From Adineta vaga (taxonomy: Eukaryota > Animalia > Rotifera), in the NCBI GenBank assembly GCA_021613535.1, contig CP075496.1:13764001-13828000 (forward strand): a stretch of 64,000 bases of DNA, in the 5' to 3' direction. The position numbers were made by a program, and so were the translations under genes. Below, one piece after another: positions 1 to 64,000 of this stretch (position 1 is the first letter of the stretch; each line of letters starts with the position of its first letter). Below the pieces are notes generated by a model that was not told the origin of the DNA, did not search any database, and saw only the letters and a program-made list of their open reading frames with translations.

Positions 1-277
1 CTTGGAGTGGCACATTGATTTGTACTGTCCAATGATGGCAGATTCCCTCTCAAATCATCGGTAAAATTACTCAACGTATCTAGTTTCTCATCATTGGTTG
101 GAGAATTTGCGATCAGATCATCAGTTCTTTGTTTCGGTATAGCTTCTTCGGCAGCAGATGTCGATGTCTCATCCGATGAAGAACTCTAAATAGAAATATG
201 AAATCGTTTTATAACAGTAGTAACCGTGAATACCATCTGGAGTGCATGAGTGTGGGTATCGTTTTTAATGGACAGCC
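1..277 (-). CDS. Partial spliced gene of unknown function (acidic, Ser-rich), continuing off the left edge
   Basis: Minus-strand exons at ~235-277 (LSIKNDTHTHALQM) and 1-185 (SSSSDETSTSAAEEAIPKQRTDD...) with AG acceptors and a GT donor that join in frame. No family recognised. Confidence 0.5.
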
Positions 278-812
278 TAAAGTAACAAAATTCAAAAGAA
301 ACAGCTATGAATCGCTTTCTGATTTTGTAACAACAAAACGCAGAGAAATTTGGTTCAACTTTTTGAAGAGAAATTGAACAAAAAATCGAATACTACGCAT
401 GTCGATCAATAACAAGCAAATCAATACTTATATTAGGTAAAGAACTTCTTTGAAACGACTGTTATGTCAATGTTGTCCTCGTCTGTTTTACTAAAATAGA
501 TTTGACTATTGTTTTCTATAAGACTGGCAAGCATCCAATAAGAATTTTGTTTTGTCAAAACAAATAAAACGAATCTTTATCATAAAAATCACCAGTATTT
601 CACGAAGTTGTGCGACTAATAACAATATACCACTTACCTTTGTTATTCAGATATTTCTTTACATACTACATCGAGCAATCGAGTTTAATCATTCGATTTG
701 CAATGGAATGTAAATGCATAAATCAAATGAGAGATTTATTCATATAAAATAGTCGTAAAATTTCGTTTCTAGTTTAGACGAAAAGAATTCAATGAAGGAA
801 AGAAAGAAAAGT

Positions 813-3483
813 TTATAATCGAATATTTTTCTGTGTTTCTTTTGCTTCATGTTGAAGTGCTGCTTGTTTTTCTTCCAATTCATTTTGTTTTTGATTATAT
901 TTATCTTGCATAAGTTTAATTTCACGTCTCGTTTGTTGTAAATCATCTTCTTCGGTATTTAAATCTTTCAAATATCGAGTCATCAATTCTGATTTATCAA
1001 TTTTTTCCAATGATTTGATATTTTGTCGAATACGTTCTTGATTTTCAAAGATTGATTTAATATGTGCTTCACGAGATTTAATTCTTGTATCTAAATCACG
1101 TAAATTTCCTTGAATATCAACAATAGCCAAAGCTTTATCAAATAATGATGTTGGAATTAAATCACGTTTTGTTGTCCATGTTCGAATTTGTGTATCTGTT
1201 ACTTTACTATCGATCATATGTCGAAGAACTTGTTGAACATATTTCTGTCGAATAATATTTTGAATTAATACAATTGTTTTTTCATCAATTAATTTCGCTT
1301 GAACAAGATCAGGTACTTGTTTTTCTAAAAGCATTTCTAAACCAGCTGTATCATAAATCTTTGTACTATGATGTGCTTGTTCATCAACAATAAATTCAAT
1401 TTCTTCTTGTGGTTCAAGTTTTAATTCAAAACGACTAAAACCAACTGTTGATTTAATACATTTCTTTTGTGTAATAACAACATAACCACCTAACGATGGA
1501 TCACTAACATGATCGATATAAAATTTCGATACAGGTCGATTTAATGAATTGTTTTTGATTAAATAACGTGTTCGTTTTATATGAACTTCTCGAAGATCAA
1601 TACCGATTGGACTTGATTTTGTTTCGATTTTATTTATTTCCGAATTGATAATATCAGCACTTTGAATATGAACTTCTTGAAGTGATGAAGGTGTTGTACG
1701 AAGTATTGAAACAGTTGAATCAAAACCATAACTAAAGCAAAGAGAATTAGATGAGCATTTGAAACATAATGTTTAATTACTTGACTAATTGATCATCATT
1801 GGGTAACATTGGTGTAAAAGCACATTGTGCAACAAAACGTCCTTGATCTAAAACAGCAATACTTCCTGGTGCTAAAACAACATCACTATTATTTCGTAAA
1901 TGAACAGCTTTAATTGCATTTAAATCATTTATTTTTGGATCATAATAAAGTACTAATTGTGCATCCATATGCCATTTATTAACAGTAACTAAAGCACTTT
2001 CATGCGATCGAATTGTTACTGGTGCATTTATTGTATAAACAACATGTTCACTGAGACCACTCATTTGACTTGAATCAATTGATTCATAATTTTCATCATC
2101 ATCATCAGCAACTTGTGTTCGACCTGTTATAGCTTTACGTTTTTTCGAATTTGAACTCTCATCTGGAGGACCACCACGTAATCGAAGTACCAAATGTAAA
2201 GTCGACTCTACAAATATGACAAAAATCATTGCTTTATTTTTTCATCGAAAACAAAACATGTACCTTTTTGAATATTATAATCTGATAATGTTCGACCATC
2301 TTCTAATTGTTTACCAGCAAATATCATTCGTTGTTGATCAGGTGGAATACCTTCTTTATCTTGAATTTTTGTTTTCACTTGTTCAATTGTATCACTTGCA
2401 CTTACCTTAAAGATATGAAAACGATTGATAATAAACAAGATTAACTATATAGACATACGTCAATTGTTATAGTTTTGCCTGTTAAAGTTTTAACATAAAG
2501 CTGCATGCCACCTGATGAACGTGAACTTTCAGTCAATCGGTCTGATTCACGTTCGGTTGCAACAGTTGTTGTTTTGTTATTCTTCAAAATTTCTAATTCA
2601 TTTGCAACAAGAACAAGTTCAATTTGAGACCAATCTTCTTCTGTTGGATTATTTACTGAACCAAATAATGTTAAGTCAACTTTCGATGCATTCGTGTTTG
2701 CTAATGATGAATCAATCTCACATCGGTATAAACAACGCCATTCTTTTGTTGCATAACAATATGAAACATTTAACATATTGAGCTGACGATTAGGATTAGT
2801 ATTCGTTGTAAGAGTAGTTGTTGGTAGTGATGGTGGAGGTGATGCGTCATTTGTATTGAATAAAATTCGAATCAAATCTGAATTTGTATTCGTTGCTGGT
2901 TTCTGATTATTCAATGTTTTATTCAAAACTTTTTCTAATTGATCTTGTAAATAAGAATCCATTAATTTAATTCCATCGATTGCTGACACTGAATAAAAGA
3001 TATATAACTTTATTTTAATCCTCAGTTTAACTTACAATCAAAATGACGAATAAATCCATCTTTATTCAATAATTGAATCATATGATTCGTTGTTGTTTCC
3101 GATGAATTTGGACTAAGTAATGTTGGAACTTCATCAAGTAGAATAATTTTACCGATTTGTTCTTTATTATTTCCTTGAATTGTTAGAACAACTTCAGCGC
3201 CAATGCATTTCTTAAGAAAACTTGCGATTGATTTTGATGAAGAAAAATCATTGAATAAAAAGAATCGTTCAACAGAATTTTCAGCCACAAAACTTTCATG
3301 TTCTTCCGTATCATATGTAACTGTATTAGCTGTTGTACATAGTGTTTCAATAACTAGTTTCTTATGTTTTTTGGCGACATGAATAACAGATGATGAAGCT
3401 GAACGATCGATTGTTCGTTCGAAATAACCCAAATCATTCTTGTATAAAGTAATACGTTGTAAAGGTATCGTTGTTGTTGACAT
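813..3483 (-). CDS. DUF4139/DUF4140-like (bacterial-type) protein with an internal ubiquitin domain and C-terminal coiled coil; 5 exons (3483-3036, 2988-2459, 2405-2264, 2207-1781, 1731-813)
   Basis: All four GT-AG introns keep the frame. Motifs [67 protein letters not shown] and [12 protein letters not shown]...RYLKDL resemble bacterial DUF4139-family proteins as recalled. A 76-aa ubiquitin lies at 2506-2170. Confidence 0.85.
2170..2506 (-). other. Internal ubiquitin domain, split by 2 introns
   Basis: Spliced sequence [76 protein letters not shown]; 67/76 identical to canonical ubiquitin by manual comparison. Confidence 0.97.
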
Positions 3484-4699
3484 CGTTGACTTGACAAAAT
3501 AGGAAAGAATAGAGCATATTTTTTTGCTGCACGTGCTTTTATATTCCTATATAACAAGAGAAAATATGTCAAACTATGGTGCAATACACGCATGAAACAT
3601 CGGCTGGATCATTCTCGAAGTAAAGAAAAAGAAAAAACCAGGTAATGTTATTCACAAATGAAAGACATATAAACTCTTCAAATAAAATATTTATCGAATC
3701 AATATGTATTTTTTTGGAACATCCATATTTTACCCAATACAAAGATAGATTGTTGTTTTCGATTTATTATTTATCAAGAAAAAAAATTGAATGATTCATA
3801 TTCCGAAATAGTTTATAATGGAAGAATTGTTGAAGTGTCATTTGTGATTGATTTACCTGGTTTCTTTTCAGCTAATAATTCATAATAAATTGTTGAAGCA
3901 TTCTTTGCTTCCATCTCAATATCTTCGGTAGCTGTTATAAAAGTACTAGTAGCACTAGACGAAGACACGTTTACAATTAAAATTAATTTCTTATTTCACT
4001 AATATGTGTAACAGTTTTAATAACACATCGGCTTATATAACAATGTAATGAACTTTTTATTTGAATACATATTTTAATAGTCGCAGGAGTGATAATTATA
4101 CCAACAGAATTTTAACGATTGAATTTAGCGATTTATTTACCTGTGCGATATAAACTTCAAATACTCCATTCAAAAATTGGACTTGAAAGAGGAAGACTTT
4201 GACGAACGAAATCGACTTCTTCACTTACAATAACAAGGAGAAAAACAGAAGACAACACCTAAAAGAAAATCAACCCTCATTCATATAAGTTTTTTCTTTC
4301 TTTCACACAGTATCTTCTTCATTGATGATAGAGTGTTGAAAAGTCACGTCTACTCGAATGTGCAATATGCTTATCTAGTATTACTACTAGTCATAATGAT
4401 AATGATGAATACAAAAAAAAGGGAAATGTTCTGTTTCTTTCTTTCTGGAAAATGAACCGTCTGGGTCAATAATCAATCAATAGAATATATTTCCTCAAGC
4501 AAGAATCCGTTTTTTTCCTATCATATTCATTCATATGACCATCTGCTAGATAGACTGACCTTTTTCTTCTTTTTTTTTGTTGCTAGATGCATATATGTGC
4601 ATCTTTCTGTTCCATTAGTTCCTCCTCACATTAACGTAAATGTTGAACTTTATTATTATTTAGAAAGAAAGATTCATTGTAATATAAAAGTGAAGAAAG

Positions 4700-7600
4700 A
4701 TGTTTCGATGGTTTTGTCTATTCATAATTCTCTCTCAATCAAATGGAAATCCTGTTTTAAATAATGATTCAAATGTTCAATCTAATCTTACATGTGATCA
4801 AAATATCGCTGCAACTAGCAATCAGAGTTTATATGAAGTAATCATTAAGAATTCATTAAAAAAAAGAGTTTTTTTCTTTTTTTTTATAACGATTATTTAG
4901 TTATTGAATCATAATCGATTTTGGTTTGTATCAGCACGGACTAAGTTGATCTATGGTGAAGAAACATGGAATAATGTTCTAATGCAAACATCAACAATTG
5001 GAAATGATACGACATATATGGAATTTATTGGAGAAGATCGGTGAGTATTTGTCATTTATTACAAAGAAAATTTTGATTTGATTCATTTTTCTTATCATTA
5101 GAAATGGCACTTGTGTGAATTCCGACAAAGGTCAACTTCTTCCGGATGTGAAATCAAATCGTGTCTCTGTTCATTGGCCAAATGAAGAAGGTAAATACAA
5201 TTGACTAGTAGAAAAGAACATCGAAATTTGTTTATTAGGTTTTATTGAAATGATTTATATCGATGAAAGAATGATTCATTTAACTCTTTGTTATTCAATT
5301 GATACAAATAAAACGGATAGTTGTGCTCAGAATCAAACGGAACAATTCCTTGTGGATAATAATCAATCTAATAATGAAAATGATACATTAGTATGGTTAA
5401 AATCTCATTGTTCGACGATTAATTTCGATGATTTTGTTATTAATGTTAATCCAGGTAGAGAAAAACTGAATGAAATTTGATAGATTTCTTCATTTATTCT
5501 AGAAAAATGTCTATCTATGGTATCTCAACCGGAAATTGTTTTAATTAATTCAACAAAGGAATCGGTTGATAATCATAATGAAACAGTTGTGAATGATCAT
5601 GAAAATATAACTGTAATACCTATGGTAGAAGCAGAAACTACGACACGAAGCAATCGAACGAATCGATTGGATGTTTTAGAAGAATACTATAGTAATGTGA
5701 CTGAAAATGTATTGAATGAAGAGCATTTCGAAGAAACAACAATGTTAGAAATTAAACCAATTGTTTTATTATCAGCAAATGATGAAATAAATCAAACAAA
5801 TCTTACTTTAATTGAACAAATTGGTAAGTAGAATATGATATAAAACATATTTCATAGACGAAACATAATTTTTATTAGAATCAATTGCAAATGAAACAAT
5901 TGATCGAGAAAATCCTTCATTTAAGTTATATAATATAGTGTTAAATGAATCATCAACAGAAATCATTCCTGAAGATGAAAATACGACAAAAGAAATGCTT
6001 TCAACAGAAGTTTATAATAATACAACTGTTGTCAATACTCATTCAGTTGAATCATCAGTCATTGCAACAACTGATAAACAAATCTTGGATGAATCAACAA
6101 CATCTATGGATGTAAAAGATTCAACTGTACTAATAACAACGGAAAGTGAAGTACCAAGTACAACACCTCTAGACACAACAACAACAACAACAACAGTTGA
6201 AGTTACCACTATTCCTGCTGATTGTCCAGTTTTAAAAGATTGTCCATTTGATTATTGTGCATATGCTCGTAAATTCGATAATCGTGGTTGTCCAACATGT
6301 AATTGTATTCAATCAAATAAATCAAATATTAATTGTCCAGTATTAACATGTCAACCATGCTTATATGGGCATTATACTGATCCTAATGGCGTATGTTTTC
6401 GAAATATTCTTATTTTAATATTTTTTCATTTTTCATTCTTAGTGTCCAGTTTGTCAATGTCAAAGTCGTCCATATCCACCATTGGGTGAACGTTGTCCAC
6501 AATTGAATTGTGAACCATGTTATTTTGGTACAGTTAAAGATGAATATAATTGTGATACATGTATTTGTATTCGACCAAATAATCAAGAATGTCCTGTACT
6601 TGATTGTCCATTTGGACCATGTAAATATGGTTCAATAAAAGATGAAGATGATTGTCCAACATGTGATTGTTTATTACCAACAGGAAGTTTGACAGAAGTC
6701 AATTGTTCAACAGTTCATTCCTGTCCATCATGTCATCTTGGTTATGTTAAAGATGCAAATGGTTGTGAGACATGTCAATGTAAATTACGTGGAAATGTTC
6801 CATGTGCACCTGTAGACTCACAATGTCATTGTGATTATGGTTCATATTTAAATCCAGATGGATGTGAAACATGTTCATGTTTACCTGATCCAAAGAATGC
6901 TTCTCGGTTAGTAATGAATTTGATATTCATATAGAAAAATTCATTGACTTTTTCTTTCTTATTCTAGTCAAGCATGTTGGGAATTAGCAAATCAAGCAAA
7001 TTTTCATAATATAACTGGACCAAAATGTTCATTAGATGGATCATTTTATGCTCGTCAATGTGATAAATCACAATGTTGGTGTGTGACACCAACAGGTCTT
7101 CATATTGATGGATTTGAATCAGGACCAGAGGAAAGTGTTAATTGTGGTAAATATCTTTTTTGTTTTGTTTATCAAAAAACAAATCTTCGATTCCCCCTTT
7201 TTTTTAGCATGTGCAGTAGAATTGTATCAAGTCTCAAGTCTTCGTATGATTGGTCATCATTTATTATGTTTATTAAATGGAAATTATGCACCGATTCAAT
7301 GTGATGGTCGTTATTGTTCGTGTGTTGATGAAAATGGTAAAACAATTGGACCAAGTGTATCGATTCAAAATCGTGATCAATTACGATGTGTTGGAGTTTA
7401 TCAACAACTTCATCCAGGTATTTTCTTACAAAGACATATAGTTAATAATTTTCATGTTTGAATGTTTTCTCTTTTGATCAATGGAATAGAACGATTTATT
7501 TTACATCGATCAAGTATTGAAATAAGTGATCCATCTCAAATTTCTCATGGAATTGCTTCATCATTATGTTTAAAACATCTTGAACAAGTTCGTAATGCCA

Positions 7601-7880
7601 ATGTAACAGACGAACATATTCTCATTCCTGTAAGTATAAACTAATTTCATTAAGATCGATTACCCAAGAGAAATGTTTACATGATAGAAGAGAAATTCAT
7701 TGAGAATATTTAATCATTTATTTATTTGTATATCAATAGGAATGTGATGCAAATGGTCTTTATGCATCTGTTCAATGCGATCAAAATGAACGTTATTGTT
7801 GGTGTGTTGAGAAGAAGACAGGTGTTGAAATGGAGGGAACACGTCGACTCAATGCTCGACCTAATTGTAACATTACTTAA
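4700..7880 (+). CDS. Secreted multidomain Cys-rich protein: signal peptide, lipocalin-like domain, Thr/Glu-rich mucin-like stalk, 6 antistasin-like repeats, 3 thyroglobulin type-1 repeats (putative protease inhibitor)
   Basis: Signal MFRWFCLFIILSQSNG. Six C..C..C.xG...D.xGC.xC.C units at ~6225-6880. QC...CWCV/CSCV thyroglobulin-1 motifs at ~7055-7085, ~7298-7326 and ~7773-7808. Stop TAA at 7880. Multiple short introns. Confidence 0.85.
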
Positions 7881-8397
7881 TTGATTGACTTCACTTTTTT
7901 TTACATACATTTTTCTGATTATCATTTGTGTGTACGTATATGAACATTTGTTCATTATTCTGCAGTGTTTGCTTTGCTTTTCTTTGCAGTCTTTGTAGTG
8001 TATGAAAATTGTTTCATAGATCATTGAATTTCAATAGACTTTTAGTAGAAAAGATAATTTTTTGAGTAAATGATCGGAGAGAAGAAGAAAAAAACAGAAC
8101 ACAGATGAATTTTGTTTTGTAATCTTGCACTTGTTTATATCGAAGATGAGAAGTACATTGATGATATTCAATAACAAAAACATGGCAAATCTTGATGTTT
8201 TTTCTTATGGAATCATCTTTCCGAAAAGATTTCTTTTCAAATAAATTTCTCGGCAAATCGTCCTTCATTTTGTTATTAATATTGCATTGAATGATAAGGA
8301 AGAAAAAAGTTCAGACAGTGCATTTTTTTCAATGTAAATTTAACTTCAATGTCGAACAAACGAGAATTCACTACCGATCTCTTTTTTCTTCTAATCA

Positions 8398-8478
8398 TGC
8401 GCACACACCCCCCTCAGTTTCTACTAGTCAGCACCCCTTTTTTTTCTTCGTTGTTGATTTTAATGAGAAGTATAAATA
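8398..8478 (+). promoter_or_regulatory. Candidate metal-response element (TGCGCAC, 8398-8404) and TATA box (TATAAATA, 8471-8478)
   Basis: Exact match to the MRE core TGCRCNC about 70 nt upstream of a TATA box, which lies about 60 nt upstream of the ATG at 8530. Confidence 0.45.
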
Positions 8479-8529
8479 AGTCTTGTACTGACATACCTTT
8501 ATTCATTTAAAAAAACTATAAAACGAACA

Positions 8530-8736
8530 ATGTCCAGTGCCGGAGCAAATCAAGAAACAGAAGGTGGTACATTCAAAAATGTCATCGATGATCCAGCAAC
8601 AAAACCTCAATCTCATGAATATGCCGAACAAGGCAAAGAAAAATGTTGTCCAGGAGGATCATGTCAAAAGCCATGTGGAACTGATAATAAAACATGTGCT
8701 TCAAACGAATGCTGTGGTAAAAAAAAACAGACATAA
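8530..8736 (+). CDS. Small Cys-rich, metallothionein-like protein (68 aa)
   Basis: C-terminal half KCCPGGSCQKPCGTDNKTCASNECCGKKK has 7 Cys with CC pairs and is Lys/Gly-rich. Good ATG context, upstream TATA, AATAAA at ~8766. Confidence 0.65.
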   Translation: MSSAGANQETEGGTFKNVIDDPATKPQSHEYAEQGKEKCCPGGSCQKPCGTDNKTCASNECCGKKKQT

Positions 8737-11700
8737 TATTTTCGATTTTATGTAATTAGATATTAAATAAAATTTTTCAAATAATAGTTTCATGTAAATA
8801 TGTTGTTAATCAAGTAGAATTGGTTCTGTTTTATTATATGATTTTATTTTCATTAACAGAATTGACATCAGACAGATCGATTGTTTGATGGGATATAAAA
8901 TGTTTGAATACAACTTCTGTCTTGATAATCGATTATTCTCATATCAGTTCTGCACGAGTTCATGGCTGTCAATGAGAATATTCTGTTGGCAGTTAGATAA
9001 GCAAATCTAATGAATATTTTGATTTTTTGTTTCATTAAGAAGATAGAAATGGTATTATTGAATCTGATATAAATGTCAGAAAATAATTGGATAATAACAA
9101 TGATGAATGTCTTATATAATCGTCTTTTGAGATTATTATGCAAAGAAGAAGGTAATCGTACAAAATGGAAATTATTTCGAAATTCATTGATTCTTCAAGT
9201 ATCTCAATCTTCAAATTCAAATTGATCAAATTACGAGTTATAAGCAATGAAGATTTATTCAAATGAAAGAAAAAGACAAATATTCGTGCGTATTTTTTGT
9301 TATTGTTCTTTGAAGGAGAAGGAATATCTTGATGGCTAGACTTTGATAAGATAAATGTTCGTTATTTTCCCTAAAGGAATTATTCGTTGAAAAGATATCA
9401 CCAGCTGTCATTCAAGCTACTAATATTAGTATCATGGTCGTCTCTTTGATCAATACTTGTCTTTGAAGGACACAGATGACGTGTGAATTTATGTAGATTA
9501 ATCGTATACTATTCACATCAAAGTAAACTATCTTGAAAAATATTAAGGATACAAATCAATCGACTGATAAGTTCATCTCAGGTTATAGATATAACACACA
9601 CACGCACGCGCAGACATATTTTACCTCGATCTTATGTAATGAAAAAATTCTTTTTTTATTATCAGATATTATGAATTCTACACAACAGTTCATCATTTAT
9701 CATATATTTGTTTATTTATATCCTGTTCAGTTAGTCTAATCGACAATTGTATTATATCTAAAATTTAACATATTTATTCTTCTTCTTCGTTCAATCATTA
9801 AAATTGATATCGATATTTCAAGTGAAGGAATATATTAACCTTAACATATAAAAAAAAAACTTTGAATTGAATCATATTTTTCTTTCTATACGATAGTTGA
9901 TGTAATTAAAAGATCATATATAATTGTCAACATTTGTTTATGATGTAATCTAACTATCTATTTCGAATAACTTTATTCAAATCGATGAATCATTGTCCTT
10001 GTTTGACACATTTTCTTTTTCGTTAAATGATACGCGTATTGAACTTCAATTGTTCTCATCTTATACTCGATTTGTACATCCTCGAGCCTTCTTTTTTCTT
10101 CTTCTTCTTCGTTTCAATGTTAATACATTAATGTAAAGGTAACATGTGCATGTCCATCAATATTAGATACATATGCGTGTGCAGACAAGTTGGTAAAAAC
10201 GATTAGTTTATAATAACGTTTACATTCACACGCACACAACAAGAAACTATGGTCGTTTTTCTATCAACATTTATAATTGTAACGTTGACTATGAGCTTCT
10301 ATTATTGCATAATGATGCTTAAGGCAAGTAGAAAATGAAGAAACAGAAAGGAAGACTTGCTTTTGTTCAAGACAATCGACAAAAAGGTGCTTCTTTTATA
10401 GAAGACAAAGAACAAAAGTATGGCTTCTTTTCTTTTTCTTTTTCTTTTTTTTGTTAACACATCTCATGTTCATTAATCATATATAATCAAAGTGATGATC
10501 GACTTACAAACGACAAGAATTCTTGTGTGTTCTTATTCGATAGAATTCATCCGTATAATTGAAAATGAAGATCAAATAATCGAAGTTCAGGTTCATTGTC
10601 ATTATCTTCATTTGATACTGATCTCGTTTATTATAAACAATTCTTTTTCATCTTTCTTTAATGTAACTCTTATTGAGTTATATGTCAAAGGATGAATAAT
10701 AAAGTATAAGGTTAATTACTACTTAAAAGAAATCAAGTAGACGAACAAAGAATGTGTTGATTACCTAGGTGAGAGAGAGAGAGAGAAAGAGGAAATAGTT
10801 GTAATCTAGAAGATATGATTTTATATGTATGTGTATGTACCTATCAAGCATAGGAAATTTCATTTGACTTTTTTCTCTTTCGATGTTATCATATATACGT
10901 AACACCTTATCTTTTATTTTATATTACATTACATACGAAAAGATTTCTTTGTATTGTACTTTTTTTTTAATAATTATTCTTCATAGAATATCTTACCTAT
11001 AAATCTCTCTTGAGAAGATTATTACTTCGAGCAATATATAATCTTCTCTCTTATATATATATACTTCTTTCACAATCCATATCATATTCATATCCAATGT
11101 TGAAATATAATCTATTTCTTTTTATTCTCTTCTGTTTAGTATCTCATCTTTTTCTTCGTTTGCTTAGAAATTGCACGTCCATGGCCAGTATGTCATGTCA
11201 TCACTCTTGCATTATATATGTTCTAGACGAAAAAAAAATGTAAATCAGCCGTAGTATTGATTGACAAATAGTATTCTTTAACTAGTATGCATCTGCTACG
11301 TTCTCTTTCGTTCTTTGAAGAAGAAACCTTGAGAGGTATGTGAAAAAAAGAAATACATAGTAAGAGTAGATTGATAGAGAAGTGTGTACTCCGGAATAAC
11401 ATCTTAAAGATGATAAAAACGTCATTATTTGTTTTCTTTTTTTTAACAAAAGAGCGATTAATACCATCGACTTAGATAATGACTGAAAAGTCGGTCCATT
11501 AGGCAAGCGAATAAAAGATATTTTGTGTGTGTGCATGCCGATGCTTGGATATGTTTGAAGCATTCAGAATAGTGATAGATAGAACAATAAATGGAATGAC
11601 AAGAGAAAGAGAGAAGATTGCTTTGCAATTATCTCGATATTTGGCGAAGGTCATTAGAAACAGAACACGATAGAAGACAGACAAAAGCACTACGACTATT

Positions 11701-11945
11701 CGCGCGTTTTCTTGCATGCCAGAGCTTTATATAAAGACACAACCAGTAATAATAATGAAAAGAGAGAGAGAGACAGAGACAGAGAAAGGAGAGAAGAGAA
11801 CGGATAAAAGAATACGAGCGTCTCTAGGATCTATTTAGGGCACTAAGCACATGAACGAAGTAAATATAGAAAATGACTTTTAGTTTTCCGCATGAATCGA
11901 TGCTGTTATTTATGTTCTTCTTGTCATTATCTTTTCTCTTTTAGT

Positions 11946-14112
11946 ATGTCCGACAATGAAGTCAACTATAATTATCATCGAACAACTAATGGTTATTCAA
12001 CAGAATACGCACAATTTATTCTTGAGTTCTTTTCTCATCGATTAGATCAATAGAAAGAAATGACGATTTAGATTCTTCTTTATGAACATTAAATTCTCTT
12101 AGAATGATTGGTAAACCAGTTGACACAATTGTTATTACATCCGATACATTTGATCGAGTACCTAAGGATAGGTAAAAATGAAGAAGATAATTGGATAAAA
12201 TTCATTTGTTTATTTATCTTTATATTTAGATGTTTTATCGTATTTTTATCATTTATTATTCATGGTCTTGGATGTTTTTTACCATGGAATTTATTATTTC
12301 ATAGTTATGACGTAAAATTTCATTGAATGATCTTCATTTGTATTTGATTCATTTGTATTATTTTAGTATTTTATTTGTTGTAAATTTCTTGGTGATGATT
12401 CAGATATCTATCGTCAACATTTCTTAAGTTTTTGTGCATTAGCTGCTCTTCTTGCTGCGTTAGTTACCACTGGCATCGGTCTTTTTATTGGTTTTCAGTA
12501 AATAAATTTCAATTTTATTTAATTACAAAAAACTTTCAATCAATATTTCATTTTTAGTGGCGATACAAAACGACGAGTTATTCCATCGATTGTCGTACTT
12601 ATTATTATGTTTATTCTCCAGGTGCTCTTCGCTATATTTGATGCTCGTGATTGTAATGAATTTGTTTATTAAGAATCAAAAATGATTCATTCTTTACTTT
12701 AGCTTCTGGTGTCTTCCTTTGTGTAACTATTTTAAATATTGTCGTTATCGGAGGTATGATTAATTAAATTCGTTTTGTTTTGTTAATCTATTTTTATTCT
12801 TTGTAGCTTTTATTGGACTTTATTTGTCCAGTATTGCTGGTATTGTGTCATATTTTCCTGATCGATATGTGAATGCACTTGTTATCGGCACGGTAAACAT
12901 TTGATAATGAATTGGAGAAAGGAAAGGTTTTTCTTTTCTTTTAGTCTTTAGGAATTCTAATTGCTATTTGTGGAAGAATTTCTTTTAAATATTGTAAGTA
13001 GATACAAACAAAGAGAGATTATGTTTGATTGTATTTATATGAATTTAGATTCGAACGATTCGAGAATTCTTGCCGTTTACTTTCTTATCTCGGCTCTTTT
13101 GATCCTTTTTGTATCTTTCGACATCTATTTTGCTTTTCCTTATTCGGTTCGTAGGAAATTTTAGTTTATTGATTTAAATGATTTTCGCTTTGATTTTAGC
13201 GTTTATTTCGATTTTATCATACATCGATTAAAATTGATCTTCTTCATACGATGAAAGGACGCGTTTTTCAAGTTCCATATGGAAACGTGTTGAGACATGT
13301 AAATCAAATGAATTTATTGTTCGTTTTCACTTTTATTTTATGACTTTTTTAGATTTGGCTTCAATGTTTATCGATTTTTCTACTTTATTTTTCAACAGTA
13401 ACTCTTTTTCCAAGTATTCTTAGTCAAGTACGAAGTGCAACACCAAATTTTACTCTTCCGAGTAAAAGAAATTTTTTTAAAATTTTTCTTCCTACGAAAA
13501 TTTTCTCGTCTCTTTAGTTAAAGATCTTGAATTTTCTGATGCAGTTGTTCTTATTAATTTCGGTCTATTCAATCTACTCGGAAATTTCCTTGCTAGTTGT
13601 ATAAAAAAAGTAGAGATTCTTCATGAAAATTTTCCTGCAATGATTTTCATTCTTGTTTTTAGCCATATTCACGATGGATTTTCTTCTTTGTTTTTATTCG
13701 TGCAATCGCTATATTTTTTACGTTTCTCTTCGTTAATTTCGAACCATATACACGACATAATATCCCAATATTAATTCGTGATGATTATATTTTCATGTCA
13801 TTGATTATGATTTTTGCTTTAACACATGGATATTTCAATTCAATGTTACATATGTTCACAACAAAGTAAATTTAAATAACAAAACTTTTTAGAGCAAGAC
13901 TCTTAGGCTCAGTGGGCTGTTTGTAAGAGATGAATGGGGGATGGAAATTGCTTGATTTAGAACTTGCATTCATTTATTTTCGTCCGTTTAGATCAGTTGA
14001 ACCATATCTATCAGCAACATCGGCTGTTATTTTACAATTGTTCATATTTACTGGATGTTTTTGTGGAATTATTGGTTCATTTGTGTATCATTTTCTAGTA
14101 ACAATACTTTAA
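11946..14112 (+). CDS. Equilibrative nucleoside transporter (SLC29/ENT family), multi-exon
   Basis: PKDR...IIHGLGCFLPWN (ENT TM1 signature), TVTLFPSI, FNLLGNFLA, FALTHGY; many hydrophobic exons; last exon ends at 14112. Confidence 0.85.
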
Positions 14113-14212
14113 TCGTTTCAAAAATTTCGTTTTGTGATTTTCTTTGGCTAAATAAAACTTTCAACTGACAGAAATATAAGATTATGAGTTTTTTTTTGAA
14201 TAGAGCGGAAAA

Positions 14213-15238
14213 TTAAGGAATTTCATATTTGTCATATTCACAGAGTAAAGGATGTAATGATGATGTTCGTGTTGCTGATGAATGACAACATGTTACATTC
14301 GCATCACTAAACCATCTGAGACCTTGACTTGTTTGAACAAACGGTCGATGAGGACCAAGTTTAATTAATCGATTTAGAATATCTATTGATATTGAACTAT
14401 TCTTTTGTCCATGAAATATAAGATAGACTCCATCACAATATGGTAAACATTTCGGTGTACTTATTGATTGTTCATATCTATCAATAAATACTGGACCAAA
14501 AGGATCATATTTACATACTGTATGATTAGTTTTTACTTTCCATAACATAACATTCATGGCTGTTTCATCAAAATTTGCATCATTAAATTCTCCTTTTTGC
14601 ATTAATGCTAAAACACGATGAAGAAATGGATAAGCCCGATATGTCCAAACAAATGTTCCATGCATATATGGCACAGATCGATATTTAACATCAAATTGTT
14701 TCATAAATAATTTGTAATTTCTCGGATCATCCGGATGTTTTGGTGCTAATGGAAGTTCATATGGCCAATGATGAAGTAGATCAAATAATAAATCAATATT
14801 ATAATTAACAACAGAATCGACTTCAAGTTGAACACCGTAATCAACATTACTGGAAACGATTGCAAGAAGTTTACAAGCAAAGATTGTTCGAGAACAATCC
14901 GTTTTGGATATACGTTCAGTAAAAACACGTGGATGTCGTGTAGAATTAATAATTAAATCAAAATCAACGGAAAAAATTAGAATTGAACGTGTAGAAAATA
15001 AATGAATAGAATCAAGTAGAACATCTAATAATTCCAGATAAGATTTATGTGAAGTTGTAAAAGTAACAAATGCTTCTTTAGGATAATCTGTTCGACGAAT
15101 AAAATGTTGAATAAATTTTCGTGAAGAATTTCTTAATGAATGATTTAATTGTTTATAGATTAGAAATGAAAGTAAAAGAAATAGAAATAATCGAATAAGA
15201 AAAGATTTCTTCTCGAAATATGAGTGAGTGAATACCAT
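14213..15238 (-). CDS. Type II membrane glycosyltransferase-like protein (GT-A-like), intronless
   Basis: N-terminal TM anchor; LLDSIHLFS, CKLLAI...QLEVDSVVN (DxD-like), DETAMNVMLW, FHGQK. Confidence 0.65.
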   Translation of the reverse strand: MVFTHSYFEKKSFLIRLFLFLLLSFLIYKQLNHSLRNSSRKFIQHFIRRTDYPKEAFVTFTTSHKSYLELLDVLLDSIHLFSTRSILIFSVDFDLIINSTRHPRVFTERISKTDCSRTIFACKLLAIVSSNVDYGVQLEVDSVVNYNIDLLFDLLHHWPYELPLAPKHPDDPRNYKLFMKQFDVKYRSVPYMHGTFVWTYRAYPFLHRVLALMQKGEFNDANFDETAMNVMLWKVKTNHTVCKYDPFGPVFIDRYEQSISTPKCLPYCDGVYLIFHGQKNSSISIDILNRLIKLGPHRPFVQTSQGLRWFSDANVTCCHSSATRTSSLHPLLCEYDKYEIP

Positions 15239-15475
15239 GTGATCAAATCGACGATTTTGTAAATAACTTCGTTCTTTTTAAACGACATTTCTTTTCTCGA
15301 ATGAAAGTATTGTTTACTTATAGAAACAATTTTACAAAGGATGAAAATTCATTCATACTTTCACTTTAAAAAAATCGAATTTTATTTTATTCAGAACTAT
15401 ACATCATCACAAGAAACAGTTATCATAATGAATATACCTTGCCTAATAAATAACAACAAGAAAATAAATAAATAT

Positions 15476-16803
15476 CTATCTATGTTCACATAACAACGGA
15501 TGAATGGGTGAACGTTTGCTATCGGGATAACAACAAGTCGCTGTTGTATCATTGATATGTCTCATTCCGCCCATTCCAAGTAATTGAACAGTAGGTTTGC
15601 CAGCATTTGCTTTAAGTCGAGTTAAAAGTGCAGCTGAAGTTGGTGCATCTTTCGAACCATGTAATGTGACAAATGCTGTATGACAAAATTCACTACACTT
15701 GGTTACATTTGGCCATCGTTCATAAGTTTCCGAATAGGTGAAATATGGATCTAAATCAAACAAATCAATGTTCATCAAACAGATGAATGAATATCAAATT
15801 CTCGTATTCATTAAATTAGTTTATCAACAAGATCGTTTCGTTTTTAACATGAAGATCTTACCATATTTACATAATGTATGATTCGCTCCGTATTTCCATA
15901 ACATAATATTAACTGCTGTTTCATCATAATTAGATCCTTGAAAATGGCCTTGTTTCAAAAGTGAATGAACATGATTTAGAAAAGGTAAAGCACGATAAGT
16001 CCAAATGATATGAGCATGAATATATGGTGTTGTATTTTTTGTTACATTAAATTGTTGCGCAAAATATCCCCAATTTTGTGGATCTGTTGGATGACGTGGA
16101 GATATTGGTAATGCATAAGGCCAAACATGAAGAACTTCGAAAAGAACATCAACATTATAATTTACAACATCATCTGTTTCCATTAAAACACCATAATCTA
16201 AATTACTACTAATAATAGCATGTAATTTACAAAAATAAACCGACTAAAAAAAGAGAGAAAAAATGTTAAAAATTTTCTTTTCAAAATCTAAAAAACATTC
16301 ATTACCGGTCCACAATCGTTTTGTGAGATACGTCGTTTAATCGCACGTGGATACAGTTTAAGATCAATATCAAGATCAACATCAATACCAAAAGCAATAA
16401 TAGGTCGAGTTGAAAAGGCATGAACAGAATCTAATAGAACTTTTAGTAAAGCTAAATAACTTGGATGATTGTTACTAAATGTTACAAATGCTTCTTTTGG
16501 TTCACGAGAAATAATTGAAGTTTTATTATCAGTTGTTAATAGCGACTTATTAATTGTTTGATTATTTAAAGATTGAACAAGAGAAGAATTTGTTTTATTT
16601 GTAGAAACATTTGATGAATTATGAGAATCAAAGATAATAAATGGTATTAACATATTTTGAGTCAATCGAACAGTTGATTTCATATCAATTTCATAAAGAA
16701 ACAAATATGACATAAGAAAAACAAGAGCAAGTATAACAAACAATCGAAACAATGTTGTCCTTTTATAAGGACTATTTTGAAAAGTATTATTTATATTTAA
16801 CAT
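15476..16803 (-). CDS. Tandem paralog glycosyltransferase-like protein; 3 exons (16803-16306, 16243-15862, 15750-15476)
   Basis: Same motifs as its neighbour (PKEAFVTF, LLDSVHAFSTRPI, CKLHAI...METDDVVN, DETAVNIMLW, LHGSK, HPLLCE). Two frame-preserving GT-AG introns. Confidence 0.7.
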
Positions 16804-17032
16804 TAGAATCAATCTCAATCTAAAATAGAAAAAAAAAGAATTTCGTCAGATAAATTATTTTTCATTCTATTGTTCGAAACTGTTTTATATTAAATATTGA
16901 TCACGTGTGTAAGGTACCTGTATTGAGTCTTAATGTAACTAATAAGTAATTGATGCATCACATTTTTATGAAGGTTTTATGTTCGAAAGAAATTGTCCTA
17001 TCAATGTGAAAAAAAGGAGAAATAACTAGTGG

Positions 17033-18590
17033 TTAACTTTCTTCTCCAGGTTCATTATCTATTGCACCAGTAAGATGAATTATTTAGTATACCTGAAGAA
17101 CACAGTGAAAGAATGTTATCTTTTGGCAACATGCGGCCGTAAAGGTACAAATAGTTGGAAAAATTCAATTGATTTTCTCAATGAAATTCCTATCATTTGC
17201 TATTGGTTTTACTTCAGACTGTCGAACGAAAGCATACTTTATTCATCTGCCCACTTCTTACAGCCTTAAGATGGTATATATTTCGATAATACTCAAATTA
17301 CCAAAATAACGCAAATATTACCTATTTTCCCTAGAGAAGTTCACGAATTTAGTGAGATTCTAACAAGATTCGTAATTCCCTTTTCTGAAAGAAAGGGTTA
17401 TATGACGTTCAAATACGATGGTAAAATGCTTAAAGTTTGTCTGTCTATCTGAGCCAATCAAAATTCAGCATGCGCTAAACCCATGAAAAGTCACTACAGT
17501 TGTTAAAAGAAGTTTGACCAACGGGTAGTTGAAACCGAACAATGCGAATCGGACCCTACTTCATTACTATTAGTTTCTGAGAAAGTTTTACCAAACGGTA
17601 ACCGAGGTCTAGGAATCTGAATAAAAGACTAATTTTATCCAGAATTTCTTTCTCTGAAAGAAAGTGTTATACGGAGTATAAAAATGCTTCGAATTTGTCG
17701 GTTTATTCCAGCCAAGATGGTATCATACATTTACTTACGTTGAATATACATGTTTGTCTTTTCTCATATTGGCTAAGAAATACACAGGAAAGACAAACTG
17801 TGTAGTGTAGCGTCATGAAAAAAAACACATGCATGAAAGACATTCATTCATACCCAACTTAAAAGCATCTGTATAAAATTGTACGGTGCGTTGATTCACT
17901 TAAATAAACATTACTTGAAAAAAACCAAGCAGCTTTACTGAATATAAAGATATGAAGGAGCTTGCTTCCTACATGCACAAAAACAACTTCAATACATTTC
18001 AGCATTAATTTCCATCGTAAGTATACTTAACTATCTGTATAAACATTTGTCCACAAAACACGAGCGTAAGAAAATATATCTTATTATTCGGAAAATTGCT
18101 CCTGTGAGTCTCTAAAATGCATACATGAAGCATTAATTCCAATACTGTACGGTACAATGTATTCTGTCTTACTTTGAAACTACCCTTGCTCCTTAATGTC
18201 AAGCTCTGAATCCCTCTAGAAAATGTTGTGAAGAGTATGACTATATTGATTCGGGAAAAAACGTACAACTTCGGGCTGAATTTTCTTTGTAAGCATACAG
18301 CGATGTACTTTCTTTATTTCAGAAAAAGGTAGGCGAATCCGTTGGACAGTCTGAAGTAAAATCAATAGCAAATGATAGGAATTTCATTGAGAAAAGCAAT
18401 TGACTTTTTCCAACTTTTTGTACCTTTACGGCCGCACGTTGCCAAAAGGCAACATGTTGGTATTCGGCTCGATTTTAGTTCTTTAAGCTCCAAAATGGAA
18501 TTCGGTAATCTCCACATCTAGAAGACAAAGAATATAAAGAATTAGAATTTTTTGCGTGCTATCTTCTGGTAGCCGGCTGGAAAGGGTTAA
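17033..18590. mobile_element. Non-autonomous terminal-inverted-repeat DNA element, probably piggyBac-derived
   Basis: ~116-bp inverted repeats at 17113-17228 and 18340-18455 (~90% identical). Right end AAAGGG|TTAA at 18581-18590; degenerate left end TTAA|CTTTC at 17033. Internal direct repeat at ~17381 and ~17651. No transposase ORF. Confidence 0.65.
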
Positions 18591-18776
18591 TCATCAATAT
18601 ATCTCCATATGTGTGTGGATGAATATCAAGCGATATTGTCTCTAGAAGTATGACGAGGAAAATACAGCTTGCTCTACTATAGTAACTATTATCTGTCGAC
18701 GAGAAGATTCTGAAAAAAAGGTCGAGAAGTCTGTCCGATGATTGAACACGCGAGAAAACGCGGTTTTATCAAGTAC

Positions 18777-18885
18777 GATTAAAATCGATTTTAACGGATG
18801 AAAAATGAAAAAAGTCATTAAAATAGATTAATGGGTGAAATTTAATCGGATTTTGCTGATTATCTAGAAAAAATCGATTTTAATC
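18777..18885. repeat. Short inverted repeat pair (16 bp), possible MITE relic
   Basis: GATTAAAATCGATTTT (18777-18792) is the reverse complement of AAAATCGATTTTAATC (18870-18885). Confidence 0.35.
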
Positions 18886-20951
18886 ATATTTTTCATAAAT
18901 TGTTTTTTTACATGGATAACGAAAGAATCAATAGAGAAGAACAAAATTTTCATTATTTAGAGTAATGCATATTATAATATAAAAAAATAACAATCTTTAT
19001 GAAATTAAATACAAGTAGATGATTGTATTCAAAGATATCTATTCTATCAATTATGTTTATTAAAACATTCTTCTAAGTCATGCTTATATACATTGACATC
19101 TCATTTTTTCGTATTACAAGATGGTTTATACGAAAAGTGGTTTGACTTCTACCCATGTGTTTGCGTGAAAAATATCATCAATATACCAATGTTTCTCTTC
19201 TCTCATAACGGAAAAAGTACATTAAGGATTTTACATTCAAAATTTTATTCTTACCGGTTGGTGACATATGTCTAATGACGCTATAAAGAAATGATTCTAA
19301 AGAATACATCAACTAAAGAAATCTCATCTATTTTACTTTTTCTCTTTATTTAATAATCAAATTTTAAATAAATAAAACTTTCAAGTCATATCTTAATGAA
19401 CTCTTTTCTTTTGAAAGAAAAAAGTTATTTCTTTCCGACATCAGAACATCCGATAGAAATAAAAACAGCCAATGAAATATAGAAAAAGACATTTTTACGT
19501 GAGAATTACTCTTCCACTTCACTTAATTACCGAACATGCTTAACTTAGTTACACAATATAAAGAAACAAACAATAATTTATCTGTTTGATAACCGTTAAT
19601 CTTCTACTTACCACTTTTTTCTTTTGTAGAAATCTTTGTATAAAAGAAAAACGATATTAAACAACGATAAACAATCGAATTCATTCGATTCACCTGGCAA
19701 TAAAAAACGTGTTTGTTTGCAAATCTTAATTATACATTAAGAAAATATACTTTCAACGAGAAAGTGAGTTCGTGAATGAACGTTACTTGTGTTTTAGTAG
19801 TGTTAATTGTCAAGAATAAAAATTTTCTATTGTTCACTTCTATTGATATTCATCTTCCTATTCTTTTTCTTGTTCTATTTGATCACAAAATCAAATCATA
19901 TTCGTCAATAAAATCGATGTTTACCAAAGAATTGTCAGGAGAGAAAGTAAATATTAGATGACGACTTATTTTCTTTTCAGAAGAATTTGTTATTTCATAT
20001 CTAAATAGACAATTGAAGTGTCATTTTTGAAATTCATTTCTCTTGTAAAGATAGAAAAAGATTTTTTTTTCGATAAAAAAACACAAAGAATAGATGATAC
20101 TTATCGATTTAGTTTGTTGACTACAAAATTAATTCCAATGATTTTTAGAACAATAAATAAATATCTAAAAAAGAAAATCTTTGTTGCAATTGAGTATAAG
20201 CAATTATAGAAAAAAAATGCATTTGATATAAAAAAGGTTTTTCTCTACTTTTAGTGCTACTCAAAATGTGAAGGTTTCATATGAAAAAGGTACTTTTGAT
20301 GATTATGTTTCTTATTCTTTTCAAAGACATGCTTACTTCTTATGATTTCTGTTAGTTAATGACTATTCTATAAGTTTCAATAGACTACAAATTATTGTGG
20401 AATAAAGGAGAAGTAAAAAGAAAAAGAATTGCCACAGTATGTGCACTGTGTTCTTTGATTTTGTTTACCTTTAATTCAAAATCAAGGAGAAGAAATGAAA
20501 AAATAAGAAAATGTCTTTTTTGACCGTAATTCAAGAAAATCATAGCGATCTGTACGAAAGAGGATTGTTTCTTATCTTCACTTCAATGGACATAATATCT
20601 ACAATGCACTTTTTTTTACTTAAAATTAAAAATTGCCACATTGATTCACTTCATTGCTAATATAAGTTTCTTATTCAAAGATTTAGAAAATCTCAATGGT
20701 ATAGATCGATCATATTCTCTGGTTGATCTTCGTATTGAAATGGAAGACATTCTTCTGTTCATATTTGATACTTTATAGTTATTTTTAGCGATGAATTCAT
20801 CTTCGTGGGTCTATTAATGACTATTAGTGACAATCAGTATGAAGAAAAGTAAAAGAAATTCATTTTGAGGGCTTTTGCATGGCAATAATTTATAGAAATG
20901 GTGAAGACGTCAATTTTATGAATAGACAAACATATTTATAGAACTAAAACG

Positions 20952-22343
20952 ATGCCAAACGCACGACAAGAAGCGAGTTTGACACAAATTCGTCGATTAC
21001 TTTCTCGTTGGGATCAAGGTAAATCTAATAGAATATTCTGTGAGATTATTTTTTTTTATTAAATTTAGGTTCAACGAAAGTTCGCCGTCAAATTTTACTT
21101 GATTTTATTGAATTACATAAAACGATAACTGAACCTGAACTTGAAAGTGAATTCGCACAATCTGCAAGTCTATTTTTTACTCGTATAAGTACGTTTTTTT
21201 CTCATATTTTATTCCTTACGAAACATGAACTTGAATTTTAGCTTCATGGTTACGTATTACTTATCTTTTTGGCACATGTTTAAACGAACAACTACGAGCA
21301 CTACGTGTTTTTCTTCAATCATCTACAGGAAATAAATATCTAGGTGAATTTCTTGATGTCGGTGGATTATTTACTCTTCTCGAAATTCTTAATGTTAATC
21401 AAATTAAAGATGAAGATAAATTACAAGCAGTAGGAATAATTCTTTAAATAATCATTTATTTTCAAGTCTTTTCTAGTTGGATTTATTGAAATTAATTGCT
21501 GATAATGGTCGAACGTATAAAGAATTAATTTGTCAATCATTTGGCATTCGAGCTATTGCGGAATGTATGGCTAAATCGGATACGAGTGAAAGAACACAAA
21601 AAGGTGCACAAATTTTACTCGATTCTTTAGCATTAGGAAATCCTTTATATATTCAACAAGTTTATAAAGGTTTAATTGCTATATTATTATCGACATCACC
21701 AAAAGCACAAGAATTATCAATCTCACTTCTTTGTAAACTTCAACCACAATTAGAAAAAGTTCATGGAAGTTTACTTGAACCCGTTGTTAATCTTCTTCAA
21801 TCTTATCATGCCGAAGTTCAATATCAAGCGATTGAATTTATACAAATTCTTATGTCACATAAATGGAATAATGAAAGTACGGCTGCTGTTCTAGCACAAC
21901 AATTAATTATTTGTTTAAATGAATCATTAAATCAAGAAAAGAATGATATTGATAATGGAGAAGAAAATAATGATTTAATTGATTCATTGAAAGGTGGTCC
22001 AATGCCGATTTTTATTCAACAAGCTGCTATTTGTAAATGTATTCGTTTATTAGCTGATCAACGAGAAAGATTTCTACGTTTAAATATTGTTCATCTACTT
22101 TTATGTGTTATGGGAAATGAAGCATATCCAGAAAGTCAACGACAAGCTTCATTAACTCTTCATACATTTGTAGAAAAATATTCTATTGTTTATGATAAAG
22201 TATTTGAAGCCCTTGGTGAACAATTATTTGAAATATTTTATCGTGATCCTGATGGATTCTATTCCGAAATGAATTCTATTCAAGCTGATGTTTGTCGATC
22301 GAATCGTGTTCAAATGTCATTTGATAATCCAACATCGAATTGA
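20952..22343 (+). CDS. ARMH1: Armadillo-like helical domain-containing protein 1
   Basis: Spliced N-terminus RWDQG...PELESEFAQSASLF...WLRITY...EFLDVGG, then GRTYKELICQSFGIRAIAE and GNPLYIQQVYKGLIA, matching ARMH1/C1orf228. Confidence 0.9.
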
Positions 22344-22383
22344 GTTTTATTGATTGATTGATTTCAATAAAGAAAACTAAACT

Positions 22384-25300
22384 TCAATTTAAACAAGGTT
22401 TATTACTAAATTCAGTAAGAATGATGTTTTGTTGAGTATTAATTGATGATGAAAGAGTACGATTTATTGGAAAACATGTAAGAATTCCATTAGATAAATT
22501 AGTAATTTCAATCCATTGAAAAGATATTTGACCATTTTTTATTAAATATTCATAATAAAATTCGATTTTCTCAATTGAATTCAATTTATTCTTTGTTTGA
22601 ATTTCAAATGTATCAATAGAATTATTTCGTTGAAATGCTGATTTATTATTTATAGTTTGTTCTAATTGAATTCGTTCTGTTTGATGAGTTTTTCCACAGA
22701 GTTTAATTGAAATATTTAGCGAATTATCCTTCGATAAATTCGTTGTATTGGTTTTAATACGTACTGTATACATATCAATATTAGTTGTACTATGTCGTTG
22801 ATCTTCACATGGTATATTTTGATAATTTGTCATAGAAAATCGAACTTTATCAGATACTTCATCTAACCATTGATGAACAGAGAAACATTTGATTTGTTTC
22901 GATACAAGATGTTTTAATTCAACAAAATCACAAAACCATCTAAAACAAACTGACCTTACATTTCGATATGTTAGAATTGAAAATGTTTACCCATCATTTT
23001 GTCCATCGTGATATAAATCAATTCGATCGATATCGGAAATGTTGATGTTTAGTATTGTAATATGAAATTTATCAGTATGATGTTTTTGAAAAGGAATTTT
23101 ATGATTTGATGAATGTTCCAATTGAATTGATTGACCAATTTGTTGATTATTTTTATCATATAAATTTAAATAAACATTTACGTCATGTTTTGATTTACTT
23201 TGTAAAGATTTTTCCGCTGTTTTCGTACGAATTTCATATTTATAATCATTTGATATCGAATTTTCTTGCGCTTTGTCTGACATTGAGTTACGTAATTCTT
23301 GACAAGGAATATCCGATGGTTGATCGAGAATTATTTGAGTTTTATAATCTTGTTCACCTTTATCTAACCAACGTTGAATTGGAAAACAATAGATTTCCTA
23401 AATTCGAAAACTTAGAAATGAAAAAAAGAAGTTAAAACAAACTTGATTTTCATCATCTGTGATTGAAATCCATTCTCCATACCAACCTTGATATTTCTCT
23501 GCATTAATTGATAATTTCACAGCTTTGATTGTTGATAATGATTCGGATAATGTTATTTTAAATTCATCGATATTTCCCGGAGCAAAATGATGACCTTCCA
23601 TATCTTTCTTTTTCAATTGAATTTCTTTGGATTTCTTTTCATTAATATCGATTAATTGCAAATGAAGAGGTGTTGTTGAACCTGCCGATGGATGATTTCC
23701 TGTTTTCGTATGAATTGTATAATTTCGAGAGAATTTCTCGGCTTTTAATTTCTTTGTTGTTGTTGTTAAAGAATAACGATGTGATTTATCTTTACATGAT
23801 AAGTTAATTAATGGATTTTCTAAATGAATATTTGTTTGTTTTAAACCAGAATTTTGATCAAGTGTTGAATTGATTGGAAAACAATAAGAAATATTTGTTT
23901 TATTATCAATTATATTGATATAATCAACATGCCAACCATCATTTTTATTTCCTTTATGCCATAGATCAACTTTACTAATTCCATCAAGAGTTTCTTGAGT
24001 ATCAATTATGAAATGATCTTGAAAGAAAGAATGATATAAATTCATCGTTGGGAGCAATTCTTACCTGTTTGATTTCGTTCGAATTTATTTCGATGTTTGG
24101 TTGAATATTTCAATTGATATGCATCTGATTTTCGATCATTTTTATCATAGATTCTTAGAAATACAGGTGCATCTGTTCCTGCTCCACCTAATCCTAAAAA
24201 TCCTATATGACCTGTTTTAATTTCTACTTGAAATCTTCCTTGATTGATTATTTCATCCGATGAACTATTCTCTTCACTTTTTAATTGATTACACAATCGA
24301 TTATCCTTTTGTTTATTAAATATCAAATGATCATTTTTCACTCCACCATATTTTTCATTTCTAAATTCAAAGACAAAAAACGAACAAATTCATTTGAATA
24401 AATCATTCAACATTTACAAATATTGTTCAATAATAAAACAACTTATTTCATTTGTCTTTTGATCTGTTATTTGAACATATTCAGGATACCAACTAGAATA
24501 TCATATTCAATGAAAGATTGAAATGAAAGATGAACAATTACATACCCACTACCAATTCCTTTTCCATCCGTCCATAATTCAAGTTTATCAATCGTATTCA
24601 ATTCTTGTTTTGATCTCACATGAAAATCATCTAAGAAGATCGAATAAAACACAAAATTTTTCTTTAACTTTTTACTAATGATAGACCTAATTTTCCACGA
24701 GCAAATTTATTCTTCTGATCCATTGAATCTTTCAATTCGATGGGTTCTGATATTTTGCCATTGATATCATGAATTTGAATGAATACATTAGCATCCGTAC
24801 CCGTTGGTGCTAATCCTAATAAACCTTTCTTTGCTGTTTTTATTTGAACATGAAATAAAGATTTATATTCTTCATTAAAATCTTCTTGATTTAATTTATG
24901 AGTTGGTATTGTTGTTAGAAGATTTCGGAGTTTCATTGTGTCAGGTAATTGTTCACAAGGAATGTTTGTTGAATTAGATTTTAAATAAATTTCTGTTTTA
25001 CCATCCAATTCACCTTTATCCAACCAACGTTGTAAAGAAAAACAAAAGATTTCTTTGGTATCATTATCACTAATGGATATCCATTCACCATACCTAAAAT
25101 CACATGAAATTTCTTTGTATTAAAGCGTTTTTTGAAACGAACCATCCTTGATATTTATCAGCTGTATGAGAGATTTCAATAGCAGTAAGTTTATTCAATA
25201 GTTTTTCGGATGTAATGTGAAATTCATCGATAGATCCTGCTTGAAAATGATGACCTTCTTTAGCTTTTTGTCTTAAACGAATTTTTTCCGATTTTTGAGA

Positions 25301-28300
25301 TTTATCATCGAATAAACGAAGATAAATCGGCGTTGTTGAACCAGCTTCAACTTGTGAACCTAATAAATCATCGAATTCACTCATATTTTATTCAATTGAA
25401 CTTTCTGACCTGTTTTAGTTCGTACAGTAAAATTACGTTTCTGTTTTTCATTCTTCATTTTGAATTCTTCACATGATATATCTAATAAATAATTATCTAA
25501 GATCAAATGTTCCGAATGATTAAGCCATTTGTCAATAGGAAAACAATAACTATGTCCTTTTGTATTATCAAGTATATTAATATATTCAACATTCCATCCA
25601 TGTCCAAGACTGGTTCCATTCTGGTATAATTCAATTTTAGAAATACTTTCAAGTGATTTTGTAGTACCGATATCAAATGAATCTATAATTGAATTCGTCT
25701 TTTTTTCAATAATTCAGAGTTTTAGTTTACCTGTTTTCCCTTTTTCGAAAGGATTCGAATGTTTTGTTGAACGACGTAATGATATTGGTTCAGATATTTC
25801 ACCGAGTTTATCATAAATACGTAGATAAACATCAGCATCCGTTCCTGTCGATGAAAGACCTAGAAATCCTTTACGACCTAGAAGAAGACGCTTTCAACAA
25901 TCTTTCCAGTTTCTTCATGCCTGTTTTTGTATCGATATGATACGTTCTTTTATATTGACTTGTCAACACTGACTCATTCAACGATGTATTTATCGATTGT
26001 ACCGCTTGCATTTGACGTGTTTCATTTGTATCATTATCATTCTTTTCAATATATTGTTCACGACATGAAATATCGTTAGTTTCTTTGTCTAATAAAATAT
26101 GATTATCTGTCACACCACCATTTCTTTTATTTAGGAAGTTTCCAATTGAAAAACAGACTTCTTCATTGGTTTTATTATCTTTAATCATTATATAATCAGC
26201 AAACCATCCCTGTCCTTGATGTTTTCCATCGATCCAAACTTCTAATTGTTTAATACCATTCAATAATTTTGTTGAACCTATTCATCGAATCGATACAAAG
26301 AAATTCGTCTAGGAGAAAACGAATGTACCAATATCAAATTCATCGATTTGATTACGTCCAAACTGTTTTCGATGATCAGTCGAACTTTTCAATTGAATCA
26401 CTTCAGATTTCTCTCCATTATTATCAAGTATTTGAATATATACATTGGGATGTGAACCTAGAAAAGAAAGTTTAGTTACAAGAATTGTTCATTATGAAAA
26501 GAATTACCCATTGGAAATGAAGTGAGAAAACTTTGTTTTCCAGTTTTCGTTTCTACATCTATAAGAAGAAAAACATCGAGAAATCCTTCAATCATCTGGA
26601 TTATTTACGATAAGTATTTTCAAAGGGAATTGAAGAGAGTTTCGACGATACTTCGATAGGTATGATTCACTTTTATTTCGTTCTTGAACAAGTGGAATCG
26701 CACGCTGATTTGTTTCAATCATTGAATTCGATAATAAATTACACGAAATATCGGATATTGTAGTGAAATATACATCGGTTTGTTTATCATTTTCTCCTTT
26801 GTCTAACCAACGTTGAATTGGAAAACAAAACTTTTTTTGATTATCTTCATCGATAATTTCAATCCATTCCGCATACCATCCTTGATATTTTTCAGCATTA
26901 TGTTTAACACGAATACCTACGAGTTGGTTGGAAAGTGGTTGAAATGATGTTACTTTGAATTCATCAATTGATCCAGGTTCGAAATTATGTTTATCATGAT
27001 CATGATGTTTTAAACGAATGTCTTCTGAACTTTGTTCTTGATTATCAAATAATTGAATATGAATTGGTGTTGTTGAACCAGCTTCAACTTGATTACCTAA
27101 ACGAATCCTTATAGAAAATGATGCAACGATTCATCAATATACCAGTTTTAGTTCGTATTATAAAATTTCGTTCGATGTTTTCATTTGATAGAGAATTAGT
27201 TACTTTAGTTAATGTTGTATGGAATGGTTTTATTTCATTGGAACATGGAACATTCACTGATGGATATTCAAGTAGAATATGTGTTGTTTTCAAACCAGAA
27301 TTATCATCAAGTATTCCATCAATATAGAAACAATAGGAATCTTTTGTTTTATTATCAATTACTCGAATATAATCAACACGCCATCCATCATGATGATCAT
27401 CTTCACACCATAATTCAAGTTTTTTTACTCCTTCAAGTTTTTCACGAGTACCTACATCGAATTGATCTGAAATAATCAGAAAACAAGCAGTAGAAATAGA
27501 TCATTTAATCTTCATTTACCAAGTTGATTTCTTTCAAATTTTGTTTTATGAATTAATGAATGTTTCAATTGTATTGGTTCAGATATTTGATCATTATTAT
27601 CATGAATGCGAATAAATACAGTTGAATTTGAACCAGCACCATTCAATCCAAACAGACCTGAATGACCTAAAGAAATCAACAAGTCATTGAATATTCAATT
27701 ATGTTCATCTTCTTACCTGTTTTTGTTTCAATACGATATGTTTGTTTAAAAATCGATGATAGATTCTTTATTGGATTAGTTTCATCTATTGTCAATTCAT
27801 CTCCATCAAATTGATGTTCTCGACATGGTCGATTTTCGACTGTTTGTTTATGTAAAATCAAATGTTTCTCTTCTATACCACCATTTTCTTTATTTAAATA
27901 TTCTCCAATAAAAAAACAAGCTTCTTCATTTGTTTTATTATCTGTTATCGAAATATAATCGACAAACCATCCATGACCAATTCCACTCTTATCATGCCAT
28001 ATTTCAAGTTTATTAATACCATTTAAAGATTGAATAGAACCTAAATCATTGAGAATCGATCAGCTGATTCAAAAGAGATTCATTTACCAATATCAAATTC
28101 ATCAATTTGTCCACGTTCGAATTTATTTTTATGATTAATTGATTTATCAAGTTCAATTGCTTCTGATATCTGTTCATTTTGATCATGAATTCGTATATAT
28201 ACCTTGGCATTCGTACCTATATGAATCATTACTTACGAAGAGAATTCAATGACATTACCTGTTGGTGATAATCCAAGAAAACCTCGTTTTCCAGTTTTAA

Positions 28301-30799
28301 TTTCTACATGATACGTTTGTTTCAATTGTAATGATTTTTTCTCATTGGAAATTTTCGAACAAGGTTCATTGATTGTGAACTCTGTAAGAATCATCTGTCT
28401 TGTTTTCCCATTAAGATTTGAATCAAACGATTTATTCTTGAAAAATGTTTGATGAGAATAAATCGATAGATTGATCTAAACTTACAACAGGAAAACACAT
28501 AGTACGATGAGAATCAAGATCTTCTATTTGTATCCATTCAACAATCCATTGTTGGTGTTTTTCACCTGTATACCATAGGTGAATTTTTTGTATATCTGAT
28601 AAATTGCTTCTTGTTCCTGTATGAAATTCATCGATTGCATGTTTTCCAAATGGAATTTTGTTTGTCACAGTTTGATCAAGTAGAATATCTTCGGATGGTT
28701 GATTTTGTTCATCATATAGTCGAGTAAAAACATTTGCATTTGTTCCTTCGACAAACATTTGACTTCCAGTTTTCATTGTGATTAAATATTTTTTGATAAA
28801 ATCTTCTTTTTTAGATGAAAAATAATGTTGTTGTTTACTCATAGATCGATGATCATACAAATCTTGTAATTCATGTTCGATTTTTTCACATGGATAATGC
28901 GAATGAATGGTAAGAGTCGTTTTTGTTGCACCATCAATTGCTTTATGTGATAATAATCGATTAACACCAAAACATTTGATATTTCCTGTTTTCTTATTCT
29001 TAATTTCAATCCTAAAATTTGATAAAATATCAAAAATATTTTCTCTTGAAATTTATTATTTACCATTGACAAAACCAGTTAAAATCTGATTTATCATCAT
29101 GCCATATTTCAATTTTATCAATTGAATCATCCATGAAATGAATTGAACCAATATGAAATTCATCAATTTTTCCTGCTTGAAATGGATTTGTTTGATGTTT
29201 AGAATTACTTAATAACATATCTTCTGTATGTTTAGTTTTTGTATTATAAATTTTCAAATAAATATTTGCATAACTATCAACATTATTCATTGGTTGATGA
29301 ACATTCGTTTTTGTTCGAATTAAATATTCTGTTTTATATTGATCATGTATATGATGTTCACGATATTCATTTTCTTCACATGATTCATCAGTAATAAAAC
29401 CTGTTAACATCACATGAGTTTTCTTATCACCTTCATTTAAATCCAACCAACGATTAATAGGAAAACTAAAAAAATAGATAATCAAATATAATTTTCTATC
29501 TTTTTGTTTTTTTTTTCGAACCATTTTCGTTCTAATGTATTCATATTCATAATTTCAATCCATTTTAAATACAATCCATCATGTTTTTTTCCATTATGAA
29601 AAATTTCAATTCGATCAGGAGATTTTATTAGATTTGATATACCAATTTCAAAAACATCTGTATGACCAGCTTCAAATGGATTATTATGTGTTAAGGAATT
29701 ATCCAATAGAATATCACCAGTGACATTTTCACCTTCATGTAAACGAATATAAACTTTAGCATTAGTTCCACCCATTCCAAGAGAAAAAAGACCTGTATGA
29801 CCAACTTAAAAATACAATGACGAATAATTTTATAGGAAAAAGAAGTTTTGAATTCTCGAACCTCGTGTTCGTACTTTGAATAAAGTTTGATTGATAGTAG
29901 CATGACTTGAAATGATCGATGAAGCTTTTTTCTTTGTTGATATTGGTGTAAAACTTGATGCAATGGAAAATACTTCTTCATTCTTAACAAATGGACTTGT
30001 ATGATCTAAACATCGTCGATTTTCATAATCAGTTAAAATAAGTTTTGTATTTCCATGTAAATATTCTAAATTGAAATAGTTTATTGATAATAAATTGACT
30101 AAATTGTTTACCTTTTATTTGAAAACAATAGATTTGTCCATCATTTCGATCGGTTATCTCTAAAGTTTCACAATGAAATCGTGTTTCTTTATCTCCATCA
30201 TGCCATAATTCAACTTTTTTTAATGTATGAAGTTTATTCTTTATATTCGCTTGAAATTGATCGGTTTGATTTGATCGAAATGGTTGATTATGTAATCGAG
30301 ATTGTTTTAAATGTATCGATTCAGATGATTGATGAAAAATATCAAAGAATTTTATATAAATATTCGCTTTGATTGCGGATTTTAGTCCTAAAAATCCTTG
30401 ATGGCCTGTTTTCGTTCGAATATCGTATTGAAAAATTGATTGTAATTGATTTTGTTCTTCACAAAAAGTATTTCGCTGTACTTCTGTCAATTCTAATGCA
30501 TCACCTGGACTCGAAGGTAGATAATCATTGACTGAAAAACAAAAGATTTGTTTCGTAGTTAAATCAGTTAATTGAATCGATTCTAAAAAGATTCGATCAT
30601 TGCAATGTAATTTTAATCTTTGTATATTTTCATTTAGTTTTTCTTTGATATTAATAAGAAATTCTTCGTTATTTATCGAACTTTTTAAATGAATTTCTTC
30701 ACTTGATTGATGTCGATCATCGAATATACGTAATGAAATGACTTTTTCATTATTGTTCGAAGAAGTTTTTAATCGAATCAAATATTCACGACTTGTCAT
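22384..30799 (-). CDS. Tandem PLAT/LH2 repeat protein (~16 domains; LOXHD1-like architecture), many exons
   Basis: About 16 units of Y.i.tKTG...GT.a.V.i.i.D...SE.I.L.......F..g..D.F....W..e.I.I.D....CFPI.rWLD. The true start is uncertain. Confidence 0.85.
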
Positions 30800-31095
30800 C
30801 GAATGTTATATAGAGTTATAGGAAGAGAGAAAAAAAAGAGAAGTTTACGTAGATTTCTTTCCCGCTATGGTTGTTATGTTATCGAATAGATAAATGATTT
30901 GTCATCGTTTATTTTATTTTCAATTTGCTTTGTAATTACATCTTGTGACTCGAAATTTGATAACGACACTGTTTTTTAGATAAGAAAATAGAAATAGAAT
31001 AGCAAGAAAAAGCATTTATAATGTTTTTCAAATCGAAAAAGATCGGTTGAAATATCCATTGATAAGATTTTTAAACTTTTCACTTTCTATTTCAG

Positions 31096-32257
31096 ATGAC
31101 ATCGAATTCTCTATTTTATTTCGTTTGTTTTCTATCTTTATTATTTGTCTCTTATGGACAATTTAATCAAGATCATTTAACAAAATTACAAGCATTGAAT
31201 TGTATCGAACCAACAATTACTCTTCATATTTTTTCCGGTACACCAAATCCAACATGGAAGATTGATATCAAACAACTTCTTCATATCAAGAAAACTGCAT
31301 ATGATACATTAGTTAGTTCTAATAATACATTCAGTAAATCAACAACACGAATAATGGGTTATCAAGGATTTACAATTAGTTGTTCTGCTGACCAATATGT
31401 GTTTGTACATGGTTTATCTCCACTTGAACATTTATTATTAATTGGTGGTCGTCGACATCTATCTGCATCGATTACTCATCATGTGAAAAATCATCTCGGA
31501 GAAATTATGTCTGATATAACTGATATCGTACCAGAAAATGCAGAGTGTAGTCATGTTCCAATCAAAGGTCCCGATACAGTTCCTGCATATGATCCAAAAA
31601 CAGATGATAATGGATGTTTTGTTACTAAACAAACAGAAAATAATTGCTATGCTTATGGTAAGACAAATTTGATATAAATAATGAGAATTCTTTACTGAGT
31701 ATTTTATAGGAACTGATATTGTGACAAATACATTTCCACAACCTGGTAAATAGTTTGGTTTTTTTGTTTTGTTAATCATAGAACTTCTTTTTGACTTTAT
31801 ATAGGTCGTGGTAGTGGAAAGAAATGGTCATTTAATACTTGTGCTGATATGGGAAATGCTTCTATACGTGATGGTTTAGTTTATAATGGAACGAAATTAC
31901 CAACAGTTGCACCAGAACAAGGTCATTTTGTTGCATTACTTATCTGGCCTCAAACTAATTTTCATTGGATAAGAATGGTTGGACAAGAATTTCTTATGAA
32001 ATATCATTCATTTTCAAACATATTGTTCTTTTTCTAGGATGCAAATGGATATTGGTCACATAAACCCGGAGGTAAATATACACATAGATACAAATCTTTA
32101 ATTCATTATCATATTTATATGTGTTATAGGTACACCAGTTCGTAATAAAGATAATCGAAATTTACCAATAACTGATCCTTCAAAATCAGATTTTTCACCA
32201 TGGACACAATTTTGTGCATATTACGTTGCACAGCCATCAAAACTTCAAGTTAATTAA
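31096..32257 (+). CDS. Secreted protein with an FSGxPNP N-terminal domain and an NNCY...FHW...WSHKPG domain (putative papain-like Cys-His enzyme)
   Basis: Signal peptide; LHIFSGTPNPTW and MGYQGF; NNCYAYG|TDIVTNTFPQP|GRGSG; NFHWIRM|DANGYWSHKPG|GTPVRNKD...ITDP...FCAYY. Five exons, stop at 32257. Confidence 0.75.
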
Positions 32258-32472
32258 TTGTCATTTTTCTTACACATAAAATAAACAATCTTTTCTTTTC
32301 CGAATGAGAATAACCTCAATTCAACTTTCAAGTGTGACATTACTGTTTTCTATCTAAATGTAAACGATCGTATGAATAAACAAAGCATAACTGATAATTT
32401 TATTAAATTTCACACGACATGCATTGATAAAATATTCCTTTTCGTTTAATATTCTTTCATCAAAGATGAAAT

Positions 32473-33161
32473 TTATCCTAATCCAGGTCCAATTGCTTGA
32501 TCGTTGCGAAAGAAACCATTATAACGATGTCCATCAGGAAAGATTTCAATACCACGACCGTGTTTCTTTCCCTGACACCACTCACCTTCATATTTGTATC
32601 CATTTGGAAATGTACAAATACCATATCCATGTCGATAATCATTTTGATATTCTCCTTTAATAAAAAAAACGAATTAACATGAATTCAATCTCAATTCGAT
32701 GATAAATTCTTACCAACATATTGTCGACCATCTAACCATGTAAATGTTCCATGTCCATGTCTTTTATTAGCATTAAATTGTCCTTGATATTTCGATCCAT
32801 TCGGCCATGATTCTATTCCCTCTCCATCCATTTGATTTCTATACCATTGTCCAACATAAGTTCGTCCATTTAACCAACGATACATTCCATATCCATGTTT
32901 TTCACCTTCTCTATTTAATTCACCTTCATATGCGATTGATTGTAATTGACCTATACGAATTTTCGTATGAGTTTTCCGTTGTAATGGACTAATGTCTTCT
33001 CCCTTTAATTGAATATATGCATTCGTTTTCTGATCGAAATAAGACAATGGTAGAATTCTTGTTGATCCTGTTCGACGAACAATTTCTTGAACGAATGCTT
33101 CGTATGTAGTTAAACGAATAGTGAATAAACTTGGAGGATCTTCGATACAAATCTGAACCAT
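32473..33161 (-). CDS. MORN-repeat protein; 2 exons
   Basis: Repeated YEG.W...HG.G...W.dG..Y MORN units. The second exon (GEYQNDYRHGYG...) ends at TAA 32473. Confidence 0.85.
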
Positions 33162-33564
33162 TCTTATCGTTATTCTCTTCGTTTTATCAGTTTAAAGAAG
33201 AAGAAAAAGAAATGAAATATAAGAAACCACACATACAATTTACGATATCGAGATAAGAAATAGTAAAATAAAGCCATGTCTTTTCTTCGAGTTGAAAAGT
33301 TTTGAATTCAGATTTGTTTTATTTGAATAACTAGTCATATGAAATAACAAATTGAATTGAGAAATAATAATAACAAAAGAGAATCTCTGATTTGTATTAG
33401 AAAAACATAGAATTGAACGAGTATCTGACTGTTCAATTGGAAAGACTTTAATGAAGAAATAGATCTATACAAACTGAAAAAAAAACACACACACATTTAT
33501 ATTTTTATCAGATTAGGAAAATAGAGAAAACAATAGGATTGATTGAATTTGAAAAAGAATATTT

Positions 33565-34622
33565 TTAATGAAAGATTTTTGGAAGATGAGTAAAGCTAAT
33601 CATCTAAATAGAAAAAGTAAAGAAGAAGTAATCAAATTTAGAAGACTTACAGAATTATGATAAATATTATTATTGATTTGAGAAAGAATTGAATTTCCAA
33701 CATTATTACTATTATGCATTGGAAGATGTGTATAAGACTAATGAAATTTTAATCAATGATTATATTAGAAGTCACTGGAACTTACTGGATAATTTGTTGT
33801 TGTTGTTGTTGAAAAATATTGATGCCAAACGGGTTCAGATCCAGATGGATAATAAACAGGATAATGAAAATATGGTTGAGACATAGAATTATAATACTGT
33901 TGAAAAGTTGTTCCATTCGATTGCGATGAGATTGGTAATGATATCATTGAAGGAAATGAATGATATGTTAATGAATTCAAATTATTTGTATGATCTATTT
34001 TATAACAAATGAAACATTTTATCTATGAATTAGAAATAAATACTTGATGCATTGGACATATCGGAATGTGTATCAATACTTGTTGATGATGATAAACATC
34101 GTTCTGTTGAATTGAATTGTTGTTGTTGTTGTTGCTTTTTAATAGCTGGATTAATTGATAGTTTCCTATCCATAAAATAAAGTGGTCCCTTGAAAAACTT
34201 TCATAGATACATTAACCTTATGAAGTAAATTTAATCTTACTCGATATTCAAGCGCATGCACAACGGAACGTTCTTTTACGAATGTAATAAATGCATATCT
34301 ATACAAAATGAAAATTCCAAACAATAATTCAAAAGAATCTAATAAATACCCTTTTGTTATTCCTTTTTCATCTTTAACAATACGAGTTTCACGTACTAAA
34401 CCAAAATTTGAAAAGAATTTTTCTAAATCCATTTCGGTACACTATGAATAAAGTTTGTTTTTATAGTAGAAAAACATCAAAAGGAATGAGATGTAAACAT
34501 ACATTCGGTGGAAAACCAATAACGAAAATTTTATTTCGTAAAATTCGACCTGTTCTAGGAACTTTTTCATCGGTAGATAATTTTGTTTCGAGTAAAAATT
34601 GTAATTTTCGATTATTCGACAT
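33565..34622 (-). CDS. boule: Boule/DAZ-like RRM RNA-binding protein, multi-exon
   Basis: GRILRNKIFVIGF...DLEKFFSNFGLVRETRIVKDEKGITKGYAFITF...DRKLSINPAIKKQQ, followed by a Y/P/Q-rich tail. Confidence 0.7.
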
Positions 34623-34927
34623 TATTGTACCGTTGAGTAAATCTAACTTTGTTTAACTAAGAATTTTTCCCAAAAAAATTCAAATCAGAACAATTAGGAT
34701 TGGCACTACAAGCGCCTAATTACCTCCTTCATTTTCCGATAGATTTCTCCACAAGAAAATTGTTTTGTTCCAATAAATTTACAAATTTTATTCGAAAACT
34801 TCTTTCTTTAAATCTATAAAGCAAAATTTCGAGAAATGTTATAGATGTCGCTTTAAGTCATCGGAACAATCCAATGGATGAAGTGTAACGTATTCAAAGT
34901 CATTTATTTCCTCAAATTGCTTCAGCA

Positions 34928-35255
34928 ATGGTATGTAGCTCTTTATTTCTTAATTCTTTCTTGATTAATTTTCTTCTTCTAGTCGGCTTTATTTAACTTT
35001 CAAAGTTTACTTGTGGTTATTCTTCTTTTAATATGTACATGTACGTATATACATGATTTCTATCCAAAACTATTGAATCGTTATAAAACTGGGTGAGTAA
35101 AAATGATTCATATTTATTGAAAAATATTCATATTTGAATTGTTGTTTAGATTTCGTGGAACATTTTGGAAATTTGCTCGAATTGGTCAAAGAAAAAGTCA
35201 ATATGTATCGATATTTTGTATTGGAATGGCGTTGAGTGTTCTTTTTTGGCAATAG
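34928..35255 (+). CDS. TMEM167: Protein kish (TMEM167); 3 exons; missed by the ORF track
   Basis: M|[37 protein letters not shown]|[34 protein letters not shown]. Confidence 0.95.
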
Positions 35256-35352
35256 ACATTAGACTTTCCTTTTTTTTTTGTTCTGATTTTGTTTAACGAA
35301 AAAGAAAATCTTAACTATGTACGCGATGTTTTAGATTTGAAAAAAGAAAAGT

Positions 35353-37797
35353 ATGACCGATCGATATAAATCTTCATTAAATATAATTCATTATTTACGT
35401 CACGAATCTTTGAAATGTAATCATTGGTATTATAATCGTTCGAAATATTTACAAAATCGTTTCGATCTTTCTTCTCAATTATATTGTCAAGATGGAAAAG
35501 GACATTCCGGTTGTGTGAATGCACTTGATTTCTCTTCAGATGGACTTTTCCTTGCTACAGGTAAAATATTTCCTTAAAAAAGTCTTTGCGGACTTTTGTT
35601 TTCATAAGATTAAATTTAGGTGGTGATGATAAACGTGTCTTAATATGGAATATGAGTGAAGTACTTTTCAATGAAACAAATCGATGTCCAATAGCATTGA
35701 ATGCCACACATTTAAGCAATATTTTTTCAATTAAATTCGACAATCAAAATCGACGAATTATATCCGCTGGAAATGATGAACAAATTTTAGTACATGATAT
35801 TGAAAAACAACGTCAGTAAGTTTTTCTATTCAAATTGTCGAAGAAGAAGAAGAAGAAAACAACGAAATCTTTTCGATTATTTTTTTAGAGGATATAATGG
35901 TGATCATGCTGATGAATTAGTTGATGTCTTTTTAGAATCATCACCGATTAATTGTATCTCTGTTCAACCTAAACAAAATGATGTTTTTATTGCAGCAACT
36001 GAAGATGGTCATGTACATTTATATGATTTACGTTCGGCTTCATCAGCAGCTGCACATGATCAACCATCATTGGTTATTGCTGAATCACTTGATGGATCGT
36101 TTCATTCTTGTACATTTCATCCACAACAAACTTGTCTAGTTGGAACAGCGAACGCTCGACAAGGTATTGAATTATATGACATACGATTATCGAAAAGGTA
36201 TTGAAGAAAATTTCAAAATATCAACAAAATCTGCTTTGCTATTCTTTTTCGAATTTAGTTCCGTACTTCGTTATGGTGCACCAACATCATCGGATGAGAA
36301 AACTTCTAGTAGTCGTAATGATAATGACATTGAAGGGATGAGTGTTACTTTTAATGATAATGGTAATCTTTTATATGCACTTCGACGTCGATTACCACCT
36401 GTACTGTTTAAACTTCATCAATCACAAGCATTTTGTCAGTTTGATGCGGAGAATTATGTGAATTTATGTACAATGAAATCAGGTTGCTTTGTTGGTGATC
36501 AAGATCAAGTAAATTTTCTTTGCTTTTTTTTATTAATTCTTATTTTTCTCCTTTTAGTATATTGCATCTGGTTCCGATGATTTCAATGTTTATATTTGGC
36601 GTATACCAAATGATGATGATGATCATAGTATGAGAAGAAAACTTTCTTTCGTCTTTGTTATTTCATTTTGCATACGAATCTTTCAGCTACTCTTCAAATT
36701 CAATCAACTTCACATTTAAATTCAGGTATGTCAATAAGAAAATCAATTCTAATCTTAAAAAATTCATGAATAGATCATTTTGTATGGAATGCTCATATGA
36801 TTCTACAAGGACATCGATCAGTTGCTAATCAAGTTCGATATTGTTCACGTTTACATACAATTGTATCAAGTGGTGTCGAAAAAATCATCAAAGTACGAAC
36901 AATAAACGCTCATTTTCTTTGTTAATCTACGATATTCGTAGACATATTCGAGAATCTATATACTTAAATATAGTCTAGATGTGGACACCATATCGAACTC
37001 GAAATAATCCTTCAAATAGTAATCAATTAATTGGAAGACAAGAAATGTATACTCATCGAGATTATTTACGAGCTGTATTAGAATCTGGTAAGGAATAAAT
37101 TTCTCCTATGAAATTCTAATTTAATGATTTAGGTTCAATTCATCATGATTCATCAATAGAACGATATGATGAAGATGAACGTATGTTAGCATTTTTCGAT
37201 TCACTTCTTCAACGAGAACTTAATCCTACAGATGATGATAGTGATGGTGAGATTTTCCAAAACAATGTTCATTTTTATCATTTTCTCGTTCTTTTTTTTT
37301 GTTTATAGACGATAGTGATAGTCTTTCATCAATTGTTGATTCAAGTGATACTGATTCATTAGATCAAACGAATCGATCGGAAAATGAAAGTGAAGAACTA
37401 ATAACTTTAGAAGAAATTAATAGTCAAGCAGCTGATCTCACGTGAATATTTCATCGAAAAAAATGAATCTTTCTCAATAAAAATCTCTTCTCTTCTATTT
37501 AGTGATTCTGTAACACAATCAAATCATCCATCGGAATCTCAAACATCCAATTCTCGGTCTTTAACAATCGTATCTCTTGCAAAGAATTATCGAATTCATT
37601 ATATTCAAATGCTGAACGAAAAATTGGGATTAAAATCCATGCAAACAGATAAACGTTCATTAGAATCACCAACAATTCCGATAGTTAAACGACAACGTTC
37701 ATCGTCAAATATTGGTAATACTTTACAAACATTGAGAAATCGAATTGAAACAGAAGAAACTGAACAATTTTATTTTAATGATGAAAGAAGAATGTGA
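35353..37797 (+). CDS. DCAF5: DDB1- and CUL4-associated factor 5 (WD40)
   Basis: GHSGCVNALDFS, GGDDKRVLIW, RRLPPVLF, CTMKSGCFVGDQDQYIASGSDDFNVYIW, GHRSVANQVR, SSGVEKIIK, EDERMLAFFDSLLQRE. Confidence 0.9.
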
Positions 37798-37892
37798 TGA
37801 TTTTGTATTTCAATTTGCCGTCAATTAACAAAATTTCTACTAAAAATAAATAAAGAAAAAGTATTAAATCGTACGATAAATGAAAGAATCTA

Positions 37893-38953
37893 TTAATTTA
37901 TGTTGAGTCTTCGACGAAGAATTTTGAAAAAACGTTTTTTCAACGATGTTAAAGTAAATAAATAAACATAAAATCCACAACTTGGTTCAAAATATATTGT
38001 CAATTGAACTAATCTTTCAATGATACTATCGTAAATAATATCTGTTGAATTTCGAAGTTTTTCAGCGGTAGATAATCGATAAATGATATAAATTCCATAA
38101 GGTAATGATGATAAAATCACGAGTATTACTTCTATTATAATCATAGATGTTAATTGTACTTCGATATGATGTAATTCAGATCGTTCATGACGACAATATT
38201 GACATAATTGATTAAACATTGGAATCATTTCATGATGATTTCGACATCGACGACGAATAACAACGGCACGTTTTTGTCGATAGAAAATAGTTAATATACC
38301 AAAAATAGTCATTAACAAAGTTTGACTAAAATATGTTGTTGAAAGTTTGATTCCCCATGCAATGAAATTTTGTGGTAGACAATAATTATTTTTAACAGTA
38401 AACGTAAATATAGTTTGCAGAGATATCAATGCCCAAATGACACAAGTAATTGAACAAATAATATATGCTGATGTAATTGAACAAAAGAAATTAGTGAAAC
38501 GTCGTGGATAATGTCGATTATTCTTTTTTAAAATCATACAAAAACGATTTAATGAGGCAAAAACAAGAATTTGTGAGGAAATATTTGAACTTAATATATG
38601 AAAATAAATTCGAATTTTACACATAGTTTTCGAATGATGCGACGAAATAAATAAATCTCTACCTATTGTTTCATTCATATGTGTTGATCCATGATCTAAT
38701 CCAATCATTTTCCAATTATTTGGTAATAAATTTGATAGTGGAATATTATTTAATGTAAAAAAATGACTAATTGTAACGACCGGATATACACAGTACATGG
38801 ACAACATCTTAAAGGTTTCTGCATAAAAAATAATGTCTGCAATACATTACCAATATTCCCAACGATAATATAAAATAGAAATATGTAAGTTGATATATGT
38901 TCGGAGAGATTTTCTAATTGTCGAATGTATAGAGCGGATGATGTTGAATTCAT
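37893..38953 (-). pseudogene. Intronless rhodopsin-like GPCR with an apparent 1-nt frameshift at ~38780
   Basis: TM1 (YIIVGNIGN) is in ORF 38750-38953; TM2-7 (CKIRIY, ASLNRF, SSLPY, CGFYVYLFT) are in ORF 37893-38807. The frames join at ...TVYI/VVTISHFF with one base missing and no room for an intron. Confidence 0.7.
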
Positions 38954-40153
38954 TATGAAATGTTAATTAACAAATGAATATGAAAAATAGAATACTCGTC
39001 ATGCATAAGATTCTTTTAATTTTCTTGATTATCATTTCTTTGTTGAATAAGAAAATTCTCATTGATAACAGACAACGTTCTTCTCTAAAAGTGTAGCATT
39101 TGAAAATGAAGGAGAACATAATTACAACAAAGAAAATGTTAGCTCATTTTTATAATGACTCTTTACATAGACAGAAGGAAGAATTTTTCTTAATTATTAT
39201 CTTATTCATGACTACGTTACTGTATCTAATTCTCATGAAAATGTAAAAAGATCTTTTTGAAATACATATTACATTACATGTTTACTGGCCGTTAATAATC
39301 GAAGATATATTGTTTAGAATCATGTCTTGATGAGCATTTAACGAAGTTTTTTTTATGAAGATATTATAGTATCTTTGGATATGAAAGCTCCTTAGAATGA
39401 CATTCTTTCTTTTTTTAATTAATCTCTTTTCAAGCATTTGTATTTTTATTTTATTCTAGCTTCTGTGATACGGAACGAATACCTGGGAATCAAAATGTTC
39501 AGAAGTTATAAAAGTCTGAACTTAATATCCCAAGTGGAAAGGAAGAAGAACAGGATAAGAATTTATTAAAAGTTGGTTAAATATAATCTGCTACTTTAGA
39601 AATATAGTATTTTTTCAAAATTAATAACGGTTGCTGAGTTCGTTTTGACATTATTACTACTAACTGAACTATGCTCTCTGTATATAGATCTGTAATGGCA
39701 GATGGTGTAGATTTCGGTATCACATTTTTGGCATAATAATGTCAAGATCACAGTCGATTAACTGCAAGAATTCTTGTATACCATTGAACTATTAACACAA
39801 CGCATATAATTCTATTTCGTCCATCATCTTTTAGAAGGTATACACGTTCTATTTAGAACGGTTCCGATAAAAATAAAACTTATGTGGTACATTTGTTTTC
39901 TTCTTGCAAATTTTCAATCAGATCTATCCAGAAAAAACACATAAATATACATTGAAATTCAGCTCAATACGAATTATCTAATCTAACATCATTAGTTGTT
40001 TAATTATCTTCTCTCTCTCGATACAGCCATCTATCGAATTTCGAATGTGATTCGAGAATAGAAAATCTCCAATAAATCTTCATTTTATTCGAATTATATT
40101 CCATTTCCATTTCAAACAAACAATAATCGAAGTGACATATGACATTGACATTC

Positions 40154-41734
40154 ATGGCTAATCGAAACGAAGAAAGTTCAACCATTCAAAAACATGATTC
40201 TCATCAATCACCAATCGATACAGATGAAGAAGAAAAACATTTTAGAAAAGTGATCAATGCATTTCTTTATTATAAGTAACAAGATTTAACCTTTTTTTCT
40301 TAAACAATCAAATGTTGTTTTTCAAGAACTTTAGCACGAAATCGAATTCGTCGTGCATTTTATTCTTACGGTCGATTATCTGCAACACATAGACGTTTAG
40401 TACCAAACTATGAAACACATCTTGCTCAATCACTAAAATGTATTGATCGAAAGTAAACAGAACAATGAAGATTTCTAAAATTTCATCAGAATCTTTCATT
40501 TTAGTGATGCATTGATTCAACAAATATTAAATGGTTGTGAACATTTATTTAATAATTATTCGATTATTTCAAATTCAAATGATATCAATCAATCGGTAAG
40601 TTCAGAGGAGTTTTTCTAAGGATGAAGATGTTTCGATATAATTCATCCATCTGTACGATTAGTCTTCTTCCAGTCAACTGAACAAGATTCATTATCACCT
40701 CCATCTGGTGTTACATTAATGGATATGGATAAAGTGAAAACAACGATTAAACAATTTGTTCGTGATTGGAGTGAAGATGGTCGACAAGAACGATTGATTT
40801 GCTATGTACCAATTATTGAAGAAGTGAAACGAAGATTTCCAGTAACATCAACAACTGATAATGATGTTTCAGCTGTTCAAATTCTTGTGCCAGGTGCTGG
40901 TCTGGGTCGTTTAAGTTGGGAATTTGCTCGACTTGGTTATACTTGTCAAGGCAATGAAGTTAGTTTATATATGTTAATTGCTTCTCATTTCATATTAAAC
41001 AAGTAAAATGAAGAGAAATATTCATCTGTTTTCTATTGAAATTGTATTTTTCGAATAGATGTTCACAAGTGAATGCTCATACAATTCATCCATGGATATT
41101 AAATTTTTGTAATAATGTTTCTAATGATGATCAACTACGAGCTGTTCAATTTCCAGATGTTAATACAGCTTCATTACCAGTCAATTCACGATTTAGTATG
41201 TCAGCTGGTGATTTTCTTCAAATTTATAATGATCCAAGTTTGTTTCCTTTCGATTTGAACTGATGAAAGATCTTCTTATTCATTTTTAGATGATTGGGAT
41301 TGTATAACAACATGTTTCTTTATTGATACAGCTCATAATATTATTGAATATGTCGAACGATTATGGACAATTCTTAAACCAGGTGGTGTTTGGATTAATT
41401 TTGGTTTGTTATCAATTAATTCTATTGATTTATTTCTTCTATTCTTTGACATTTCTTAGGTCCATTACTTTATCATTTCGAAGATATTCCAAATGAAGAA
41501 TCATTTGAACTGAGTTATACTGATCTACGATCTGTTATTCTTAGTTGTGGCTTTCAAATCGAAGTAAATTCTTTTTTCTTTTTTCTTTTTGATTGAGATC
41601 AGTTGTTCATTTTTTCTCATTCTTTTTAGAATGAAAAATTACCTATTCGAGCCGGATATATAAAAAATGATCGATCAATGCTTCATTATGAATATGATTG
41701 CGTTTTTTTCGTGGCTGTTAAACCTAGACAATGA
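40154..41734 (+). CDS. CARNMT1: Carnosine N-methyltransferase (N2227-like)
   Basis: [76 protein letters not shown]. Confidence 0.93.
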
Positions 41735-42135
41735 AATTGATTTCTTTTCTTTGACTAATAAATCAAGATAATAAACAAGAAAGATACAGTTTTTATTTTA
41801 TCAAATAAAAGACTCATATCTCTAAAGATATATATATAGAAATAATCGATGAAAAGTTTTGGTCGAAGAATATCATAACCATTGACAAAGATTGATAGTA
41901 TTAGTATCCACGTAATATTAATGACATCGTATGTTTATGATTTTTGCATAATCATTTATCAAACAATCTCGTTCATGTGAGGAACATATTGAACTAGCGC
42001 CATCTATTTAATGCATCATTTCAGAGGAAAACAAGTAGTATTACTAAGTCAACAGTTATGTTCATGGTTGATAATGAATATTTGAAGAATTGAAGTTCAT
42101 TTCTCATCTAAACTATTTTCTATTTATTGATAAAT

Positions 42136-44732
42136 ATGGTTGAACAATTGAAATTTATTGTTGAACAATTAAAACGACCACCATTCAATCGTAAAGATTA
42201 TAATATTCTCACATTTGATAATCTAACAAATAATCAATTATTACAAGTTTTAACCGATGTTTTCGCAGTTATTGATCCACTCGAACGAGCTGTATGAGAA
42301 AATGTTTTCACAATCTATTTTATTCTATATTTTCTTCTTTTCATAGCATAAAATTGATATTCGTGATGAAGAATCAGAAAGAACTGCAACACGACATATG
42401 AATACATTGAAAATGCTTGGTTATCGACCAAAACTGGATACTGACGTGTAAGAAACATTTAAAAATCGACAATAAATATAATGAAAAAGTTTTCTTTTAG
42501 AAATACATTTCGGCAGAATTTAGTCAGCGGTGATAAAAGTGTCGTTTTTCCAATATTACAATGGTTACTCGAAAAACTTCCGGAACATAAAGAACGTGCT
42601 TATCTCGGTCGATATCTATCTCGAACTGATGTCCCAAGTGAATTTCTAAGTGATCCAGAAATAGCCGAACAATACGAACGAGTAACTAAAGAGATCTTTT
42701 CATGAAATATTCTTTTCCTTACGAATATTTGTTTTTCTAGTGTGATGAATTAATGGAAGAATTTAAAGAAGTTCATCGTGGATATAAAGAATTAACATCA
42801 ACTCCACATACAATTGAAGATCTTCGACGAGATATTAAACAACTTGAAGATGAAAAAGAAACTTTACAAAAACGTTTGGAAAAACAAAAACCTCGTGTAC
42901 AAAAAATTCCAGCAGCACAAATTGAATTAGCAAAAAATTATCGACAAGAAGTAGAAAAAGAAGCGAAATTGAACACAATGAAACAAGATTTACAAAATGT
43001 TGTTCATCAGTTAGAACAAAAAATTCAACGTCTTGAACGACAAATAGGTGATCAACGTTCATCTTCATATGATCAATCACCAGAAGGTAAAACTTGTCTT
43101 TGAGAAAAACTTCATTTCAATTGATTTCTTCTTCTTCAAGCGATTATGAAACGAATGGAAGAAGAAAATCAGGTTAATAGTTATCTTGTTAGCGATAAAT
43201 TTCCTAAACAATTAAGTCAAATGAAAACGAAATTAAAATATTATGAAGAAGTTACAAGTAACAAAGCATTAGGACAAACAGAATTAACAAACTATCGAGC
43301 AAAAGTAAATAGTTTTTTTCTGAAATTTTCCTTGAAAATGTTTTCATCTTTCAGATTAGTGAATTAAATTCTGTTATTAATAAACTTCATGAAAAACGTG
43401 TATTAACAAAAGATCCAACTGCAGATAATTTAGCTGTTTTTCGTCAACAAGCTTTGATTGTTGCTCGAAGAAAAGAACAAGCTGCTGAACGTCTTACTCA
43501 ATTACGTGCTGAAAATGATGCACTCGAAAAACAATTTGGACGAAATCCATCAATGAATGGAGGCGGCTCATCAGCAATAATGAAACACACAGGACAAATA
43601 CCACAAGGAGAAGAAGTATGTGTTGATTGAATCTATTTAAATAAGTTTTCATTGATTTATTGAATATTTAGTTTCAACGTTATGTAAACATGTTACGATC
43701 GAAAGGTAATGCCTATAAACGAAAACGTCAAGAATTAAATGATATGACAGCTGAATTACAATTACTTAAACGTACTGAAGAGATTCTTAAAGAACAAGTT
43801 GATCAAATCAAAAGTCGAATGGTAAGAAATGAATATCTATGTGAATTTTCATTTGAATATCTAATGAATTCTTTAGGGAATGGAAGAACGAAAACAAGGA
43901 ATTGAAGGTTATTTTTCTACTCAAGAACGTTTAGAAGAATTATCAACAATGAAAATGGAGCAAGATGAATTAAAAGGCAAAACTCTTGATGAAATAACTG
44001 GTTTAATTAAAACATTAAATAGTCGTATATCATCAAAGAAAGCAGAACTTGATCCAATTTTAAAAGAAGTTAAACCATTACGTGCAAAAATTCAAGTAGA
44101 TTAACTTCCATAGATTAGTTTTAACATTCTTATATATATATATATCTTCATTTAGGAATTACGAAATGAATATGAAGCAAAGAAAAGTAAATATGATGCA
44201 TTAAATGCAAATTTTGAAAGTAGTCGATCAACATTAGAATCCGTATGTGCGAATAATTAATTCATTTATTTGTTTATTTTTCGTTATATTTCAAGGAAGT
44301 TCGAGGTTTTTATGAAGAACAATATGCCCAAGAATCTCGTTTTCATACATTACGTGCACAAATGTTAATCAATGCTGTTCAATTAAAACGAGCAAATGAT
44401 GAACAAAGTTCATATATGTCCAAAGATAAAGCAACAAAATCGAATCGGTATGAAGGAAACGAAAAGAATTTTTTACTTAATTTATCTTTCTTTTCTTATA
44501 GAGAACAACTTAATAAACAAATCAATGATTATGAAGTACGTATTAAAAACAATCGTGAACGACAAAAAGTAACAAAAGATGTACAAATTGATGGTACAAA
44601 ACAGATGAAATATTGGCGTGATATTTTACGTATGATGGAATTGAAACAAAAATTAGCAACGGTAAAAATTTTCTTAAGAAAATATTTTCTTTCATTTTAA
44701 ATATTTTCTTTGTTCTTCTTTAGGGAGAATAA
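42136..44732 (+). CDS. IFT81: Intraflagellar transport protein 81
   Basis: MVEQLKFIVEQLKRPPFNRKDYNILTFD, GDKSVVFPILQWLL, ERAYLGRYL, coiled coils, LRSKGNAYKRKRQEL, QMKYWRD. Confidence 0.93.
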
Positions 44733-45088
44733 TAATTAATCAAGAAATACTTCTTTTGTTTTGAATTTTTCTTTGTTTTCATATGTTTAATTATATCTAA
44801 ACTATTTCATTTAACTTTCTCAATATATTGAATAACGAAAAATTCTTTCTTTGTGTTATTTAGCTATATAGAAATCAGAATACATAAGAAAAATAGAAAT
44901 CTCATCTGCTAAAGAAAAAGGAGTTATCGAATGTTACCGCCGGTAATCAAGTTTTATTCATAAATTGATTCGAAGTAATTTAAAATTTTGTAAAAAATGA
45001 ATCAAGATATCATGTTGTGAAAGTGTATGGAAATACTATAACAACTTTTACATGATGTTACACTTTATGTTCTAACAAGACTCATGTG

Positions 45089-45260
45089 AATTATCGTGAG
45101 CGACAAAAGAGATGATTTACGTATGATAGAATTGAAACATCAATTAGCAATGGTAAAGTTATTTTGTTTGATCTTACATCAGTTGAAAATAGTTTTTATT
45201 TCTTTTAGTGAGATTGTTTTTCATGTTTCTAATAATATCTGAACGACTTCTTCTATCTTT
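45089..45260 (+). pseudogene. Degenerate tandem copy of the IFT81 3' end
   Basis: ATCGTGAGCGACAAAA and TTTACGTATGATAGAATTGAAACATCAATTAGCAATG|GTAAA mirror 44552-44666, followed by an intron-like segment with TTTTAG and 3'UTR-like sequence. Confidence 0.6.
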
Positions 45261-45805
45261 ACTCATAAATACAAAGAAAGAAACAGGAATAAAGTGATTT
45301 TCTCTGTTCATTTACCATCGCCACTAGCATCTATATTGATGTATTTGTTCGTAATATTGGTAACACTCGTTATATATCAATGTGTATATATTTAGATGAG
45401 AAGAAGACGAAGAAGAGAGAAAAAGAACAGAACGAGAAGAAAAGAAAAAATGGGATAGTACATGCGATCTGAGAAATATTCTCAACTGAATAGCTACATA
45501 CCATTGACGGAGCTAGTTTATCGTGTGGTCGCTCGCGTACAAAAACATTCTCTGTTGTTGTTCGTCCGCCTTCGTGCCTATACAATTGTCAGTAAAACAA
45601 TGTTCTAACTTCTTTCTACTTCTCTTTCTCTAACTAATCCAACACTTGAAGATATAACGACGAGAATGTTACGGAAACGAAAGAATCTTTCTCATATGTA
45701 ATATATCTTACAAGAAAGAATACGTAATAATCTCATGTCTAATAAGATCATTGTCTTGATTCAATATTCTCTCTCCTAACAACATTCAAATATTTCTAAT
45801 TAATT

Positions 45806-48800
45806 ATGGATGATGATGATAATAATCTTACACGAAAAAGACTACAATTATTATTCGAAGATGAAACACGTAAGTTTTTATTGATTTATTTATTTATTTT
45901 TCATTTGTGTGTTGATTTAACGACAAACAAATCGTTGAGTATCATCTCCACACCAATTTCTATCATCACAATTGAAGATATTTGATATACATAAATGATT
46001 TCGACATCGATAAAGATTTTCACTTTGTGCACAAGATCGAACAGCTAAAAAAGCGAAAGAAAAGACATTTTTCAGTTTTGAATTCCTTATAAATTCTTAC
46101 GAAAATGAATAGCGACATTAATTATAAATCCATTTCCTATTCTTCGATCGTCATTTGAAATAAATTCAATTAATACAGTATTTGTATTATTTGTCTAAAG
46201 CAAAAGAATCTTAAGGAAAACAAAAAACGAGAAAGAAAATGTTACTTTTAAATAAAATCGTTTTGTTCCACATTGATAAGATTCATCGGGATTTAATAAT
46301 GATATTTGATCTTTTCTCCCATCATAAATCAATAATTTATCACCGCCACATGCAATATCCATTTTATCAACAACGATAATAATTCGTTGATTGACTGTTG
46401 CGCCTTTTATTGTTAATAAACAATCAAGATTTTCTCCATAACTATCTGATGTAAACGTAAAAAATGTTCCCGGAAGTGTATCACCATGAAGTTGAATGAT
46501 TTTATTACAAATTCTATCCATATCTAAACTAATCATCTTAGAAGAACAAATTCTACCGCAAATTTATTGTCCTACTCGGAGAACTATAGAGAGAACTTGT
46601 ACCACGAGAATAGATTGATGATGGTAATAGAAGAAGAAGAAGAAGAAGAAACATAGGTTCACAATCGACTGTTAACATTATTTTTTCGAAAGATTTGACG
46701 TTTATTTATCGTATTTATAGAATATATACTTTTATTTTTGTGTAATCGATTGGTAAGAAGACGAGAATATGTTTTGATTCTTTTATGTTTAGTTTTCTTA
46801 TGATTAATCAACGAGGTGATTGAGTTTGTTATTCATGTTCGAATATTCGAGAATAGAATTTTTTGGAAATTTGTTCTGAATGAATAGATGAGCCTTGAGG
46901 AAGAATAACCATGATATAAAAGTTATTGATGAGACTAGATTGTATCAATGTTATCGACATTCTGTTTACATGTAAATGCTCGAATGTTGATATAATCATA
47001 CATAATAGAGAATACAATTGGTTAACTAAATAGAAGAAGTTGATTTTGAAATCATTTCTTCAATAATTTATTCTATAGTAAAGAATAAGGACATATCGAG
47101 ACTTATTAAAGCTTATTAATTGTATCAGTATTTAACGACATCTTCATCCTTGCTATTGTCCCTCGTTAGTCGCCTAGATCCTTGCTTAGTTCGAGCCATC
47201 GCTTTCACATAGAAACCATAAGGAGTTACTTCAGGATGCATGGAGTTTTAATAAAAAGTCTCAATATATCTGAGAAAGATAAATCTTGATAGTTGCTGCT
47301 AGAACGATTAATTATTTTTAATAAAAAATGAAAATGAGTTTTTATATTGAAGATAGTTTTCATATTTCATTACCGATGAAAATAAGAGATAATTATATTA
47401 ATAGTACACATATGGTAGATATTAAAGAGAAGTCTTGTCTCATTTATAGAAATTGCTATGAAATCTATCAGAGAGATACTTTAGAATAAAACTACTTGAT
47501 CAATGACATTTTCTATCGAAGAAATATCAGACTAGAGAAATATAAAAAATTGACCTCGAAGAACTAATCGTTATACTGTGTTACAAGGACAATTATCTGT
47601 TCCGTTTTTTTTCCTATAATTTAACACTTGAGATTTTTCTAAACGAAAAAAGCGAAGTTTATTAAGAAAACTTGAACTTACTTTAATCTGAAGTCTTAAT
47701 CAATCAAAATCTATCATAAGAAAATCATAATTCTCAATGATTTATTTATGGGTGATATGATGAGAAGAAAGTAATCGAGTTGTTGTTCGTTCGTAGAAAG
47801 CAAAAATTGATATCACCAGATAGAGAATCATGTATTTGCTATTCTATTAATACTCCTGGAGAGAAACCATCCGTATTTGCTCATGTACATATCATTCCTT
47901 CCGTTTTTTCTCTCGCTCGTCGATTTCTTATTTGTCTTCTGAAGAAACATATACAAATTTCTTCGTCATCTATCGAATAATACGAGCAGAACTGATAAAA
48001 CTAAATCATAACCTACACCAGTATTCTCCTCATCAACTACTGATAAAGACAACAAATGAGGAAGAAAACATATAAAACCGCATGGATCGTTGTTTTCAGT
48101 TATTCTCAACGACAATCAGTCTCGTTCTTACTTAATACAAACTTCGATTAGAATTACTTTTATCAAAAGAAAAAAAAGAGAGTGAGAGAGATCGAATTTA
48201 ATTTCTCATTTCTCTTTTTTTTGTATCTTCATTATAATTCAATGGATTTTGATGAACTTCTAGCGGCTCCTGAAATCGTTCGTCGTCTTCTCTCACAAGA
48301 TGCATTCGAGAACGAGACTGTGACATTTTCCTGTACGGTACAAGATGCTGGAAATACAGATGAAGAGCAACCTTATACAATCACATGGTTCTTCAATGAC
48401 AAACAACTTCAATTAAACAATGGAAAATATGTTATCGATGAAAATTACAAAACTGGTATTTGTTTATTAACAATTAAAAATATTGGAGCAGATGACGAAG
48501 GAGCTTATCGATGTGTAGCAACAAATAAATTTGGATCATCAGTTACGACAGGATTTCTTGCTGTTTTAAGTAAAAGAATTTTTCTTTGTTTGAAAAATAT
48601 CTCGATTTTTTATATCTTATAGGAAGAAAACGATCTCAATCGCCATCACCCAGTCGTAATGCAAGTCCAAATCGTTCATTAAGTCCATCAAATAATCTTT
48701 TACGTGATCGAAGTGCTTCGCCCTTACGATATATTAATTTACCTTATTCAAAATTAGCTCGAGTTACAGAAGAACTTGAAAGTCTTATCAATCCAACTGC

Positions 48801-51800
48801 ATCAATTGTTCACGAAGAAGAAGAAGAAGATGAAGAAGAAGAAACAAAGAAAGAATCAGAAGATAAAGAATCAACACCGATTAATACAATTATTGAAAAA
48901 GAAGAAAGTCTTAATCTTCCCACAGAAGAAATTCCAAAAGCAACATTAGAAACGAATATTATCGAACCTGAACAAACGATTGTTCTTCCCATAATTGAAG
49001 AAAATAAAATAGATTCAATTAAAAATGAAGTAAGTAAAAAAAGGAAATCGTTTATCATTACGATTCGATGCTATTATATTATCTAAGAGAATTCATAACA
49101 GTTAACAGCTTCTTTAGAGACATTAGATAATAAACAAATAGAAAGAAGCATAAAACTATTCTCAAAGGATTCATTCAAAGATTTGCTCGATTACTGAAAA
49201 ACTCCAAATGATACTTGTCATTTATTTGGAAGTAATCATTTCGTGAATGTCATAACATATCAATTGACAAAATCATGACGTATAACTTTTGGAAATTTGA
49301 ACAAAAGACATATATATATATATATATACAGTTAAATCTTCAATCTTACCTTGAAAACTTTTCTAATTATTGTTGGCTAATCGATTGAATACTTATTGGA
49401 ATGTAAAATAGACTATCATATGCATATCTATAATATATTATTGACATCTAGACGATTGAATTGACGTCTGCAGTTGTTTATTTATCATGTTTTCTGATGA
49501 GGCTGATTAACTGCAGATGGAATGTCAAAGAGAGAGAGAGAGAGAAGAAAAGAAGAAGAAGAAGAACGAACGAACGAGAAACAATCAAATAAATACAGAA
49601 ATGAAGATCAATCATTCTCGATTTCTTTTATTTTTCTTACCACTTGTTCGTATTTATCCACTTGCAATATCTAACAAATCAATATGTGCCTTAAGTACAA
49701 TTCCAGAACTAACAATGATACCATAGAAATATCTAGATGATGTGATTTTCTAGACATTCATGTGTTTAGACATATTCAATAGTCAGTTTTTGTCTCTAAA
49801 CTAAAGTCTTTCTATTTTTCTATGTCAATTATGAAAAATTCTAAATCAGAAGTGAATTTATTTGTAAGATTTAAAAATCAAAACATTTCTTCATCTTCTT
49901 TTATTTAATTAGGAACAATCAAAACCAATAATTATTACAAAATTACCATCTACTGTACGAATAACTGAAGGTGAAGATCTCGATGTTAGTTGTTCAATAA
50001 CTGGTATGATATTTGTTTGGTTTCTCTTAATTGAATAATTGTTTATTTTGTATTTAAAGGTGTTCCGGAACCAACAATTCATTGGACAAAAGATAATGTT
50101 GATATTCGTGAAGATCATCGTGTTGATATTTATTCAGATCGCGGTGTACATCATTTAGAAATTAGTGAAGTTTCAATCACTGATTGTGGTCAATATACAA
50201 TCCATGCCGAAAATTCTCTAGGAAAAATTAGTGCAGATTGTCAAGTTGAAATTATTGAAAATACCGATAAAGTTAAACGATTAAAGGTCGAAGGTTTATA
50301 TACATATGGAACACGGTAAGTTCGAGCAAGGAAAGACTTTATTTAAGAGGAATTATTTCATTTTCCTAGACAACAAACGTATAAAGCACCGGAATTTTTA
50401 ATCAAACCATCGAATCGAACAATTCATGAAGGTGAACAATTTCAAATTTTTGCAAAAGTGATTGGTAAAATGAATTTGTTTTTCATGGAAAGTTTCGATG
50501 TTCATTTATTTCGTATGAATTTTTTAGGTAATCCAGCGCCGCAAGTTCTTTGGGTTCGATCAGGTAAAGCAATAGAAGATGATGATGGTTATCATCGTAT
50601 CTTTGATCGTAATGGTGAAAATTACTTTGAAATTCCAAAAATTTCCATTTTGGATGCGGGAGAATATTCATGTATCGCTACAAATATGATGGGAGCTGCT
50701 TATAGTACATTCACAATTTGTGTCGAAGGTAAATTTGATTTATAAATTCATAGGAAAACTAATATCATTGAATATAAATTTTTAGCAATGACTGAACCAG
50801 AATCAACAAGTTCAGAACTGGAAGAACGTTCAGCCAATGTTTCCGATGTTGATACAAATGTTGTATGTGACTGACAGATTTGATTTTCTGTTGGGTTTTT
50901 ATCGTGTTGTTTTTCTTTATATTAGATGGAAGATTTTCCTCAATCGATTGCAACTGAATTGATTGATAAACATGTTCGTCAACATCGACAATTAAAATTG
51001 TCCGATCAATCTGATGTGGTAAGAAGAAAAAAAAATATTGAAAATTTGAGTTTTCTCTTTTCTTTTAGGATTTTTTCTTCTCGGATTTTGTTCTAAAAGA
51101 AGATTTTCGTGATGAAGCTCGAGATGTTTTTATGAATAAAGGTGATATGGTAGAAATCGTTGATATCGATAAACAAGATAAATGGCTTGTGAGAAACAAG
51201 AAAAATTTAAATCAAGTTCGATTTATTCAATTAGAAAACAAAACTTCGATTATCTGTTTATTTCTATAGATATGTTATGTACCACCGGAATGTCTTGAAA
51301 TGGTACCGGATATTGATATAAATCCAGTTGTATCAAATCTAGCTACTATTGATCCTATTCAACCAAGTAAATATAAATATTTTTCAATTGAAATGATTGA
51401 TTATCATATTTATTTCAAGTTAGAAATATTATTTTCTTTAGTAAATATAATTACTATTCTCTTGTGGTTTGATCTTTCGAAAGAAAAAAACATTTTTCTT
51501 TCCAGCACATATGATATTTATTAGACCATATAAATCCTTGTGTATTCTCTCTTTCTATTCTTGTCATAAACATCAATTGGAGAAGCTATTAGTTTCTGTT
51601 CGATTTCAAATGAATCATACATTGAATAGAACTTCCATATGATTAAGAAATAGTTACTAATGTTCTTTTGCGTATATATCTATATTTATCATATTGACTA
51701 ATAGAAAATAGTAGCAAAACCAAAACTCTTATGCCCACGTATATCGACATGTATGTCTTGACCCACCCACTCAATGTTATTAAGGAGAAGAAGAAAAATG

Positions 51801-54800
51801 CTCAGTCTTATATCGATACATCAGGAAGCAAAAGAAAAAAGACGAAGAAGAAGAAGAAGAAAACTGTTGAGATATTAGTACCGCTGTTTTTCTTTTTCTT
51901 ACTCGCGTTTAACCTTAGTATCCACGCTAGCAATGTATATCGTAGTGCCCGTTGTTGTTGTTGTTGTTGTTTCCTTCTAAATCCATTACAATCATTGATG
52001 TGCATAAAGGGAAAAAAGAAGAAGAAGAAATTAGTCATTGGTCTCGCGTTTCGCTTCCTACTCTTTTGTGGATCGTCTGTATCTTTATCGTTGTAACATA
52101 AGAAGAAAAAGAAAGAAAAGAATATGTATGAATGTACAGAAGGAATAGAAGGAAATATCTTTGGCTGATAACTAGCGTTTGTTTCTATCTATATTCTTTT
52201 TCTGTCTGTAGGCTTGTTCTTCAACAAGGCTGCTAGTGTAAAGACAATTTCTAATTCTTATAAATTGACGGATATCTTATTGTTGTTTTCAGTGGTTAGA
52301 ACTCGTCGAATTTTTGTAGTCGACATTGTCTTTAGTAATTGAGTACGCGTGTTATTTGCTTTGTTATCTGTTTGACGAACGAAGAAAAGTATCAAGAAAG
52401 AAGAAAAAGAAGAAGAAGAAAAAAAACTGTTCCAGTACATATATATCTGTCCTCAACTATCTATATCATCTTCTTCTTCTCGGTCGATCAACTTTTTTTT
52501 TCTTCTTTTTTTCTCTATTCCGTTTACGGATAAGCAGATAACAAAAGGGTAAGTTCTTATCAATTCTATGGATAGAATATCTCGTTATTTACTTCTTTTT
52601 TCTCTTAATTTAATCAAAAATGATTGATTTTTTAGTATTCTATTTCGAAATTATCCAACTAAAGAGGAATATAAGAAATAGATAAATAGCTTGATGAAGA
52701 TACTTTATATTTCAGTTGTTGAAAATAACAATCAGTGTCAAGAGAAAACATATGAGATATTCGAGGAGTGACATAAAATGCGTAGTGCTTGTGTTTTACA
52801 GTATCTTCTTTCATTTGGCTAGTTTTACTTAGGAAGAGAGATATAATTGACAGGTAATTGGAAAAGAATTTTTCTCTTTCGATGAAAAATAACATTCCAT
52901 TTTCGAGAAAATATATGACTAACAGATTCTTGTATGTAACATAATGAGGCAGCTGTTATCCTTCGATATTGAAGGTTTAAGAAAATATCTGCAGAGAAAT
53001 TCAAAGATTAATCATTGAAAATGAATAGCTTAGGACTTCATAAAATCGATGACATCTGTTTACTCCACGGTTAAACAGAAATCTTTCGTTCTTACAAAGA
53101 TTACCTAAGTGCATAAATGAACTGTTGATAGAAAGAAATTGTTTATTTTATTTGATAATATCCAAGATTTTCAGCTGATGAAGACTCGTTGAAAATAAAG
53201 ATGACCAATTGATATCTGATCGGACATGAACATTGACGACAAAACAGAAGTTATGATATAAACAAGAAAAAATCTTCTCATGTAAAAAGATATCGAACAA
53301 GTAATTCAATCTTGACGAACATAGAATGATACTGTATATTTCTATAGAACTAAAAACTGAAGATACTATTCAGACGAGAAAAAGATTGGATAAATTCTTT
53401 TCCTTTTAGTTGATAGATTGATTAATATAAACATTTTTGTTTTGCGAGAAGAAATGAACACGAATGACAGATATCATTAGAAGAATAAGAAGTTTATAAG
53501 TATAGGATGAGTAATTTTGAAAGAATTAGTTTTAAATCTAAAATAGAATAAAGAAAAACATTGTATAGATAGGTGAATCAGTTGGATTTGTTTATTTTTA
53601 CATATTTTTTCTATTACGAATAGAAATATCAATAAGATTACATATGATAAATGGCATTCTTTCTAATATCCATTAAGGACAATGTTCAAATTAATAATTT
53701 TATTTCCTAATCATGAAGAAGACATTCAAATAGATCAATAGAAGTTTATCTTAATGAGAAACTTCTTTGAAATGAAATTTTTTTTTTCTAAATATAAACT
53801 CAAAATGAAAGATGTTCTGTTGAACTTCTCTCTCAATTGCCGTCAGTCCATATGATTTGATAGAGAACAGTAGGAAAAGAATCAATCAATCAATGTCAAT
53901 GTTATTGTCAGACAAGCACCGTTTTTCTTTCTCACATATAATTCTTATCCGTCATCTATCTCATCCTAATCGCAGCCAAATGTATTTTCCGACAAGGATA
54001 GAGCGATATCTATCGAAGGAATAAGCAAATCTGTTTTGCAAAGATATTCTTTATAGAAAACATTGATTTCATGAAAATCTATCTTTGAATTTTTCATTTT
54101 AGTTGTTCCTAGCAAACGAACATATACGAAAAAGTCCGGTGTAGTGACTAGCAATATCGACAAACGTTATAATCCAACAAATCAAGACGATCAAGATTCA
54201 TCCTCAAGTAGTGATGATTTAAAAACCATGACAGAGGTTTGTTATAGCAATGTTTTTGATATTGAAATATCATCCGAATGATAAACATTAACTCTAGAGA
54301 AACAAAAAATCTCGGAAAACGGACAGTTAACCATCGTATTTTTTCATCCTGTCATTCTAGTAGTGCTTATTTAGAATAAGAAGAAAGAAAAACCTAGGCG
54401 GAAATCAAAGATAACAACAGTCAGAAAAATATCTCTATAGTTGACAATTAAGTAGGTGTTGATATATTGATACGAAGTCACCAAGGACAAAAGTCGCCTA
54501 CATAAAGAAGAACATCTAACCTCAATGATTCATTATCCAATCAATGAGATAAAAATGTTAAATTGAATCGTTTTTTTTTAGGAAGCTGAAGTTTATTATG
54601 CTAATTCGGATTATATTCCCACACGTCCAGATGGGATTGCACTAGCAGAAAATCAACTTGTCGATGTGCTTGATTCACATGATCCCGAACAATATCTTGT
54701 TCGTACTCGAGCACGAAAAGATGAACGACCAAAAATCGGTTGGGTTGACGCATGTTTTCTCGAGAAGAAGTCAACTAATATAGGACAAGTAAGTAAACAA

Positions 54801-57800
54801 GATATTCTAGTTTGCACTTACCTAGATCATTCCTGCCAATGTTTTTGTTGTTGCTGCTGATTTATTCATCTTCTTACGAAAATCCTACAACAGTCAAGTC
54901 GGCTATTCATCGTCTGAGAAAAAGAAACGGTTTTTCAGGATAGAAAACATATCTTTCCATCGCCCGATATTTAGCACGCAATCTATTCATATGTATACAT
55001 AAGTGATATGGTACGTGCGCGTAAGAAAAATAAGGGATCAATAGCTCTGTTGTTGATGCATGTTTCATCACGTATTTATCTTTTTTTCCTCCTTCAATTC
55101 GATGAGATGATAAACAACAAGTGGAAAAACGACAGAATAGAAATCGAGAAGGAAGCATGACATTTTCTTCAGGCATTTAGCAAAGCAGAAGAGGAGGAAG
55201 AAAAAGAAAGTTTTTCTTGCATTCCCGTTTTTCTATCTTTTTATTGTACATGATAGATGTATAACGAACCTGTCTTCTCTCGTTCTACTAAGAAACAACG
55301 GATAAAAAAGCTGGGAAGAACATCATATTAGTATTAATAGGAAGCAGAGAGAAGAATAACGGCCATCGAGACAAGCGATGATGTGACAAAGATGTTAGGA
55401 TGAAATGATGCGCCTGCTGTTGTTGTTGATGATGTTGTTGGTCTTATACCTGATATAGCTTTTTCTTCTCTTCCTTTCATGAATTTTCTTGTCTGAAATA
55501 TATATATGCGTTTGATTATCGCTCTCGTCATTGTGAAGTTACGCAAGACAAGAAGCATCTGTATTAGTCGACTAGAGAACAGCAAGTAGTTTGCACCAAT
55601 ATTCGCCCGTTGTCTTCGTTTTTGTCGTTGTCATCTCATCAAGATAAAGTAATTGCAATCAAGACGAAAAAAATAGCAAAACAGTCCAAATTTGGAAATT
55701 GTTTTTCATCTCGTCATCTATATTAATATGTCGTCGCCAACGTGGAATCCAGTAAACTTATCATCATTTGTATTCGAACGTGATCGATATCGACGAAGTG
55801 TAAGCGAACAGAGACATATTATAACAACGCATGAATATCATAGTTATTCCCGAACAGAATCGCCTTGTGAATATCGAAATTATTGTGAGTATTGTCCTTG
55901 CATAAATTGTCGACGTTTTCGTCAACCATCTTATCGACATATAATGAGTCGACGAGAGACAAGAAGTTTTACTCCGAAAGGACATCAAGAATATTATTCG
56001 AGTGCGCATTCTATTCGAGATGAACAAACACGAAATAGTCCAACAGGTTTTGAGCTCTATGTTCATGAACATTCACAATCCCCACAATCGTTATATCAGC
56101 AGCAACAACAACAACAACGACCCTATCAACCTCATCATTTTCATGATACTAATCCACATGAACATCAACGACCAACACGTTTATTACAGATTAATCGACG
56201 TAGTACACGTGAAGTTCAACCAAGCGATCAAACCGTACCAAATACTACTAATCCTAGTCGACAAGACGAGGCTGTCATTAAGCGAAGGTAATTAATGTTT
56301 TCTTCATTCATAATCTACTCGATAGGGAAAAATGTTCTGATCAATTGTCTGAGTATTTAACTTAGATCGATAGATAGATAGATAATCATCGAATATTATA
56401 TAATCAAATGAGATGTTTGTTTTGATTGATGGATCAAGGTTAGAAGTGGAATAGTTAGACGAAGTTTTCATAATAAACTTCACAAGCAATGTCATACAGA
56501 TTGAATTACCAATCAATTTCGAATAGACGATTATGAGACAGAGGAAACAAAAAGTCGAAATACACGTAGATAATTGAAAAGAAGAAATCAAAGATATCCA
56601 TATGTGTCATTTATTTTTTCTTCGAGGGAATATCATATATGTTATCCTATCGAATCAGATTGATATTTAATCGTCTTATTTCTAATAAAAAAAAAAGAAG
56701 AAACGATTAGAATTAAATAAATGATGCATGGAATGTTAAAGAAAATGAATTAATCATATGAATTAACTTTAGATATGCCTTCGCTGACATTCTCGAAAGC
56801 GAACGTTCATATGTTGCTGATCTTCAACGTATTATTGAAATTTATTTGTATGAATTAACTCGTCAAGAATGTCCGTGGTTCGTCAAAGAAAAAAAAGATC
56901 TACTTTTCAGCAACATTGAAGACATATTCGCATTCCATAAAGTGTATGTATTGAAATGCAATAGAACACCAATTGCTTTTCATTATCATTTTTTTCTTTT
57001 CTAGTTTATTCTTAAATGATTTAACTAATGCTATTGAACATGATCCAAATGAATTGGCTTATGTCTTTTTACGTCGACGAGATCAATTTTTAAATCTTTA
57101 TTCTCAGTATATGTACGATCGAACACGATCTGAACATGTACTACAAACAAATCCAAATATTCAACGTTATTTTGATGAATTAAAACAACGATTAGGTCTT
57201 CAAACAAGTGATTTAACACTTAACAATTTACTTAATCGTCCAATTCAACGACTTGAAAAATATAAGAATATTTTACAAGTAAATTCATCATTTCTCTTTC
57301 TCTTCATTTTGTTTATATTACGTTTTCATTCTAAGGAAATGATCAAATATACAAATCGTATGCGTGAAAATAGTTCAATATTTCAACAAGCTTATGCAAT
57401 GATAAGTAGTGTTATGAATGAAGCACGTCAACGTGATGCAACTGAATTAATTGATAATTTACCGTTCACAATCGATGAATTAGGAGAATTAAAACGACAG
57501 GATGTTGTTTTAATCAAAACAACTGATCATGATTTAGATTCTGTGAATGAATCTGGTACACGTTTACGTGAAAGATTTTTATATCTCTATCGACATAAAG
57601 TTGTCGTATGTCGACGAAAACGTGTCGATAGTCGATTAGAAGCACGATCATTAGCATTTAAACAAGCCTATAATGTAAGAAGAAAGATTTTCTCCTTCGT
57701 TAATTAAAGAAAGAAATTTTTGCTCTTAGACAAATGAAATAACTTTTATTCAAGAAAATTTTCCTGATGATGATAAAAAATTTGAAATCACATTTAATGA

Positions 57801-60800
57801 TCATGAACGTGTGACATTTTTTGCTCGAAATGCTTTCTCAAAAATGTCTTTAGTTCGATCATTAAGAGATAATCTCAAAGCTCTTGGTAAGAATTTCATT
57901 ATTTTACAAGAAATTGTAAACATATTCTTTTTTGTTTCTTGTTTAAAGGTTTCGTTGAAGAAATTGAAATGATCGAAACGCCCGAAGGAGAAGAGGATGC
58001 ACGACAAAAACGTCCAGTGGCGAAAAAACGAGCAATGGATGTTTCAGAATCAGCTGTAAGTTAGATTTCGAAGAAGAAAAGAGATTGTTGATGTATGTGA
58101 TTATTTCAGACAATGGAACAACAAAAACGTGGTCGTTCATCAGGACATACAACGACATCGGGAACATCGGACTTCTATTCAGTTGGAAGTGAAAGCGAAT
58201 CAAGTTATCAAACAGCCGGAGAAAACGATGATTTTAAACCGAAATTTTTGAAAAAATTAAATGATACTTTAGCAACAGGTCAGTCAGAAGAGACAAAATG
58301 ATAATTGATCTTGAAAATTTCTTTGAATTTTAGAGGGTGATTTTGTTACATTAGAATGTATTGTTGTTAGTACAACACCAGTTCATGGTACATGGTTTAA
58401 AAATAATATTCCATTACAAGATAATGCTGATTGTCGACAAATACAAGATGATAAACGATTTCAATTAGTTATTAAAGAAGCTTTTGTTGAAGATGGAGGA
58501 ATTTATTCAATAAAGATTTCTAATCATGCCGGAACAGTTACATGTACTTGTAAATTATTCGTACGCGAAGGTAAATTAAAATGAAAGATTGAATCATTCA
58601 ATTTTATTTTTCATTCAAAATTTAGAAATGAGTGATGAACGAACTATACGCGAAGATTTAGTTATTCGAGAAGGTTCATCACCCGAAGCTAAACTAGGTA
58701 TGAAAATAAAAACAAATCAATCGAATAATTTTGTTTCTAACACGTCTCTTCTCTCATTGATTATAGAAGCAACCGATAATGAAGACGAATTACGTATTAC
58801 CGAAATGACATATGATCAGGCTGGTGCATATAAGGTTACACCACATGTGGGACGTGCACCAATATTTCTTCAATCACTTATGCCAACAATTTCCAAAGCC
58901 GGAGATATTGTCACATTAAAATGTACTGTTACAGCAACACCAATGCCATCTGCTATTTGGTTCGTTGAAAAGTCAGTTGTTTGTATTGGAGAATATTGTG
59001 ATCTATTTTAGGTATAAAAATGGACAAGAAATTCAAGCAAGTGGTCGTTGTTCAGTATTTAATGATCAAAATGGAAATTTTTCATTAGTTCTATCCGATG
59101 CTTTACCACAAGATTCAGGTGCATATGAAATCACAGTTAGAAATCAATATGGTACAGCAAATTCAAAAACAAATCTACAAATTCTCGGTTTGTTTCATGA
59201 ACATTTTCTCAACGACAAAAAAAAGTATATTTCATTTGTTTTAGAACGTGAAAGTGTTTTTATACCAATACCTATCACTCGTGTTTCAACTGAAGAACAT
59301 GGAACAGCTAGATTAGCATGTGCAGTTAAACGTACTGATGTTAACGTTGATTGGTATAAAGGTGAACAAGCGTTATTTACTGGACAACAAGCAGAAAATC
59401 ATAAATATAAACGTATTGATGATGGTTTACAACGTGAATTGATTGTTAAAAATGTTTCACAAGATGATCAAGGTGATTACGTTTGTCAAGCAGATAAATT
59501 TCGAGTTACACTTCATTTGAATGTTCAAGGTAAATCATTTGGTAAATTTTTTTTTTGAAAGAATTTACAAATGTATTTGTTTCTTCAGGACCAGCAGCGG
59601 ATTTCGTTCGTCCATTAGAAAATCTTGAAATAACTGAAAATAATGAAGCTGTTTTCGAATGTCAATTATCGAAAGAAGATAGTCAAGTTGAATGGTGGTT
59701 TCGTGGAACACCAATTGTTCCATCTCATCATCATTTAATTGCATCACGTGGTGTTATTCGACAATTAATTATCCCAAAAGTTGCAATGAATGATGAAGGA
59801 GAATATTCTATACGTGTTGATAATAAAAATACATCAACTGCTCAATTATTTGTCAAAGGTAAAGATTATCAATATGAAATTATAGTTTCAATTGTAATTT
59901 GATTTTCAATTTTAGAACAACCGATTATTTTTCGTCGTCCATTACGTTCACAAGTTGTTGAAGAAAGTTCTTTAACATTAAGCAATGCTGCTGTTTTCGA
60001 ATGTGAACTTAATAAACCATTAAAACAAATGTTATGGTTTAAATCTAATGTTCAACATCTTATTCCATCGGATAAATATCAAATTGAATCATTTGCTAAT
60101 GGTCTTATTCATCGTTTAACTATACGAAATGTTAATTTACGTGATGATGGAGAATATACTGCATCAACTGGACTGAATACATCTCAAGCAAGATTAACTG
60201 TTGAACCATTAATGCCTGTATTCATAGTACCATTAATGGATGCACGTGCTAATATAAGAGAAACAGTTAAATTATCATGTGAAACAAGTAATCCATGTCA
60301 AGTTGTTTGGATGCATCGAGGAAAGAAGATTATTGAAAGTAGTTACAAATATACAATAGGTAAATAATGAAATTAAACGCTAATTTACGAGTAAGAATGC
60401 TTTCAATGAAAATGAGATACCTTAGAATGAACATTAGTCAGATATTTTATTGTTCTTTGTAAAACTATTTGATATAAATTTTTAGGTAATTTTAATAATT
60501 CAACATTACATACCCTCGATATCGAGAATTTGGAAGTACGTGATCAAGGTGAAGTTTTATGTTCCATAGCTCAACATCCAACTGTATCGACAACATGTCA
60601 ATTAATAATCGAAGATGCTCAACAACAATGTAAATTTCAATTATTTTCTTATTTATTTGAAAAATCTTTTGTTTTCTTTCGAATTTTTTTAGCAGCATTT
60701 TATTCACCATTGAAACCATTCATGGAAATCGTTCGTGATCAAGATGCTATACTCAATTGTGAAACATATGATTCAACATATTTTCAATGGCTTAAAGATG

Positions 60801-63800
60801 GTACAACATTAATAGCAACAAGTAATAAATTTCGTACACTCGGTGATGATAAACATTCAACATTAGTTGTTAAACAATTTAATGAATATGATGAAGGTAA
60901 TGGAGTTGAATTTGTAAGAAATATATTTATATTTGTTTTTTTTTCCAGGTGTTTATACATGTGTTACACGAGAAGGTCAATCAACATCAACAACTCTTCG
61001 AACAAAAGATACACGTGAACGAACGCCACGTAGTGAAGAACGTTTTGGTTCATATATGAAAATCGATTCACCACGTTCGAGTCGAACACCTGAATTAGGT
61101 GGTTATCGTTCAAGTATGAGTCCAACTGCAAGTCGATTTGTTCCATCATTAGCCGGTGATAATGAACGACAACAATCGCCACGTGTTGAAGAAACACGTC
61201 GAACAAAAAAGATTACCATACAAGAAACAAGTGAACAACGTTTACCATCTACAGCAACAAAAACAAGTACAGCTACATTTCGTCCAAGTTCAAGTCCAAG
61301 TCCACAACGTGAATATATTCGTAGTGGTTACTCATCAGGTACAAGTCCTGAACGAGAACATCTTTCAATGCCACGTCATTTTTCTCCAACAACAACATAT
61401 AAATCATCAAATCAATTACAAGATTTCGGTCATTATATTGATCGAAGTTCGAAATCACCATCACCATCACCAACAAGAAAATCCAATATGACATTTACAA
61501 ATATAACTCCAACAACGAAAATGCCGCCTGTTTACGAAGAACTCGATGAACATCAACGACATCGATCATCCGTTACATTTTCACCAAGTCGATCACCAGC
61601 AAGACAATCTGTTGAAAGACGAATTGTCGAAATGCAAATACCAATAAGGTATAGTCAATATATAATTCTTCTTCTTCTTCTTCTTTCCATCGTTATCATT
61701 TCCTTCTTATTTAGTCCATCGGCATTACAACGTGAATTAAAACATGCACCATTTCGAGAAGAATCATTTCCCGAAGAACGTATACAATTTCTCGATAGTG
61801 AACAATATGATAAACAAACGCCAATTTTTCATCGAGAAGAACCTTACGGTTTAAATACATCACGTATTCAAGTAACAGAAACTCTACCAATAATACATAT
61901 AACTCAACCATTAGTTGATACACGTGTTGAACAAGGTAAACCTTTACGATTAGTTGTTGAAACCTCTCAACCATCAAGTGAAGCGATTTGGTTTAAAACG
62001 GATATTTATTCATCTGCACCAAATCAAGCTCAAAAATTAGATGAAAGTGGAAAATATCATATGATTACTCAAGGTACTCGACATATTCTTATTATTCCAA
62101 ATGCAACAGCCGAAGATAATGGAGAATATATTTGTCGAATACAAAATGCGATGACACGTGCACAAGTTCAAGTTACAAATGAAGATTTACAATTTATTCG
62201 ACGTTTACCACAATCAATTGATGTTATTGGTGGACGAGATATTTTGATTGAATGTGAAATGAATAAAATGGATACACAAGCAATATGGAAAAAAGATAAT
62301 GAAATCATTCGAGTAAGTTATCAAAAGAAAATAAGAAAATATTTCGAATTTGTATGTTTGTTTGTAGTATCCTCAAAAATTTCTTCCAATTTCTGAAAAT
62401 AAAAAACATCGATTAATTATTAAAGATGCTAGTCCTGAAGATTCGGGTCTCTATACTGTTATTGTCAATGATCTTGAATCGACAACTTATGTTAATGTTA
62501 CACCTGAACCATTATTAATCTTAAAACCTTTACAAGATCAACGTGTTCGTACAGGTGATACAATAACATTTACATGTGTTTGTTCTAAAACACCAAAAAA
62601 TGTTCAATGGTATTTAAATGGTTATCCATTACCAATCAATGAACGTTATCAAACGAACTTAATCGATCGAGAAATACAATTAACAATAATCAATGTTCAA
62701 GAATCGGATATTGGTACAATAACATGTTGTTTAAATAATACAATCACAACTGCCAATTTAACATTAGATGATAAAGATTCGACATTGAAATTTTTGAAAT
62801 TTTTAGAAAATGATGATACAGGAAATCTTCAAGTTGATTCACCATTTATGTTAGAATGTCGAACTAATCGACCAACTTATCAAATACGATGGTTTAAAGA
62901 TAATCGAGAAATTAGTCAATATGATCAAATTATGAAGACAATCTCCGATGGATGTACACATGTTCTTCAAGTTTCACGTGCTCAATTAGATCATACTGGA
63001 CAATATCGTTGTGTTGTTGCTGATCGTCTTGAAACAACATGTCATATAACAATTCGTGAACCAGATTATCGTTTTGTTCAACCATTACCATCGAATATAC
63101 AATTTTCTCCTCAAACGGATACATCTTTAACACTTGATGCTACATTAAATCGTAAACCAACACGTGTTCAATGGTTTAAAAATGGTCTGGAAATCTATCC
63201 ATCAAGAAAATATGAATTAGCTAATGAACATCATGTTGTTGCTTTAATTATTCATGATCTATCATCGGATGATCAAGGTTTATATCGTTGTAGTATAAGT
63301 AATGGTCAAACAGCAGGCGAATGTCAAGTATCAATGAATTTAATGAGTGAAAATGATCGTCGATTGATTAAACCATTACAAGATCAAAATATTTATGTTC
63401 ATGATACATGTACCTTAAGTGTACAATTTCAAGGTGATGCACCTGATGTCAAATGGTATAAAAATGGACAAGAAATATCTGTGAATAAGAAATATCGTTT
63501 ACTTCATCATGGAAATGAACAAACATTGATTATTGATGATTGTCAATTAACCCATGATCAAGCTTATTATAGTTTACGTTTAGCAACCAATCCTAAACTT
63601 GATTTAACATCATGTTATATTCAAGTTAAAGATAAATTTGTTAATATTACTAAACATCTTGAACCACAACGATGTATTCTTGGACAAGAACGACAAGTTC
63701 AATTTGATTGTGAAACAACACCAACAGATAAAAAACCGATATGGTATTTTAATAATCAACAGATTGATAATACAGCAAAATATGAAATAATCTCAACGGA

Positions 63801-64000
63801 TAATACTCATCATTTATTATTCATTCATCAACCTGAACTTTCCGATCAAGGTCAATATACAATTGCATTTCCGGAAAGTGATCAATCATCAACAGCAAAT
63901 CTTCAAGTTTTACAAACACCTTCAACATTAGAATTTATTCAACCACTTGAAGAAGTTTTCTTATGTGAAGAAGGTGATAATTTTGTTCTTGTTACACGTA
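45806..64000 (+). CDS. unc-89: UNC-89/obscurin-like giant muscle protein (Ig domains, 2 SH3, DH/RhoGEF, PH, long Ig array, Ser/Pro-rich inserts); truncated at window end
   Basis: Ig-I domains (D.G.Y.C) at 48264-50730; SH3 at ~51070-51300 and ~54582-54788; DH (ILESERSYVADL, LFSNIEDIF, LNRPIQRL); PH (ELKRQD, RERFLYLY); tandem Ig domains from 58240 to the end. The first exon at 45806-45869 is inferred from splice phase. Confidence 0.85.
45917..46678 (-). CDS. Small secreted CUB + LDLa-like protein
   Basis: Hydrophobic signal (MFLLLLLLPSS); CUB (YGENLDCLLTI, MDIACGGDKLLIYDG, VLIEFISND...GF); LDLa-like exon CAQSENLYRCRNHLCISNIFNCDDRNWCGDDT; no TM segment. Confidence 0.75.

Follow-up and report, generated by a model that had tools for sequence, protein, structure and literature searches.

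How does a ubiquitin come to sit in the middle of another protein, and what could it do there? Ubiquitin acts normally only once enzymes attach it, and encoded fusions are normally cut apart at once. In the window analysed here (the whole stretch of Adineta vaga DNA under study, 64,000 nt) a gene on the minus strand (3483..813) encodes a ubiquitin between two parts of a non-ubiquitin scaffold. A survey of the literature on DUF4139, DUF4140, TIGR02231 and embedded or internal ubiquitin yielded no paper describing this architecture, and public databases label the family proteins only as 'ubiquitin-like domain-containing protein'.

Results

The gene consists of five exons with a total of 2466 nt (821 codons plus stop), all read from the minus strand. 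Exon 1 (3036..3483) starts with the ATG at 3483-3481, comprises 149 codons plus one nucleotide and is followed by a GT donor (3035-3034); its product is an N-terminal beta domain that includes a small Sm/Hfq-like barrel and is devoid of a signal peptide. Exon 2 (2459..2988) contains a scaffold part (2507..2988) and then ubiquitin codons 1-16 (2459..2506). The scaffold part encodes a helix, the opening strands of the DUF4139 beta-sandwich, where the Pfam match lies (about 2606-2773), and a linker of low complexity that finishes with SSGG. Exon 3 (2264..2405) takes the ubiquitin from codon 17 through codon 63 and one base into codon 64, and exon 4 (1781..2207) opens with codons 64-76 (2164..2207), which end in RLRGG and are followed by Pro-Pro. 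Within the linker behind the ubiquitin lies an acidic tract with the motif YESI (ten residues in all, 2077..2106), and the rest of exon 4 (1781..2076) holds a conserved segment, opening with a string of 11 residues, together with continuing strands of the DUF4139 beta-sandwich. Exon 5 (813..1731; open frame from 1730, stop codon at 815-813) encodes what remains of the beta-sandwich body and, at the C-terminus, a coiled-coil hairpin of two helices, and harbors the top-conserved scaffold motif (two strings of 14 and 13 residues, at about 939-1043).

All four introns are of the GT..AG type: intron 1 (2989-3035, 47 nt), intron 2 (2406..2458, 53 nt, phase 0, between ubiquitin D16 and V17), intron 3 (2208..2263, 56 nt, phase 1, between K63 and E64) and intron 4 (1732-1780, 49 nt). 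Four public runs, which belong to three studies, yielded contigs that lack exactly these intervals; splicing of intron 1 is seen in contigs from four runs, and introns 2 and 3 are each skipped in contigs of runs X1, X3 and X5. Exons 2 and 3 are joined on single contigs, and likewise exons 3, 4 and 5. Since single contigs run from a ubiquitin exon into scaffold exons in either direction, the ubiquitin exons belong to the same transcript, and the notion of a separate ubiquitin gene is contradicted. The first-pass annotation, which had placed a ubiquitin inside a five-exon, non-ubiquitin reading frame, is upheld by the exon map, the intron borders and the contigs spanning both scaffold-ubiquitin junctions: the scaffold-ubiquitin gene is confirmed as a real, expressed and spliced single gene. 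It is single-copy in the 100.8-Mb A. vaga assembly. For profile searches the A. vaga exons were used individually, and database orthologs, chiefly that of Adineta ricciae (P0168; 83% identity across all five exons), served as full-length proxies.

The embedded ubiquitin, put together from the last 16 codons of exon 2, the entire exon 3 and the first 13 codons of exon 4, is flanked by SSGG and PP. In agreement with the initial reading, 67 of its 76 residues are identical to the canonical unit of A. vaga's own polyubiquitin locus (differences: I3L, F4Y, L15I, E16D, E18S, P19A, N25Q, A28T and L43M), and all seven lysines, the patch residues L8, I44 and V70 and the RLRGG end are kept. Exon 3 alone matches the Pfam ubiquitin profile PF00240 with 77 bits (E 9.3e-22; cut-off 25.4), and the A. 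ricciae ortholog does so with 101.5 bits over profile positions 1-72; in the structure model of the latter the ubiquitin domain fits solved ubiquitin structures to 0.7-0.9 A (Z 16). By near-canonical identity, seven lysines and an intact L8/I44/V70 patch it is ubiquitin proper, with one departure: there is no free or releasable C-terminal Gly-Gly, the unit being internal and the GG being followed by Pro-Pro. Only after cleavage could it serve as a modifier for conjugation, and the sequence speaks against such a cut.

Across the family, embedded ubiquitins are 68-96% identical to ubiquitin (mean 86%). K6, K11, K27 and K48 are 100% conserved, K63 reaches 97%, and K29 is the least conserved lysine (86%); the L8/I44/V70 patch is conserved to 96-97%. 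The conservation map sets residues 29-76, which are 94% canonical, apart from residues 1-28. Between members the mean identity of the ubiquitin is 80%, as opposed to 33% for the scaffold, and family-specific ubiquitin substitutions comprise S57A (49% of members) and E16D (52%).

As to the scaffold, DUF4139 (PF13598) is matched by exon 2 just above the cut-off (32.0 versus 31.8 bits, E 1.3e-7, profile 1-51) and by the A. ricciae ortholog with 37.3 bits in one stretch (217-525) that spans the ubiquitin; matches at E<=1 occur in 45 of 46 members. The bacterial relatives described below score 25-26 bits, under the cut-off. Scores around or below the cut-off mark the clade as a divergent branch of the DUF4139 family, and the DUF4139-type scaffold proposed in the first-pass annotation is retained. 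TIGR02231 matches colinearly on the A. vaga exons, with profile positions 192-244 on exon 2 and 300-404 on the post-ubiquitin part of exon 4 (E 2.1e-6; 27-28 bits each). The cut-off of this model (MuiA family, 112.6) is not reached by P0168 (51.9 bits), by protist members (35-40) or by bacterial relatives (29-37); judged by these scores, the A. vaga gene is related to the TIGR02231 subfamily without being a member. The accompanying proposal of a DUF4140 domain finds no support: PF13600 gave no Pfam match to exon 1 at E<=10 and was not among the best 25 of 35 families matching the N-terminal halves of 46 members at E<=1. The N-terminus of a bacterial relative (residues 50-292) was aligned only by the full TIGR02231 model (profile 2-245).

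The small barrel of the N-terminal domain resembles Hfq (Z 8-9, bacterial model) and is matched by LSm profiles at E 0.02-0.05 and by Pfam LSM in 6 of 46 members. The model of the A. ricciae ortholog has a mean pLDDT of 82 (above 90 from residue ~427), and both flanks of the ubiquitin, i.e. residues 281-303 (pLDDT ~30-35) and 378-414, are disordered in it; the ubiquitin is thus modelled as hanging on a pair of flexible linkers, each some 25-35 residues long. The two scaffold halves form one beta-sandwich domain, as seen both in the model and in the single DUF4139 stretch. The hairpin helices comprise residues 707-754 and 761-817, and the hairpin motif (Q, R, N, R, Y, E) is invariant in bacteria and eukaryotes. 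Structure searches with the eukaryotic model returned ubiquitin and UBL chains only, and those with the bacterial model returned generic coiled-coil hairpins, weak matches to ribophorin I and Hfq-like small barrels, none of which indicates a function. Profiles of the scaffold halves searched against PDB sequences hit only PilO (E 0.003) and LSm proteins (E 0.02), with no clear relative among solved structures, and Pfam searches with the post-ubiquitin halves gave coiled-coil noise only.

A search with exon 5 retrieved 370 database relatives, and every full-length relative found (more than 40 clusters) carries the ubiquitin insertion at the same place. Most family members are metagenome sequences, which leaves both taxonomic range and bdelloid donor tentative; the named ones are Adineta, Rotaria, Didymodactylos, Dracoamoeba, Flabellula, Rhizamoeba, Mastigella, Mastigamoeba, Arcella, Cymbomonas, Odontella, Spironema and a dinoflagellate-labelled transcriptome. 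They cover all sequenced bdelloids, the sole animals among them, as well as Amoebozoa, a green alga, a diatom, a hemimastigote and the dinoflagellate label; the diatom and dinoflagellate transcriptome labels could be contaminants. The A. vaga gene is the Adineta-type ortholog of this uncharacterised, patchily distributed eukaryotic family.

The closest ubiquitin-free relatives are exported Acidobacteriota proteins of ~740 aa (Pyrinomonadaceae, Blastocatellia), which possess signal peptides that are missing from the eukaryotic proteins and which show a disordered loop (residues 302-387) at the place of the ubiquitin. A near-canonical ubiquitin hence replaces a long disordered loop in the beta-sandwich of a bacterial-type DUF4139-like protein. 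Several further expectations of the first-pass annotation, namely that the nearest ubiquitin-free relatives would be bacterial, that the ubiquitin would occupy their variable linker and that the chimera would be long established, agree with these data and with the insertion shared by several supergroups.

In a tree calculated without the ubiquitin columns, the ubiquitin-bearing members form one clade (support 100) and the bdelloids another within it (99). Thirteen microeukaryote sequences form the sister group of the bdelloid clade (97), and both together are nested among Amoebozoa. The genes of this sister group are ORFs without introns, located on contigs of eukaryotes; next to one of them lies a CAF1/PARN-like gene, whose relatives above 35% identity all come from metagenomes. 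Identical architecture across eukaryotic supergroups means that the fusion is old, and the nesting of bdelloids among protists suggests that the fused gene was probably acquired by transfer, with introns gained later. Ancient vertical descent with many losses may instead account for the bdelloid genes.

Intron counts differ within bdelloids: Didymodactylos has a single intron, Rotaria and Adineta have four each. The position of intron 2 is common to Rotaria socialis and is without an intron in Didymodactylos, and that of intron 3 is shared by R. socialis and Didymodactylos carnosus, which makes intron 3 at least as old as crown bdelloids. The derived ubiquitin residues E16D, E18S and L43M are common to bdelloids and protist relatives. 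The fraction of identical codons between embedded ubiquitin and polyubiquitin (0.50-0.62) is similar to that between unlinked polyubiquitin loci (0.58-0.62), and exon 3 DNA agrees with the A. ricciae ortholog at 127 of 141 positions, but with polyubiquitin units at no more than 121 of 141. Without excess synonymous identity there is no sign of recent gene conversion from polyubiquitin, and conversion from the host locus is ruled out by the codon comparison together with the closer A. ricciae match. Downstream, a GH162 neighbour is kept across bdelloids. Upstream, the DUF2807 genes of A. ricciae are absent from the window. A functional link to a neighbouring gene with an E2 exon was considered and rejected, the adjacency being missing at the A. 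ricciae and R. socialis loci.

The junction behind the ubiquitin reads GG-Pro in 38 of 93 members, has a substituted G76 in 49 and shows GG followed by another, unprotected residue in 6; the end is blocked in 87 members altogether, while G75 is 98% conserved. On the family tree at least 19 switches between these states are needed. A Ub-Pro bond is cleaved inefficiently by most deubiquitinases (DUBs; PMC4522658), and the GG-Pro-Pro junction of A. vaga should resist them. The blocked C-terminus indicates a ubiquitin that is to remain part of the protein. From the pattern of junction states, the family would seem to have repeatedly re-invented a block against ubiquitin removal, i.e. the junction appears to be selected against cleavage.

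Discussion

The explanation that in our opinion fits the data best, and which as a whole we place just on the probable side, is an old bacterial-type scaffold family with a DUB-protected, permanent in-cis ubiquitin that was transferred to bdelloids. In this scenario an exported bacterial protein would have lost its signal peptide and become a cytosolic eukaryotic protein, the ubiquitin would have been inserted once, early in the family, and the bdelloid ancestor would have received the already fused gene from a protist, with introns gained afterwards. The altered junction would keep DUBs from cutting the ubiquitin out. The ubiquitin in cis could then act as a permanent signal readable by ubiquitin receptors, or as a chain acceptor for E2/E3 enzymes, in the manner of ubiquitin-fusion-degradation (UFD) substrates, and might direct the scaffold and whatever binds it to the proteasome, to p97 or to autophagic/endosomal sorting. 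A fuller version is possible yet on the doubtful side: a natural "born ubiquitinated" protein of several supergroups, with a DUB-proof ubiquitin and an LIR-like motif on flexible tethers of a bacterial-origin scaffold, acting as a self-tagged proteasomal, p97 or autophagic adaptor or cargo and brought to bdelloids by eukaryote-to-animal transfer.

The purely autophagic form of this explanation, in which permanent ubiquitin and LIR-like motif together make a self-tagged cargo or adaptor, we regard as unlikely. Of 64 eukaryotic members, 63 have a [FY]-E-x-[LIV] motif at the corresponding place in the alignment (F/Y 100%, E 98%), and the bacterial relatives lack it. The motif resembles the Atg8-binding core of an LIR ([W/F/Y]-x-x-[L/I/V] flanked by acidic residues); it follows the acidic tract and falls in a region of low pLDDT (40-50, A. 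ricciae ortholog model). The motif is, however, stricter than typical LIRs, both in its second-position E and in the conserved QMSGL next to it, and may therefore be structural and pack on the beta-sandwich.

It is quite improbable that the ubiquitin is a processing site at which DUBs cut after GG and release two halves, as in ubiquitin-ribosomal fusions. RLRGG is intact in A. vaga, G75 is nearly invariant, and a few DUBs do cut the Ub-Pro bond according to a reference cited in PMC4522658; but the prevalence of Pro after GG or of a lost G76, reached through repeated switches, runs counter to the requirements of a cleavage site, and both halves build one and the same beta-sandwich domain.

A decoy or bait for pathogen effectors or for DUBs/E3s, following the integrated-decoy logic, would require nearly canonical surfaces as found here to mimic free ubiquitin. 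This reading is nonetheless very improbable: we saw no immune-type domain, no variability and no gene expansion, the family evolves conservatively even between remotely related hosts, and from a DUB decoy one would expect an end that can still be cut. Equally hard to credit is the ubiquitin as a compact loop filler devoid of a signalling role, its near-identity being due to repeated gene conversion or chance. The ubiquitin does take the place of a dispensable-looking disordered bacterial loop, but residues 29-76 are far more conserved than the scaffold, four lysines are invariant, S57A and E16D persist although conversion would erase them, and no excess synonymous identity to polyubiquitin is seen.

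Almost no weight can be given to the initial proposal of a rotifer-specific chimera, whereby a bacterial scaffold moved into rotifers and then captured a rotifer ubiquitin unit: the scaffold is of bacterial type, intron 2 (16/17, phase 0) coincides with the first-repeat intron of the polyubiquitin locus on the same chromosome and exon 3 DNA is 88-89% identical to that locus versus 79-84% to other loci, but the same insertion in Amoebozoa, a green alga, a hemimastigote and many protists, the single clade of ubiquitin-bearing members with shared derived residues, the ordinary codon identity, the closer A. ricciae match, the missing 16/17 intron of Didymodactylos and an intron at codon 51/52 in another polyubiquitin locus all speak against it.

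If the ubiquitin stays uncut, an old bacterial-type scaffold with permanent ubiquitin would represent the naturally occurring equivalent of the Ub-Pro and Ub-G76V reporters, artificial constructs that have served decades of UFD-pathway study. With this family one can ask how a permanent mono-ubiquitin acts in vivo, and it could show which ubiquitin surfaces serve acceptor/reader as opposed to donor functions. It would also provide an example of an exported bacterial protein re-used in the eukaryotic cytosol and, in bdelloids, of a foreign eukaryotic gene gaining spliceosomal introns stepwise after its arrival.

Comparison with known systems

The best Foldseek match of the bacterial ubiquitin-free model is the luminal domain of ribophorin I/Ost1 of the oligosaccharyltransferase (8b6l_O, E 1.6e-5; also 6s7o_E, 8pn9_E and 6c26_1). 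Both are exported or luminal beta-sandwich proteins. With a probability of 0.66, a TM of ~0.1, 6-8% identity and no backing from sequence profiles, the match is weak, a resemblance only that does not speak for a common function. The bacterial DUF4139/TIGR02231 relatives themselves are colinear with the eukaryotic family over the whole scaffold at 21-23% identity, with about 20 invariant residues including the hairpin motif; common to both are the predicted N-terminal beta domain with its Sm-like barrel, the beta-sandwich, the C-terminal helical hairpin and scores under the TIGR02231 cut-off. They differ in that the bacterial proteins have the signal peptide and, instead of the ubiquitin, a disordered loop of 85-115 residues.

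UBL proteins (Rad23, Dsk2, parkin, BAG1, and the inserted UBLs of USP4/USP7) likewise contain an integral, unconjugated ubiquitin fold that receptors can read, and UBL families are secondary matches in our Pfam, NCBIfam and structure searches. UBLs are only ~15-35% identical to ubiquitin and are not known to keep all ubiquitin lysines, in contrast to the 68-96% identity and the invariant K6, K11, K27 and K48 of the present family. Ubiquitin precursors (polyubiquitin, Ub-L40, Ub-S27a and the rarer Ub-actin) likewise couple a canonical or near-canonical ubiquitin to a further protein in one reading frame. Theirs stands at the N-terminus and is released by DUBs, whereas here the ubiquitin is internal and its junction appears to be selected against cleavage.

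UFD substrates, with Ub-Pro-X and Ub(G76V)-X as engineered reporters and UBB+1 as a frameshift product, carry a linear, non-removable ubiquitin with intact lysines, as the family appears to do. The two ways in which the family blocks its junction, Pro after GG or a substituted G76, match those of the UFD reporters, and the prerequisites of the pathway appear to be present at the sequence level, namely a blocked junction and conserved K48, K29 (the UFD-pathway lysine), K11 and K63. UFD substrates are artificial or pathological and have an N-terminal ubiquitin; the family described here is a natural, conserved gene whose ubiquitin lies inside a fold with neither end free.

Results

A single minus-strand gene of 821 codons was reconstructed from the sequence and the ORF list, comprising exon 1 (window 3483-3036), exon 2 (2988-2459), exon 3 (2405-2264), exon 4 (2207-1781) and exon 5 (1731-813), with four introns of 47, 53, 56 and 49 nt, each GT..AG. 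Ubiquitin residues 1-16 are encoded by the last codons of exon 2 and residues 17-63 by exon 3, and exon 4 opens with codons 64-76. The embedded ubiquitin is identical to the canonical unit of a polyubiquitin locus in the same genome at 67/76 residues (substitutions I3L, F4Y, L15I, E16D, E18S, P19A, N25Q, A28T and L43M); it retains all seven lysines, L8, I44, V70 and the RLRGG end, and is flanked by SSGG before and Pro-Pro after. Searched exon by exon, Pfam places ubiquitin in exon 3 (77 bits) and DUF4139 positions 1-51 in exon 2 (32.0 bits, cut-off 31.8), and NCBIfam TIGR02231 aligns colinearly with exon 2 (profile 192-244) and with post-ubiquitin exon 4 (profile 300-404). Since these matches are colinear on both sides of the ubiquitin, one scaffold runs through it. 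Only one copy of the gene is present in the six contigs (100.8 Mb) of the assembly. Two further DUF4139 genes, at G000:C4:11608266-11609300 and G000:C3:6367190-6368170, match the Pfam model strongly (115 and 96 bits, profile 30-205), apparently without ubiquitin interruption; they are ordinary members and probably an ohnolog pair.

Contigs from four public runs, which come from three studies and bear two organism labels, were mapped onto window 700-3600 and omit precisely the four predicted introns. One contig spans exons 5 and 4 together with 50 letters of exon 3, a second joins exons 3 and 2, and further contigs connect exon 2 with exon 1. Contigs break only in mid-exon 3, where depth rises to thousands because of words common to polyubiquitin mRNA. 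That the runs are RNA is a guess, though the precise GT..AG removal indicates that they contain spliced transcripts. Exons, residues, profile matches and spliced contigs thus bear out the first-pass annotation of a scaffold ORF with a 67/76-identical ubiquitin inside, and the contigs of the four runs show one spliced transcript, not a separate gene for the ubiquitin exons.

An exhaustive, profile-free search with exon 5 returned 370 representatives at E<=0.001. With the exception of one fragment, all hits of at least 550 aa have exons 1 and 2, the ubiquitin, and exons 4 and 5 in unchanged order. Named members come from all sequenced bdelloids (Adineta ricciae, A. steineri, five Rotaria, Didymodactylos), Amoebozoa (Dracoamoeba, Flabellula, Rhizamoeba, Arcella, Mastigella, Mastigamoeba), the green alga Cymbomonas (genome record KAK3252270.1), the diatom Odontella, a dinoflagellate-labelled transcriptome and the hemimastigote Spironema; the remaining majority are metagenome or metatranscriptome sequences, and some transcriptome labels may be contaminants. 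Databases name these proteins "ubiquitin-like domain-containing protein" or "ubiquitin". The A. ricciae ortholog (P0168), with 83% identity to the five exons and exon borders at identical residues, served as the full-length stand-in for the A. vaga protein. In Rotaria sp. Silwood2, P0169 (742 aa) is a 97%-identical copy of P0173 (818 aa) annotated without the linker end and ubiquitin residues 1-63, a 13-residue stretch being retained; the gap may reflect a stretch skipped in annotation, a separate isoform or an allele that has lost this part.

Conservation was scored on 93 members with ungapped ubiquitin. K6, K11, K27 and K48 are present in 100%, K63 in 97%, K33 in 94% and K29 in 86%; L8, I44 and V70 reach 96-97%, and R42, R54, Y59, E34 and R72 98-100%. 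The canonical share is 94% over residues 29-76 and 71% over residues 1-28, and member-to-member identity is 80% in the ubiquitin and 33% in the scaffold. The segment ahead of the ubiquitin is a linker rich in Gly and Ser, and one member in four has another residue in place of M1. At the C-terminal junction G75 is kept in 98% and G76 in only 47%, with Pro next in 38 of the 44 members that keep G76. GG-Pro or a substituted G76 is thereby seen in 87/93 members; these are the two classical means of making a linear ubiquitin fusion resist deubiquitinases. The tree requires at least 19 switches among GG-Pro, substituted-G76 and other junction states, so the pattern was not inherited from one ancestor. 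The Ub-Pro bond is a poor cleavage site for most DUBs (PMC4522658).

In 63/64 eukaryotic members of the alignment, the linker behind the ubiquitin leads straight into an acidic tract and then the motif [F/Y]-E-[S/A/K]-[L/I/V]-[D/N/S] (in A. vaga at window 2077-2106, minus strand), which is absent in the bacterial relatives. Its sequence fits the core of a putative Atg8-interacting motif and is hypothesized to be LIR-like. Its very strict conservation also suits a structural role, which it could have; model confidence in this region is low.

The nearest ubiquitin-free relatives, proteins of ~740 aa, occur very commonly in Acidobacteriota (Pyrinomonadaceae, Blastocatellia; >3,700 hits) and lie on contigs with ordinary bacterial neighbour genes. 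They share 21-23% identity with the eukaryotic proteins across the whole scaffold and about 20 invariant residues, some of them in a motif of the helical hairpin at the C-terminus. The bacterial proteins have an N-terminal signal peptide, whereas the eukaryotic family starts directly at the first conserved strand; at the ubiquitin site the alignment shows a variable low-complexity stretch in bacteria. AlphaFold predicts a disordered loop (302-387) in the bacterial protein (mean pLDDT of the model 78) and a well-folded ubiquitin (305-380) flanked by disordered segments 281-303 and 378-414 in the A. ricciae ortholog (mean pLDDT of the model 82); the modelled ubiquitin superimposes on solved ubiquitin at 0.7-0.9 A (Z 16). 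The full-length ortholog matches DUF4139 above cut-off (37.3 bits) in one stretch across the ubiquitin and fails TIGR02231 (51.9 bits, cut-off 112.6). A bacterial-type scaffold with ubiquitin in its variable linker, as first annotated, is therefore upheld by the nearest relatives, the DUF4139 score, the alignment and the models; its DUF4140-type identity is not, DUF4140 being absent from the matches listed. Otherwise the scaffold gave no informative structural relative: it matched a small barrel of the Sm/Hfq type (Z 8-9, with LSm profile hits at E 0.02), a generic coiled-coil hairpin and, weakly, ribophorin I/Ost1 (E 1.6e-5, probability 0.66). At the locus of one bacterial relative, P0206 (L019 8206-10488), a VIT-VWA protein gene lies 52 nt downstream of the scaffold gene on the same strand and may be an operon partner relevant to the scaffold's original role.

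Discussion

Capture of a host ubiquitin on the rotifer side, as the first-pass annotation proposed, is contradicted by our data: the search it called for, in other rotifers and protists, found the same architecture in both, and all full-length relatives have it. Bdelloid and protist members also have the derived residues E16D, E18S/D, A28S/T, L43M and S57A in common. At positions where the encoded residue agrees, the codon itself is identical in 50-62% of cases between the embedded ubiquitin and polyubiquitin repeats; the figure is 58-62% between unlinked polyubiquitin loci and 66-81% between repeats of one locus. Exon 3 matches the A. ricciae ortholog at 127/141 positions and any polyubiquitin unit at no more than 121/141, so no recent gene conversion from host polyubiquitin is seen.

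Intron 2 (codons 16/17, phase 0) shares its position with a 62-nt intron in the first repeat of a polyubiquitin locus on the same chromosome (L003, G000:C4:7740671-7743805, minus strand). The Didymodactylos gene lacks this intron, and another polyubiquitin locus (L009, G000:C6:3649389-3652523) has a 60-nt intron at codon 51/52 of one repeat (positions 702-989), so that introns occur within ubiquitin repeats at more than one position in the A. vaga genome. We therefore read the coincidence as a probable parallel gain at a proto-splice site. The second repeat of L003 (reverse-complement about 1221-1447) reads MQIFVKTLWQNNH and looks like a one-base deletion with frame shift; either the assembly is wrong here or the repeat is broken.

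A maximum-likelihood tree was built from 66 full-length sequences without the ubiquitin columns; in it the ubiquitin-bearing proteins form a single clade (100) distant from the bacterial pair. Bdelloids are a single clade (99), sister (97) to 13 unnamed sequences, and both lie within sequences labelled Amoebozoa. Each of the sister genes is an 800-codon ORF without interruption, located on a eukaryotic contig where the adjacent genes are intron-split; for one of these adjacent genes no relative above 35% identity is named. The organisms are therefore an unsampled microeukaryote group, not animals. The Didymodactylos gene has one intron (K63/E64 border, phase 1), and that of Rotaria socialis has four at exactly the A. 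vaga positions. This shared intron and the one ubiquitin-bearing clade across eukaryotes agree with the age first ascribed to the chimera. A GH162-like gene (83-90% amino-acid identity) lies downstream at ~18 kb in A. vaga (L030 about 1130-2790, G000:C4:13744600-13746300), 3.7 kb in A. ricciae and 4.5 kb in R. socialis; microsynteny is conserved, and A. vaga has additional genes inserted in between. The next same-strand gene just downstream in A. vaga contains a ubiquitin-conjugating (UQ_con) exon (L027 1629-1997, G000:C4:13761128-13761496, minus strand; 39 bits); no homologs of its ORFs lie beside the A. ricciae or R. socialis orthologs, so only A. vaga has this gene pair.

Most simply, an ancestor of bdelloids would have received the already fused gene once, and the gene would then have been inherited vertically and gained its introns step by step. 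No animals other than bdelloids occur among the named hits; vertical descent from the eukaryotic ancestor may also explain this, if every other opisthokont sampled has lost the gene.

Our literature search found no paper on the embedded-ubiquitin architecture or on DUF4139 function; papers may exist elsewhere. What looked like a curiosity of rotifers is of interest as an undescribed family across several eukaryotic supergroups with a built-in, near-canonical and apparently uncleavable ubiquitin. This ubiquitin would have been selected to remain attached, exposed on flexible tethers, with its receptor-binding patch and acceptor lysines still in use and its donor functions made impossible. We infer that it serves in cis as a permanent ubiquitin signal and as an acceptor for chains. 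The family can be seen as a variant of integral ubiquitin-domain proteins and linear ubiquitin fusions and may be likened to a natural UFD-type substrate.
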